A DNA stretch of 61,697 nucleotides, counting the filler, from Platydemus manokwari (taxonomy: Eukaryota), in the NCBI GenBank assembly GCA_037951405.1. It is 5 parts of 5 records of this genome, joined end to end, with 100 filler letters (N's around TTAATTAATTAA, not from the genome) between each part and the next. Parts side by side here need not be neighbours in the genome. Positions count along the whole stretch, not along the records: positions 29,467 to 43,148 come from JBBMOY011644736.1; 4 more parts are not named here. The stretch is one strand, 5' to 3'. Below are positions 1 to 61,697 of this stretch, piece by piece (position 1 is the first letter of the stretch; every line of letters begins with the position of its first letter). The notes below the pieces were generated by a model. That model did no database searches and was not told where the DNA came from. It saw only the letters and a program-made list of their open reading frames with translations. A program made the translations under genes and the position numbers.

Positions 1-3000
1 AAACCTTTTTTTTTTAATTATAAATACTACTATGGGTAACTTAGTAATGTATTTTATGTTTCATCAAATTCCAATATTTGTATTTCAATTAAATTCTACT
101 TGATTATAATTTTTTGATGTTTAAAATAATTATTAATAAGTAGTTATGAATTATTATTTATGCTTCATCTTATATATCATCTTATATCCATCTGTATTTA
201 GTTGATTTGTCAGATAAGTATCATAAGATTAAGATTTTTAAAGATGATATTCAGATAGAATTACCATATCAAATTAATATTAGTAATCATTATCGATTTA
301 GTAGTTCTAGATTTAATTCATTTATTTTTTAAACGTGTATAGATTCGAAGCATGGTATTTATTCACCTTAACAATTCTTAATTAAGCTTTCAGAAATTAT
401 TTTCTTATAAAAATTATTGTATTATCAAATATTTTTATATTATTTGGGAGAATGAATTTAATTTCGAAATAAAATAATTCCCATAAGTTTGCTATTTTTG
501 AGAAATTTTCGCCAATCTGATTTGAAATCCAAAATTATACTGATAAATAAAACCTTCCTTACTTCAATGGTCAATTGCTGAAAATTACCGTTAATAAAAT
601 AATCATGTTACTGCAAATAGTTATTTGATATCGTAATTATAATGATAAACAGCGATTTGTCAATGAGTTCACTTAAAAATGTGACAAGCAACTGTTGTAA
701 AAATTGAATCTGGTAAATGGTTTAAAAAAAGAAATATAATATCATAATTTGTTCCAATGCTATCATTTTCATTTATAAAAGGGATGCTTCAGAATTAATT
801 AAAATAAATGTTTCGAAACTTTGATTTGAATATCAAGGTTAAATATCTGAATTGCAAAAGGTCTCAGTCAAATGGTGTTAGAAATCTAATTATCTTATCG
901 AAAACTTTATATCATTTATAACTAAATTACGTTGATATTCAAAATAAGATTTTGAGGTACTATCATAAATACATACACAGAATGGTTGTTAAATTTTAGA
1001 AGAACAATCGCACCTTGTGGAAACTACTTTAAATGTAATGTAAAGAAAATGATACATATTCATTTTTAAGAATTTCTATATATGGACTTCTTACACTAAA
1101 GCTCCTCAACGTAATTTTTTTAATTTAAAATTCAGGTCTTGTTTTCATTTAAGATTTATGGATCAATCGATACGATTTCTCGACTTTGATCATTTTATGC
1201 TTCTAGGTTGATTGTTGAGAATTCATTTTATAGATTTATCGTATTTGCTTGGATAAGTGACCAAATATCCTTGATTAGATCGATGTTAATTATTATTCAT
1301 ATACCATTTGCATTTACCAATGCATTGAGTTTATCAAATTATTTATGTTGAGGCCCACAAATCAAACAGAATCATTGTATATATAAATTTAATTTTATTT
1401 TTAGACCTTGAAACCCATTCCTACCATTTTCCAATTTCTATCAATCACCATCACTACAAGTACGGGTCTCTATCATTCAGTTTATTTATATTTATAATGA
1501 GTACCAGTCAAATAGATCGTCAATCAACCCAACTATTGATTATATCACAAAAACAACCAAAATATTTACGAAAACTCTGAAAATAACCATTAAATAGTTG
1601 ATACACAAAATTTAACAAAATCCGATCAGATTCTTTCCAAATAACAATCCACTTGATGTAAGAGAAATTACTAACAAATTATCCATGGAAAAATTTATCG
1701 AATAAAAATCAAAACTCTGGGACATCAACTGAGCACACACGATAAGCCTATAGAAAGATTTTGATTTCACGAGCAACTAACAGTCTTTTTGGTGGGTAAC
1801 TTTCATTCTGTGTAACTTTATGAGATTTTTTGTGACATCACGTCTTTGTATTGTATTCAACTTTATTTTGATGATCCAATCTTGATTTATATCTATTGTT
1901 CTTGTATTGGGATTTCTAGTCATATTTGGAGACTAGTTGAACTTGTAAGTAACTTTTTATTATATTCTTGTGAATGTAATATTTTATTTTTAGTTTCAAT
2001 CATGTATTTTAGTAGAAGGAGATTGGTAGATTCGGTAAGTATTAAAATTTGATGATAAAATATAATTATAAATAAACTAGTGTACTAAAAAGGATAATTA
2101 TAAGAATAATAAGTAATATAATTGATAAATATAAATAAAAATAATAATTAACGATGATAAAATAAATGAAAATCAAAAAAGCCGATAGATGTTTGTTACA
2201 TATGTTGGTAGGTCATAAATCAATCAAAAGAGTTATAAGAACCAAGAAAGGAACCCTAAAAAGAGTCGATACACACAAACCCGATAAACACACGTGCGTT
2301 TACCAATCAGATACGTTCTAATATTAACCCATATTTAGAGGCTAAGAATCGAAAGGCACATATCTACAATCAATGGCACTAGAGATGTAGCACGAACTGA
2401 TTCAGCAAATGGAAAACGCATATCTGTGACATCAAACAGACACACCCGATATAACTATAAATTAGTTGAGTTCCATAGATATCTGCCAGACTTTGACGGT
2501 GACTGGTACATAAGAAGTCACTCACAAAAACAAAAGGAAGAACAAAATAAAAAGTCGAAATTATTTTGATGGTTCACTGAAAACAGTAGACCGCATCAAC
2601 CTATTTTAGTAGTGTTCTGAATATTGTTGGAAACACTATTTTATTCTTTTGTTGAGCAATTTATTTTCATTTTTCATAAATAAATATACTAGTTTACAGA
2701 TCGTCTTTTGAATATCATAGAGGATATTAAACTGTAAATAGATATCAAATAATCGATCATACTTAGGATTTCTACAAACATCTTATAGAATAATTTGTGA
2801 TAATTAATTCGTCTAAGTTATATTAATAACAAACATTTAATAACCTCGATAAAGATATACACTCATCATTAAAATTTCAGCCATAACCAGTACTGGTAGT
2901 TTCGTTTTCATTGGTGATAATGAAGCCCTCGGGAACCATTAGATAAAAACCACAACAAATAAAGCCTACAAAAATAAATATCAAGATGCATTAAATACTC

Positions 3001-3594
3001 AACACTGAAACAAAGTAATTATTTTAGATATCAAATAACCTTGTACCTTCTGTACTGAGTGTACTTTCAAGAAATCTTAATCGTATGTGGTGTTCCACTA
3101 AATGTTATCATTATTAATAATACTATCAATTATTCAGAAAAGTGATTATTTGAAATATCGCACAATTACTTTATTTAACAAAAGAAAAACACATAGCTTA
3201 GCTCAATATATTTGATCCTGAGAAAATAGAATAATATCACGAACTTAGAAAACTAGTTATCTAATTTTATTACATATTTTATCAATAAAACTGCCTAGAG
3301 ATGATAAAAATTCGAGTCGGTGAATTTCGTTTATTAAAACAAAAGTCAACTTTTTCTTAATTCACAATCGATTTTTTCTGTAATTTTTTTCTGTTAAATC
3401 CACACTTCCACGGGAATTTTATTTCGATAAAATTTTTAGTATTTTCAATTTGATTTGTTCTGATTTTACTAGTGGCTATATGGGACTTGGTTCTGGATTT
3501 TCTTTGTTTATTTTTCATAATTATTGTTATTTCTAAAGATTACAATTTTTCAAATTATTTAATCCTTGACTAAATATTAAATATCATTATACTT

Positions 3595-3720
3595 AGCTTA
3601 AAAAAGGGGTCCTTTGACCTACTCTCATATTGATGAATTTTCACATATCAGGGAATTATATAAAATTATTCTGTGAATAATTATCGCAGATTTAAAGTAA
3701 AAATAAATTTTTATAAACCA
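3595..3720 (+). mobile_element. Left-end fragment of the same MITE family
   Basis: AAAAGGGGTCCTTTGACCTACT; boundaries approximate. Confidence 0.55.
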
Positions 3721-3849
3721 TTTTAATTTCATATCAAAATTATACTACTTAATTATTCTTGGGAACTGTAAGGATTTATAATAAATTAAAATATGAAACA
3801 ATTTTGAAAATTCTATTTTTATAAAAGATTAAATTACTTTAATAATTTT

Positions 3850-4300
3850 AACAAAAATATAATTTGGTGTTTTGCCTTTTTAGTTCGTTTTTAATGCGTG
3901 CTTTATAAAATGGTATCGGCTTACATTTGGATCCGATTCTGATAATGTCTGTGGAATGGGAATTTAGGAAAGGAATCAGAAGATATAAAGAAAAGATGTA
4001 TGGAGGATCTAGCGAAGTTTTGAAGAATATTTTTAGAAGAAAAATTGAAGATATAAAGAAGTTATAGAGGAGATGTAAAGAAGATATTAAAAGGTATATA
4101 GATTAAATAAAGTAGAGAAGAATTATAAATTTAAATAAAGCGAATAAAGAGGACATGAAGATTTATAATAAATTAAAATTTGAAAAGCTTAGAACTTATA
4201 TTTTTATAAAAGATCAAATCGTTTTATATAACAAAAATATAATTTGTGTTTAGAAGTTCATTTTTAATTTGTGATTTATATAATGGTACCGGCTTACAGT
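3850..4300 (+). repeat. Dispersed repeat with ~75-bp direct repeats ~380 bp apart around a purine-rich core
   Basis: ACAAAAATATAATTT...ATGGTAYCGGCTTACA at ~3851 and ~4231; related sequence reversed at 60525-60975 and ~29620-29700. Confidence 0.55.
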
Positions 4301-4654
4301 TATTATGCTTGTAAATTTCTCGATGTCATGGATTGATGAAGAATTTAAAATGATTGACAGTACCATGTTGATAATTAATGTTTGTAAGACGTCTGTAAGA
4401 CCTCCGATGAAACTTGATAATGGAAATGTAAACATGAGTGATCCCGCTTAATTCATTATCAATTAATAAGAGTAATACTTTAAATTTTAAATTTATTATT
4501 ATGTTAATTTTTTGCATTTGGAATGCAAATAAAGGAAATGAAGACATCACTAAATTTTATATAATAATAAATATTTTAAGATATTTAATTCTTTTGTATA
4601 GATTATGTTTAATTTATTCAAATAGTCCAGTAAATATCTCACTTTTTAGAAAAT

Positions 4655-4900
4655 CGAATAGAAACAAAACCAATCTCCTATTCTAATCACAACACTTTTG
4701 TAAGATTTTTTGAAATTTTGCATATTTAATTTATTATAAATTGACGTAGTAAACTCCTGACATGTTTAATAATCTAATATTATTTGGTTTTATCCAATAA
4801 TTTTAAAAAATTTTAGTATCCTCAATTTGCTTCTAATATTAAAAAGTGGTTCTCCCTAATTTTCAATAAATTGCAATCTACTAGTGGTTTTTTAAGTAAT
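4655..4900 (+). mobile_element. Internal fragment of the same MITE family
   Basis: CTCCTATTCTAATCACAACACTT and CTCAATTTGCTTCTAATATTAAAAAG match the family; boundaries approximate. Confidence 0.55.
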
Positions 4901-6551
4901 GATTCGTTAGTCATTCAATTTGATCTTGTAGTTTAATCACTTCATAGATTTGTAATATTGTTGAAAAAAACATTATTAAAATAACTAATCACAAAGAGTA
5001 AATTTCACGAAATAAAATGTACAGAATACATATAAAATTGATTATATTACAGTACTGAGTAAAAACCACCTCGACTACATAACGCTAATGCACATAACAA
5101 GCATAGAAGGATTAAAGTCAATATACAAAAGGTTAAAATTCATATAAAGTTACTATTATATTTTTGTAGTTATTCACCATTATAAAAATTCTTTCGTTTC
5201 ATTAAAAGTTCTCGTATTGGATATTTGTTTCGTAATCAGGTCTTCAAGTTTCTATTAAGCTGTAAGTCTTAATTTGAAATCGGCTAGGTTTCCTTCATAT
5301 AGTTCATTAGTATTTGAAATTCTCAATGAAGCAGATCTTCATTGATTTTTTTTCCATTTCAAAAGGTTTGCTATACCGTATACTGTGCTCTTGCAGGAGC
5401 ATCAACAGATGTTCCTTATATATTGTAATTCAGTTTATAAATTTAAACACACTGTTAAATATATTTGCATTTATTTATTCATATTCACTACATTCTTTCT
5501 GGTAAATGGTACAGTATGTAGAAATATTTTAACCATATAATAATTCATAATTAAAAATTTTCTCCATGAACAGGACAATAGATAATGGTTAATTCTATAC
5601 AGTAAACAGATAATATAACATCGTAGTACAATGTGTAGTATATACAAAGCATTGGTTAAAAAAAATCCCATTGCAGGATTAAGCTCGAAACGACCCTTTT
5701 CCTAATTATTACAGAATGCATTGATATTAATAATTATTATTATTCTGAGTAGCATTAATAGTTGTTACTTTTGTAGCAACAAAATTTAAAATTAGACAAA
5801 TACTTATTTAAAATAGATACATTAAAATAAATGATTTTAGAAAATTAGTGCGCATCTATCTACTTAAAAATTTAAATAAAATTAATCAAATCTCAAAAAT
5901 AATTGACGCAAAATTCATTCATCCGTTTTATTAATCCTTAATTATTATTCTGAAATGCTATTTAAAAATCACTTTACCCATTCTTGCTTAGTTAATGTTT
6001 TAGTATTTTCTATTGATTCCAACCAATCAAATCGAAGTATGATTAAGTTAAAATCTGATCAACAAAATTGGGATCCTATGAAATTGTATTGCCAATTTCA
6101 GAAATAGATTGGACCAACCATAATTAATTTAGCATAATAAATTGTTTATAATAGCAATGAGCTTTTTTCAATATGTTTTTCATTGTCGATTTTTGTCGTT
6201 GCTTTTGAGGTCTGAAAGTATCGCTCGAGGTTGTAGATTGAATGTTTGGCAGTAACAATTTAAATATCAATGTATGATTTAAGAAATAATACATTTTCTC
6301 AGTTTTATATTGTTAAAAATTATATATAGATTACTGGTTTTGTTTTGACATCTGAAATAAGATTTCTTCGAATTATTATATTTGAATTTTGGTTTATAAT
6401 TTATTAATAAAATACAAATATATAACTTTTAATTTAAGTCAACAGAGTAGTTAATTGAATTTATTAAATTTTTAAGAAAAAATATTGTCTAATTTATAAA
6501 TTTAAAAATGTGATTGTTTAAATAATATTAAAGATAATCATAAGTTGTTTT

Positions 6552-7109
6552 GGCTTAATTTCTTCCTTTATTAGTTTCTTTGACCTATTTTCGTAATAAA
6601 TAATTTTCGTACTTGAGAAAATTTTAAAACTTGATTTTATATCGTTGCGATGTTTGATTTATTCGTATAATTCAGTTAATATCTTACTATTTAGGATTTC
6701 TAATAGAGACAAAGTATTGTTTTTAATGCAAAATCCTATTCTAATCACAGCACTTCTTTATGGTTGAGTTTTTAAATTAAAATTATAAATCGAGTTAGTT
6801 AATTAAAGAAATGTTTAATATTACCAATTTCTAGAACATTTGATTCTAATGTTAAAAAATAGGTCCTTGCTAATTTTCAATAAATGGCAATTCGATCTGC
6901 TTTGATCTTTTTTCAAATAATCAAATTTTAGGAAATTTTAAAGCTGTAGTATATTTGATATTTGATTTTAAATAACTGAAATTCTAATTAAGTACATAAA
7001 AAATTCAAAATGTTTATTAAAAATATAATTAAATAAACTAAATAGATTTTTGCAATACACTCAATAAATTAATAATTTTATTTTAGGACATCTTTTCTTA
7101 ACTTGAGCT
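6552..7109 (+). mobile_element. Diverged near full-length copy of the same MITE family
   Basis: Shares TTTGACCTA, CCTATTCTAATCACA, GATTTTTGCAATACACTCAATAAAT blocks in the same order as 26407-27018. Confidence 0.75.
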
Positions 7110-8643
7110 TATTATATTATTAGGGGGTATAGACTGATCTTGCAATCAATATTGAACAACATTTATTCTATCATCTGTTTTTGTTATCCACTAAATTCCT
7201 TGATAAACTATCACAAATGGTTATTTGAGATTGACGTATCGACCAGGAAAATGCTTAAGAGTGTTCTGGTTTTTCTAAGATTTTTCTTCAGTAACTACCT
7301 ATCAACGATACATGGTATTAGTGAATGTAGAATGAGAAACATTTTAGAAGAATGCACTGGGTAATCTCTTGTTTATGAACTAAGTATACTTAAAAGTAAC
7401 TACGAATCAAAAGGACTCGCTACCAAGTCATTGGTTAAACAATTTGCACCACTAAATTTTCATGTCGCAGGAACAGAAAGAACCTTGAAACATCATTCAC
7501 ATGCGTATAAACAATTTGTTATATTGTCTTTTTTGGACATAAACTCTAAATATATGTTTGTGTGCATCAAGTAAAATATGAAGACTTTTACTCATTAATA
7601 AGAGTAGATGACCAAAGGAAATTACTTATATCAAAGTCAGAAACAAAAAATGTTTAATGCCCTTGAGAATTATTTGGAACGTATATGAATCTAATAGGCC
7701 CAACGATATAACTAGACGAAGGCTAAACGAATCTGATTCAGAGATTACATCGCCAGAAGAAGAATATAATTTGAATGAGGTAATAAACAACAAATGACTC
7801 ATACATGAACACTGAATTAAAAATGAGGGATAAATGTTAATGAATAATAATTAATTGTTAAAATAATAATTATTATTATTAGTATTAGTTGGTACTTTTA
7901 GTGTTGAAGATCTAATCCGTTTGAATCACGTATCAGTCAACTGTAATCTTTATAAAATTTAATTCTCAGTCTTTAGTCTAAACAAACATAACTAAGTATC
8001 AGTTACATCAAATCCATCAATTAACGAAACATGTACAATGCAGTTCACTGACAAACTCAATTTTAATTTCATTATTTGTTTTGTCTCATCAAAAGAACAC
8101 AATTATACAGTAGAGCTCAATTTGAAATAAAATGAGCTTCTATGCAAACAATAAAACCCATGCTTCGACATTATTTGTGACAACAATTTTGGTAAAGTAC
8201 TTTGCATTATATTTTGTCTGAAATTTTTATAATATGGAAATTCTATTTATTCATTTCAAATCGTGATTAATAGTGTGGTGAATTAGCAGTGTTTTATGTT
8301 TTAATCTATTGTGAAATAAAAATGAATTAAATAATGAAGAAGATTAATATAACTGTGTAGAAAAGGAAACTGTTAAATAGACGAGTAAGCAACAAAATGA
8401 TAAAATTGTAATAAAAATCAATACAGTAGAAAAAATATTTATATGAAAGAAAATATTTAAATAAATATAATATCAAAATAATAACAAGCACACCAACTAA
8501 TTAATATTATATTATCGAAAATGATTACTCCACATCAACACCAAAAATAGATGAATTAAATCGCAGAGATTCACCTTAAAATCAATCTGATTAACTACTT
8601 AGTGGATCCATTTTGGGCAGCAAATATATTAATAAAAATACAC

Positions 8644-8645
<2 letters not shown>

Positions 8646-8704
<59 letters not shown>
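8646..8704. repeat. (TTA)n microsatellite
   Basis: Direct reading. Confidence 0.95.
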
Positions 8705-8753
8705 TTCAGTAGTATTATGAATTTATTATGACTTTTTATGTTTTTATTTTACA

Positions 8754-8853
8754 NNNNNNNNNNNNNNNNNNNNNNNNNNNNNNNNNNNNNNNNNNNNTTA
8801 ATTAATTAANNNNNNNNNNNNNNNNNNNNNNNNNNNNNNNNNNNNNNNNNNNN
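8754..8853. other. Artificial contig linker (N44-TTAATTAATTAA-N44)
   Basis: 100-bp spacer with six-frame stop sequence, identical at four places. Confidence 0.97.
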
Positions 8854-8880
8854 ACATAATGTTACGAGCATCAATACACA

Positions 8881-8891
8881 AATAATAATAA

Positions 8892-8922
<31 letters not shown>

Positions 8923-8930
8923 AACAATAA
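8881..8930. repeat. (AAT)n microsatellite, interrupted
   Basis: Direct reading. Confidence 0.9.
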
Positions 8931-9821
8931 AGTATTTGGTTGTCAACTTAAATTATGAGATTGAAATAATAATGATAACAACTAAAATAAATCATCATCA
9001 TAACCATAACAGTGAATACATATTTCAAGCTTTATTAAGGTCCTATCAATCAATCAGGATCGATATTTTGAGCTCAATACTTTCCAGTTTGTTTATAAAT
9101 GATTATTAACGAGTGATAGATGTTCAAAAACATGATGTTATAATTGATGTTGTGTTGAACAATTATTGTCGATATTATTGATCAATTTTATCTATTATTA
9201 ATGTGAGATACTTTAAATGGTGTGACTATTCAGTTCGTTTTCAATGAGTGGATTTTAAAAATAGTAGTGACTTACGGATAATAAATATAAACACAATAAA
9301 ATACATCACATCTCATACAAGTATTATATCGATTTCTGAAAGTATTGTCATATGGCAAATATATGGAAATATCTTGAAATACCAGCTAATATATTGCAAT
9401 ACCAAACAACAGTAACAATTAATAATACACCAATGATCGATATTTTCTAATATCCTCGTCTACATATCTCATCAATAATGTTTCCCCAAATATGGATATC
9501 GTTAACCGTTTACAAACTGATTCATGTGAGGGCTTTATTTACTAGATATGATCGAAAATGCTATCAGTATAAAATATATTGATGTCACTCAATATCAGCG
9601 ATATCATATATCAAATCTCATCATATACAGTTTATTTTGATTATTATAGATCAAAATTGTAGCCATATATTTATTGAAGGTTTTCCTATGATGTTGAAGA
9701 AATCATTATGTAATATAAAGATTAATTTTATTAATGACAAATATGATAAAAATATTTCTTCTGACTCATTTAGAAGATTTTCACTTCACGAAAATAATTA
9801 TCTTTATATCGATCGGACGTT

Positions 9822-9853
<32 letters not shown>

Positions 9854-10199
9854 ATTAATATTATTACTATTAATTATTATTATTATTATTTATAACATCC
9901 TTTATTAATTTTGTTTTTAATAATTTATTTAGATAAAATCAATGAAAAACGTCGCTTCTCATTTCTACGAGGTTGATGTCTTTAAGGCAATTGATAATTC
10001 AATAATTTGTAAATTCTAACAAGTTGTTTTCTTGTTTTAATAAATATAAATATTGATTTGTGTGACATTTTTAAATTTTACAAAAATGTTTTACTCCTTG
10101 TCTCCAGTTGCAAAAAACGAAAACTATATTTGCTAAGCAATTTAATTTTTAATATTTACATTTCCATTATTAAGATTACTATTGGAATTTAAGTTAGAG

Positions 10200-10780
10200 A
10201 TGCCATAGGAATGTGCGACTGTATTAAGATATTAGTCAGTCAGAATTCTTGCATATACTTTGTGCCTTGAAGATATTAATATCCAATAACTTATTAAGGA
10301 TTTAACCATCACAATCTAATCAATAAAGTGAATATCATGACGGTACTTACCCAGGTAATATTCTCATCACACTGCTAAAGGGTCTGTTATTGATCTGATT
10401 AGCTAAGAGATACCATTTACGGAACTTGAAAGCTATACGACCTAATCTTCATGCAGAATGACGAAATCAATGAAGGCTATCTTTTATATTACCAAATTTT
10501 GTATTCTTTACAAGGAGGTGTTCGAAAACAATTAATTGAAAAACCGCTGATGGAACGAGAAATAATAAAATAGCGTTTTCAGAGATGAATATAAAGGAAG
10601 CAAAAAGGGTTGTGGAAATCAATGACAGTGGGCTTATTATTATTATTGATCAGGTTAAAAATTTCTACCGTTAGGTATTCTTTAAGTATTTGTTTGTAGC
10701 TCTATCTCAGAATCGAAAATAATAACCGAAACCAGAGGTAACAGGGCGTTAAAAGAATTGGAGCTTCTGAATTACAAATA
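10200..10780 (+). mobile_element. Possible decayed non-LTR (LINE) reverse transcriptase fragment
   Basis: Ordered fragments GGVRK, EAKRVVEIN, FKYLFVAL resemble GVRQG, GLxIN and FKYLG of LINE RTs; many stops. Confidence 0.25.
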
Positions 10781-13700
10781 ATATTTGCATAATTACTAGC
10801 AACGAAAATGTGGGATAAGTCTATTTATCATAAAATAATTATTAATATATTCCTAACTAATTCGCAAGTTCTGCACGTCTGTGTTCAGCTGTTGTGGAGC
10901 TCGGTCCTAATTGTTCCTATCGTCTATTTACTTTGGAGGCCATGTAACAAAAACAACTTGCATATCTCTCGTGTTGGAATCTTCTAGAGAATATTTATAT
11001 AAGTATGGGGACCATCTGAGTAGCCAAATGGTTGTAAACGAATAGGCACGAAATTAAAATAAAATAAACACAAAATTATATTTTTCAATAAAAAAATAAT
11101 GAAATAAACAAAAACATTTTAAAATTTGTTGAATTGCATCAAAACTGGGACATTGTTTTACTGACCGCATGCTTAAAAATAGAATAACCGCACAAAGTAC
11201 TACAAATAACTATAATAAGTTAAAACAATAACTAATACATCAGGAACACCATAAATAGTATCATAAGATACTAAGTATAAATTGTTACTAAAATAGAAAC
11301 ATGGCAAATGACATACACACGTGGTATAAATCGGAATTGTATATAAGTGAGTGAAAGCAGTCACTCTACGTACAAATTTTTAACGACAAAAAATTTTCGT
11401 AAAATTTATATAAACGAAGTTTATTGTTATTTTTAATTGTTAAGCAATTTCCTTATCAGTTTAGAGTGTTGATATTTATTATTTATTTGCGTCATTTCAA
11501 AATCCAATTTACACTATCGATGTTTATTATGTAATTCAATTGTTCCGAAGATATTTTGCAGATTCAAAATGAGCCAATTTCTACTTATTGTCGTCATGAT
11601 TATCTTCAGATCCACGGATATTTATTTCTAGCATGTGGTCTTTTAAAATCCAATAGGAACTCGCTCTTTTCCCCACCGTCATTTTTATGGAGTCTTGTCT
11701 CTCCACCTAGATTGCAAGACATTTACTGCTCTCTTGATGTTACTGTATGTCTACAACAAATTGTTAATATTCTGTCAGTTGTTTAAATTCTAATCCTAAT
11801 TAACTAAATATATTTTATTGTCTTGTCTCAACTGTTATCGATCGAAAGACAATATTTGTGTATGTTCTAAACATTATTTGGTTTTATTTTTTGAGTGATT
11901 ATTAACGACAACAACCTTTTATCTACCTGAGTCCAGATAATCAAGTTAAAGATTCTAAAATCTTCTGACTTAATCTATTCGACTATCTATAAGAATATTT
12001 TTACAAATAACTTTGAGAAATTCCTAATTTCGATTAATGAAATCTCTTTATACCTTCATTGTTTAACAGTGAATTCAAAAAGTACCCCCCCAAATCAAAA
12101 TCTTCTTTAAGGAAACCCTGCCCATGAAAGATGTCATTTCCAAAGTCAATTTTTAAAATAATAAACTTCTTTAACCGTGTTGCGCTCAACATTAGATTTT
12201 TTCAAAGTCTTTTCTGATAAAAAATTTTAACTTAATTCCAAATTGTGTTAAAAATATTGCCAAAAACAATTTAATATTTCTATTTACCCCGATATTATCG
12301 CGACACAGTTATGTTCATATTGATATTTAGATGAATACAACCTATTAACTTGTGTTCCAATTATTTTATGTACAATTCTCCAGATATTCACATTTATTTA
12401 CTGGTTCGAATTACATTCCATATAAGCTAATTGGGTAGTTATCTTTTAACTTTTGATATTCTATACCTCTTAAAGGATTTACGAGAATTTTGCAAGGATT
12501 GCTAAAGTGTAGAAATGCCTTGATTAAAAAAAAATTGTTTTCGATTTATTTTTAAATTATGGTTGTCATTATAATTAATGTGTTGTTATTATTATTATTT
12601 GTTTCTATTATTATTATTACTATTATTTTTTATTTTTAAAAAATAATAAAATATATTTGAAAAAGTTTATAAATGTATTTGGAAATTAAAATCGTGGTTC
12701 AGTACATCTGCTTGTGATAAATTCGGAAATATAAACCAAATAATGGTCCACAACCCATTCAAAACCAAGATCCGTGAAACCTCAGAGCATCGTGGTCGCT
12801 GTAAATTAATGAAATAATTATTTGTTTGACTGAATATGCTATTTTAAACATTGAAGATCGAAAAATGAATGAACGAAATTGTGCCAATCAATATCAGATT
12901 CTTTCTTTCCGTGTTTTGGTTTTGATTTCTCTGAAAGGACTACTTTTTGATGATTCAGCAGCTTTAGAAAACTAAGCAAGCCTCTTAATGATATCATCTG
13001 ATATTCTTTTTGGTTATTTCCATATTCATGCACTTCTATACTTAATTTATGTCTACTAAACAAACCCGTTTCTTTACTCTGTCGAGTAAGAAATTTGTTA
13101 TAATTAGCTTCAAACAACCTTTTCAACTATGTTTTAGATTGTGGATATTGAAATAATTCAGCTTCGTTTAGATAAAAGTCAGAAATATTGATGAGTAAAT
13201 ATAGATACCACGCAAATTTACAATTTTGACTCCTTTGAACCCCTGTTTCGATACTTAGCATAGATGGTACCTACATGGTCATACAGATATGGTAACCAGC
13301 CAATCAGAAACGAGATAAATTTAAAATTTCAATTTTGTAAACCACATTTCAACACAGCAAAAATATGAACGAGAGTGACCAATTAGAGCACCAAATTAAA
13401 GTTATCACACAGAAACACATACAAACTCTGAGTAAGAATAACAATACCCAAATTACTGTAGAGTCACCATGTTGTCAGTGGCAAGCAAATCAGTGTGGAA
13501 TTTATTTTGTTTATGTTGGATAGTGAACTGGAACCGGTGAAAAAAGAAATTGTTAATGATTTAAAAGTGAGTGCTGAGTGGCAAACGGGTATTTCAGTAA
13601 ATACAAGCTGCAAACATTACTTCACTTAGATAAAACCCAACAGTACTCAGTGTTTATTGATATTTTCATCGTTCGGATAAAATTTAACAAAGAATAACTG

Positions 13701-13938
13701 AGAATTCGAAAAAATACCTGTGATATCTCTCGAGTTTTTAATTTACATCTAAGTAGAGCTAACCATTTGAAGTGATTTACTGTTAATAAATCGTACCAAG
13801 AATCACATACAATCAATGGTTATAAATTTAAATGTGAAAAATGCACTTTGATTTGACTAATGAGAATTTTATTGACATTCAACAATTACAATAGGCAGAT
13901 AATGGTGGCAAATATTACTATATTATGCATGTATGTGT

Positions 13939-14562
13939 ATGTGTAGTCCATCACTGACAAATTGGCAAAATTCATTTCGACAGCTCCAATCACCTCATGC
14001 ATTATTTAGCTGCTATTTTATTCAATGCGCTTTGCATGCGAATTGTCCGAAACTGACACAAACTATAATATATAAACAAATAATAATTTATATTTTATTA
14101 AAGTCGATTATTTGAGAATTAAATATCAAAACTTTGAAATCATCACGAGCGCCATGCTTAGTATCACAATAAACTCGATAGGATTAAATTTGAAACTTTA
14201 TAAAATTATCGTAGAAATAAAGATATTTATTTAAACATAAGTTATAAATACTTCTGTAACTCATAAGCATAATAAGTCCAAAAATGAAGTTCATGTGTAG
14301 TCCATCACTGACAAATTGGCAAAATTCATTTCGACAGCTCCAATCACCTCATGCATTATTTAGCTGCTANNNNNNNNNNNNNNNNNNNNNNNNNNNNNNN
14401 NNNNNNNNNNNNNNNNNNNNNNNNNNNNNNNNNNNNNNNNNNNNNNNNNNNNNNNNNNNNNNNNNNNNNTATAAAATTATCGTAGAAATAAAGATATTTA
14501 TTTAAACATAAGTTATAAATACTTCTGTAACTCATAAGCATAATAAATCCAAAAATGAAGTC
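13939..14562. repeat. ~354-bp tandem duplication interrupted by an N gap
   Basis: ATGTGTAGTCCATCACTGAC...GCTGCTA at 13939 and 14293; TATAAAATTATCGTAG...AAAATGAAGT at 14199 and 14470. Confidence 0.85.
14370..14469. other. Plain 100-N scaffold gap
   Basis: 100 N without linker. Confidence 0.97.
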
Positions 14563-14800
14563 CATAGTCATATAAGGAACCCCAGGTAGTCCGCCATCAA
14601 TTTGTCCTTTTTGAGAGTAGAGTCGTCAGAGATTCCGAAGTAGTAGTAGGGATCCAATCAACATCAACTCATGGAAATTGGCTTTCAAAGCATTGACAGT
14701 TAATGACGATGAAATTTGTGTGATCGCTTCACACTCATAACTATGACCTTCAATTATAATTGAGAATTGTGATAATTTAATGCTTATTGATTTCGGCCTT
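14560..14800 (-). mobile_element. Possible decayed hAT transposase fragment
   Basis: SQFSIIIE...TQIS and IPTTTSESLTTLL resemble hAT FSIIxDE...EQLS and TTxExL motifs; broken frames. Confidence 0.25.
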
Positions 14801-17800
14801 TAAACCGCTTTTGATTAAATTTTGACCTGTATTTTAAAATTTGTAAAAGTATAAAATATTTCACAGAAATGTAATACGAAAGATATAACAATGATGTAAG
14901 GACAACCAAACCTTCGACATTCCAAAATTAATGAAGAAAATTTTTTTAAACTTTCTAATAATTACAAACATATCGAATCCCAGTCAATAAAAGAAAATAT
15001 TCTCAATAAGCGTTTATCAGGTTGATAGCTGATGTTAAATGGAGTTTGTTTTTCAACTCGTCTGTACTTCACTTGTACATTTCATTCGATTAATTTCAAG
15101 GATTGTTAGCTGTTTAGAAATTTTATTGTCGATTTTCCGATGAATAAATAAGAAAATGTCTTTTTGTACTTTTATCCAATCATCTGAGGCTTAGTTGGAG
15201 CAGACTATTAAATTTCTCGATGGGAAAATTAAATTTTCTAAAATTTTTTGACACGAAAATCTTTTAAACAAAATCCAACATGTTGTTTGTTATCAGCTGT
15301 ACTTAATTTTAAGAATTCTAAAATCCGATAATTCACCCCTATCAATAAATAAATCATTTAAGATCAATTAATAATTTATAATTTTACCCATCCATGAGTC
15401 TCGAAATAAAATAAATTATTTTTCATTTATTTACTAAACTATAAATCGTTTGTGCTTTGAGGAATCCTTGTAAAATATAGAAATCTGAGAAATCCTCTAA
15501 AAATTATTAAAATCGGACAAAAAGAATGATGTCTATTACTGTTCGAACTGATCAAAAAGTCACTTTTAAAAAGTAGGAACTAAAATAATTTCTAAAAGTA
15601 GAAAAGAAATAAAAATAAAGCAAATATGTATTAATAAAATGAATTTAAATCGATAATTGAGTTAATAAATGTTTGATCGATATTTATAATTGTGATTATC
15701 GATAATTCATAATTTTTAAATTCAATCTAATTATATGATTTTTCCGAGTTTGATAATCAGATCACTGATATTATTCAAGTACAAGCATTTAATAATATAC
15801 CAACGATTAACTCAAAAGTTGATAGGTAGGTTGTAAATAGTATGAAAGAAAGTTAAAACGGTTGAAAACACTTCATGTTGAATGCAACAATATATGTACA
15901 CAAGACATCAACTAATCTTGAATGAGATTAATTTCAAATATCCTCGACTAAGTAGGCCAATCAGATAGCTATAAAAACACGAAGAGTCATTGAAAGCAAC
16001 TAAAAAGGAAGTTTTGAAAATCAGTATTAAATATGACACCAATTTCATGCACACTCAATCATTATAAAAAGGCAGTTATTTGTGCAGCCAGTGTCAATTC
16101 GGTTATTCATTTTGTTTTTATTATTTTTTATGACCTGTCTTTATAAATTAAAATTATCGTTTTCTCATTTCGCTCCAAAAGAATTACTTAACACCATTGA
16201 GTTGGTGTACTTCTAAATTTAATGCATATTGTTATATTTGAGTTTAGATCATCTGTGATCTGGAATTATCTGACGAAATAGCTGACATAAAACATTCCAA
16301 TTTGAAGGAATTTTATTTTAAATTTCCACAGTTTGTTTAAATTGTTTCAATCAACAATAAATTTACCTGATTTCGTCACTCGTAAAATGAGTGTCCTTGA
16401 AAAATTCGGATTAATCGATAATCTCTAACATGATGGTTACCATTTAATAAAACTTGATAATTATTCAAAGAGTACATTGGTAGATTAATAGTATGAAAAT
16501 TTTCCTTTTTTTATTTGTATTTTCGAAACACCGAACTTAGATCAAAATATTACGAGACAAAGTAACCGTTTTTTCTCGCAATAACAGCTGGACAGCTTTA
16601 ATTTCATTTGAATACATCTGGTTTACGTTCTTAGTCTGGTACGTACTTGGTTTTGTTTCCATTTCTTTATGTGTCAGCATGATACACACACATTTTTATT
16701 AAGATCAGACTTTAGTCAGATCTGCATTGGAAACGTTATTTTTATTTTATTTTTAGACATGAATTGAGGTGGCTTCTATTTTCGGTCACAGTATTTTAAG
16801 AGTTACTGCCAAGTTATAAAGTAAAATTTTAATCCTTCACCAGAAAATGTCAAAAAATAAAAAAAAAATAATGAATTCACGTATTTTGTTGGAAATTTCT
16901 GCCCAAATTCCTCTACATGTGGAGACGTGACAATGAATCAGATAATTATTCAAATTTACAGAAATCTTTCTTCATACCAAATAAGAAATGGCCAAATTTT
17001 CAATCCCAATTTATCGAAATTAGAAAATTCTCTTTCGAAGTCGAATGTTTCTTGTCGAATAATCGTGGTTATTGGATATTTTTCATAAAATTAGGGTCAT
17101 GCTGGTCCTTCTGATCACATGATATACCATGTGTAAAAGATGATTTGTCAATGAAAATGAGCTCCATTATCTTTCAATTTTAAGCCGTTTTGTGACATTC
17201 TTTCCAGAGGCTATAAATTCATTTGAAATACCAAGTTGACATCCCAATAAATAATAAGAAGTAAGAGGTACTGAGTTAATGATTATGGGTTTTTTTCTTT
17301 TTTCAACATAGCATTCCTATCTGTTAACTGCTTTCAAATAAGTCTGTATTTGTCTATCTAATTTTAATTTTCTCTCTTCATCCAAGATGTTTAGAGATTC
17401 CTACATTTTGATTCAACATTTCAAAAACTAGAGAAAATAACAAAATTAATTGGTCCAAAGATTCAGCAAGGAAATCATATAATTAGCACTGTACAGGGTT
17501 TTTAGTTAATTTACGATTATATTGTAAGTAGAATCTTTTCCAGAATTTGATAAAGTGATTCATCAGGATTTGAAGAGGTTTCGAATGCAAATCATTCAAA
17601 CAAAAAATAGCCGATCAATAAATAGCAACTCAAATAATAACAAAATAAGATAATCACAGATTGTTCTTTATTTTAGTTCCAAATTGTCTGTTGGAACCCA
17701 CGATCTATACCAACTTTTAATGAATAGGCGCAAGATTTTATGTTGAAAGGAAGGAATCTTTGTTATTTGGATCATTGGACTTTAAAACGAAAACCTGTTC

Positions 17801-18429
17801 ACATTAGTATGTTTAGTGCTGAACCAAGATATTGCAAAGCATAAGTTTTCAAATCAGCTTAGAAATCTCCATTTCGGATTGGTTCTTCATCATTGATCCG
17901 AATAAATACAAAAAAATACAAATATCCCAAAAGCGAAACAAAGAAGTCATGAAATTTAAGACCAGAATATACTAACAAATGAGAACTCTAAATTATTGTA
18001 TCAACATCATTGACAGGTCTTTGACTAGAAAATGAAATGGCTATCCATGGAATTCCTCAAATTTATTTATAAAATTCTAAATGTTATCGGAAACTTCAAT
18101 AGTACATTGTTCCTCTACAAGATAGGCCACAGATACTCAAAAAATCTATAATTAATAAATACTGAGTCTACCATTTCGAGTACCCTGCAAAACTATATCA
18201 CCAGGAGATTCAATAAATGGTTGATTTTATTCGAAGAACTAGGCGTTTGTCAAGCCACAGATATTTGTGTAATATTTTCCAATATAATATCTTCAAAAAT
18301 CACAAAAAATCATTCTAAATAAAAAATTTATAAAAATCCCGAAGTATTTTAAAATATCAGTTCGGAAATTTATGCGCGCATTCAAAAAATACGATCAAAA
18401 TAATTTTTTGAATTATTTAAGGCCACAGT

Positions 18430-18760
18430 AAGGCCGTACAGTGGATTGTCGACCAAATAATGAATCAATATTCCAAGCTATTTCATACTAGAGAAATAAG
18501 AATTTGTGAAGAATGATAGCAACAGGTCCAGAAACCAGAAATATTGATTCACTAAGACAATAAAAAGTTATCAAGCTGTTCAGGACAAAGTAAAGAAATG
18601 AGTTGGGAAGTTTTTGCTTTGGTGGTGATAATTTTCAGTGAAGAGATTCGCTAAATTTATGATATTTGTGAAAAACTGTATTTGAATTCTAAAAGCCTGA
18701 AGATTAAGGCAGATATTAGACCTTCAACTGACGTGGATTGCTTTAACAAATATATTATTT
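18430..18760 (+). mobile_element. Highly decayed mariner transposase fragment
   Basis: Reads ILIH*DN...KEMSWEVF, resembling mariner ILxHDN...ELGWEVL; weak otherwise. Confidence 0.4.
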
Positions 18761-19659
18761 CTTATATAACTGTAATTTTGCGATGTTGTTCTTTAAATGC
18801 ACTGGTTTCAATATATTGTTATAAAAAAATAATATGATTATCATTATTATTACAACATATATCGTAATTATTTTCTTTTTTCTCATAATTTTTTCTTAAT
18901 TTTATTTTTTTGATATTTTTATTATTATTGGAAGAGACGATGTAATTTTGTTTAAAATGCTCTGCATTTTTCATTTGAATTTGGCAAGCAGCACGATTCC
19001 AAAGAATCAATATAACTCATATAGAAATGTTTCACAAAGAATCTCTGTTGATTCAAATTATTTATTGAAATCTTATTAACAAGTTTAAAAATAAATCAAA
19101 ATCTGCGCACATTCAAACCGATTCAAACAATTTGTATTAAAAAGATTAATCTTCGAAAATAATTCAGAAAAGTTAAACACATTATTCAAAACAATCGTTA
19201 TGTTAGGTTTATGATGATGGTTTTGTACGATGGATTTATGAATCTAAAGGAGCTCTTGTTTTTATTGGCTTATCAGCTGATTAAATCGAGATGATTGATT
19301 TATAATTTAATTGATTGATACACCTGATTCTAATAGATGTATGTATAATTATGAGCCAAAATAAAAATATTTAAAATGTACATCAATAATGGAATAAATA
19401 ATTCAATCAATAAAATATAGTTGCTATTACAAGTTCTAAAATGGCTGATAATACAACATTTTCAATAAAGTACTACGATTAAAATATAAAATCAAAATCG
19501 TGTTTTATGATGCCGTTAAATAAGTAGTTTGTGATGCTGATTAAACTACTTCTGTTCACAATTACCTATTTTACAGGTAATGTTATTATCTGATAATCTT
19601 ATTATTATAGGTAATTCATACTTGTTGTAAATCAATGAAATGTTGCAAATTGGTTTTAT

Positions 19660-19769
19660 TAAATATGGTGAGCTATGACTTATTTTTAGTAATATAAATG
19701 TTCTTTGGTGTCACCAAGATCTTAAAAATGGAAAAATGGGTAGCCATAGGAAAAGATTGAGAGCCGCTG
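19660..19769. mobile_element. Probable hAT/Charlie terminal fragment
   Basis: Ends AAAAGATTGAGAGCCGCTG followed by CTCTAG, resembling Charlie termini and their TCTAG-type target; no partner TIR found. Confidence 0.35.
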
Positions 19770-22700
19770 CTCTAGTTGAACTGGATTCAATTAAAGTTAG
19801 TATTGATTGAATTGAAAATTTCAAATTTTCGTCGTCTACTGTTTCTTCTGTATTGACCTATTAGTATTCAGTTTTAAGCTAACCTTCTGATCTTTATTAA
19901 TCACCTCGTCGGTCAAGTCTAATTTAATCTTTTTCCAGCTATACGATTATGTTGATTCTTTTTAAGTGTGCCCTTCAGTTTGATAGTGCCTTAATTATAT
20001 TGATTTTCTTAATTAAATTTTTTCTTTATTTTAATTTTATCCTTTATTAGTATTTATTGCTCATATTTTTTTAAATTACTTATATGATTACTATTATCTG
20101 GCAACTTAATGGTTTTAATTCTATATTCGTGTAGTTTTATTTGTATTTTTAGATAAAATGATATTCTTCACTTGGAGTTGACTCACAGGAACATTTTGTA
20201 AAATCTTGCGTGTAATTCATTGTTTATTTATTATAGGGGTTGTACCGAACAGTTAATTAAATAATCTTAAATAACAGTTATTGAGACTTATTCAGTGTTT
20301 TATTATTTTCCTCACTCGTTACATTATTATTGATTCAATGGATATTCGGGTGCATTTTAAGCGGAATAGTAGTTTATAATTAAGCATGTCAATTGATTCA
20401 ATGGATAACCATTACATGCAGGCAAACAATGGCGACTATTTTTAATAGAATGATACAGACAGAACAGATATAAACGCAATTAACGAAAAGATTATGGAAT
20501 AAATAAAATGGGTGATAGATAACACCGCCCTGTCAATGGATTATAAATATGCATTACTTTCGAGTAAAAATTCCTTACATTCTGAAAGTTAGATTTCGTA
20601 GTGAGAAATTTTAGAAGTGAAATTACATTTTAATTCGTCATTGTGTACAATCAAGTAGATGAGTCCAAACGTAAGGACCTGGATTATAAATTAAAAAAAA
20701 CTCACTCTCCTTATCTAATAAATTCAGTTGAGTGCTCATATTCCAGGAGCATGCTGCAAAGAGGACAATTTGCTTTTTCATAGATTTTCGATTATAAAAC
20801 GAAATAAAAGTTTTAAACATTGCCATACCTTTTTCAAGCAAATCTCATTTGTCACATGTATCTCTGTGATTGGAGGTTCATGATGAGATAAGCATAGATT
20901 ATAATACAATTTGTAATTGTCTCATGCACTGCATTGCTACTCATGCAAAAACCATCTCAATACAGAAACAAAAATCGAGTAACAACTGTGATAATAAGAC
21001 GTTTCACCCAAAACCATCACTTAATCAAATGATGAGTTATACTTGTTAATGTGACTGTCTTCATACGATTCATAGAAGTCCCATTTAGAAAAAGTGGTTT
21101 TAACGAAAACAAAAATGCCATAAAGCTAATTAAAATGAAGTTGAGTAAAATTTTGAAGGTCTATCGTGTGCCGACTTTGATTTTCAAAATTTTCTGTAAA
21201 TAATTTTTCGCGATTAATAAAATTTCTTGAATTTATTTTCACAAGAAATCTCGATAAATTTTTCTCTTTTTTTATTATTTTCATCCGTTGTTTGTGTTAC
21301 CGGTTTTTGAGTTTAGATCTTGTGATGCGTATCAACTTCATAATAAATCAATTCCAAATTTAAAAAATTCGGTCCCATAGCTTTAATCACAAACCGATGA
21401 TTTGTTATTCATCTTATTCGTGAACATATTTACAATAACCTCAACAGCCAATAGAATTTAAGTAAAGTGAATATATAAATTTCCAATGCGATTATCACGT
21501 TTGATTTCTGGTTCTAAAGTAAGTTCTAAAAGTAGATAATATTAAAATTGAATATAAAACTTATTATTTATTATATCCGCTGTAAAAACTCTTTAGTTCG
21601 AACTTGAAATTATTTTATTTTTAATATTGCCTGAAAGATTTGTTTTTGAAATTAGGCGATTTGATTCTGCTAGACAAGGGGATTTTTCGGTTTGACATGA
21701 ATCTATTTCTTTCTGTTTGTCAAACTCGTGAAGATTGTTTCTTGATTTTTTATGTTTGGCTGTCAGGGTTGTTTGTTTGGTACCTTTTCAATCCCTATTT
21801 TTACAGAAAGGCTCTTGAGAAATTTTAACATTTCCAGAGGTTATATAAATCAAAACCCATTCAAGTCTGTTGATATCGATTCTTTACGATATTGATTGAA
21901 TATGAATTTATAAAGTAATAAAAGAAAACAATGTTGTGAAATATTTATAACAAATGTCGATAAGTTCATTCCTGGTTGTCTTGTGAACAATATAAGACAT
22001 CGCACAATTTGAATTCATATAATATGATTCCACCAAATAAACCCATCATTATGATTTATTGGAATTTTTCAAGATTTAATTAAAGATATTTATTTTGATT
22101 TTTAAATTTATTGATGTGATTAGAACAATTATCGAACAGAATATTGATTAAAGTGAATCATTTCCAATTTACAGTGCACAGCAAACATCAATTATTAAAA
22201 TGTGCAAAGCCTCGTAAATATATAAACAGAAATTCAAAGAATGTCTTTCATTTAACAAAACCAAAACTTTAGATTTTATTTTATGATTAACTGTTAGAAT
22301 AGAATTGATTTATTTAGAACAGTATTTTCACGTTAAACGTAATCTCATACAAGATGCAAAACGATTCGAAATGGGAAGATGCTTGCACTTTTTCGAGCAT
22401 TATTGGAGTAGTAACGACAATGCAGATTTTATTGATTTGATTATTTTTCTTATTATTTTTAATAATTATTTTAAAATAAATAAATAAATAAATATTTTAA
22501 TTTAATTTATTATATTTTAATAGGCTTACAAATGATTTTAAAATAAAAAATAATATTTTTTATTGATTTTATAAATTATCATTAATATTGAATTATTTCG
22601 ATATAATAATCGATTTGTAATTTAAAAGTTAAAATAATCGATATATTAATTATTTAATTAATGATTAATTAACTTTTACAAACGTCAATTCAATATTATA

Positions 22701-24799
22701 ATAACTAGGAAGAGAAAATGCCACCGGTCTCGAATTATCGAATTATTATAAATCCATTTTAAAGTAGTCATCGTTGATAAAAGAAATGCAAACATTAAAA
22801 TGTTTTTTCGAACGTTTTATAAATGATATTTTAAAATTTTAAACAAATAGATAATATTATGCGGAGTCAATTTTATGAATAAATGTTTTGAAATAAAATC
22901 GTCAACACCACAACTTGTTCATAAATCGATAAAGTAATTTTTCATCTGATCTTGATGATAAAATCAAAACTATAAATTCACACCCATATGTAAATAAACT
23001 ATTTATAAAATTATATATAATTAAATATAATTTTCGCACCAGAGATGGTTTGAACAATCTGATTTGGATTAATAAATGTGATTTTACTTTTAATTCTAAA
23101 ATAATCGTCGAATTCATTGGCCATATTAATAAAAATTTCACTTTTATTCCTGATATCAGATATAAATAAATATCACTTAAAATCTCGCTTATCAATCAGA
23201 CATTTTACAATAAAATTTTCCAATAATATTTGACGATATTGGTGAATTAAATATTATTTATATAATTGGCTTTCAAACTTGTTCAAGGATTTATTTTCAA
23301 ATAAGAATACTGAGGAAACATCTTTTCCCCAAATAAGGGTTTTTGTTATTTGACAATTCATTACAATAAACAGGAAACACTAATGCAATACAAGGCATTG
23401 TCGAGCGAAATAAAATTCATTTTGAGATTTCAACTTATTGTCGACATCAAGTTACAAATTAGTAGGGGAATTTACAAGTATCAAATTTTATTTTATTTTT
23501 TATCAATTCATTACTGCATAAAATCTTTTCTGGTTTTGAGATGAACTAATTTGGAACACGAAACGTATTTGGAACTTATAATTATTCATTAAACGAACTA
23601 TTTTTATGATTTTTGAGAATTAGGGGAAAGTTATTCTTAGAATTTTTAGGGAGAAAGTATTTAAGATTTGGTAAAATTAGCTTTCAGAAAAAATCTTTTG
23701 GTAATGAAAGAATATTAGTAAAACAAAATGAGAGATTATTTCATAAAATGGTAAATATATCGAATATGAAAACAGATGTCATAACAAAAGTATCTTTAAC
23801 GATCCTAAATCGGCCATCTACAGTGAGGATCCCGGAATAAAGAAAATTAGAAAAATGCAATAATTCGTTTATGAAACTGAAGAGAATTGTTGTATTTAAT
23901 CTATATTTGTAATTTAAAACGATTATTTTCAAGAAACGATGGTGGCATGTGAAGACAGATGTAAGATTTGAAGAATTATTTTATGATGACTGTAAGCTTC
24001 TACCATTTTAAAAACCATATACTAAAAACTAACTGAAAAGTCATGGAAAAATCTTGGAAATTCAAATAGGATTCTCGCAAACTTACGAAAGCAACTTTAA
24101 TTTTAAAGAATTTCTTTTCACTGAAACCAAAATAGTTCATTCTAACTATTATCATATCATTGAATATACTGACAGCCCATGTTTGATTTAATATTTTATT
24201 TCTAAAATCCGAGTTGACGTTGAATGATCATTGAACACAATTGCGTGTGTATACTGTGGGTTGGAGTTTGTATGATTCTAATTTTCACCATTCAATTGTT
24301 AAGCTAATTAAACTGTAGGGTAATTCGGTTTTTATATAAAGAAGAAATTCAAAAAAATCAAAGTAAATTATGTGATGTTTGGTTTGTAAGAAATTGATAA
24401 TTTATCAAAATTCAAGAAGTTATCTCGAATAACCATAAGTATTGAATATTGATTGTTAAAAATTTATAATTGGGTAATATTATGGTTCCTCACTTAATAT
24501 TAGTCTGTCATTGATATTATTTTAGCTTAAATGTGTTGCCATTTATCTAAAATTTTCATAATCCATCATAAATTATTTAACGGTAAGAGCTGATAATTTT
24601 AATCCACAATTTTCCGACATTGAGATAATTTCTTAAATTATAATTTATGTATGAAATTTATGTATCCACTTAATTGGATTTATAACTTCCAGCATTGTGA
24701 TAATTTGTTTTTTCGATAGTTGCTATATTATTGTTTCATTATCTTTTTATACAACACCAATTATTGTTATTATTTTATTTCAACTTATATTATAATTTT

Positions 24800-25229
24800 T
24801 AAATAGAGGCAATTTTTGCTAAAGTTAATAAAAAGGGTCGAATAGCAATTTATTGAAAATTAGCGAGGACCTCTTTTTTAATATTAGAAGCAAATTGAGA
24901 GATATTCTCAATTTTTACAATTATTTTATAAAAATAAGTGGTGATATTATTAAACATGTCTGTAATTAACTAACTCGATTTATAATTATAAAAATTTAAA
25001 TTTAAAATCTCAAATAATAATTTAGAAGTGTTGTGATTAAAATAGGAGCTTGGTTTTAAAACTATGTTTTGTCCCTATCAGACATCCTAAGAAATGAGAT
25101 ATTAACATAATTATACGAATAAATTAAATGCAGCATTTACATATAAAATTAAGTTATAAAATTATCTCATACGCGAAAAATTAATTATAACGAAAGTAGG
25201 TCAAAGGACCCTTCTTCTTAACTTAAGCC
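24800..25229 (-). mobile_element. Truncated inverted copy of the same MITE family
   Basis: Reverse complement matches 26407-~26830 (GAAAGTAGGTCAAAGGACCC...AACTTAAGCC, AATAGGAGCTTGGTTTTAAAACTATGTTTTGTCCC). Left boundary approximate. Confidence 0.8.
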
Positions 25230-25750
25230 AGAATTTTTTATAATATTAGATAATTAAAACAATTTTACATTTTTTCCAAGCCCAAACTAAAGATACATGA
25301 ATGAAAAAACGTTCTTAGATAATTATTTCAGATCACTTACATAATATATTATTTAAAAATCAATTATGTATATACTTGTTTGATTTAAGGAAAGAAAACT
25401 GTCGTTTTTATGAAAAATATTGAGGTCATTAACTTTGGTGTTTTAATATTTTTTTCTACTGTAGAAGTGGTTGTTTTTATTCATAATTATTGAGACACTG
25501 TTGATATCTTATAACGTATCAATTATTCAAAGATTTTTTTCTTAATGACCTACTCGGATAATACATTTTTAGTACTAATGAAAATAAAGTGTCTTAATAA
25601 GGCTCAATGGAAACAATTCAAATATTTGTATGAAAGTATTTCAATTTATCCAAGTTCAAAACAATGTCATTGCAGCTATTACGATTAAATATTATTTTAT
25701 CATTATCAAATTTAATATATATAAAAATTTGATTATCGTTTCGATTATAT

Positions 25751-25855
25751 CAGAGGTGGCCAACTTTTGTGTACGTAAGATCGACTTTTCATTTGAATAA
25801 CATATCTCGTGATAGACTAAAATTGGCTTCAAGATCGACCGGTTGGCCACCCCTG
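25751..25855. mobile_element. 105-bp hAT (Charlie-like) MITE
   Basis: TIRs CAGAGGTGGCCAAC / GTTGGCCACCCCTG with perfect 8-bp TSD GATTATAT (25743-25750, 25856-25863). Confidence 0.88.
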
Positions 25856-26406
25856 GATTATATAATAAAATACAAAATATTTAGCTTCAAAAAGAGCTTT
25901 TAGAAAAACATTTTCGTCAAAATAATGTTTGTTACTAATTTCCTAGTGATTTGAAATACATTGAAACAGTTTATCGACACAGTAATATGATTTAAAGGTT
26001 TTGTTTAAGTGAATTAAAAAAGTAAATTAAAAATAAATTCGAAAATTCTAGTTAATTGTGTGGCTTGTTAATTAAATATTTAGAATGAATCAAAAGTAAA
26101 ATTCCTTTATAGCAATTTATTTTATCAATTTATTTCTGTTAAGTTACAAAATTGATAGGATTACACGTTTATAAAAGTATCAATTAACAAATCGCGACAT
26201 TTTCAATCGAATGATAACAAGTTTAATGGGTTCGGATTTTTAAAATCAGAAATTTAATTTAATGAAATTTTAGTTTAAAATTGTCAATATTTTTTTTACC
26301 TGGAACATATGACGTAATATAATCATCGAAATGAATTGAACTCATCTCGTGTAATTACATTTTGTAACTAAGATATTTTTCATTTTGTTTTTCCAACAAA
26401 TATTTT

Positions 26407-27018
26407 GGCTTAAGTTAAGAAAAGGGATTCTTTGACCTACTTTCGTAATAATTTATTTTCGCGCACGAAATAATTTTACAACTTAATTTTATATGTAATT
26501 GCGATGTTTGATATAATCTTATAATTCAGTAAATATTTCATTTTTTAGGATGTCTAATAGGGACAAAACATAGTTTTAAAACCAAGCTCCTATTTTAATC
26601 ACAACACTTCTATATGATTATTTGAGTTTTTAAATTGAGATTCATTAAATTATAAATCGAGTTAATTAATTACAGATATGCTTAATAATATCATTGCTTA
26701 TTTTTATAAAATAACTGTAAAAATTGAGAGCATTTTTCAAATTGTTTTTAATGTTAAAAAAAGAGGTCCTCCATAATCTCCAACAAATAGCAATTCGACT
26801 TACTTTGACTCTTTTTCAAAAAATCATGTCTTAGGAGATTTTGAACCTTTAATCTATTTAATCTTTCTTTTCAAAAAACTGAAATTCTTCTAAAATTACT
26901 AAAATAAGAAATTCAAAATGTTTTTAAAGAATACAATTAAATAAACTATATAGATTTTTGCAATACACTCAATAAATAAGAAAATTTATTTTATGACCCC
27001 CTTTACTTTGATTTAGCC
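26407..27018 (+). mobile_element. Non-autonomous TIR element (MITE), Merlin-like, full length
   Basis: Imperfect ~24-bp TIRs (GGCTTAAGTTAAGAAAAGGG / CCCCTTTACTTTGATTTAGCC), perfect 8-bp TSD AATATTTT (26399-26406, 27019-27026), several other copies in window. GG-initial TIR with 8-bp TSD fits Merlin; superfamily is inference. Confidence 0.8.
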
Positions 27019-29366
27019 AATATTTTAGATTTAATTGATTTGAAAAGTTAAATCATTTTCAAAGTAAATTAAATTGACATATATAGTTTAACTAATCATA
27101 AAGATGACAAAGAATCATTATTAGTTAAAGCACCATTTAAAAGTGTCCATTTAGTACTAATTTGAGTTTTTTTAATTCGGCTATTATTAAAAGTGGTCGA
27201 ATATCAATACGTTTGTTGTGCCAGATGTCGGGAATTATTGTAATATATGTAATTCTTTTCTTTACGAGGTTTTATGAGACAGTTTATGAATCCACATTAG
27301 GTTATGATCTAGAAATGACATTTTTTTCTCTATATATTTACACTGGTTCAATAGTCTTGGCTTTTAATCCTCGTACAGATTTCACAATCGATAATGTATA
27401 AAAATGTCTGGTAGCATTAGCTATTTATAAAACAAATTCTAAAAGTACTCATTCACTCCCTTCTCAAACTGCGAAGTTTTTGTTAGAAACACAAACATAC
27501 AAGATGGTCACCTTGCTGAAAAAAGGTATCTAAATGTTGGAATTTCCAAGGAAATACCCCATTAATTATGAGCATACTGGTGCGTGTCATAAAATAGGTG
27601 ATTTAATTCTTTAACAATTAAAATTAAATCAACCAAACACACGATATAAATCATCAATTATTTCCCAATGTTTTTCGCATCGCACGTTTCAATTGATGAA
27701 ATTGGCGAAAGATTTCTGAAGATTTTTTGCATTTCTTTTGAATTGAACACAATTCTAATTGATTGGTTTATCTCAAAGAGATTTTCCAAAATCATCAACT
27801 AAATTGTCTGCCAGTTTGTTTTTCATTATTTAATGTTGTAAATTAATTGGTAAATTTTTTTTATTACGGTAACTAAATAAAATTTTTTCCCTTGGTAGTC
27901 ATTGGAATTTCTAATTATATATAAATTTTGCCATTCATATTTATAATTTAATCCATTAAATTATTAGTCATACCTAGTTTTAAAATATTTTATTAAGTAC
28001 ACAAAAGTTTCCGACAACTTAAATTGAATTATCTCATCGAAATTTAAGACCATTCATAAGATTAATAAATAATTTAAATAGAAGCATTCAATTTTCATTA
28101 CATTTGACTTAAACTATCAGGAAACAGATTTTATCAATATAAATGAATTATAATATGAAAACCTCAAAATTAAGTCGAGCAAAATTTATAAGAAGTCGAC
28201 AAATAAAAACCAATCTTTGTAAAATGATAAATTCTAAGATAAGCAATATCAAGTAATCTATAATATATTTGCAGCGTGATAAATACTACTTAGTTACATT
28301 CAAGTTCACCCAAATAGTTCATTTAAAGTTTAAATTCATCGAAATTGTTTATGTTTATTAATAACAAGTCTGTCGTAGTTGACAGAGTTAATTTTTACAT
28401 TTTATTTTCTTCGTTTATTTTTTGTTAGAAATTTTTAAAATCATTATACTAATCACATTTTTAAAATAAAATTCTAAACGAAATTAGATTAGTATTGTTA
28501 TTAAATATTACCATCTGATCTATACAAATTTAAAAATATGTCTAATAATTATAGCCAATGAATTATTGAGTGTTAAATTATTTTGATTTGATCTCAAACA
28601 ATAAGTGTAGTCATTTTATAATATTTAAATCGAACCATTATTTTAAAACAAAATGAAAGCAGAACTAACATTTTTAGAAACACTATCGATTTCAAGAAAA
28701 TAATCACGTCAATTCGGTACAGCTCATGTGGCATACAATACTACAGAATATCGCTATTATTATTGTATTGAGCTTAAGTCGAGATTAGGAATCACGACTA
28801 GCTGTATATCGGAAAAATATTTGACTTTGTTCTTGATTTAGTTGAGAATCCATATTGAAGAATAAATTCTAATCCATTCCCATCGTATATATAAAGAGAG
28901 AGAAATATTGTTATTTATATTTTCATAGATAAAAGCTAATAAATGAATTATGAATTGTTCAGATGGAGCTAGTCTGGGTGAACACTGTAATTCATTAAAT
29001 AATAAATAACATTATTTGATTACAACCGAAAAGTTATTAATAATTAATTTTTCTTACTATTTTTCTAATGAAATTCTAGAAATAAACTAAGGCGTAGATG
29101 GTTCACCATAACTCAAATCTGAAATCATATCAAAAACATTTATCCAATTAACAATCCGTAATTCTCATCACTATAGCGATGCACTAATATATTAATTAGG
29201 AATTTGGTTTATAGAATCATTCGATGATAACAAGTTTTATTCATAAAATTAAACCCACATAAAGCTATCGAATTGAAAAGAGAAATGCAATTATTTGTTA
29301 GGCAATTTTGAAATGAAAAAGAATCATAACTACAAATGATTGTGAAAATCTGTTTTTGTTAAGAAT

Positions 29367-29466
29367 NNNNNNNNNNNNNNNNNNNNNNNNNNNNNNNNNN
29401 NNNNNNNNNNTTAATTAATTAANNNNNNNNNNNNNNNNNNNNNNNNNNNNNNNNNNNNNNNNNNNN
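29367..29466. other. Artificial contig linker
   Basis: Same 100-bp spacer. Confidence 0.97.
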
Positions 29467-31804
29467 ATTGGAATTTTTTGAGTTCGTTAAATTGGATTCC
29501 TATAGATAGTAGAAACTACAAAATATGAAAATTCCAATGACTCCTTACATGCTACATACAATATAATTAAATCATTATTCCAGATATGTATCATTTTGGA
29601 ATAGTAGCTGTAAGTTGCTACCTTTTTATAAAACACGCTTTGGAGACTAACTGAAAAGTCACGACATCAAATTATATATTTAACTACAATTATTTAAACA
29701 ATATCTTATTTTGATATTAATTTAAAATAGTTATTTTAAACTTTAATCTTTACAGTATCTATAAAGGCTGGTCTCCTGTCTTTTAAAATCTCTAGACTTA
29801 TCTCTATAAGTAATAATAGAACTAGCATTGGAAATGTCTCAGAATGCTGATCTTTCATATCTTTTTCAGAAATGGTTTTGAAATTAACGAATTGGTAGCT
29901 CTGAACAATTCATCACCTCATCTGAGCTTTAATTTATTATGAAGTGATAAACTTGAAAACATTTTTCATAAATTTTCGAATTTCTTCTATATACCCAGTT
30001 ATTATTCGACTAATAAACTAAAGTTTTATTGGTTCGAATTGTATCAGCCAGACACAAATAATTATGAGAAAATGATTTTGACTATTTTCTAGTTTGCCAG
30101 ATTGGTAACTCTTTTTAAAAATCTTTTGTTAAGAAGACTTAGTTGTTTCAATAATGATAGCTTGTCACTTTCTGTAGACCAGTTATTAATTCGATTGAAA
30201 TGTTTTGAAAACAATATCTTTCTAAAATACATTTTGTAAGACTGATTTGCAGCTCCATGTGAATGATAAAAATAATAGTAATAATTAGTAATATAAGTTA
30301 GTTAATGATTTTCTTTTGGACCACATTTATTGCAATGTCGAGCAATGAGTTTATCAGTTCGGCTCTAAGAAATTAGTTAAATCCCAGAGACTGATCATTT
30401 GGATTTTCATACAAAATTAAAATAAATTTGTTTTACATTTGCTTTAATAAAATATCTCAAATATATTGATAAATACAATTCAACATTATGGGAACAATAT
30501 GGATACAATACATTATGGATAACCTCTCTAGTTCTAAGATTTGAATGCCTATCTTTAAATTTCATAGGAATTTGTAAATGAGAGTTACAAATCCTATTTT
30601 ATCTTTCAAGAATGCCAATCGGATATTAGAGTTATTAGATACTTCAGGAAACAATTTCAATTTGAAAAAAAATCGATAATTCGTAATAATTTTTGTGAAC
30701 TAATCCAAAGATAGGAATGTATGGGAAAAAATAATGTATTCCAAAGGTATAATTGGGAAAGAAATATTCGGTTTTGGACCGACCAGACATTTGTTGATCC
30801 AGTTCCTCATCATGTACAACATTCTGTAATGAACACTCTGTTGTGTTGTTATCACTATAATATTCCATAATATGTTTATATTTGGTCATCAAAAATCAAG
30901 TTCTCATAATGATTGGTATATTATGAGATGATCATAATCAATAAATTAAACCAATGCCACTTAATTTCGATAAATAAATAACATTAAATAAATAATAATT
31001 ACTATTTGGAAATGAAAGTATAAACTTGTCGGATGTCTCGAGCTGCAAGATAACTAGAAATATAATATTAGCCTCCGACGTCCATTTTTAGTAGACACAT
31101 TTTGACATATTGGTGATTATGTAACATTTTGCAAAAACGATTTCTTTATCAAAAATTGAATGCGATTTTATAATGATGTAATTTATTCGTCCTGTAACAG
31201 TGATTGTGCCATTAGCTGAATTTCTTTGTCAATATTTCTTAACATAAACTATATTTTATATTATCTAACTTATTAAAAATACTTCCTTATTCATTTATTA
31301 TTGTCAAAACAAACACAAAACTAAATAAATTAAAAAATTGAATATGAATATATTATAATTAAAAGTTGTTACGAACATTTTCAAGATATCTTTTAAATAT
31401 ATTGTGCTATTTTTTTTTAAAATTGGGCTTTGTATTTATGATCTGTGTTTATTTCTATAATATTCAAAAAGGTTTTTTTAAAATTCTAAATGCTTATTTC
31501 GGGTACTTGTAGAAAATTCATGTTATATTACATAAGTTTATCATTATAAAATATCATTAATATGATAATTCACAGTTAGAAAGACATTAGTAAAATGATC
31601 ATCAATACATATAATAAACATAAAATTGTAAATTGTTACTCAGGATAAATTGTGATGATAAATAGCGATTTTATGGACACATATTCGCAGCGACTAAACT
31701 ATATCACTTATAAAGAAATATTAAATGTACAATATATAAATTGTTATAAGATTACAAAGCATTTGATTTATGGAATGTATTTTGAAAACTTATTTCTTTT
31801 TCAG

Positions 31805-32662
31805 CCATTCATAGAAAATTTTGATAAACACTACAGAACATTGTTAGGTCACAAATCAGCGGTCACTCATTTGGCAATGGGAGAATCATTTGCAGTTTTG
31901 GCATCATGTGATACTCAGGCTAATGTTGCTATTTGGGATCCTCAAAGATTGAGTTTAATACATTTCATTGATTGGCAGTCAATCAAATGTACACCATTGA
32001 GGAAAACAGTCAGTTGTCCAGCTTCAATAATGTCCAGTAGTGTTAAAAATATATAATTAATCATATAGTTAGTCATGATTAAGAATATGATGAAACCGTC
32101 AACGGATTCTTGCCCGATCCAACTGATTCTTTATCAGAAATATCAGCCATGTGCTTCAGTGAGACGTTAGGAGACTTAGTCATATCTCGATTAATGAAAC
32201 AAAAAGGTACTAGTTTGATATCGGACATAGAAATATAATATTTTTAGTTGTAAATAAACTTGAGAGCATCTCTAATATCAGTCTATTCACTATTAATGGA
32301 AAGCATGTTCAATCAATCATGTTATCTGGGACCGTGATTTCACTCAGTTATACTAACTTGGTAGAAGGGCGTAATACGAACGCTATTGCAGCAGTTACTA
32401 GAGAAGGGCGCTTGACGGTGATGAGCAGCTGGAATTTACAAATCGTTTGGAAAGTCAAGGTAAGAATGAAAGCCATAGCAATAAAAGGTAACCATTGGAT
32501 TTGTAGATTCCTCAACTTTACCAACCGGATCCAATCGCGTCAATTCAATATACACACACAGGTAGCGAACTATACGTCATACACGAGTCCGGACATCTGC
32601 AAGTGCTTCAATCCAATAAACCAGACATGTCATCGAGACAGCATACTTATTTTTGGTTATGA
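31805..32662 (+). CDS. LYST: 3' terminal exons of a LYST (lysosomal trafficking regulator, BEACH-WD40) homolog; 5' partial
   Basis: Hand-spliced GT-AG exons 31805-32036, 32084-32206, 32248-32459, 32507-32662 (first junction least certain) give LLGHKSAVTHL...VAIWD...SAMCFSETLGDL...SLFTINGKHV...SYTNLVEGRNTNAIAA...MSSWNL...HTYFWL*. This parallels the LYST WD40 tail as I recall it (SETSGDI, LWTVNG, SNQPEGVSINVIAGG, WSTWDL). Upstream exons not located. Confidence 0.8.
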
Positions 32663-33172
32663 ATTATATTTTCGGAATATATTCACCAATTTTTGTAATA
32701 CATTTGTTTATTATTTAAATGTATCAATACAGCAGGAACATAAACAAATAGGGTCGAAAAGTACGTTGAAAATGTAATCATTTTATATTCTTTGTATTAA
32801 TTTTGAAACATAAATTTGACCTTTTAGTCAGTGTTAGTCAATTTTGTGTAAACACTGCTCTAATATACCCAACAATGACTAATCATTTACAAGAGTTCTC
32901 TAAATGCGTCATACCCCGTATCCAATATCAACAGGAAATAAAATATCTAGATTACGTCATATCAAAATACTCAAAATTAACGCTTCATTGATTTGCAATA
33001 CTTATCATTTATCATATAAATGTCAGCGGTCATCTTATTACGTCAGAGATACATTGTTCATGCAATTTATCGTCACTCACGATGGAGGAATTTTTCCTTA
33101 ATCACATATAATTTAAAAATGAAAAAATTTATTAAAAACGTAAACAATTATTAAAAATGTATTTACACATAA

Positions 33173-35626
33173 TTATAAATAGAATAAACGATTTCGAATG
33201 CGCTCATTGATAATTGCAGGATTGGCTCCTTTATGAACCTTACCCACTAGCTCAGCAAGCCTGTGGGCATAATGCACAGGTACAGGAACCCTTATTGTTC
33301 CCATCCAGTTAAAGTATAGATGAGTCAAAGCATAAGTTATACTTTGTAACTCATTGGGCGAAATAGCTTCCATAGTTCCAGTTTTGTTAAGCAGACGAGT
33401 ATCTTCCAAAACATTATAGTTCGTTGGAGTAGCAGTTCCTTTTGTTACTCGTTGGGAAACGACAAAAAATTCAAAAAAATTCGGCTTAACAATTTCTTTA
33501 TCGACAACGGTTCCAGGGGAAGGATTATCCCCACGATTGAACAACTTTGTTGAGATTCTCTTTTTAACGATTACGTAAATTATCTGAGGAACTGGTACGC
33601 CATTCTCTTTATAAATACTCTCTATCATCGGCTTCATGGCATCAACTTCGAATTGCTTTGTGAATTGGAGTTGACTATCACCAACACCATCTCTGAAAAC
33701 AATCAATCTTTGTGGTAAAATCTTGAAACGATTTTTGAAATCCGTTAAAGCCAAATTAAAATTCTTGCTCAACGTTTCGTGGAACTCTTGTTTTCCCTTA
33801 GGAGAGTTAACGAAACTCATATATTGGGTGAAGCTACTGTTCGATGAAAATACGGAAGCATGAATGGATTTTTTACTAGATTTATTATGGTAAGTGTCCA
33901 TACCAATCATCATCGTTGGTCTCATTTTTATATCAACTGTCCAAGGATCGTAACCGAATTTACAGAAAATTTGCATTACTGTTTTATTAGATACAACTTG
34001 ACGCCGTTTATCGTTTCTGTTGCTGCCATTCCTAGTGGTTACACATTGAGTCAACAAACCCGTGCTCATTGTGAACGATTTTACTTTCGCGTAAACACGA
34101 TCATCTGGCACAAAAACCAAAGCTATCTTAGCAGCAGAACCGTCACCACTTCTAGCAACATCATTCAAAGATTTTTCTACATCGTTTGGTCCGCAAGTGA
34201 ATACTTTTCCAAGTCTGGCGTCGATTCGTAGATTCCTGAATTCGTGTTCGATATCATTAAGAAAATTACCATATTGAGAATCATTTCTGTCGACAATGAC
34301 AACATCCACTTCATGCTTCACGCCTTTTGGGGGATTGAATTGTATTCTGCCAAATTTCCAATCATCTTTAATTTTCTCATTAATTCTTTGACCACCACTA
34401 ATAACATTGAAAGATGGTAACTCTCGACCCTCGATTTCCAACGGTCTATTTTCAATTTTTAATTGCCACTTATCCGACATTGATTGTGCAACTTTGTTTT
34501 GCCTAACCCAATCACAAAATGATGGAATATCTTCCAATCGTTCACGAGGTCCCCTCTTCAATACACAACCGAGATTCTTCTGTAAATCCATATTTGACTT
34601 CTCTTGATCGGAAAATCCACAAAGATAACACAATTCCCCGGGGATATTAAGGGTCATATCTTTGTCTTCGGGAGATTGTATTTCTCTGAGTTCCTTTGCA
34701 ATGTCCCTTCGCATGGGTCTTTTAACTCTTGTCAAAACAAAGGGTTGATCTGGTTGTTGTAAAACTATGTTGTATCGTTCCTTAAAGTATTGCGCATATG
34801 ACAGAGTTCGACCAGCCATATCAAATGTTTCATTGATGTTCATTTCCTTTATATCACTTATTCTGTATGTTTTATTGTTATATTTGGTGATTATGTCTCG
34901 CCCTATCAATTGATCAACATTTCGTCGATTGTATGATTTCGAAACAGAGTTATCATTCAAAACCCGATTGATTCTTTCGATGTATAGCAGAGTGGTTAAC
35001 TCTCCGCTGGGCTTTGTTCCTCTTTGTAGAATCGTACCGAAACCCCCAAGCACTTTAAAGTTATTGGTTTCGAAATAAGTGGGCCCGATGTCTCTGGGAA
35101 CGTCGCCTTTGGCAATATTTGGGCTTAAAAAATACCCCTTCCCGATTTTCTCTTGCCCTAACATAACTTGGAGATTATTTAACAATACATTGATCATTTG
35201 ATAGTATTCTTCGGAATCTGGGAAAATTGTTGAAACTAATCGCACTGTAACTAACTTTTCACCAATACTATATTCCATCAGTTCCGATTCTTCGTGCCAC
35301 TTTTCGCTAGTGAAAAGTCGTCGACCATCAAAACAAAATGCTCCTGGCAGACTTTTTTCATGGCAGACCCTTACAAGAAATTGTAGCTTTGATTTCAAAG
35401 TTAAACAAGTTTTGGAAAATACACTGTCATACATAAAATATTTATCAGTTTTCAATACAGAAAACTTAGTAAAACTCGATTGTAATCGCACAACTCTCCC
35501 TAAATTACCGATTTTATCAACTGTTTCTTCTGGTTGTAGCTTTGGTTCCACAATTTTAGAAATCCTTCGGAGACCACCACGTTTGTCACGAAGAGTTTTT
35601 GAAGGTCCACTTGGTTCATTCTCCAT
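33173..35626 (-). CDS. piwi: Piwi-clade Argonaute, 817 aa, CDS without introns (planarian smedwi-1/smedwi-2, DjPiwiA/B-like)
   Basis: Uninterrupted ORF. PAZ motifs TKYNNKTYRISDI and SYAQYFKERYNI; MID motifs YAKVK and TQCV; PIWI motifs GMDTYH, FRDGVGDSQ, VKKRI, PGTVVD, FFVVSQ, PTNYNV, HLYFNWMGTIRVPVPVHYAHRLA; C-terminal LFYL typical of the Piwi clade. Exact ortholog not determinable without a tree. Confidence 0.97.
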   Translation of the reverse strand: MENEPSGPSKTLRDKRGGLRRISKIVEPKLQPEETVDKIGNLGRVVRLQSSFTKFSVLKTDKYFMYDSVFSKTCLTLKSKLQFLVRVCHEKSLPGAFCFDGRRLFTSEKWHEESELMEYSIGEKLVTVRLVSTIFPDSEEYYQMINVLLNNLQVMLGQEKIGKGYFLSPNIAKGDVPRDIGPTYFETNNFKVLGGFGTILQRGTKPSGELTTLLYIERINRVLNDNSVSKSYNRRNVDQLIGRDIITKYNNKTYRISDIKEMNINETFDMAGRTLSYAQYFKERYNIVLQQPDQPFVLTRVKRPMRRDIAKELREIQSPEDKDMTLNIPGELCYLCGFSDQEKSNMDLQKNLGCVLKRGPRERLEDIPSFCDWVRQNKVAQSMSDKWQLKIENRPLEIEGRELPSFNVISGGQRINEKIKDDWKFGRIQFNPPKGVKHEVDVVIVDRNDSQYGNFLNDIEHEFRNLRIDARLGKVFTCGPNDVEKSLNDVARSGDGSAAKIALVFVPDDRVYAKVKSFTMSTGLLTQCVTTRNGSNRNDKRRQVVSNKTVMQIFCKFGYDPWTVDIKMRPTMMIGMDTYHNKSSKKSIHASVFSSNSSFTQYMSFVNSPKGKQEFHETLSKNFNLALTDFKNRFKILPQRLIVFRDGVGDSQLQFTKQFEVDAMKPMIESIYKENGVPVPQIIYVIVKKRISTKLFNRGDNPSPGTVVDKEIVKPNFFEFFVVSQRVTKGTATPTNYNVLEDTRLLNKTGTMEAISPNELQSITYALTHLYFNWMGTIRVPVPVHYAHRLAELVGKVHKGANPAIINERIRNRLFYL

Positions 35627-35631
35627 TTTAA

Positions 35632-35678
35632 CTGAAATAATAATTAATTAAAGAAATTAAGGTATTGAATAACATTAC
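35632..35678 (-). other. Predicted 47-bp 5'UTR intron of piwi copy 1
   Basis: Minus strand GTAATG...TATTTCAG followed by TTAAA-ATG; same 47-bp size as introns in LYST and Meis here. Confidence 0.6.
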
Positions 35679-38600
35679 ATTATTTTTATAAATATTAATT
35701 TAAACAACGCATGCTTATTTTACCAAAATATTAATTTATTTGTCTTTGTTCTGAACGAAACATTTAAATTCAACAAATAATGTTATGTTTAACTCTCCGA
35801 AAAAGAACTTATAAAATTTAAATTTTATTTTAAAACATTTCAATTTCTAAAAAGAAAATTTCTGCAAAAATTGTTTAATTTTTCAAACTTGAACTTTATT
35901 TCGATATTGGTTTCTTAGGCTGTAAAATGGTTAATATAATAATTAAAAACGAAAAGACATTAATGTTTTGCTTCACGAATTATGTATATTGTCCTCTAAA
36001 ACTTTGTACCAACAGAATTACTACTAGACTTTTCATTTAAGGTCTAATGTTAAATTTAGATAATAAGCATAATTCTATAGAAACATAAATTAGCTCACAG
36101 TTTGGACATTAAACATTTTAAATAATCAGGTATGTATTAATAAAGTTACTTTAATAAGTTAAGTAATCTCTATAGCTTAATTTTAACTGAGTGATTCATA
36201 TTTTTTGTTTCTGTGGAAAAAGATTGTATTCAAATCATTGTTAATAATCCAAAAGGTGAGTTTGATAAAAAAAAAGTTTGTAAAACTAAGAAGCTTTAAT
36301 TTTTTCTAGGAATAATTCTAGACTCTCAAATTCTTTAATTCAAATCTTCTCACACAAATTCATGTCGAAGTTTAAGTTATAGAAATTGAAATAGGGCCTC
36401 CTCGAGAACATTGGACTCGGTGCTAACAATAAATTACTATACATTTTAAATTCACGATAAACATAGAGATTAACCTTTTGTAATTTATTCGAAAAAAATA
36501 CATTTATCAGTGCTCAGTTTACTCGATTGTTTTATTTTATTTAATAAGTAATATACTGTTATTTTACAGACTTATTGATTGTCTGAACAAGTATTTATAC
36601 TTTCGTTAATCAATCAATTTGCTCAACTTAATTTTATTGATTAGATTTAACTTAATTATTTCTATTTTCTTTTGATACTGGTAGTTTTATTTATCATTAT
36701 TCATTTACAAATTGTTACGTTTTATATGATTCAGAAGATATTTAAAAGATATTTTTAACAATCTAAATGATCTCAAAATTTAAATGTATCATGGCAAAAA
36801 TGTGACGAACAGCTGGTTATGTACGCTTAAAATATAAATTTACAATTTGTGAAAATGTTCTAATAAAATAAAGCAATTAATATTTTATTAATGATCTGAC
36901 ATTGAATATGGAATTTTATATATAAATAATAATATATAGATAAAGAATAAGATCAATAAAATATAATTATCTATTACAATCGATACAATATAAATGATAA
37001 TTAAAATTGAATAATATGAATGTTTTTTATTAGATGTTCCATGCTGTTGCTCTTCCACGCACCATATGAGCAGATGATGATGGAGACTTTCTCATCTTCT
37101 CCTCACTACCTGAATATAGCACTATTGGTTTCCAAATAATAGGATAATACAGATAATGAATATGAAGCAAATAGATAATTCAGAATTATTATGTTCTATA
37201 GGCTTGTGATAGAAATAATTTTAAGGGGCGACTTCTATGTCAATGATTGTCAAAGTTGAAAAAAGAAATCGATTTTATGATCCAATAAGGGAAAAGAAAA
37301 TAATAAAATTAATTATTCATAATTAGCATAAAGAAAAACAGTATAAAAACCATAAGGAAATTAGAAAAATAGCTCACAAATAATTTAGAATGAGTTAGTT
37401 TGGAAAAGGCTTGCTGCATTATTCGACTAATAATTTCGGAGAAGGCTTGTAGTTTATAACAGTTTCATTAACGAAAAGTTATTATTGAAAAGTACATTTA
37501 AGTTCCATATCAGAAGCTTTCCTCGCTATCCCATTTTTATTTAACATGCGTATTTGTTAAATATTGACTTTATTTAATTGGTAAGTTTAGTTTGCTCTGT
37601 TGGGATATTTATTCATTGATTGTCATATAGTTTGTAAAAGGAATCATATTAGGTAACTGTGTACCATATTAGACAACAATGTATATTGTTATTAACCTGA
37701 ATAAAAAATATTTATGTTATTTTGGGGGCTTGCTTGTTTTATTTCTATTAAACTTATCAGTCTCTGAATTAATTTTATTGTTGTTGATCACTGTTGTCTT
37801 AAACAGTCCTTCGTGGTTCTGATCAAGCCCTAGGTACGAACTATTGAACCTATTTCTTTCTTTCTTCGCCTCGCGTTTAATATTGTATGATGACAATATC
37901 AAACGGCAACAATGATCGATGGTTATTATGTGAAAACTATAATGATTTTTTTAAATTTATCAGTCTCAAACCAAATTTACAAAGCAAATCAATAACAACG
38001 TTTGGGTTTTATAAAATATTTATTGACATCGAAATTACACTAACACTGACCATAAATTACTACAGTATTCAAGTGGTTAAATAAAAATACACAATGATAC
38101 GAAAATTCCTATCAAGCTTCAGGATAAGTTACACGGTTAATAAACTGCACGCTCTTGCAGAAAAACCACCTTTCAAGGATGTGAGACAAAGCTCTATAAT
38201 CGAAAATATACACGAGTTTTATAATACTGATTAGTTGGTTAAATAACGATTGAACTTTCGTTAACGGGTATATAATTGAATGAAGGCTTGATACAAATTC
38301 TTCTGACAAATATGGGTCGGATCGAACACGAGCACAATGTTCTGTTATAGACGATGCACTTCAAAATACGGCTTCACATAGGTAGTTCAGTTCGAAAATT
38401 GTGAGATTTTAGCCCCTATTTATACGATTCGGAAAACGAATTTAATCGTCACGGATTGTTGGAAAAATTGGATGCATTTAAATTTATTCCCCGAGGATTT
38501 TATAAGATAAAAATTCGCTGATTGTTTTTGGAAATATAAATAATATAATATATTTACATTAATATTCAAGTTCCTTGAAGGTATTTAAATGATTATTATT

Positions 38601-41600
38601 ATTTTTAACCGTGTAAAAAATTATTATTCTTGTTGTTGATATTATTATTATTATTATTTTTATTATTATTATTATTTCAGTAAATTATCCAAAAGCTTGA
38701 TTTGACATAAAAGTTAATGAATTAAAAATAAAATGAAATACAATGCTTGATTAATCAAGCTTTACACTGAAATCGTTACAAAAATTACTGCTTGATTAAT
38801 CAAGCCAAATTGATACAATTTTTCCTTTACAGTTCATAAAAATTGTTACAATATACACCAATTCATAAATAATAAATTATTACACTTTACAACAAATTTC
38901 AAATAACCAATTGTTACAGTATACATCAAATATTAAATGTCATTTGTTCAGTTAAGCGAGACTGTTTTAGTTTCAGTTGGATTGCAGAAATTGTTACAGC
39001 TTCTAAAATTGATTGTTGTTTTGTCACATCCCCAACATTTATTCAGATTTTGTCTTTTATTTTAATTATTTATAATTCACACATATGTCGGATTGAAATT
39101 GCTCTTCAACTGGCAGTATAGAACTCACATTAGTAGTAAATATAAAAGACATAATCACAACAAGAGCAGCAAAAGTTAGCAAATTACACAGCAAACTCCT
39201 CAAGTTAATAGCTGTTCAATATCCACAAGCGGGATATTAGAAAACCAAATTGAGGCCATTACAATTGCAAATTACTAATGATAAAATTTTAATTTGGATA
39301 GTGCTGTGAAATTTTAAATAAATAAAAATTTACTCTAAAAAATCTGCAAATCTCATTCGTCAATAATTATTCTTCAAAAGTAATAATCTTTACGTCTTAG
39401 AATTTGACAACAACTTTTAAAAAATCGAAAATTTCGTGTCTTCTTAAGTTTAGTGATTAAAGATCCTGCATTCTTGCAGATTTAAGATTTTTAGTAGGTC
39501 AATATTATGAACTACACTCTCTTTATTTGACTACTGGTGTTGTACTGTTTGCTTTGACTTTGTTAATATTAAGTTTCTTCATTAAGTACATTTCAATTTT
39601 TTAACCTTCTTTCTGTCTACTTGCTAATAGCATTTTAGTTATTTGAAGCTCTGAGTTTATTTGAGTTTGAGTTTGGAATATTGAACTGAATTGAGGTTTT
39701 TAATTGAAGATAATCATAATCAATTTTCTGGAGTTGTTTAATTGGGATTGAATTTGAATGGCTCACAGATTGGAAATGAGCTTTATTTGATTGCGGATTA
39801 TTGATTAAGTAATAGGATTGAGTTATTTAGGATGAATTGGATTGAAGTGATTGTGCAATGTTGAGTATTGTGTAATAAATTTTGAATGGGAATTTTTCGA
39901 AACAAATGAAATTTCTTCACAGAAGAAGAGGAGTTTTGCATTCCTGAAGAACAAAAAACAAGAAACTGTAAATCCCAGAATATAGATGTAGGTTACAAAC
40001 ATTAGAGAAGCAAATAAATGGAATTCAAATTTTATCACAACCAATACTGTAGAAACTAGAAATCAGTGAATTTAATATAGAAATAGACGAAACTAGTTTC
40101 CCACACTATTATTACATCGGACTAATGTGCAATTTCACAGATGCAGCAAATCACTAAGAAGTTTTTGTTCTTATTTGAAACTGTAAAATCCTCGATTTGA
40201 CCACAGTATTTATATTACTTTCGTGATGTTTTTCCAAGAGAAGAACAACATTATGATTATTATTAGTAAATTCAACAGTATATTTATTAAGTAATTTTCA
40301 AAGGTAAATTTTATTATTTTTATTATTAGTTCCAGCTGCCAGCTCCGACAATTACATTCTTCTAATTATATACTTTTTACATATAAGATACAAAACTTTC
40401 AAAATCGCGAAATCTCAATAAATCTCAACTCAAGCTAAAAGAAGGAGAATCACAATTTCAGTTTAAATGTCCTGTTCAGGATCTCAATGACACTTGAATG
40501 ATGTCCGAGCCTTAGTATGAGTTTGCTCAGACTCTAGAATGAAGTTTGACTGTTATTTAAATTATTATTCATTTAATTAATTCTGGCACTGTTTTAGGTT
40601 TAATTTGGATTTTAGAGGAATTTGAGTTGAATTCCAATTCTTACATCGAAATAATATCGCATTACTTTCGATCGTATTGTTTGTAGATATTGTGAAAATG
40701 AGTTTCATCGACTTATTTCGGGAAATTTCTATTATTATATTGGTTTTAACCAACTTTAATCTCCATGTTAAAGAGATTTTGTTTGCTTGTTAGAAAGTGG
40801 ACTTTGACTTACAAAAATTAAAAATAATAAAATAATCACTTATGAAAATTCCTGATAATAGATGAATTCAATTTTGAAAAGCCTTCAGTATGTGTTGAAG
40901 TTCGATAAATTGTCATCTTAGATGTGAATTATAAATAAGCACGTGTGTATTAAATTTTATATTTATTAGTCTGAATTGTTGAAAAGGTATATATTTCTCT
41001 AATCAATCCTCATTATTTTTTGCAAATAACCTCGCAATGAACTTGTGGTTTTTCTTTGACTTGGATAATAATTCAGGTCATCAAAGTCTGATCATACAGC
41101 AGTTTTAAAATTATTAATTTATAATTCTAAAAGAATAATTGGACAATTGCTACTAACATTGTAATCACCGAATGCAACATAACAACCTTAAACTTACGAC
41201 TCATTGGAAGGATAATTTAAATCTTCTAATTCTTCTATGATAGACATGGTATTATCACAAACGCTTTCCGCATGAATAATTACACTAGTGATCATAAATA
41301 GCAATAAAGTTCAAGAATTAATACAAATTAATAATAATAATACTGATAATGATAGTAGTAATAATAATAATAATGATGATAAAGGTTAAATATAAAATTC
41401 AAGTCACACTTACCTGCTGGGTTAATTTACAACAATGTGAGCCATTGATTGAACTAAAACCCAAATAATCTTTTTATCTTCACAAAATGCTTGAAGATTA
41501 CTTGGAACCAGTGAGTTTTCTATATTCTTTCTTTTATTTAAAATTATTTTATCACATTTATCTACATGAAAACCTAAATGAATTGAAACTTTAAATTAAA

Positions 41601-42434
41601 ATTATTCATAATAAAACTGACCAATTAAAATAAAGATTAAAAAATTTAAATTTAAATTATTCAAAATGTTTTCAAAAATAAATATTAAAAATCTTTTGTT
41701 AGATAATTTTAAAAAGTTATAAAATTGTATCCATTCAATTTATTCTAGTATTTGAAACGACAACTTATAACTGGTTAAAACTGGAAGTAAATCAGATTGG
41801 TTAAATTATAATGAAGATTTATAAAATTTGAAAAACTTTTATTAAATATTTTCGAATACCTTTAAAACAATTGTCAAGTACCCTTTATGGAACGCCTTCC
41901 ATAGATTGAGAATTAAATTAAACGAAATAAATTAATTTAATAATAAATATTTTTTTAAAAAATGTTTATAATTGTGATTGTTTGCTTGTGTCAATTAATT
42001 TAAGTAAATAATAATTCAAACTTTCTGTATTCCATTAAATAATCAACCAATAGACTTACATCAAAATTATCGAATTATTATTTTTCATATATATATATAT
42101 ATATATATAAATCTAATAAAATTCAAAGTACTTTCTATTTTTGATTTCAGGAAAATAGTTGGAATCCAGCGTTTTAAGAAAAACAAATCAATTAGGTTTA
42201 CTTAATAGGAATTCAAACAAAATCACTGAAACATGACATTGAAATATCAATTTCAAATAAAGTAATAAACATCACCAATTTTTAAATAATTTTTTCATTT
42301 ATTTTTAAAATCAAATTAAAACACGTGATATATTTTTGATTAAAAAACGATACCGAAAAATCAATATTTTAAAAATAAAAAGATCTTTGTTTAAATTAGT
42401 TAAATAACAAAATTGTCTGTTGTATCGCCAAATA

Positions 42435-43148
42435 ATGAATACTGAGCTAATAAATACGGCTTCCAAAAATGGAAAGCGGGGTGGACTTCGTAGAATGTTT
42501 AGAATTGTTGAGCCAAATTTGCAACCAAATGATATCGTAGAAAAAGTGGGTAATTTAGGTCGAGTAGTCCGCTTGCAATCGAATTTTACCAAATTTAATG
42601 TTTTAAAAACTTCGAAATACATGATGTATGATACAATGTTTTCTAAAGCCGGTCTTAGTCCAAAGGCGAAACTACAATTTCTTGTACGTATATGCCAAGA
42701 GAAAAATCTACCCGGAGCTTTCTGTTTTGATGGTCGAAGACTTTTTACTAGTGAAAAATGGAACGGCGAAACTGACATTGAAGAAATCAGTCATGGTGAT
42801 TTAAAGATAACGTTTAGACTAGTTTCGACAATTCTTCCAGATACAGAAGAATATTATCAGATGATCAATGTATTATTAAATAATCTACAAGTTATATTAG
42901 GGCAAGAAAAGATCGGAAAAGGTTATTTCCTCAGTCCTAATATAACAAAAAACGAAGTATCGAGAAATGTTGGACCGACTTATTTTGAAACTAATAGCTT
43001 CAAAGTTTTAGGAGGTTTTGGAACAACACTTCAGAGAGGAACTAAACCCAGTGGAGAATTAACCACATTGCTATACATTGAACGAATCAATCGAGTTTTA
43101 AACGATAATTCTGTAGCAAGGACATACAATCGTCGAAATATTGATCAA
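42435..43148 (+). CDS. piwi: Second Piwi paralog, 5' part only (N domain to start of PAZ), truncated by assembly gap
   Basis: First ATG at 42435; open frame up to the Ns. Colinear with the 817-aa Piwi (KRGGLRR, GNLGRVVRLQS, LPGAFCFDGRRLFTSEKW, LQRGTKPSGELTTLLYIERINRVLNDNSV). Confidence 0.93.
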
Positions 43149-43248
43149 NNNNNNNNNNNNNNNNNNNNNNNNNNNNNNNNNNNNNNNNNNNNTTAATTAA
43201 TTAANNNNNNNNNNNNNNNNNNNNNNNNNNNNNNNNNNNNNNNNNNNN
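43149..43248. other. Artificial contig linker
   Basis: Same 100-bp spacer; truncates piwi copy 2 and Meis. Confidence 0.97.
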
Positions 43249-43302
43249 ATTATTATTATTATTATTATTATTATTATCATTATTATCATTATTATTATTA
43301 TT
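43249..43302. repeat. (ATT/ATC)n microsatellite at contig end
   Basis: Direct reading. Confidence 0.9.
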
Positions 43303-43360
43303 AAATTGGCTTTATTGCTACTTGGTTAATAAAAGATCGATAAATCATGATGGATCTCAC

Positions 43361-46300
43361 CTTTTCGATTTCCAATAAATGGAACCGCAACACTTGAATG
43401 GCCTGTATCATCTGAAAATATCACAGATCGATTATGAATAAAAATCAATATCGATTTCAAATACCAATAAATCCATTTCAGAATTGCTTGAGTAGATTTT
43501 CTTATCGGATGTCACCAACTGAAATCGGATAAAAAATGAAATCATTAAAACAACAATGAGTTATAAAAAATATATTCAATTTAGAACGAAAGATAAGCTG
43601 TTAGCATTTGCCCCTGTGTTTTAAACGAGATGTGATCACAGGATCTGGGGACTGGTTTGATTTATATGGGATAGTATGAAAATATTATTTGGTGTAAATA
43701 AATTGGATTTCAATGGGTCCGAATTTGTGAATTGGAAAATATTAGCACGAAAAAAACAACCCAGTCTTTAATTGAAATAATCCAGATCAATATCATGATA
43801 TCATATACCGGGGAATGGGATTCGTTAGAATAAAAATCACAACGTAATAAGCTAATTAGTGAAACTGGAATGTACGTACTAATAATGAGTGCTTCTTTTT
43901 AGATGCGGAATAATCGTCAACCTCATCATCATCATCATCATCATCATCATCTCGCATCATGGCTGGTTTATATGGTCGACTGGTATATCGATTGAAGCGA
44001 GCCGCGCCCAAGCTAAGCCTGGTTGGGCATTTGTAACAAATCCCAATCCTACACCACTACAGTCTATTCGTACCGCCTCATCGTGCCCAGCAAATTCAGC
44101 GGCGGCGGCAACGGCCAGCTGATATTGTCAAACACAGATCGAGATAGTATAATGAAAGAATGTTACCGAACCAAAAAGTCGGCCAGAAATATCACGACAG
44201 AGTGGTGTTTTAAATCGCTTGGCAAAGCACTAGGATTATTTGAATTACAATAACAACTAATGACTACAATCGCATCTTCTCGAATATGTACAAAATGGCA
44301 TTGATATCAATCCGCTAAACCAGGCGAGATGTTCGCTGGCTGAATAAAGGGCCGAACGGCACAAGAAATATTGTGCTGTTGCACTGATATGCCCTCCTCC
44401 TCCTTATCGAAAGAAAAGATCAAAGCAGTCAACCTAACCCAAAGTAACTACTGCATTAAGTGGAACGACAGGCATGTTGGTTTAAAATATATAATATATA
44501 CGATTTTCTTGGCTTACAGCGAGCTAGTATCGAGACATGTAGCTATTTCAGGTTTTGTATTTGATGGTGCGTGTGGGTATGTAGTTTTTGGGGGCTGCGT
44601 ATCAGGGATCGCTGATAAGAAGGAATTATCTAGATCGGGCTACATAAACATACTTGGATAAGTCTGCCTGATTATTCTCGGCTCGAATTATAGCAAGAAG
44701 CAAAAAGAAAAAAAAGTTGGAACCATATCCGGCATTCAACGGATCAATAGTGCTTGGATAATTATCGAACATTTTTACTCGATAAATCACACTTATCCAT
44801 TATGAATTTAATTCAAGGATATTCTTTTTACTTCACACACACACACTCACGCACACGCACTTCAATTTTTATTGTTTTTTTCCGATTGATTTTCTTTCTT
44901 AATACAGCTTTCGTTTTTCGAAACAGTTGTCCACCAAATCAATCTCGGTTAAGCGACATTATTTTTATTCCTAATATCCGAACGAAACCCTTGACATCGG
45001 AATTATACACATATATATATCGTTGATGTTAATATTTCATCCTGCTAAAGATTCTTCGGCTTGTTTTTATGCCACTGTTATTGTGTAAAAAAGTGTCGTG
45101 ACGAAAAAAAGAGAGAAAAATTATACCCGATATTGAATACTGGTAAAAAACCAGATGCCAGACATATTAGATTACATCAGCACAAGTCGATTTCAGAAAA
45201 GGAAATGTAAGAACGATTTAAATTCAACCTAAGTTGAAGAATCAGCGGTAAAAAAAATTTCTGCAGACTCCTTTTCTTCCTTGTCAACATGTATCCATTG
45301 AAAACTTTTACGGAAGAATATTATGGTCGGGCAACCCGAAACGGGGAAACAATACACGACAGAACAATGCGCTAATGCGTATAACGACAGGATCATGGTG
45401 GCCAGGAAGTCGTGACTGTGTTTGTCAGCATGCAGTACTTTGGAGAATAATTTTGATTATTATTATTATCATTATTATTTTTCTCTCTAAGTGAGCGATA
45501 TTAATCGATGTATCCAACCAAGAAATTGGCGGTATTTATGAAATGATATATATTGGTCACATTGTGTGTCAGACAATGTTGAGTATGAAAGGGGATACCA
45601 GGCGTGTAGTCTCTGAACATATGGCAGCGGAGATTGCAGTAGGGAATCGTATCGATAACCAGGTCGACAATTTGACTCTATGGCGAGATAAACATAAGCA
45701 CGAGGAAACTGGTTTAAGAAAGATTTTACTTGACATCGATATTTATTTAACGTATTACTTTCCGTTGATTTTTACAGTGAATCTATCTCATTTAATATAT
45801 CTCTTTATTCAATATTGTCTCTACTATCGAACGAATCTCTCGACGTTGCAGTGTAAATTGACAATATTTTTTATAATAATAGCTTCGACCGAGCCCCGCC
45901 AAACAAATGACGGGCCAGTATAAACCGAACTGAAAAACAGCGCCTGTACGCAACGACTCGTTGATAATTTACGATCGGTATGGCCAAAAATCCGACCAAT
46001 TTTTGTTGACTAACGACTGGCACGGGGTGTGTGTTTCAAGCAATCGCAGACGCGCAGTGTGAGATACAGAGCTGATCGAATACCGGACACCACTACTGTT
46101 ACTACTCGTCGAATCATTACAACAGCCCGTAAGACGGTGGTTTCATGATATGACTATGGGTTTCTGAGGTCGAGTGAGATCCACCGTTTTTTTTTTCATT
46201 CAGTACTTGTACCACATCGCCCCATTTACGAGCCGCTATCGCTTTGAAGACGGCTTCGAATTCGAATTCGACACAGTTTTGTCTTAAAATGGTGTTGAAC

Positions 46301-47467
46301 AGGTATTTATTGTTGACAACAACAGCCACAGCCGTGCCAGTTAGTGAACACATCTGGAGCTGCACACGAATGGTTTTTCAAAACCAGGATAGGTGCGCGA
46401 TAGGGTTACATAAAATTTCAACGATATCCTGGCGAATGAAGCGAGAAAGATTATATATAAATATCATAGAATATCATTGATATTTTCTTTGTTGAAGATA
46501 CCTTTACCATTGGTTTTTGTCATAGATGTTCACATCGATTAATTTTACCATCCAAATCTTCATCATCCAAAATGTCCCAAAAATATTAATATATTCATTA
46601 AAGCAAAAGCTAATAATTTTATAGGGTTTGGTCGACCAACTTTATGTTGTTGCTTTCTGTAAATATTTATTAAATCCCTAGATTTTAAAAATTATATTTT
46701 ATACTTATCTTCATAATTTTATCTTCACAAAAATTATCGATAAGATAATTAAAACAAGATCATAAAATCAAATCACTAACCTCCTTTGCAAAAACCATCA
46801 CATCTTCATTGAAAGATTCCGACGAACATATATCCATTGAGCTGGACGAATATTTCGGAGTGTACGTGGCTAGTTCGCATTTCTCGAAAATTACGGCTAA
46901 TAGCGGAAAGAGCGAATGGCTATGAAAATATTTCAGTACATCATCACAAAACAAAACCAATCCAACCTGTAGATGATTTCCTTTTCGCCTTTGAACTGAT
47001 AATCTGAATCGTGGCTATTGTTCGTCATCGATCCGACATACGCAGCCGGATGGGATATCGTACCGCGAATGTACGACGATTCAGTGGAATGGCAAACCGA
47101 TCGCGATATTTCATCCATTTCGTTGTTGTGATTCGAATGTTTGGTGATTGTCGAATTCGTCAAATCACCGGACAAGGGCGATGAAGTCGTAGCTAGCAAA
47201 CCATTGGAGCTCGGACAACTGGCTTTGATACCAATGGCGATGTTGTCGTTTCGCAATGAGAACTGGATAAAATTTCAATGAAAAGCCCAACGAAAAATAA
47301 AATATTTGATGGAGATCATCATCATCAATCACTATATAAATCAACAATAACAAAATTGCTATCGATAAAACCCACAACAATAACAACAACAAAAAACCAA
47401 CAACAACAACTACAACAACAACAAAAAAACGTACATTTTTCGAATTATTAGAAACGTTGGTTGACAT
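43361..47467 (-). CDS. Meis: Meis/homothorax TALE homeobox gene, first five coding exons (HM/MEINOX domain); 3' part including homeobox absent
   Basis: GT-AG, phase-consistent exons 47467-47435 ([11 protein letters not shown]), 47262-46967 (...KGEKEIIYS), 46919-46781 ([22 protein letters not shown]...[18 protein letters not shown]), 43518-43465 ([18 protein letters not shown]), 43411-43361 ([17 protein letters not shown]). EKCELAT and SSESFNED indicate Meis rather than Prep. Confidence 0.93.
43923..43951. repeat. (CAT)n microsatellite in Meis intron
   Basis: Direct reading. Confidence 0.9.
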
Positions 47468-47659
47468 ATTGGCATAGAAATAGGAGTAATGTTATTTTTG
47501 ATATGTGGTTTTGTAATATTTTTTTATTACTTCGGTAATAATAATTATTATTATCAATGGCACAAAGTATTTCCAGAGTTGAGTCGATGTCAGTAACTGT
47601 CGAAATGATAGGTGTAAAAGCACTGTATACTGCTGATGCGTCTGGAGATTGATTTTGAT

Positions 47660-47875
47660 ATTAAAACTGACAAATCTGACACTAAATGAGACAAAGCGGG
47701 AGTGCGCAGATAGATTGACAGCGATAGATTGACGCTTTTTATTAATAGTGAATGTAATGATCGGTCCAGATGTTGAGTTGATAGAGTCACGAGAAAACTA
47801 AAAATATAGCGGCGGTACTATCGAGTATGCGCAGTGACAGAGAGATATAAATTTAATCGAGAATGACAGGCAGTA
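47660..47875. promoter_or_regulatory. Cluster of Meis/TALE-type TGACAG sites upstream of the Meis start codon
   Basis: TGACAG at 47716, 47835, 47864; TGACA at 47668, 47677; the first lies in AGATTGACAG, one mismatch from the Pbx-Meis/Prep decamer TGATTGACAG. Confidence 0.45.
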
Positions 47876-49764
47876 TATGAAGCCGAATTAATATTCCGTG
47901 TGGGCCGCTGCTGCTTCACTGACTCGTATAATAAGTGCTTGTATGCCTGTATGTATGTATGTGTCTGTCTGTCTAACTCAATCACACTCTTACTGCATTA
48001 TCGGATGCCGCTAACTCTTGTTAGTATGCTACTACAATACCCATATCTGGACGAGTAATTCTCTTCAATCTAATTGGCTGCATGAACTCCAATCTCAATC
48101 TGGTATGCAGTAATTGCAAAAACAGATCATCTCATTATTGGCTACCTGATTGGTGTGTACAATAACGACTTTGTTGTAGTTTAGATTCGGCTCAGAAAAT
48201 CATCGAACATTATAGGCGCACCAATTACACTTCAGTTTCTATCATCTTCAATATCGACTCAATTTGGTATTGATTCGAAATTCATGGATTTTTTCCGATT
48301 TTGAACAAATTAATCTCTCGGCTAATTTGTCATAAAGTTTATTGTGATAAAGAAAAATTTCACAATTTGGAAATATTGTTTTTGAAAATTTTTTTTGCTT
48401 ATGTTTTCATTTCTTGTGTTAATAAAAAAAGATGTTTTTTTTTACAGAAAATGCTACCTCATGAGACACACACAACCGTGGCATACATACACGCATGCCT
48501 ACATTTTAATAAATGGCCATTATGATTTATATTTTGACAAATTATCGGTTAATGCATAGGACAAAATCGTTATTTGAATCTTTAAAGATTTTGTTTGTCA
48601 GACTTTATTGAATTATTCGTTTTGATGATTTGATTATTGTGGTCACAAAAAAGTAAAACGAAAGACAACGAACAATAAAAAAAAACCGAAACAAAAATAC
48701 ACCAATTATTGAAGGAGAAATATCGATTTTCGTATAATTTTGTCCGGTTATATATATCGGCAAAATTATTGATCAATAAATTGAAATATATATATATTTG
48801 TTTTAATCGTGTGACTGAAGACGATCATTTGAATTTGGTTTTTCGATAATTTTTATTGATATTTCGAACGATATATATGTCGATATCACGAAATATCATT
48901 TCCTGGCTTGAGATAATTGTCTGCCAAACGAAATTCAGGTAGAAAACTGTTGCCATAATATGATCATTAATGGATTTCAGTCCAGATTGATAAATAATTA
49001 CCGTAATCATAGCATTAATTGCGTAATATGGCTCATGTTCATTGAATTGGTGATTTGAAATCTTCGGGGAATTTTCGTTTTATCAATGGGCTAATGGTTG
49101 AATGGGTGTTAACCACTTGGTCACCGGTTTTTGGGTTTTATTTTTGATAATAGATATTGGCATTCGAAATTTCGACGGAGCTAGTAACGGATAAAATTAT
49201 GCTCATGACATACTATCAGAAGTCTAATAATCGATTAATAATCAATACTGTAATCTATTATCAATACGTCTCCCTTAGCAACCGATCCTAACACGATCGG
49301 AATTAATTGCTTTAATTTATCAATTAAAACGCAAAATAAATTTCCGATCAATCGATAACAAGAAACATTTCTGGCCGACCGGCCAAAAATATCAGGCTTT
49401 TGAAAAGCTATTTGATATATTTAAGCAAAACTAGAATCGGAAATCAACAGCAATATCTAGAAAGTCCATTAATGGATTTCCAGTCGGTCACTTTTTTTTA
49501 AATAGATATTCTAAATTATTTTCTCCGCCAATTTACTTTCGGTGTTGGCCGAGAACAAAACGTAGTTGGGAAGCCCATTTAAAATGGGGATAATGACGAA
49601 TGGAATCGGTATGGCTTTCATATACGCCTACATCGGTTTCTGGTGCCTAGACGTTGGTCACCGAATTTACCTGTTACATCAGTGATTAAATTGAAATAAT
49701 AATAATAATAACAATAACAATAATTATAAAAATGAATATAAACACTCAAATAATCATATACAAG

Positions 49765-49963
49765 TTTTGTGATTAGAATAGCAACTTGTGTTAAAAACTA
49801 TGTTTTCTCCTTATCAGACATTCTAAAAAGTGAGTTATTAAATGAATTATACGAATAAATCAAGCATCACCATTATATATAAAATTAAGTTATAAAATTT
49901 TCTCAAATGCAAAAATTCATTAGTATGAAAGTAGGTCAAAGGACCCCCTTTTTGATTTAAGTC
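49765..49963 (-). mobile_element. Partial copy of the same MITE family
   Basis: TGTGATTAGAATAG...GAAAGTAGGTCAAAGGACCCCC matches the family left end in reverse. Confidence 0.7.
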
Positions 49964-52926
49964 GATTTTTTACAAAAATTTGCTTTAAAACTTTTTGATA
50001 ATTAGTCATCATTTATTTAGATGATCTATTAAAACCAAGTTTTTATGTGCAATTTGTAAATATCCTTGAAATTTCTATTAAACCGTTTTCAAAAACTTCT
50101 TTTTTGTTAGATCAATCATTTTTCATCGTAGATAATTATTTTAAAAAAAGTTTTGTACATAATTTATGAACTGATGGAATTGTTTAAAGATCAAGGTTAC
50201 CAATATCTATCAATGAGGTTTGAAACGATCTAGTTTGTGTAATTGTTTATTAATTGCATTGTCTAATTTAAAAGGATCCTAATAAAACGATTTGCATTGA
50301 AATTTACCGACATTCATTGAAAACGATGCAAACATTTACAATATATTTAGGTTATTGTTTTTACTCCCATTATCAATGAATACCACTTTATATTTTTATC
50401 AAAAACCGTTATCATTTGCTTTGATTGTCATAGTGATTACCACGCAATCTGTAGAAACAAAAAATTACAATGATTAATAAAATGCAAACGATGTTTTACC
50501 ATAAACTAGAATATCTGATGTCAGAAACATTTTCCTGCTGAATTTAAAGTTCTTAATAGCTTGTTCATAGAGATGATGTCAAGACTAATCTGCAATATAA
50601 GCCATACTTTAAATAACATAGGTTATTTAATAGGTTTTTCAGTGACTAGCTTTACATGATAATCTAAACCTTCTTTTTACTACTTTCTAATGTCAAGTCT
50701 TTCTTGTTGGAATATTTCTCCATTTACAACACGGATTTATAGCCATAAAACTATAAGGGGTGTGAAGTTGTTAATTGAATTAATGTAGAATGCGCAATTG
50801 TCTAACGGTGTTGATGATCTTTTAACTCAAGATTATCGAATTGGACCTCGAATGATGGATTCAAACCCACAACCATTTCTTTAACATTCGTTATTATTTA
50901 TTACTTTGTCGATTTTTATGAATTATAAGAATTGTTTTATCAGATTTTTAAGCTCATCACCCAATCTTTTATATATCGTTTAATCCATTTACAACCTACA
51001 AAAATACACAATTAATGGGATCTTTTTATAATAACTTTTTATTGATTAATTTATGAATATCTTTATTCGTGACTTGGACAAAGTTAGACGAGTAATAGAA
51101 GTCAAGCTTATAATATAAATCACAAAAAATGATATAAAGTAATTCAAAGCCAAAATTTCATTATTTTCAAAATTAGTTTTCTTGAATGATTGAAATGCAG
51201 TCAGAATATTTTTAACAGGATTCCCTCTTCTCTAAAATTATTGTAAAATTGCCTCAGTGAAGAAAAATTGTAAAAACAAAGATATTATCACAAGCTTCAA
51301 TAAAAGTTATTAAATCAACTGAAAGTTCTTCTATACAATTGAGAATTGTTTCAATTCCAAATGATGTCATGCAATCTTAATCGGTTATGGGAAATGATGT
51401 TGAAAATTATTAATTATCTATTCGTTGAAAACAAATGCAGTTTTTATCGAAATAAATTGATAAGTTTGGCAAACTTCTTTCGGTGATATTTTTTGTGTGA
51501 ACAATCCTATTAAAAAGAGAAATTCACATAAAAATAGATAAAGTATTTAACAACCAGTAAAATGTACTTAAATATATTTTATAATAATCATGATGTTGAA
51601 TTTCCTTTTGATGGTTCATTGACTATGACATGAATTGATTTGAAATTTTCCATTTATATTCTTCAAGTTCATCAAGATTTATAAATTTCGAAAAAAAGGT
51701 CATTTTGTTGATTTAGTTCAAATTACCATCATTAATGATGAAAATTTTAATATAAAATTACTTGCTTTATCAGTTCTTATATGTATCGACTGCGTATAAA
51801 TATGATTAATAATAAGATAATTTTAACAAATAATATAACAATTAATATTCCAAAGAAGCTTATTATATATCCTATAATTAATGGAGTGATTAAAATCTTC
51901 AATGAGCCATTGCAATTTATCAATGCTTCATATCATAGTTTCACCCCAGGTTAAATAATTGACATCTGTTTTCTTATCGTAGATGTTTTTAGGTACGAAA
52001 AGCAATTTTCGTTCTTCTTTCCTTTCCATTGTAAATATTATTATGAATGGCTTCATTTAATATTTGATACAATGCACCTCTTTTTTCGTATGTTTTGTAC
52101 TTAAGTTAAAACGACCTCATTTGAATCCAACCATCTCCTAATGTAGGTAAGTACAATTTTTTCAAGAAGCACTGTCTAATCTAACATTGTTATCTCAATC
52201 TCCAGATTCGAATCTGTTTCTTACAACTTACATACACTGTGTAGTATCGTATGAAGGATTAACAATTACAACTCAAATCAGAAATTTGATTTGAAACAGA
52301 TATGTATCTTGTCGACATATTGAAAACCTCGCATTCACAATACAAATCATAATGTTTGTTGCACAAGGCATCCATCCTTCAAATTTCTATTATATTGTAC
52401 AGATCGATACAAAACCAGTATCTTAGATGGGTTGATGAGATAGTCCTACATTTTAAATGAAATAAATTTCAAATGTTATGTAAATTTCTTCAAAGATTGG
52501 ATTCATACTTGTAATTTACCACAAAAATCGAATGAATAGATTTGAAATGATAACAGATTTTTTGTTTGGCGTATGCATATTCTAATAATAACTTGTTAAA
52601 GTCATATCTGTTGTTTTGCTGGAACAGAAATTACACTAAATTAGTCATTGAAGTTAACACTATTTATCTCACAGCGTTTTTCGATTCTTTGAACTCATAG
52701 ATGATGTACTGTTGACCAGATTTTCAGTTTCCACTTTTTATATAGATATGGATTTTAAAACCCATACTTTCTTTTATTTATATACAAATTATGAACTCCA
52801 AATTTCCACCACACTCAAAAATATTGCAGATCTTTTAAAATATATTCCAAAAATAAGTAAATTACCATTAATTAAGCATTCAATTTTAATCTGGGAGATC
52901 AAGGTGTTTATAGGTTTTTGCTAAAT

Positions 52927-53026
52927 NNNNNNNNNNNNNNNNNNNNNNNNNNNNNNNNNNNNNNNNNNNNTTAATTAATTAANNNNNNNNNNNNNNNNNN
53001 NNNNNNNNNNNNNNNNNNNNNNNNNN
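52927..53026. other. Artificial contig linker
   Basis: Same 100-bp spacer. Confidence 0.97.
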
Positions 53027-54415
53027 TAATATATTTTATTTTATGTTTACCTCTATTTGTACTTCTTACTGAGATATTACTGAGATAATATTGATTCTAT
53101 TACAATGCTAATCCAATTCTTCACATCTCTTCTTATAGAATTTTCTATTTATTTTCGTTATTTCTATATTCAAATATCTTTATCTACCTGTATTCTCGAC
53201 ATATCCCTCTGTTCGTTATCTTTAATCTACCCTATTTCTTGTAAACCTTTCTAGTATTGATTTAATTGAAATATAATCCAGATCTGTGGTTGCCATGTTA
53301 ACTGCTAATATTGCATCAAGTATTGATTGGTGCGCATTCTAAAAAACTCAGTTTATAGAAAATATATTCAACTAAAATATTCAAGAAGTTTATTTAAAGG
53401 ATTTTTTAAAATAATTTATTGTATTTAAAATGGTTAAAAAATATTTATGAAAACTGTAAAATCCTCACAAGTGACATTTTTTCGTTGTGTCCATTTTCTT
53501 TCTTTCCTTTCCGATTATTTAAAGGAAAATGCAACAAACAAGCATAAAGCGATTGTGAATTGAGTATCTATGGCTTCGAATTATGAAATGGTGGATTCGG
53601 TTCATAACCGACACTGATGAATACTATAAGATCGGTCTACTGTTGATAATCAATCCGATCGATCAATGGAATCATACGCAGCTTTACACCAAGAAAATTT
53701 TTGTAGACATATATTTAACCAAATCATATTCAACCCTCAAAATACTGAGCAACACTACAGATTTTCTAACAGTTGATATATAGATAATAGATAGATAGAC
53801 AATATCGATATAACTTTCCTATAAAACCCACCTCGTCACGTGAGTACCAAATTAATTATTGATTTTTAATTTCTGATGGCTTAAAAAATCAACAGAATTT
53901 TTCAAAAATCCAATAACCGTGTGACTTTAAATCTACTGTAGCACACAATGTCAAATCAATATATTACAAATATTACAAAAAAACAATAAAATAACCGAAA
54001 AAATCGATTCGATAAATTCATGAAACAATTTCAATATTAAAAATGAGAATTATTAGAATAATTGATTTAAACAAAACAAAAGCACGAAAACAAATTGAAA
54101 TAAAAGTTAATTATGTTGTAAATTAATTCTAAAAATATCACCTATTTAATAAAATCGATTTAATTTAATTTATTAAACGAACATTTTCGTCAGAAAATTA
54201 CAGTGAATAGATTAGATTTGTGAACGAGAATAATATTTGTGATTTATCAATATTTGTTTGAAATGAATTTTTGAGATTTAGATTATAATGGATTCAACGT
54301 GTATAGGATTGGAACGAAAGTATTGTCCAATAGAAAATAATATTTATTTAATCAATAACGAAAATATGCAAATTGAAAAATATCAACAAAACATCATTCT
54401 TCTGTAAATTTGAAA

Positions 54416-54727
54416 TGTTGAAAATAGTCACCTTTAAGGTCCACACATTTTGGCCAGCGTTCTGAAAGTTGTTTTATGCCGTTTCCATAGAATTCCGCTG
54501 GTTTTGAAACAAACCACTTTTTCAAATCATAGTTAGCCTCTTCAGCGAAGTGATAAGTTTTCTCACGAAACAGAGTTTTTCTATAGGAGAAAACAGTTAA
54601 TAGTGTGAAGGGGCAATATCTAGGGAGTTCGATGGATGCGGTATTACCGGAAAACTGATCTCAGCAAGCTTATTTTGAGTGAAACGTGTCATAAGTGGTC
54701 GAGTGTTATCGCGAAGGAAATGGAACT
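54416..54727 (-). mobile_element. Mariner transposase C-terminal remnant (stop and frameshift)
   Basis: Translates to FLRDNTRPL...IPHPSNSLDIAPSHY*LF then KWFVSKPAEFYGNGIKQLSERWPKCVDLKGDYF, matching mariner HDNARPH, HPPYSPDLAPSDY and FYxxGIxxLxxRWxKCxxxxGxY. Confidence 0.9.
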
Positions 54728-55949
54728 TATCAAAACTGTTTCTACTGTTCCTGAATCGCATCTACAAATTAGTCCAACTTAGTGCAGCAAATTTCTGAGT
54801 TTATTTTTCGTTATAGAAAATCGATATATTTTATTGATTTATTTTATTTTATTTTAAATGAATGACTTATTTTAGTGTATTTATTTTACTTGGTATTTCA
54901 AACCACTTAAAATTATTTCAGTATAAAATCTGAATGAATTAATCAAAAAATCCACAAATTTAGATCTTTTTTCAATAAATCACATGATGAATATTTTCTG
55001 TACATCAAAAACAATTTAGAACAATTACATTTATTATTATCATTATTTTGTGTTTATTTTTTCAAATAAATCTTTCTAAGATTTTGCAATAAGATACCAA
55101 AAATTATTGGATTTATCGATTTATCGAGAATGTTGATGAATAATGTTGACAGCTTGGTTACAATGCCACTATTATTTAATGGAACATGAATCGAAAACGA
55201 ATTTAAGAAGTTCAAACAGAAAAATATAAAATAAAAATATTCGAACAAATCATACGGATCATTTTAATATTAATTGGTTTTAAAATCGGCATATCCAAAT
55301 TTTTATAAAATCTTCATTTTCAACACCTTTATTGTTATCCAATTCTATTTATTTTTAATATTCTCCATCGCCACTTTTCACTATCGAATTATCTGAATAT
55401 TACTTGTATAATACATATAAATCTCAATTTTTTCTCTAGATATGCATTGTCTACATTATTTATTTTCTTACTTCTCAAATATTTGCCTTCTCATACTTGA
55501 ATACAATTACGCGTCAGCTTTGCTAGCTGCTATTATTTCATTGAACAAGCATTTTAAAAGAATTTAAGAAATTCAACGCACAAAGTATATTTAATTAAAA
55601 TATTCGTTTAAGTCTTTTTAAATATCAAAATATTTAAAATGCTCATTTAAACTTTGATTCATTTCAAAATTAGGCAACACAGACCAATTAAACACAACGA
55701 AATATTATTTTTAAATGAATATCCTAAGGCCCAGGAACCTAATTTCAATTAAATTAAAATTAATAAAATGAATTTACAACATTTTGTCAGTTTAATCTAT
55801 TTTTTTTCACTAATTTGTTTCAGATATTGAAGAACGTGCCACAACCAAAATCTGAAAGTATTCCGACAAGCCTGCACACAAATCAAATATAAAATTTAAC
55901 ACATTTCCACAAGATCATTTATCGAATGTCCATTGTGCAATTTTTCGAC

Positions 55950-55963
55950 AAACAGACACACAG

Positions 55964-55995
<32 letters not shown>

Positions 55996-56001
55996 GTATA
56001 T
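55950..56001. repeat. Compound (CA)n(TA)n microsatellite
   Basis: Direct reading. Confidence 0.9.
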
Positions 56002-56104
56002 AAAACACCAAACTAATCCGAGATTCTGATATTATTAGAGAAAAGATTTTCCATTCTTTAAATTAGCTATAACAATTTCAATACTCATCAATTAATGAAG
56101 ATGC

Positions 56105-56164
<60 letters not shown>
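56105..56164. repeat. (TTA)n microsatellite
   Basis: Direct reading. Confidence 0.95.
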
Positions 56165-59100
56165 CTCAACATGGATTATTTTCTCACGAAATTGAATTTG
56201 TTTTTCAACGAAAAAAGAAACTGAACAAGAGAAATAATAGAATGTTTCAATCAAATAACAAAAACAACATTGTGAATACATTTCTTTCAGGTTAATGCAA
56301 GTTGAGATTAGATTATAGTTTAGCAAAAGAATTATTAACGAGTCCATTTTAATAAGTTTCTTTATGAAGTTATAATAACGATAAATTCGTCTCATAGAAT
56401 GAATATCAAGTTCATAGAATCGAGAAATGCTTATCTTCGATTTCCATAAATCCTATCAATTGATCGAAAATTAAAAAGTAAAAAAAATAATTTGTTTATC
56501 AATTAAACAGCGCTTTTTGTATTTCATTAATCCTTTCACACCGAATTTTTCTCGATCAATCCAATAACCAATAAAAGAATAATATGAAATATCAAATGAA
56601 ATTACTTCATGGCACTCCCGAGTACTGTGATTCTATGAAATCTTATTCTGGTTTTTATAGTTAAGATTTAAGTAATTTTTAAGACAAGGGTGACCCATTT
56701 GGAGTTTAAATCCCTTAATTAATGAATCTATTGGAATTAATAAATAAATACCGTCTATACAATGGATAATATGAAAAATTTTTTTAAAATCAATCAATAA
56801 AAATTCCAGTGACAATATCTCTAAAATTTATCACTTGAAATCTAACAATTCCACAAGAAAATTCATTATAACCGATAAATCCAATCAAATGGGAACCATT
56901 GGTTATTTGCTAGAACGGGGCTAAATTTATCATTCGTTATGTAAATTTTTATGGTAAATTAATTCGGCATTTAACACAATGAACGGAAGAATGATAACAA
57001 ATACATAATAATGAATATTACAGTTGCCTCGAAAAATATCGGTATATGAGAATAAACAATTAGCCAATCCATTTCACTATAACCCGCTCTGGTTGAAAAT
57101 TTCCATATTCTAGTATACGCTATGAATCAAACCTTATTTATTCACATATTTCTCCATCAACTGGTATAGTATTGATGGTGAAATATTGAATGAAATACTT
57201 TTCTAACAACTTACCAAAAATAATATATTTATAACTTCATAATAATAATCATTTATCATGATATGAATATAATAATATATCACAGGAAATTGATAGTGAA
57301 CGTCAAGTTCTATCATTGCTATACTCCTCAACATATCAATTTATTATTCAATCCAACGTATTTAAATCAATATGATAGATTTGAATACGTCTGTCGGATA
57401 CAAAAATAATATCCATTCTACACTTTGGTGGACGTTTAGATTTATGGTTTTTCTTCAAGCAATTTAAATCAACGAAGGTGAAAATTCTCGATTCGTTTCA
57501 AAAAAAAACAAAAACAAAAGTCCAAAATTTGATTAGCTGAAAATTATCTCTTTAGGTTTATAATAACGGTAAAGAATCGCTACACAATTCCAGTATTGCA
57601 AAACAATGATTTAAGAGAAATAATTCTACAAAGCGATTTCTATTATCATAGAAAAATTCCATTCGTATTTCAATGGTGACAGACGAAATTTGTTTTAATC
57701 AACCGAACCAGATTAGAATAAGTTATTTTTAGATGATAAATAAATTGCTCCGAGACTTTCCACGAAAAAACCCAAATGAGGTATATCTGCTAAATTATTT
57801 TAATGGACTATATTTTTGTTATTGTTTTTGGGAAATCAATAATTTTTTCCATAAACAATATCAACAAATTTTACAATGGCATGTATTTCGATTTCATTTC
57901 CTTCCTTCAATATCGATAATGTGAAATGATGATTGAAAAAACGTCATTGAATGCTACTGGAAAAACAACCTTGGAGAAATTGAGAACAGACAGTCTGAAA
58001 GATAGATTTTCAATAGATTTGTTCGAAGTCAGAGAAAGATATTTATAGCAAAAATTTCATCTTTGTCTTGATATAATGTCTGTCTCCAAAAAAAGTAATT
58101 TATCGGGTTTTACTTACATATATATGTAACCAAATTTCGGTGATATCATGCCGTCCTATCAAGGCAAAATAGTAATATTGATCGAGTTTATAATGGAATT
58201 CTCCTAATGAAATTCAAAATACGTTTTATTGAATCTCTTATCAAAATTAGTCGAACTCGAACTATCAATCAATTTTAAGTGTTTTCAGCAAACTGCCATC
58301 AATTTGTTGAACAAAAAGCATTCAGACAAAATAAGATTTAGAATTTCTTCAAGGATTTACAATGAAAACATGACCAACAACTTAGAGTGAATGGATTTCT
58401 GAATAGAATGATATTAATCGACATACAATAGGGTTTAAAGATTTATTTCGAATATCTACCAATAATGATTTAGCAGCGAATAGTTCAGTTTTCTATGAGT
58501 GGCTAATGTTTAAGGAGTCTAAACCATTAAGAATTAACATCGATTTTTCTAAATAAAATTCCAACACAACTTTAACGTCAAAAATATTCTTTCATTCAGC
58601 TAAAAAGTTACTTATTGAAACTACATGATTTTTATGATAACATAAATAATCAAAAAAAGTAAAAAAAATTAACGATAAATTAAAAAAATCTAATATAGAT
58701 GATATAATAATAGTATATTGGAGTATAATATGAATAAATCTAAACAGAACAAATCCAACCCACATGTTGTTGCGCTTCCCTGAATCAATTGTTCAACACG
58801 GCTGTCTCATTCAGTCTAGCGAAGACAAAATTAATAAATTATTTTTATCAATCCAAGTCGACGAATATATATAACAGGTTTCATTCACTATAATGTACTA
58901 CATAATCAGCTCTCTTTGAAACAGTTCTCTCTTTCATAGAAATTGTCAAATAAAATTAAAATAATCCTTACAATTGAAGCGTGAATTATATATAATTTAA
59001 TCGACACATTGAATTCTTATATAATGAAAGATATTATATATATCAAGTAACAACTATAATCAATATAAAAAAAAACCTAATTATGTATTATCGCGTGAGG

Positions 59101-60524
59101 ATTAAAAATCAATCATTTATTTAAATAATCATTTAAAATAGAAAATATATTGATATAAAAATGATAAATAATCGATTTTCTTTATATGAAATATAATTCT
59201 GTGATTCTTAGAATTGTCTATAATTAATATTTTCTAAAACAGTTTGCAGTTACCATAGTGGATACGTATTTTAAATATGAATCTGAAAAAATACCAGAAA
59301 AGATGAGAAGATAGAAGATATGGATAAATAATACTAGAGGATTTAATAGCAAGAGATATGAGGAGAAATGGGCACTTTGACGAAAGGCTAATGTGAGGAT
59401 TTTAAAATATTCATATGAAAAACAAATATATAGATTATCGATTGAATTTGATTGAATATTTGGATTAAATATACTTATTGTGGTTTTAATTTCTTAAATT
59501 TGTTATTCGATGTGTATGAATTAATAACAAGCAGGATGACGATGGTGAGGTATTGGAATTCGATTCGGACAAGTTTACTATCATAAAAGTATAGAAAAGA
59601 TTAAAAAAAATATATAAAGGGAATTCGATAATAAAAATGTATATATTCGATTATATGTGTGTGAGTGGATGTCTTTGAGAGCGAGAGCACGTGAATTAAA
59701 TTAAATCATTAATACTCACAGTTTATATTATTGAAAGCCGTACGATTGAAACAAATAATCGATTGGATTTATTTGAAAATTGTTTTTCAATTTTTGTTCA
59801 AAAAGCGCTCTGAATCTCTAATGTTGCTACATCTATATAGTTTAACTTTTCAGATTATTGATTTATAATTAGTTATAATCAATTTATAATTGATAATAAT
59901 CAATTATTGGTTGCCAGTACCAAACAATGTAATAAAATAATATATAAAATCATTCTCACAAGCATAGTATATAAATTTGTAGATTTCTAGAATTTATTTA
60001 AATGATATTAGCATGATATCACCATGACAACGTTAGAAATCATGATATCTGTTACAAAATACAGAAAGCAATAAGAGAAATATTACAATTTCATGTGAAT
60101 GTATTTCAAATCATTTCATTCGGCAATGTACCCAATGATAAATTGTAATACATTATTATTATCGGGAATGGATCGATATTGTTACGGTTCTGGAATTGAT
60201 GATATCGATCAATAATTGATTATAGATATCAAGCACAACTTAAATAATCAATACAATTTTAATTCAAATATATCAACCAATAGTATATCAAATAATCAAG
60301 TGAAGATTCATGATTTATATTTCAGTTCTTGTTGAATGATACATCATGAACTACTTTCTGGAATAATTTAAAGAATTTTTAATGATTAATACACATTAAT
60401 GAATAATATTTAATTTCGATTTTATAATTTGCCATAAAATTGATTTGAACGAGATGAGACTTGTTATCGATTGAATATTTATCGATGCTCATGTTTACGT
60501 TATTATAATTGTAAGCTGCTACTA

Positions 60525-60975
60525 TTTGATAAAACACGTATTGGTAACGGACAGAAAAGTCACGACACCAAATTATATATTTCAATACAATTATATAAAC
60601 AAATTGATAAAATTTTATATAAAATCTGAATTGAATCTTTATAAATTTTATTCATTTTAAAATGCTCACATTCTCCTTTCTTTAAAATCTTTGATTTCTT
60701 GTGTATTCTTAATTATCATTGTATCGAATACCCCACATATTTTTCTACGTAAAACTCTAATCTGTATACCTTTTTATATGTCCTTACATCTTCTTGATAT
60801 CTTCTCTATATAGGCTCAATATATTCTCCATATTTATTTCAGTCATTGATTTTCACAAAATCGAAACCAGGTGCGTGATCACCATGTAAGCCGTTATTAT
60901 TTTATAAGACACGCATCGAAACGAACTGAAAAGTCACGACACCGTATAAGGTATTGAAATACAATTATATAAACA
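60525..60975 (-). repeat. Second member of the direct-repeat family
   Basis: GAAAAGTCACGACACC...AATACAATTATATAAACAAAT occurs at ~60554 and ~60930, flanking a pyrimidine-rich core. Confidence 0.6.
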
Positions 60976-61626
60976 AATCAATATCATTTTATATAAAATT
61001 AAATATTAAAAAATTTAATTCAATTTGAAAATATTAAAATACTCATTAAATAATAATTTTACAAATTTTGTCCAAAACAGAATTGAAATTCCGTCATAAC
61101 ATAACCAATAGAAACACCATTAGTCAGATAATATAGATTTTTTTGGAAATTTTTCAAATTAGATAATTAAAACAAATAAATTTTAATAGATGAATTCTAT
61201 AAATCAATATTAATCGAGTATTGATTATTTACCAAAAACAAATCGATAAATATCAATTGGTTATTGATTATTACTAATATTGATTGAAACCAATTCCATA
61301 TTGATTATAATCGAACATAAATCAATTAATGCCATTACAACTGATTTATGAATTACAGCATTGGAAATTTACGAAAAAAATAATATTTAAATTGAACCTA
61401 TTTAAAAATATTGTTCGTTTTAAAATAAATGTTTTAGGATGACACTAAGTATTACAGAAAAATTCTTATCCACTCTTAATTTGAAGTTAGGAACTATATA
61501 TATTATTACTATATATATAACTGAAAATGATTTGACAGTAAACCATATTGATGGATTCCTTTAGATCATATTACCGACAACATAAACCACAGACAGACAA
61601 TAACAACAATCAATTTCTATTTCGAG

Positions 61627-61628
<2 letters not shown>

Positions 61629-61665
<37 letters not shown>

Positions 61666-61697
61666 CATAAATATTATTATTATTAGTATCATTATTA
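61629..61697. repeat. (TTA)n microsatellite, interrupted
   Basis: Direct reading. Confidence 0.9.

Follow-up and report, generated by a model that had tools for sequence, protein, structure and literature searches.

A head-to-head pair of diverged SMEDWI-2-type piwi paralogs in Platydemus manokwari

We identify two piwi paralogs that are divergently transcribed from one contig of Platydemus manokwari. We propose that an old inverted duplication, made at the DNA level from a gene whose coding sequence was already intronless, gave rise to two maintained PIWI2/B paralogs that are transcribed from separate promoters, and we put the probability of this reading at about 0.85. The window, that is, the whole stretch of DNA analysed, comprises 61,697 nucleotides of assembly GCA_037951405.1 in five parts joined by filler; both genes lie in the part taken from JBBMOY011644736.1 (positions 29,467 to 43,148), within the piece from 33,173 to 43,148. 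The features discussed below are the following, with positions counted along the window.

31652-32056, plus strand: exon-like open reading frame with a WD40 repeat, part of a neighbouring gene (weak Pfam WD40/beta-propeller matches, best E = 9.5e-5)
33128-33133, minus strand: AATAAA, likely polyadenylation signal of copy 1, about 40 nt past its stop codon (read from the sequence)
33173-35626, minus strand: copy 1, intronless PIWI coding sequence, 817 codons and a stop (open reading frame listing and translation)
34910-35584, no strand assigned: inverted-duplication arm in copy 1, codons ~15-239, with its partner at 42474-43148 in copy 2 (repeat search and tblastn)
35627-42434, no strand assigned: spacer of 6808 bp between the start codons, AT-rich (25% G+C)
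35632-35637, minus strand: TTTCAG, acceptor-like, 5 nt before the copy 1 ATG and after an AT/pyrimidine-rich run
42435-43148, plus strand: copy 2, the 238 first codons of a second PIWI2/B-clade gene (sequence and translation)

Copy 1 is a complete PIWI coding sequence. Its frame runs uninterrupted from ATG to TAA, and domain searches together with alignment to solved PIWI structures recover the N-PAZ-MID-PIWI order of PIWI-clade Argonautes, with Pfam matches to PAZ at residues 228-350 (3e-18) and to Piwi at residues 509-797 (7e-64). The DEDH slicer tetrad is intact: in a HMMER alignment to 5GUH, D577, E614, D646 and H788 fall on Siwi D670, E708, D740 and H874, which we take, after Matsumoto et al. 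2016, to be its catalytic tetrad. The protein also contains the strings KGTATPTNYNV and HYAHRLAEL, and thus TATPTN and YAHRLA; the flatworm FLiwi class is diagnosed by TVTPTN or TATPTN as motif 2 and YAHRLA as motif 3 (PMC8191739). The best matches are SMEDWI-2 and the D. japonica Piwi, at 77-78% identity, which bears out the initial assignment of these genes to the planarian type; individually, copy 1 matches SMEDWI-2 at 78% identity along 98% of its length, DjPiwi-1 at 77% and SMEDWI-1 at 55%. It is co-linear from end to end with the cDNA-derived SMEDWI-2 and DjPiwi-1, so its coding sequence is without introns. Upstream, an in-frame TAA lies 24 nt before the ATG, and the TTTCAG just ahead of the start codon resembles a 3' splice site; it could serve as a spliced-leader acceptor or close an intron in the 5' UTR.

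Copy 2 is visible for about a third of its length. Its frame is open from the ATG at 42435 to the N run that begins at 43149, which gives 238 of ~820 codons, or 29% of the expected length. This part corresponds to the N-terminal domain and stops where PAZ begins; no Pfam domain is expected in such a fragment. In this region copy 2 shares 77% identity with copy 1 and 78% with SMEDWI-2. The initial annotation had described both copies as intron-free and as functional. The first statement is correct for copy 1 throughout its coding sequence, and for copy 2 it holds over the 238 first codons only; the second is fully supported for copy 1, complete and with its DEDH residues in place, and for copy 2 extends to that same 29%.

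The arrangement itself is as first described, with start codons at 35626 (minus) and 42435 (plus) that face apart across 6.8 kb. Within the piece, coding sequence accounts for the sole long inverted repeat (34910-35584 against 42474-43148), in two blocks with 79% and 72% complementarity between the arms. Homology ends ~14 codons past each ATG; beyond that point the N-termini and the flanks do not align, in agreement with the earlier remark that they differ. The spacer contains short ATT/TAA microsatellites and one 34-nt tandem repeat. Its longest stop-free run is 82 codons, its open reading frames have no Pfam match, an Rfam scan of the piece returned no RNA, and tblastn of copy 1 against the piece, with positions 41667-41702 masked, detected no piwi fragment beyond the two copies. 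Outside the pair, the gene to which the WD40 frame belongs is convergent with copy 1, on its 3' side.

Divergent genes that form a usual bidirectional promoter pair have transcription starts less than ~1 kb apart and one common promoter region. Here the start codons are 6808 bp apart, a gap that a long 5' UTR or a 5' intron could narrow, and similarity between the upstream regions is at the level of chance, with a local score of 36 for the 732 nt before each ATG against 33.8 +/- 4.0 for shuffled sequence. A shared promoter motif was considered and dropped as unsupported, since the upstream regions are no more alike than shuffled sequence. The pair thus falls outside this description of a bidirectional promoter, and the sequence gives no sign of a common control element, an idea that finds no support here.

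The proteins have been conserved while their codons have drifted far apart. BLASTP aligns 225 residues of the two copies without a gap, 174 of them identical (77%, E = 5e-128), and different codons encode 82 of these 174. DNA identity over the 225 aligned codons is 74%, made up of 81%, 91% and 49% at codon positions 1, 2 and 3. The contrast between identical peptide blocks and differing third positions, which had drawn attention to the locus, is thus real, and the strings for LQRGTKPS on which it was based are in frame in both genes (35029-35006 in copy 1, from 43029 in copy 2). By the Nei-Gojobori method, pN is 0.132, pS 0.715, dN 0.146 and dS 2.3. At four-fold sites the copies agree in 46% of cases, where saturation would leave 31%, and this corresponds to ~1.05 substitutions per site. 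Divergence on this scale, with 74% DNA identity, rules out an allele or an assembly echo of one locus and upholds the earlier reading of the pair as an old inverted duplicate.

Purifying selection had also been proposed, and here the evidence is clear. Over the 225 aligned codons dN/dS (omega) is ~0.06-0.19, far from the value near 1 that the initial annotation had named as telling against it. Neutral simulation at 0.1 substitutions per site left an 817-codon frame open in 0/2000 runs and a 238-codon frame in 1.5%; long frames do not persist under neutrality, so selection has kept both copies open, for copy 2 over the visible third only. With SMEDWI-2 as the reference for polarity, copy 2 has 12 unique changes and copy 1 has 29; the branch lengths in the N-terminal tree are 0.075 and 0.34, respectively. 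The visible part of copy 2 is therefore the slower-evolving of the two.

Judged from their sequences, both copies are members of the triclad PIWI2/B (SMEDWI-2/DjPiwiB) clade, within the flatworm FLiwi class. In the phylogeny with SMEDWI and DjPiwi proteins that had been suggested as a check, both group with SMEDWI-2, DjPiwiB and DjPiwi-1 apart from PIWI1/A with 100/100 support, a split assessed at full length for copy 1 and in the N-terminal region for both copies, in trees that held no PIWI3/C sequence. SMEDWI-3 was absent among the close matches. Within the clade, AU tests on the N-terminal tree rejected neither a grouping of copy 1 with copy 2 (p = 0.25) nor one of copy 2 with SMEDWI-2 (p = 0.41); copy 1 with DjPiwi-1 was marginally rejected in that tree (p = 0.03) and was not rejected at full length (p = 0.34). 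For SMEDWI-2 orthologs, identities of at least 80-90% have been reported among Schmidtea, Dugesia and Girardia (PMC5750089). Each copy here is ~78% identical to SMEDWI-2, compared with at least 90% between SMEDWI-2 and DjPiwiB. A metagenome scan with the PIWI2/B alignment returned distant PIWIs only, at 26-31% identity, and a word search with the C-terminal domain gave no additional close triclad sequences.

We propose the following course of events. An ancestral gene, its coding sequence already free of introns, would have been duplicated in inverted orientation at the DNA level, and purifying selection would then have kept both copies open while synonymous sites approached saturation. Two separate promoters 6.8 kb apart would drive the divergent transcription. 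By analogy with SMEDWI-2 and DjPiwiB, in neoblasts and the cells derived from them each protein would load piRNAs and silence transposons as well as some mRNAs. Both copies may have been retained through sub-functionalisation by expression domain or by target set, as the case of DjPiwi-1 among their relatives suggests.

The 2.45 kb of copy 1 coding sequence without any intron would also fit a different history, in which one or both copies arose from a reverse-transcribed piwi mRNA, later became functional and were locally duplicated. Neoblasts are the only dividing, germline-forming cells and piwi mRNAs are abundant there, so heritable retrocopies are plausible on general grounds. The FLiwi genes, moreover, form a long-branched, fast-evolving and flatworm-specific group (PMC8191739), which sits well with such an origin. 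We nevertheless regard a retrogene origin as unlikely. Adjacent inverted copies require duplication at the DNA level under any scenario, an intron-bearing parent is not known, and the acceptor-like TTTCAG before the ATG suggests 5'-UTR splicing or trans-splicing. A processed retrogene is expected to lack its parent's introns, to carry a poly(A) remnant and target-site duplications, and to lie apart from its parent. Inspection of the sequence 3' of copy 1 found neither a poly(A) remnant nor a target-site duplication, although ~1 substitution per site would have eroded both. In addition, only one intron, of 45 nt, interrupts a PIWI1/A-type gene carried by an environmental triclad contig (L001), and copy 1 has none at the matching site; a scarcity of introns thus looks family-wide and old rather than specific to this locus, and low intron number may be a family trait. 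A broader version of the idea would make the lack of introns the mark of the whole FLiwi class. An early rhabditophoran piwi1-type mRNA would have been retroposed in a neoblast or germline cell, replaced its parent and diversified by repeated local duplications, with the present pair as an old survivor with two sub-functionalised members. We hold this to be speculative and rather doubtful; if true, it would account jointly for the length of the branch, the absence of a canonical piwi1 ortholog, the almost complete lack of introns and the tendency to cluster.

Two further readings would make less of the pair than the inverted duplication of a maintained gene does. One of the genes might be a pseudogene, recently dead or dying, with the truncated copy 2 as the likeliest candidate. 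Only 29% of copy 2 is visible, and a frame-breaking deletion occurs in a PIWI1/A-type gene of an environmental triclad; for the extra FLiwi models of S. mediterranea, the choice between functional genes and transcribed pseudogenes has been left open (PMC8191739). Yet copy 1 is complete with all catalytic residues present, and the visible part of copy 2 is both open, as a frame of its length is in so few of the neutral runs, and the slower-evolving of the two in unique changes and branch length alike. We consider this reading very unlikely. Planarian genomes are hard to assemble and the N run starts just inside copy 2, so that two haplotypes or collapsed repeats might have been misjoined in inverted orientation. 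The copies, with their nearly saturated synonymous sites, have diverged too far to represent alleles or echoes of a single locus, and the paralogs are therefore real whatever their spacing; their adjacency alone could be an artefact. Of the words sampled from the 10-kb stretch, 86% are present in one public DNA run, which speaks for the sequence as assembled, although this run may be the assembly's own sample and hence is not independent support. A misjoin of this kind strikes us as scarcely credible.

Planarian regeneration depends on SMEDWI-2-type PIWI proteins, and the usual design of RNAi, antibodies and in situ probes assumes a single such gene per species. With a maintained neighbouring paralog of 77% identity, knock-down phenotypes, piRNA immunoprecipitations and neoblast markers could confuse or overlook two proteins in this species. 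An old, well-separated pair, in a family otherwise known for very recent copies, also helps to date the expansion and to ask whether paralogs share out their tasks by cell type. Little else is altered, as the nature of the gene, its probable function and the planarian expansion were already established. A literature search returned nothing relevant on intronless planarian piwi genes, on the S. mediterranea gene ids or on piwi clusters in the Schmidtea comparative-genome paper. The initial annotation had held that the cluster might be undescribed. As a kind it is not new, given the published expansion (eight FLiwi models, PMC8191739; DjPiwi-1 beside DjPiwiB), and the pair is a real but ordinary addition to the known planarian expansion of the PIWI family.

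PIWI-clade Argonautes bind 2'-O-methylated piRNAs of 26-32 nt and silence their targets. Residues 14-796 of copy 1 align with the solved members Siwi (5GUH), Piwi-A (7KX7) and Drosophila Piwi (6KR6) at E = 9e-85, and the catalytic tetrad and domain order are kept although identity is only ~29%. Much closer are SMEDWI-2 (Q2Q5Y8) and DjPiwiB (D2Z0D9), nuclear PIWI2/B proteins of planarian neoblasts with the domain layout and length class of copy 1. Shared features are an RGG motif near the N-terminus and, in copy 1, the DEDH tetrad, TATPTN and YAHRLA. SMEDWI-2 and DjPiwiB form a tight pair (at least 90% identical, 93% in the N-terminal part, and in the same cluster), whereas both window copies fall well outside it. 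Copy 1 also lacks the 7-residue Lys/Glu-rich insert (KKDEEGV region) that holds the SMEDWI-2 antibody epitope. The same insert is missing from DjPiwi-1 (Q2PC95) of Dugesia japonica, a diverged extra SMEDWI-2-like triclad paralog that is 77% identical to copy 1 and of nearly the same length (818 aa versus 817 aa). DjPiwi-1 was reportedly found by Rossi et al. in 2006 to mark a neoblast subpopulation.

Several SMEDWI-2-like genes within one triclad genome are also known from S. mediterranea, where eight FLiwi gene models represent an expansion of SMEDWI-2-like paralogs (among them SmeT030029/030033/030034/032534, 002173, 069984 and 070309; PMC8191739). The near-consecutive ids of some of these models suggest local duplication. 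Neither N-terminus of the window genes was found in the S. mediterranea set of small-RNA-pathway proteins of that study. The S. mediterranea copies are young, with tree distances to smedwi-2 of 0.00-0.07 and four of them more than 99% identical (PMC8191739). The Platydemus manokwari pair, at 77% protein identity and with synonymous sites near saturation, is old by comparison.

The piece of the window at 29467-43148 (record JBBMOY011644736.1) is AT-rich, with a G+C content of 20-29% outside genes and 33-38% within them. An ORF listing of this piece returns two long open frames, one per strand, and both are piwi paralogs, as the initial annotation had proposed. The features are as follows.

33173-35626, minus strand: copy 1, a complete piwi coding sequence, ATG to TAA, 817 uninterrupted codons
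42435 (ATG) to the N run at 43149, plus strand: copy 2, the visible part of a second paralog, 238 codons, frame open throughout
35632-35637, minus strand: TTTCAG after an AT/pyrimidine-rich run, 5 nt 5' of the copy 1 ATG
31652-32777, plus strand: ORFs resembling exons of an adjacent gene; the first contains a WD40 repeat (weak Pfam support, best 9.5e-5)

In the assembled record the two start codons lie 6808 bp apart and the copies point away from each other, so that transcription would be divergent ("head to head"). Copy 1 is bounded by an in-frame TAA 24 nt 5' of its ATG and by AATAAA ~40 nt 3' of its stop. The TTTCAG looks like a 3' splice acceptor, which could belong to a spliced-leader site or a 5'-UTR intron; its nearest counterpart in copy 2 is a TTAG ~25 nt 5' of the ATG. 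The WD40-repeat gene is oriented towards the 3' end of copy 1 and could be used as a synteny marker when other planarian genomes are compared.

Copy 1 is a complete PIWI2/B gene whose catalytic residues are intact by alignment. Pfam identifies PAZ (3e-18) and Piwi (7e-64) domains, and silkworm Siwi, for which a structure has been solved, aligns to residues 14-796 (E = 9e-85). Counted along that alignment, D577, E614, D646 and H788 lie opposite Siwi D670, E708, D740 and H874, which we take to be the slicer tetrad (Matsumoto et al. 2016). The top database matches are all planarian PIWIs, with non-flatworm PIWIs at ~29% identity.

Identity of planarian PIWI proteins to copy 1
SMEDWI-2: 78%, over 98% of length
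D. japonica 'Piwi-like protein' Q2PC95 (DjPiwi-1, Rossi et al. 2006): 77%
SMEDWI-1: 56%
DjPiwiA: 55%
Dendrocoelum PIWI-1: 53%

Copy 1 also carries both TATPTN and YAHRLA, motifs diagnostic of the flatworm-specific 'FLiwi' class (PMC8191739). Copy 2 has no Pfam match because its sequence ends before the PAZ domain; over its 238 residues, identity is 78% to SMEDWI-2 and 74-77% to copy 1. SMEDWI-2 has a 7-residue Lys/Glu-rich insert, whereas copy 1 (residues ~303-320) and DjPiwi-1 lack it. The SMEDWI-2 antibody was raised against the peptide KKPMRRERKKKDEEGVE (PMC8532177), which contains this insert, and is therefore probably blind to copy 1.

The duplication is old, and both frames have been held by selection, in both respects as the initial annotation had argued. 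Products of the two copies align without gaps and share 174 of 225 residues. DNA identity over these 225 codons is 74%, with 81% at first, 91% at second and 49% at third codon positions. Codons differ at 82 of the 174 identical residues; the two codon strings singled out by the initial annotation are present and in frame, and each encodes LQRGTKPS. Nei-Gojobori counts give pN 0.132 and pS 0.715, corrected to dN 0.146 and dS ~2.3 (omega 0.06). As dS is near saturation, four-fold sites were also examined (n = 67): 46% are identical (composition alone predicts 31%), giving ~1.05 substitutions per site and omega ~0.14. The uncorrected pN/pS, a conservative ceiling, is 0.19. In 2000 neutral simulations with the base composition of the spacer, the ~6.8-kb stretch between the start codons, 0.1 substitutions per site left the 817-codon frame open in 0 runs and the 238-codon frame in 1.5%; at 0.25 or more, both were open in essentially none. 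The longest run without a stop in the spacer itself is 82 codons. Low omega and simulated frame loss together therefore indicate that selection kept both frames open for most of the time since the copies parted (for copy 2, over the 29% that is visible). Copy 1 has changed more than copy 2: 29 changes are unique to it and 12 to copy 2 when polarised with SMEDWI-2 (22 and 13 with DjPiwi-1), and its branch in the N-terminal tree is 0.34 long, that of copy 2 0.075.

Similarity between the copies is confined to coding sequence. The sole long inverted repeat in the piece pairs 34910-35584 with 42474-43148, and no further piwi fragments were found elsewhere in it. A shared control region had been suggested for the spacer, a proposal that our data do not favor. 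The 732-nt stretches that precede the two ATGs align no better than shuffled sequence (score 36 versus 33.8 +/- 4.0). The spacer holds microsatellites and a short tandem repeat; an AT-rich 25-nt tandem repeat lies at 41627-41697. It has no Rfam RNA, and none of its ORFs matches Pfam. The sequence thus gives no evidence of a shared control element, and a 6.8-kb gap between start codons is outside what is usually meant by a bidirectional promoter pair.

Copy 1 is co-linear over its full length with the cDNA-derived SMEDWI-2 and DjPiwi-1 proteins, and its coding sequence is therefore without an intron. A retrogene origin specific to this locus would explain this, and is weakened by our single intron comparator, a PIWI1/A-type gene (728-3173; 80% identity to SMEDWI-1) on an environmental triclad contig (L001; JGI metagenome contig Ga0307474_10034345, 3728 nt). 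That gene is also intron-poor, with one canonical 45-nt GT...AG intron at 2850-2894, between VSQ and KTTKG, and is otherwise co-linear; the corresponding position in copy 1 lacks an intron. From this one comparator, few introns are suggested to be a general property of triclad FLiwi genes, a reading still compatible with an ancient retroposition at the root of the class. Copy 1 shows neither a poly(A) remnant nor a target-site duplication, although such traces are not expected to last at this divergence. In the comparator gene, a deletion near 1030 breaks the frame and takes out ~9 codons (LFTTSKWHS in SMEDWI-1); the gene may be either a pseudogene or a variant with a shortened N-terminus. Logan run SRR8558719 and an 8.9-kb ENA contig show this division into a 102-aa and a ~600-aa ORF as well, and on the ENA contig it lies between two Tc5/pogo-type transposase ORFs.

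The PIWI1/A, PIWI2/B and PIWI3/C groups were defined previously (PMC5750089), and our trees separate PIWI2/B from PIWI1/A with 100/100 support. SMEDWI-2 and DjPiwiB form one 90%-identity cluster (93% in the N-terminal part); copy 1, copy 2 and DjPiwi-1 fall outside this tight pair and inside the PIWI2/B clade. Branching within the clade was compared by AU tests on trees of few sequences, and these fit a duplication within this lineage as well as one before its split from Schmidtea and Dugesia.

AU tests of groupings inside the PIWI2/B clade
Copy 1 + copy 2, N-terminal alignment: p 0.25
Copy 2 + (SMEDWI-2, DjPiwiB), N-terminal alignment: p 0.41
Copy 1 + DjPiwi-1, N-terminal alignment: p 0.03
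Copy 1 + DjPiwi-1, full-length alignment: p 0.34

By analogy with the family (PMC5750089, PMC8532177, PMC6824462), we propose that in neoblasts and the cells descended from them both proteins would load piRNAs and silence transposons, possibly also mRNAs. Long retention of two copies may imply a division of labour, as the restricted expression of DjPiwi-1 would illustrate.

The suggestion that such a pair might be undescribed was overstated. S. mediterranea has eight FLiwi gene models, collapsing to five; four are >99% identical, three models have near-consecutive identifiers (030029, 030033, 030034), and the functional status of the extra copies was left open by the authors (PMC8191739). D. 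japonica carries DjPiwi-1 in addition to DjPiwiB. Triclads are thus already known to have additional SMEDWI-2-like paralogs, probably of local origin. To these the present locus contributes an old pair, clear purifying selection and a defined divergent arrangement. For orthologs compared between Schmidtea, Dugesia and Girardia, identities of at least 80% are reported (PMC5750089). The seven S. mediterranea SMEDWI-2-like models lie 0.00-0.07 apart in the published tree, and neither N-terminus of our pair was found in the S. mediterranea protein set of that study (PMC8191739). In the Girardia dorotocephala transcriptome, the contigs for GdPiwi2 measure 10.1 kb, ~4x the coding need (PMC5750089, Table 1), and could be read-through or overlapping transcripts of clustered piwi-2-type genes in that species.
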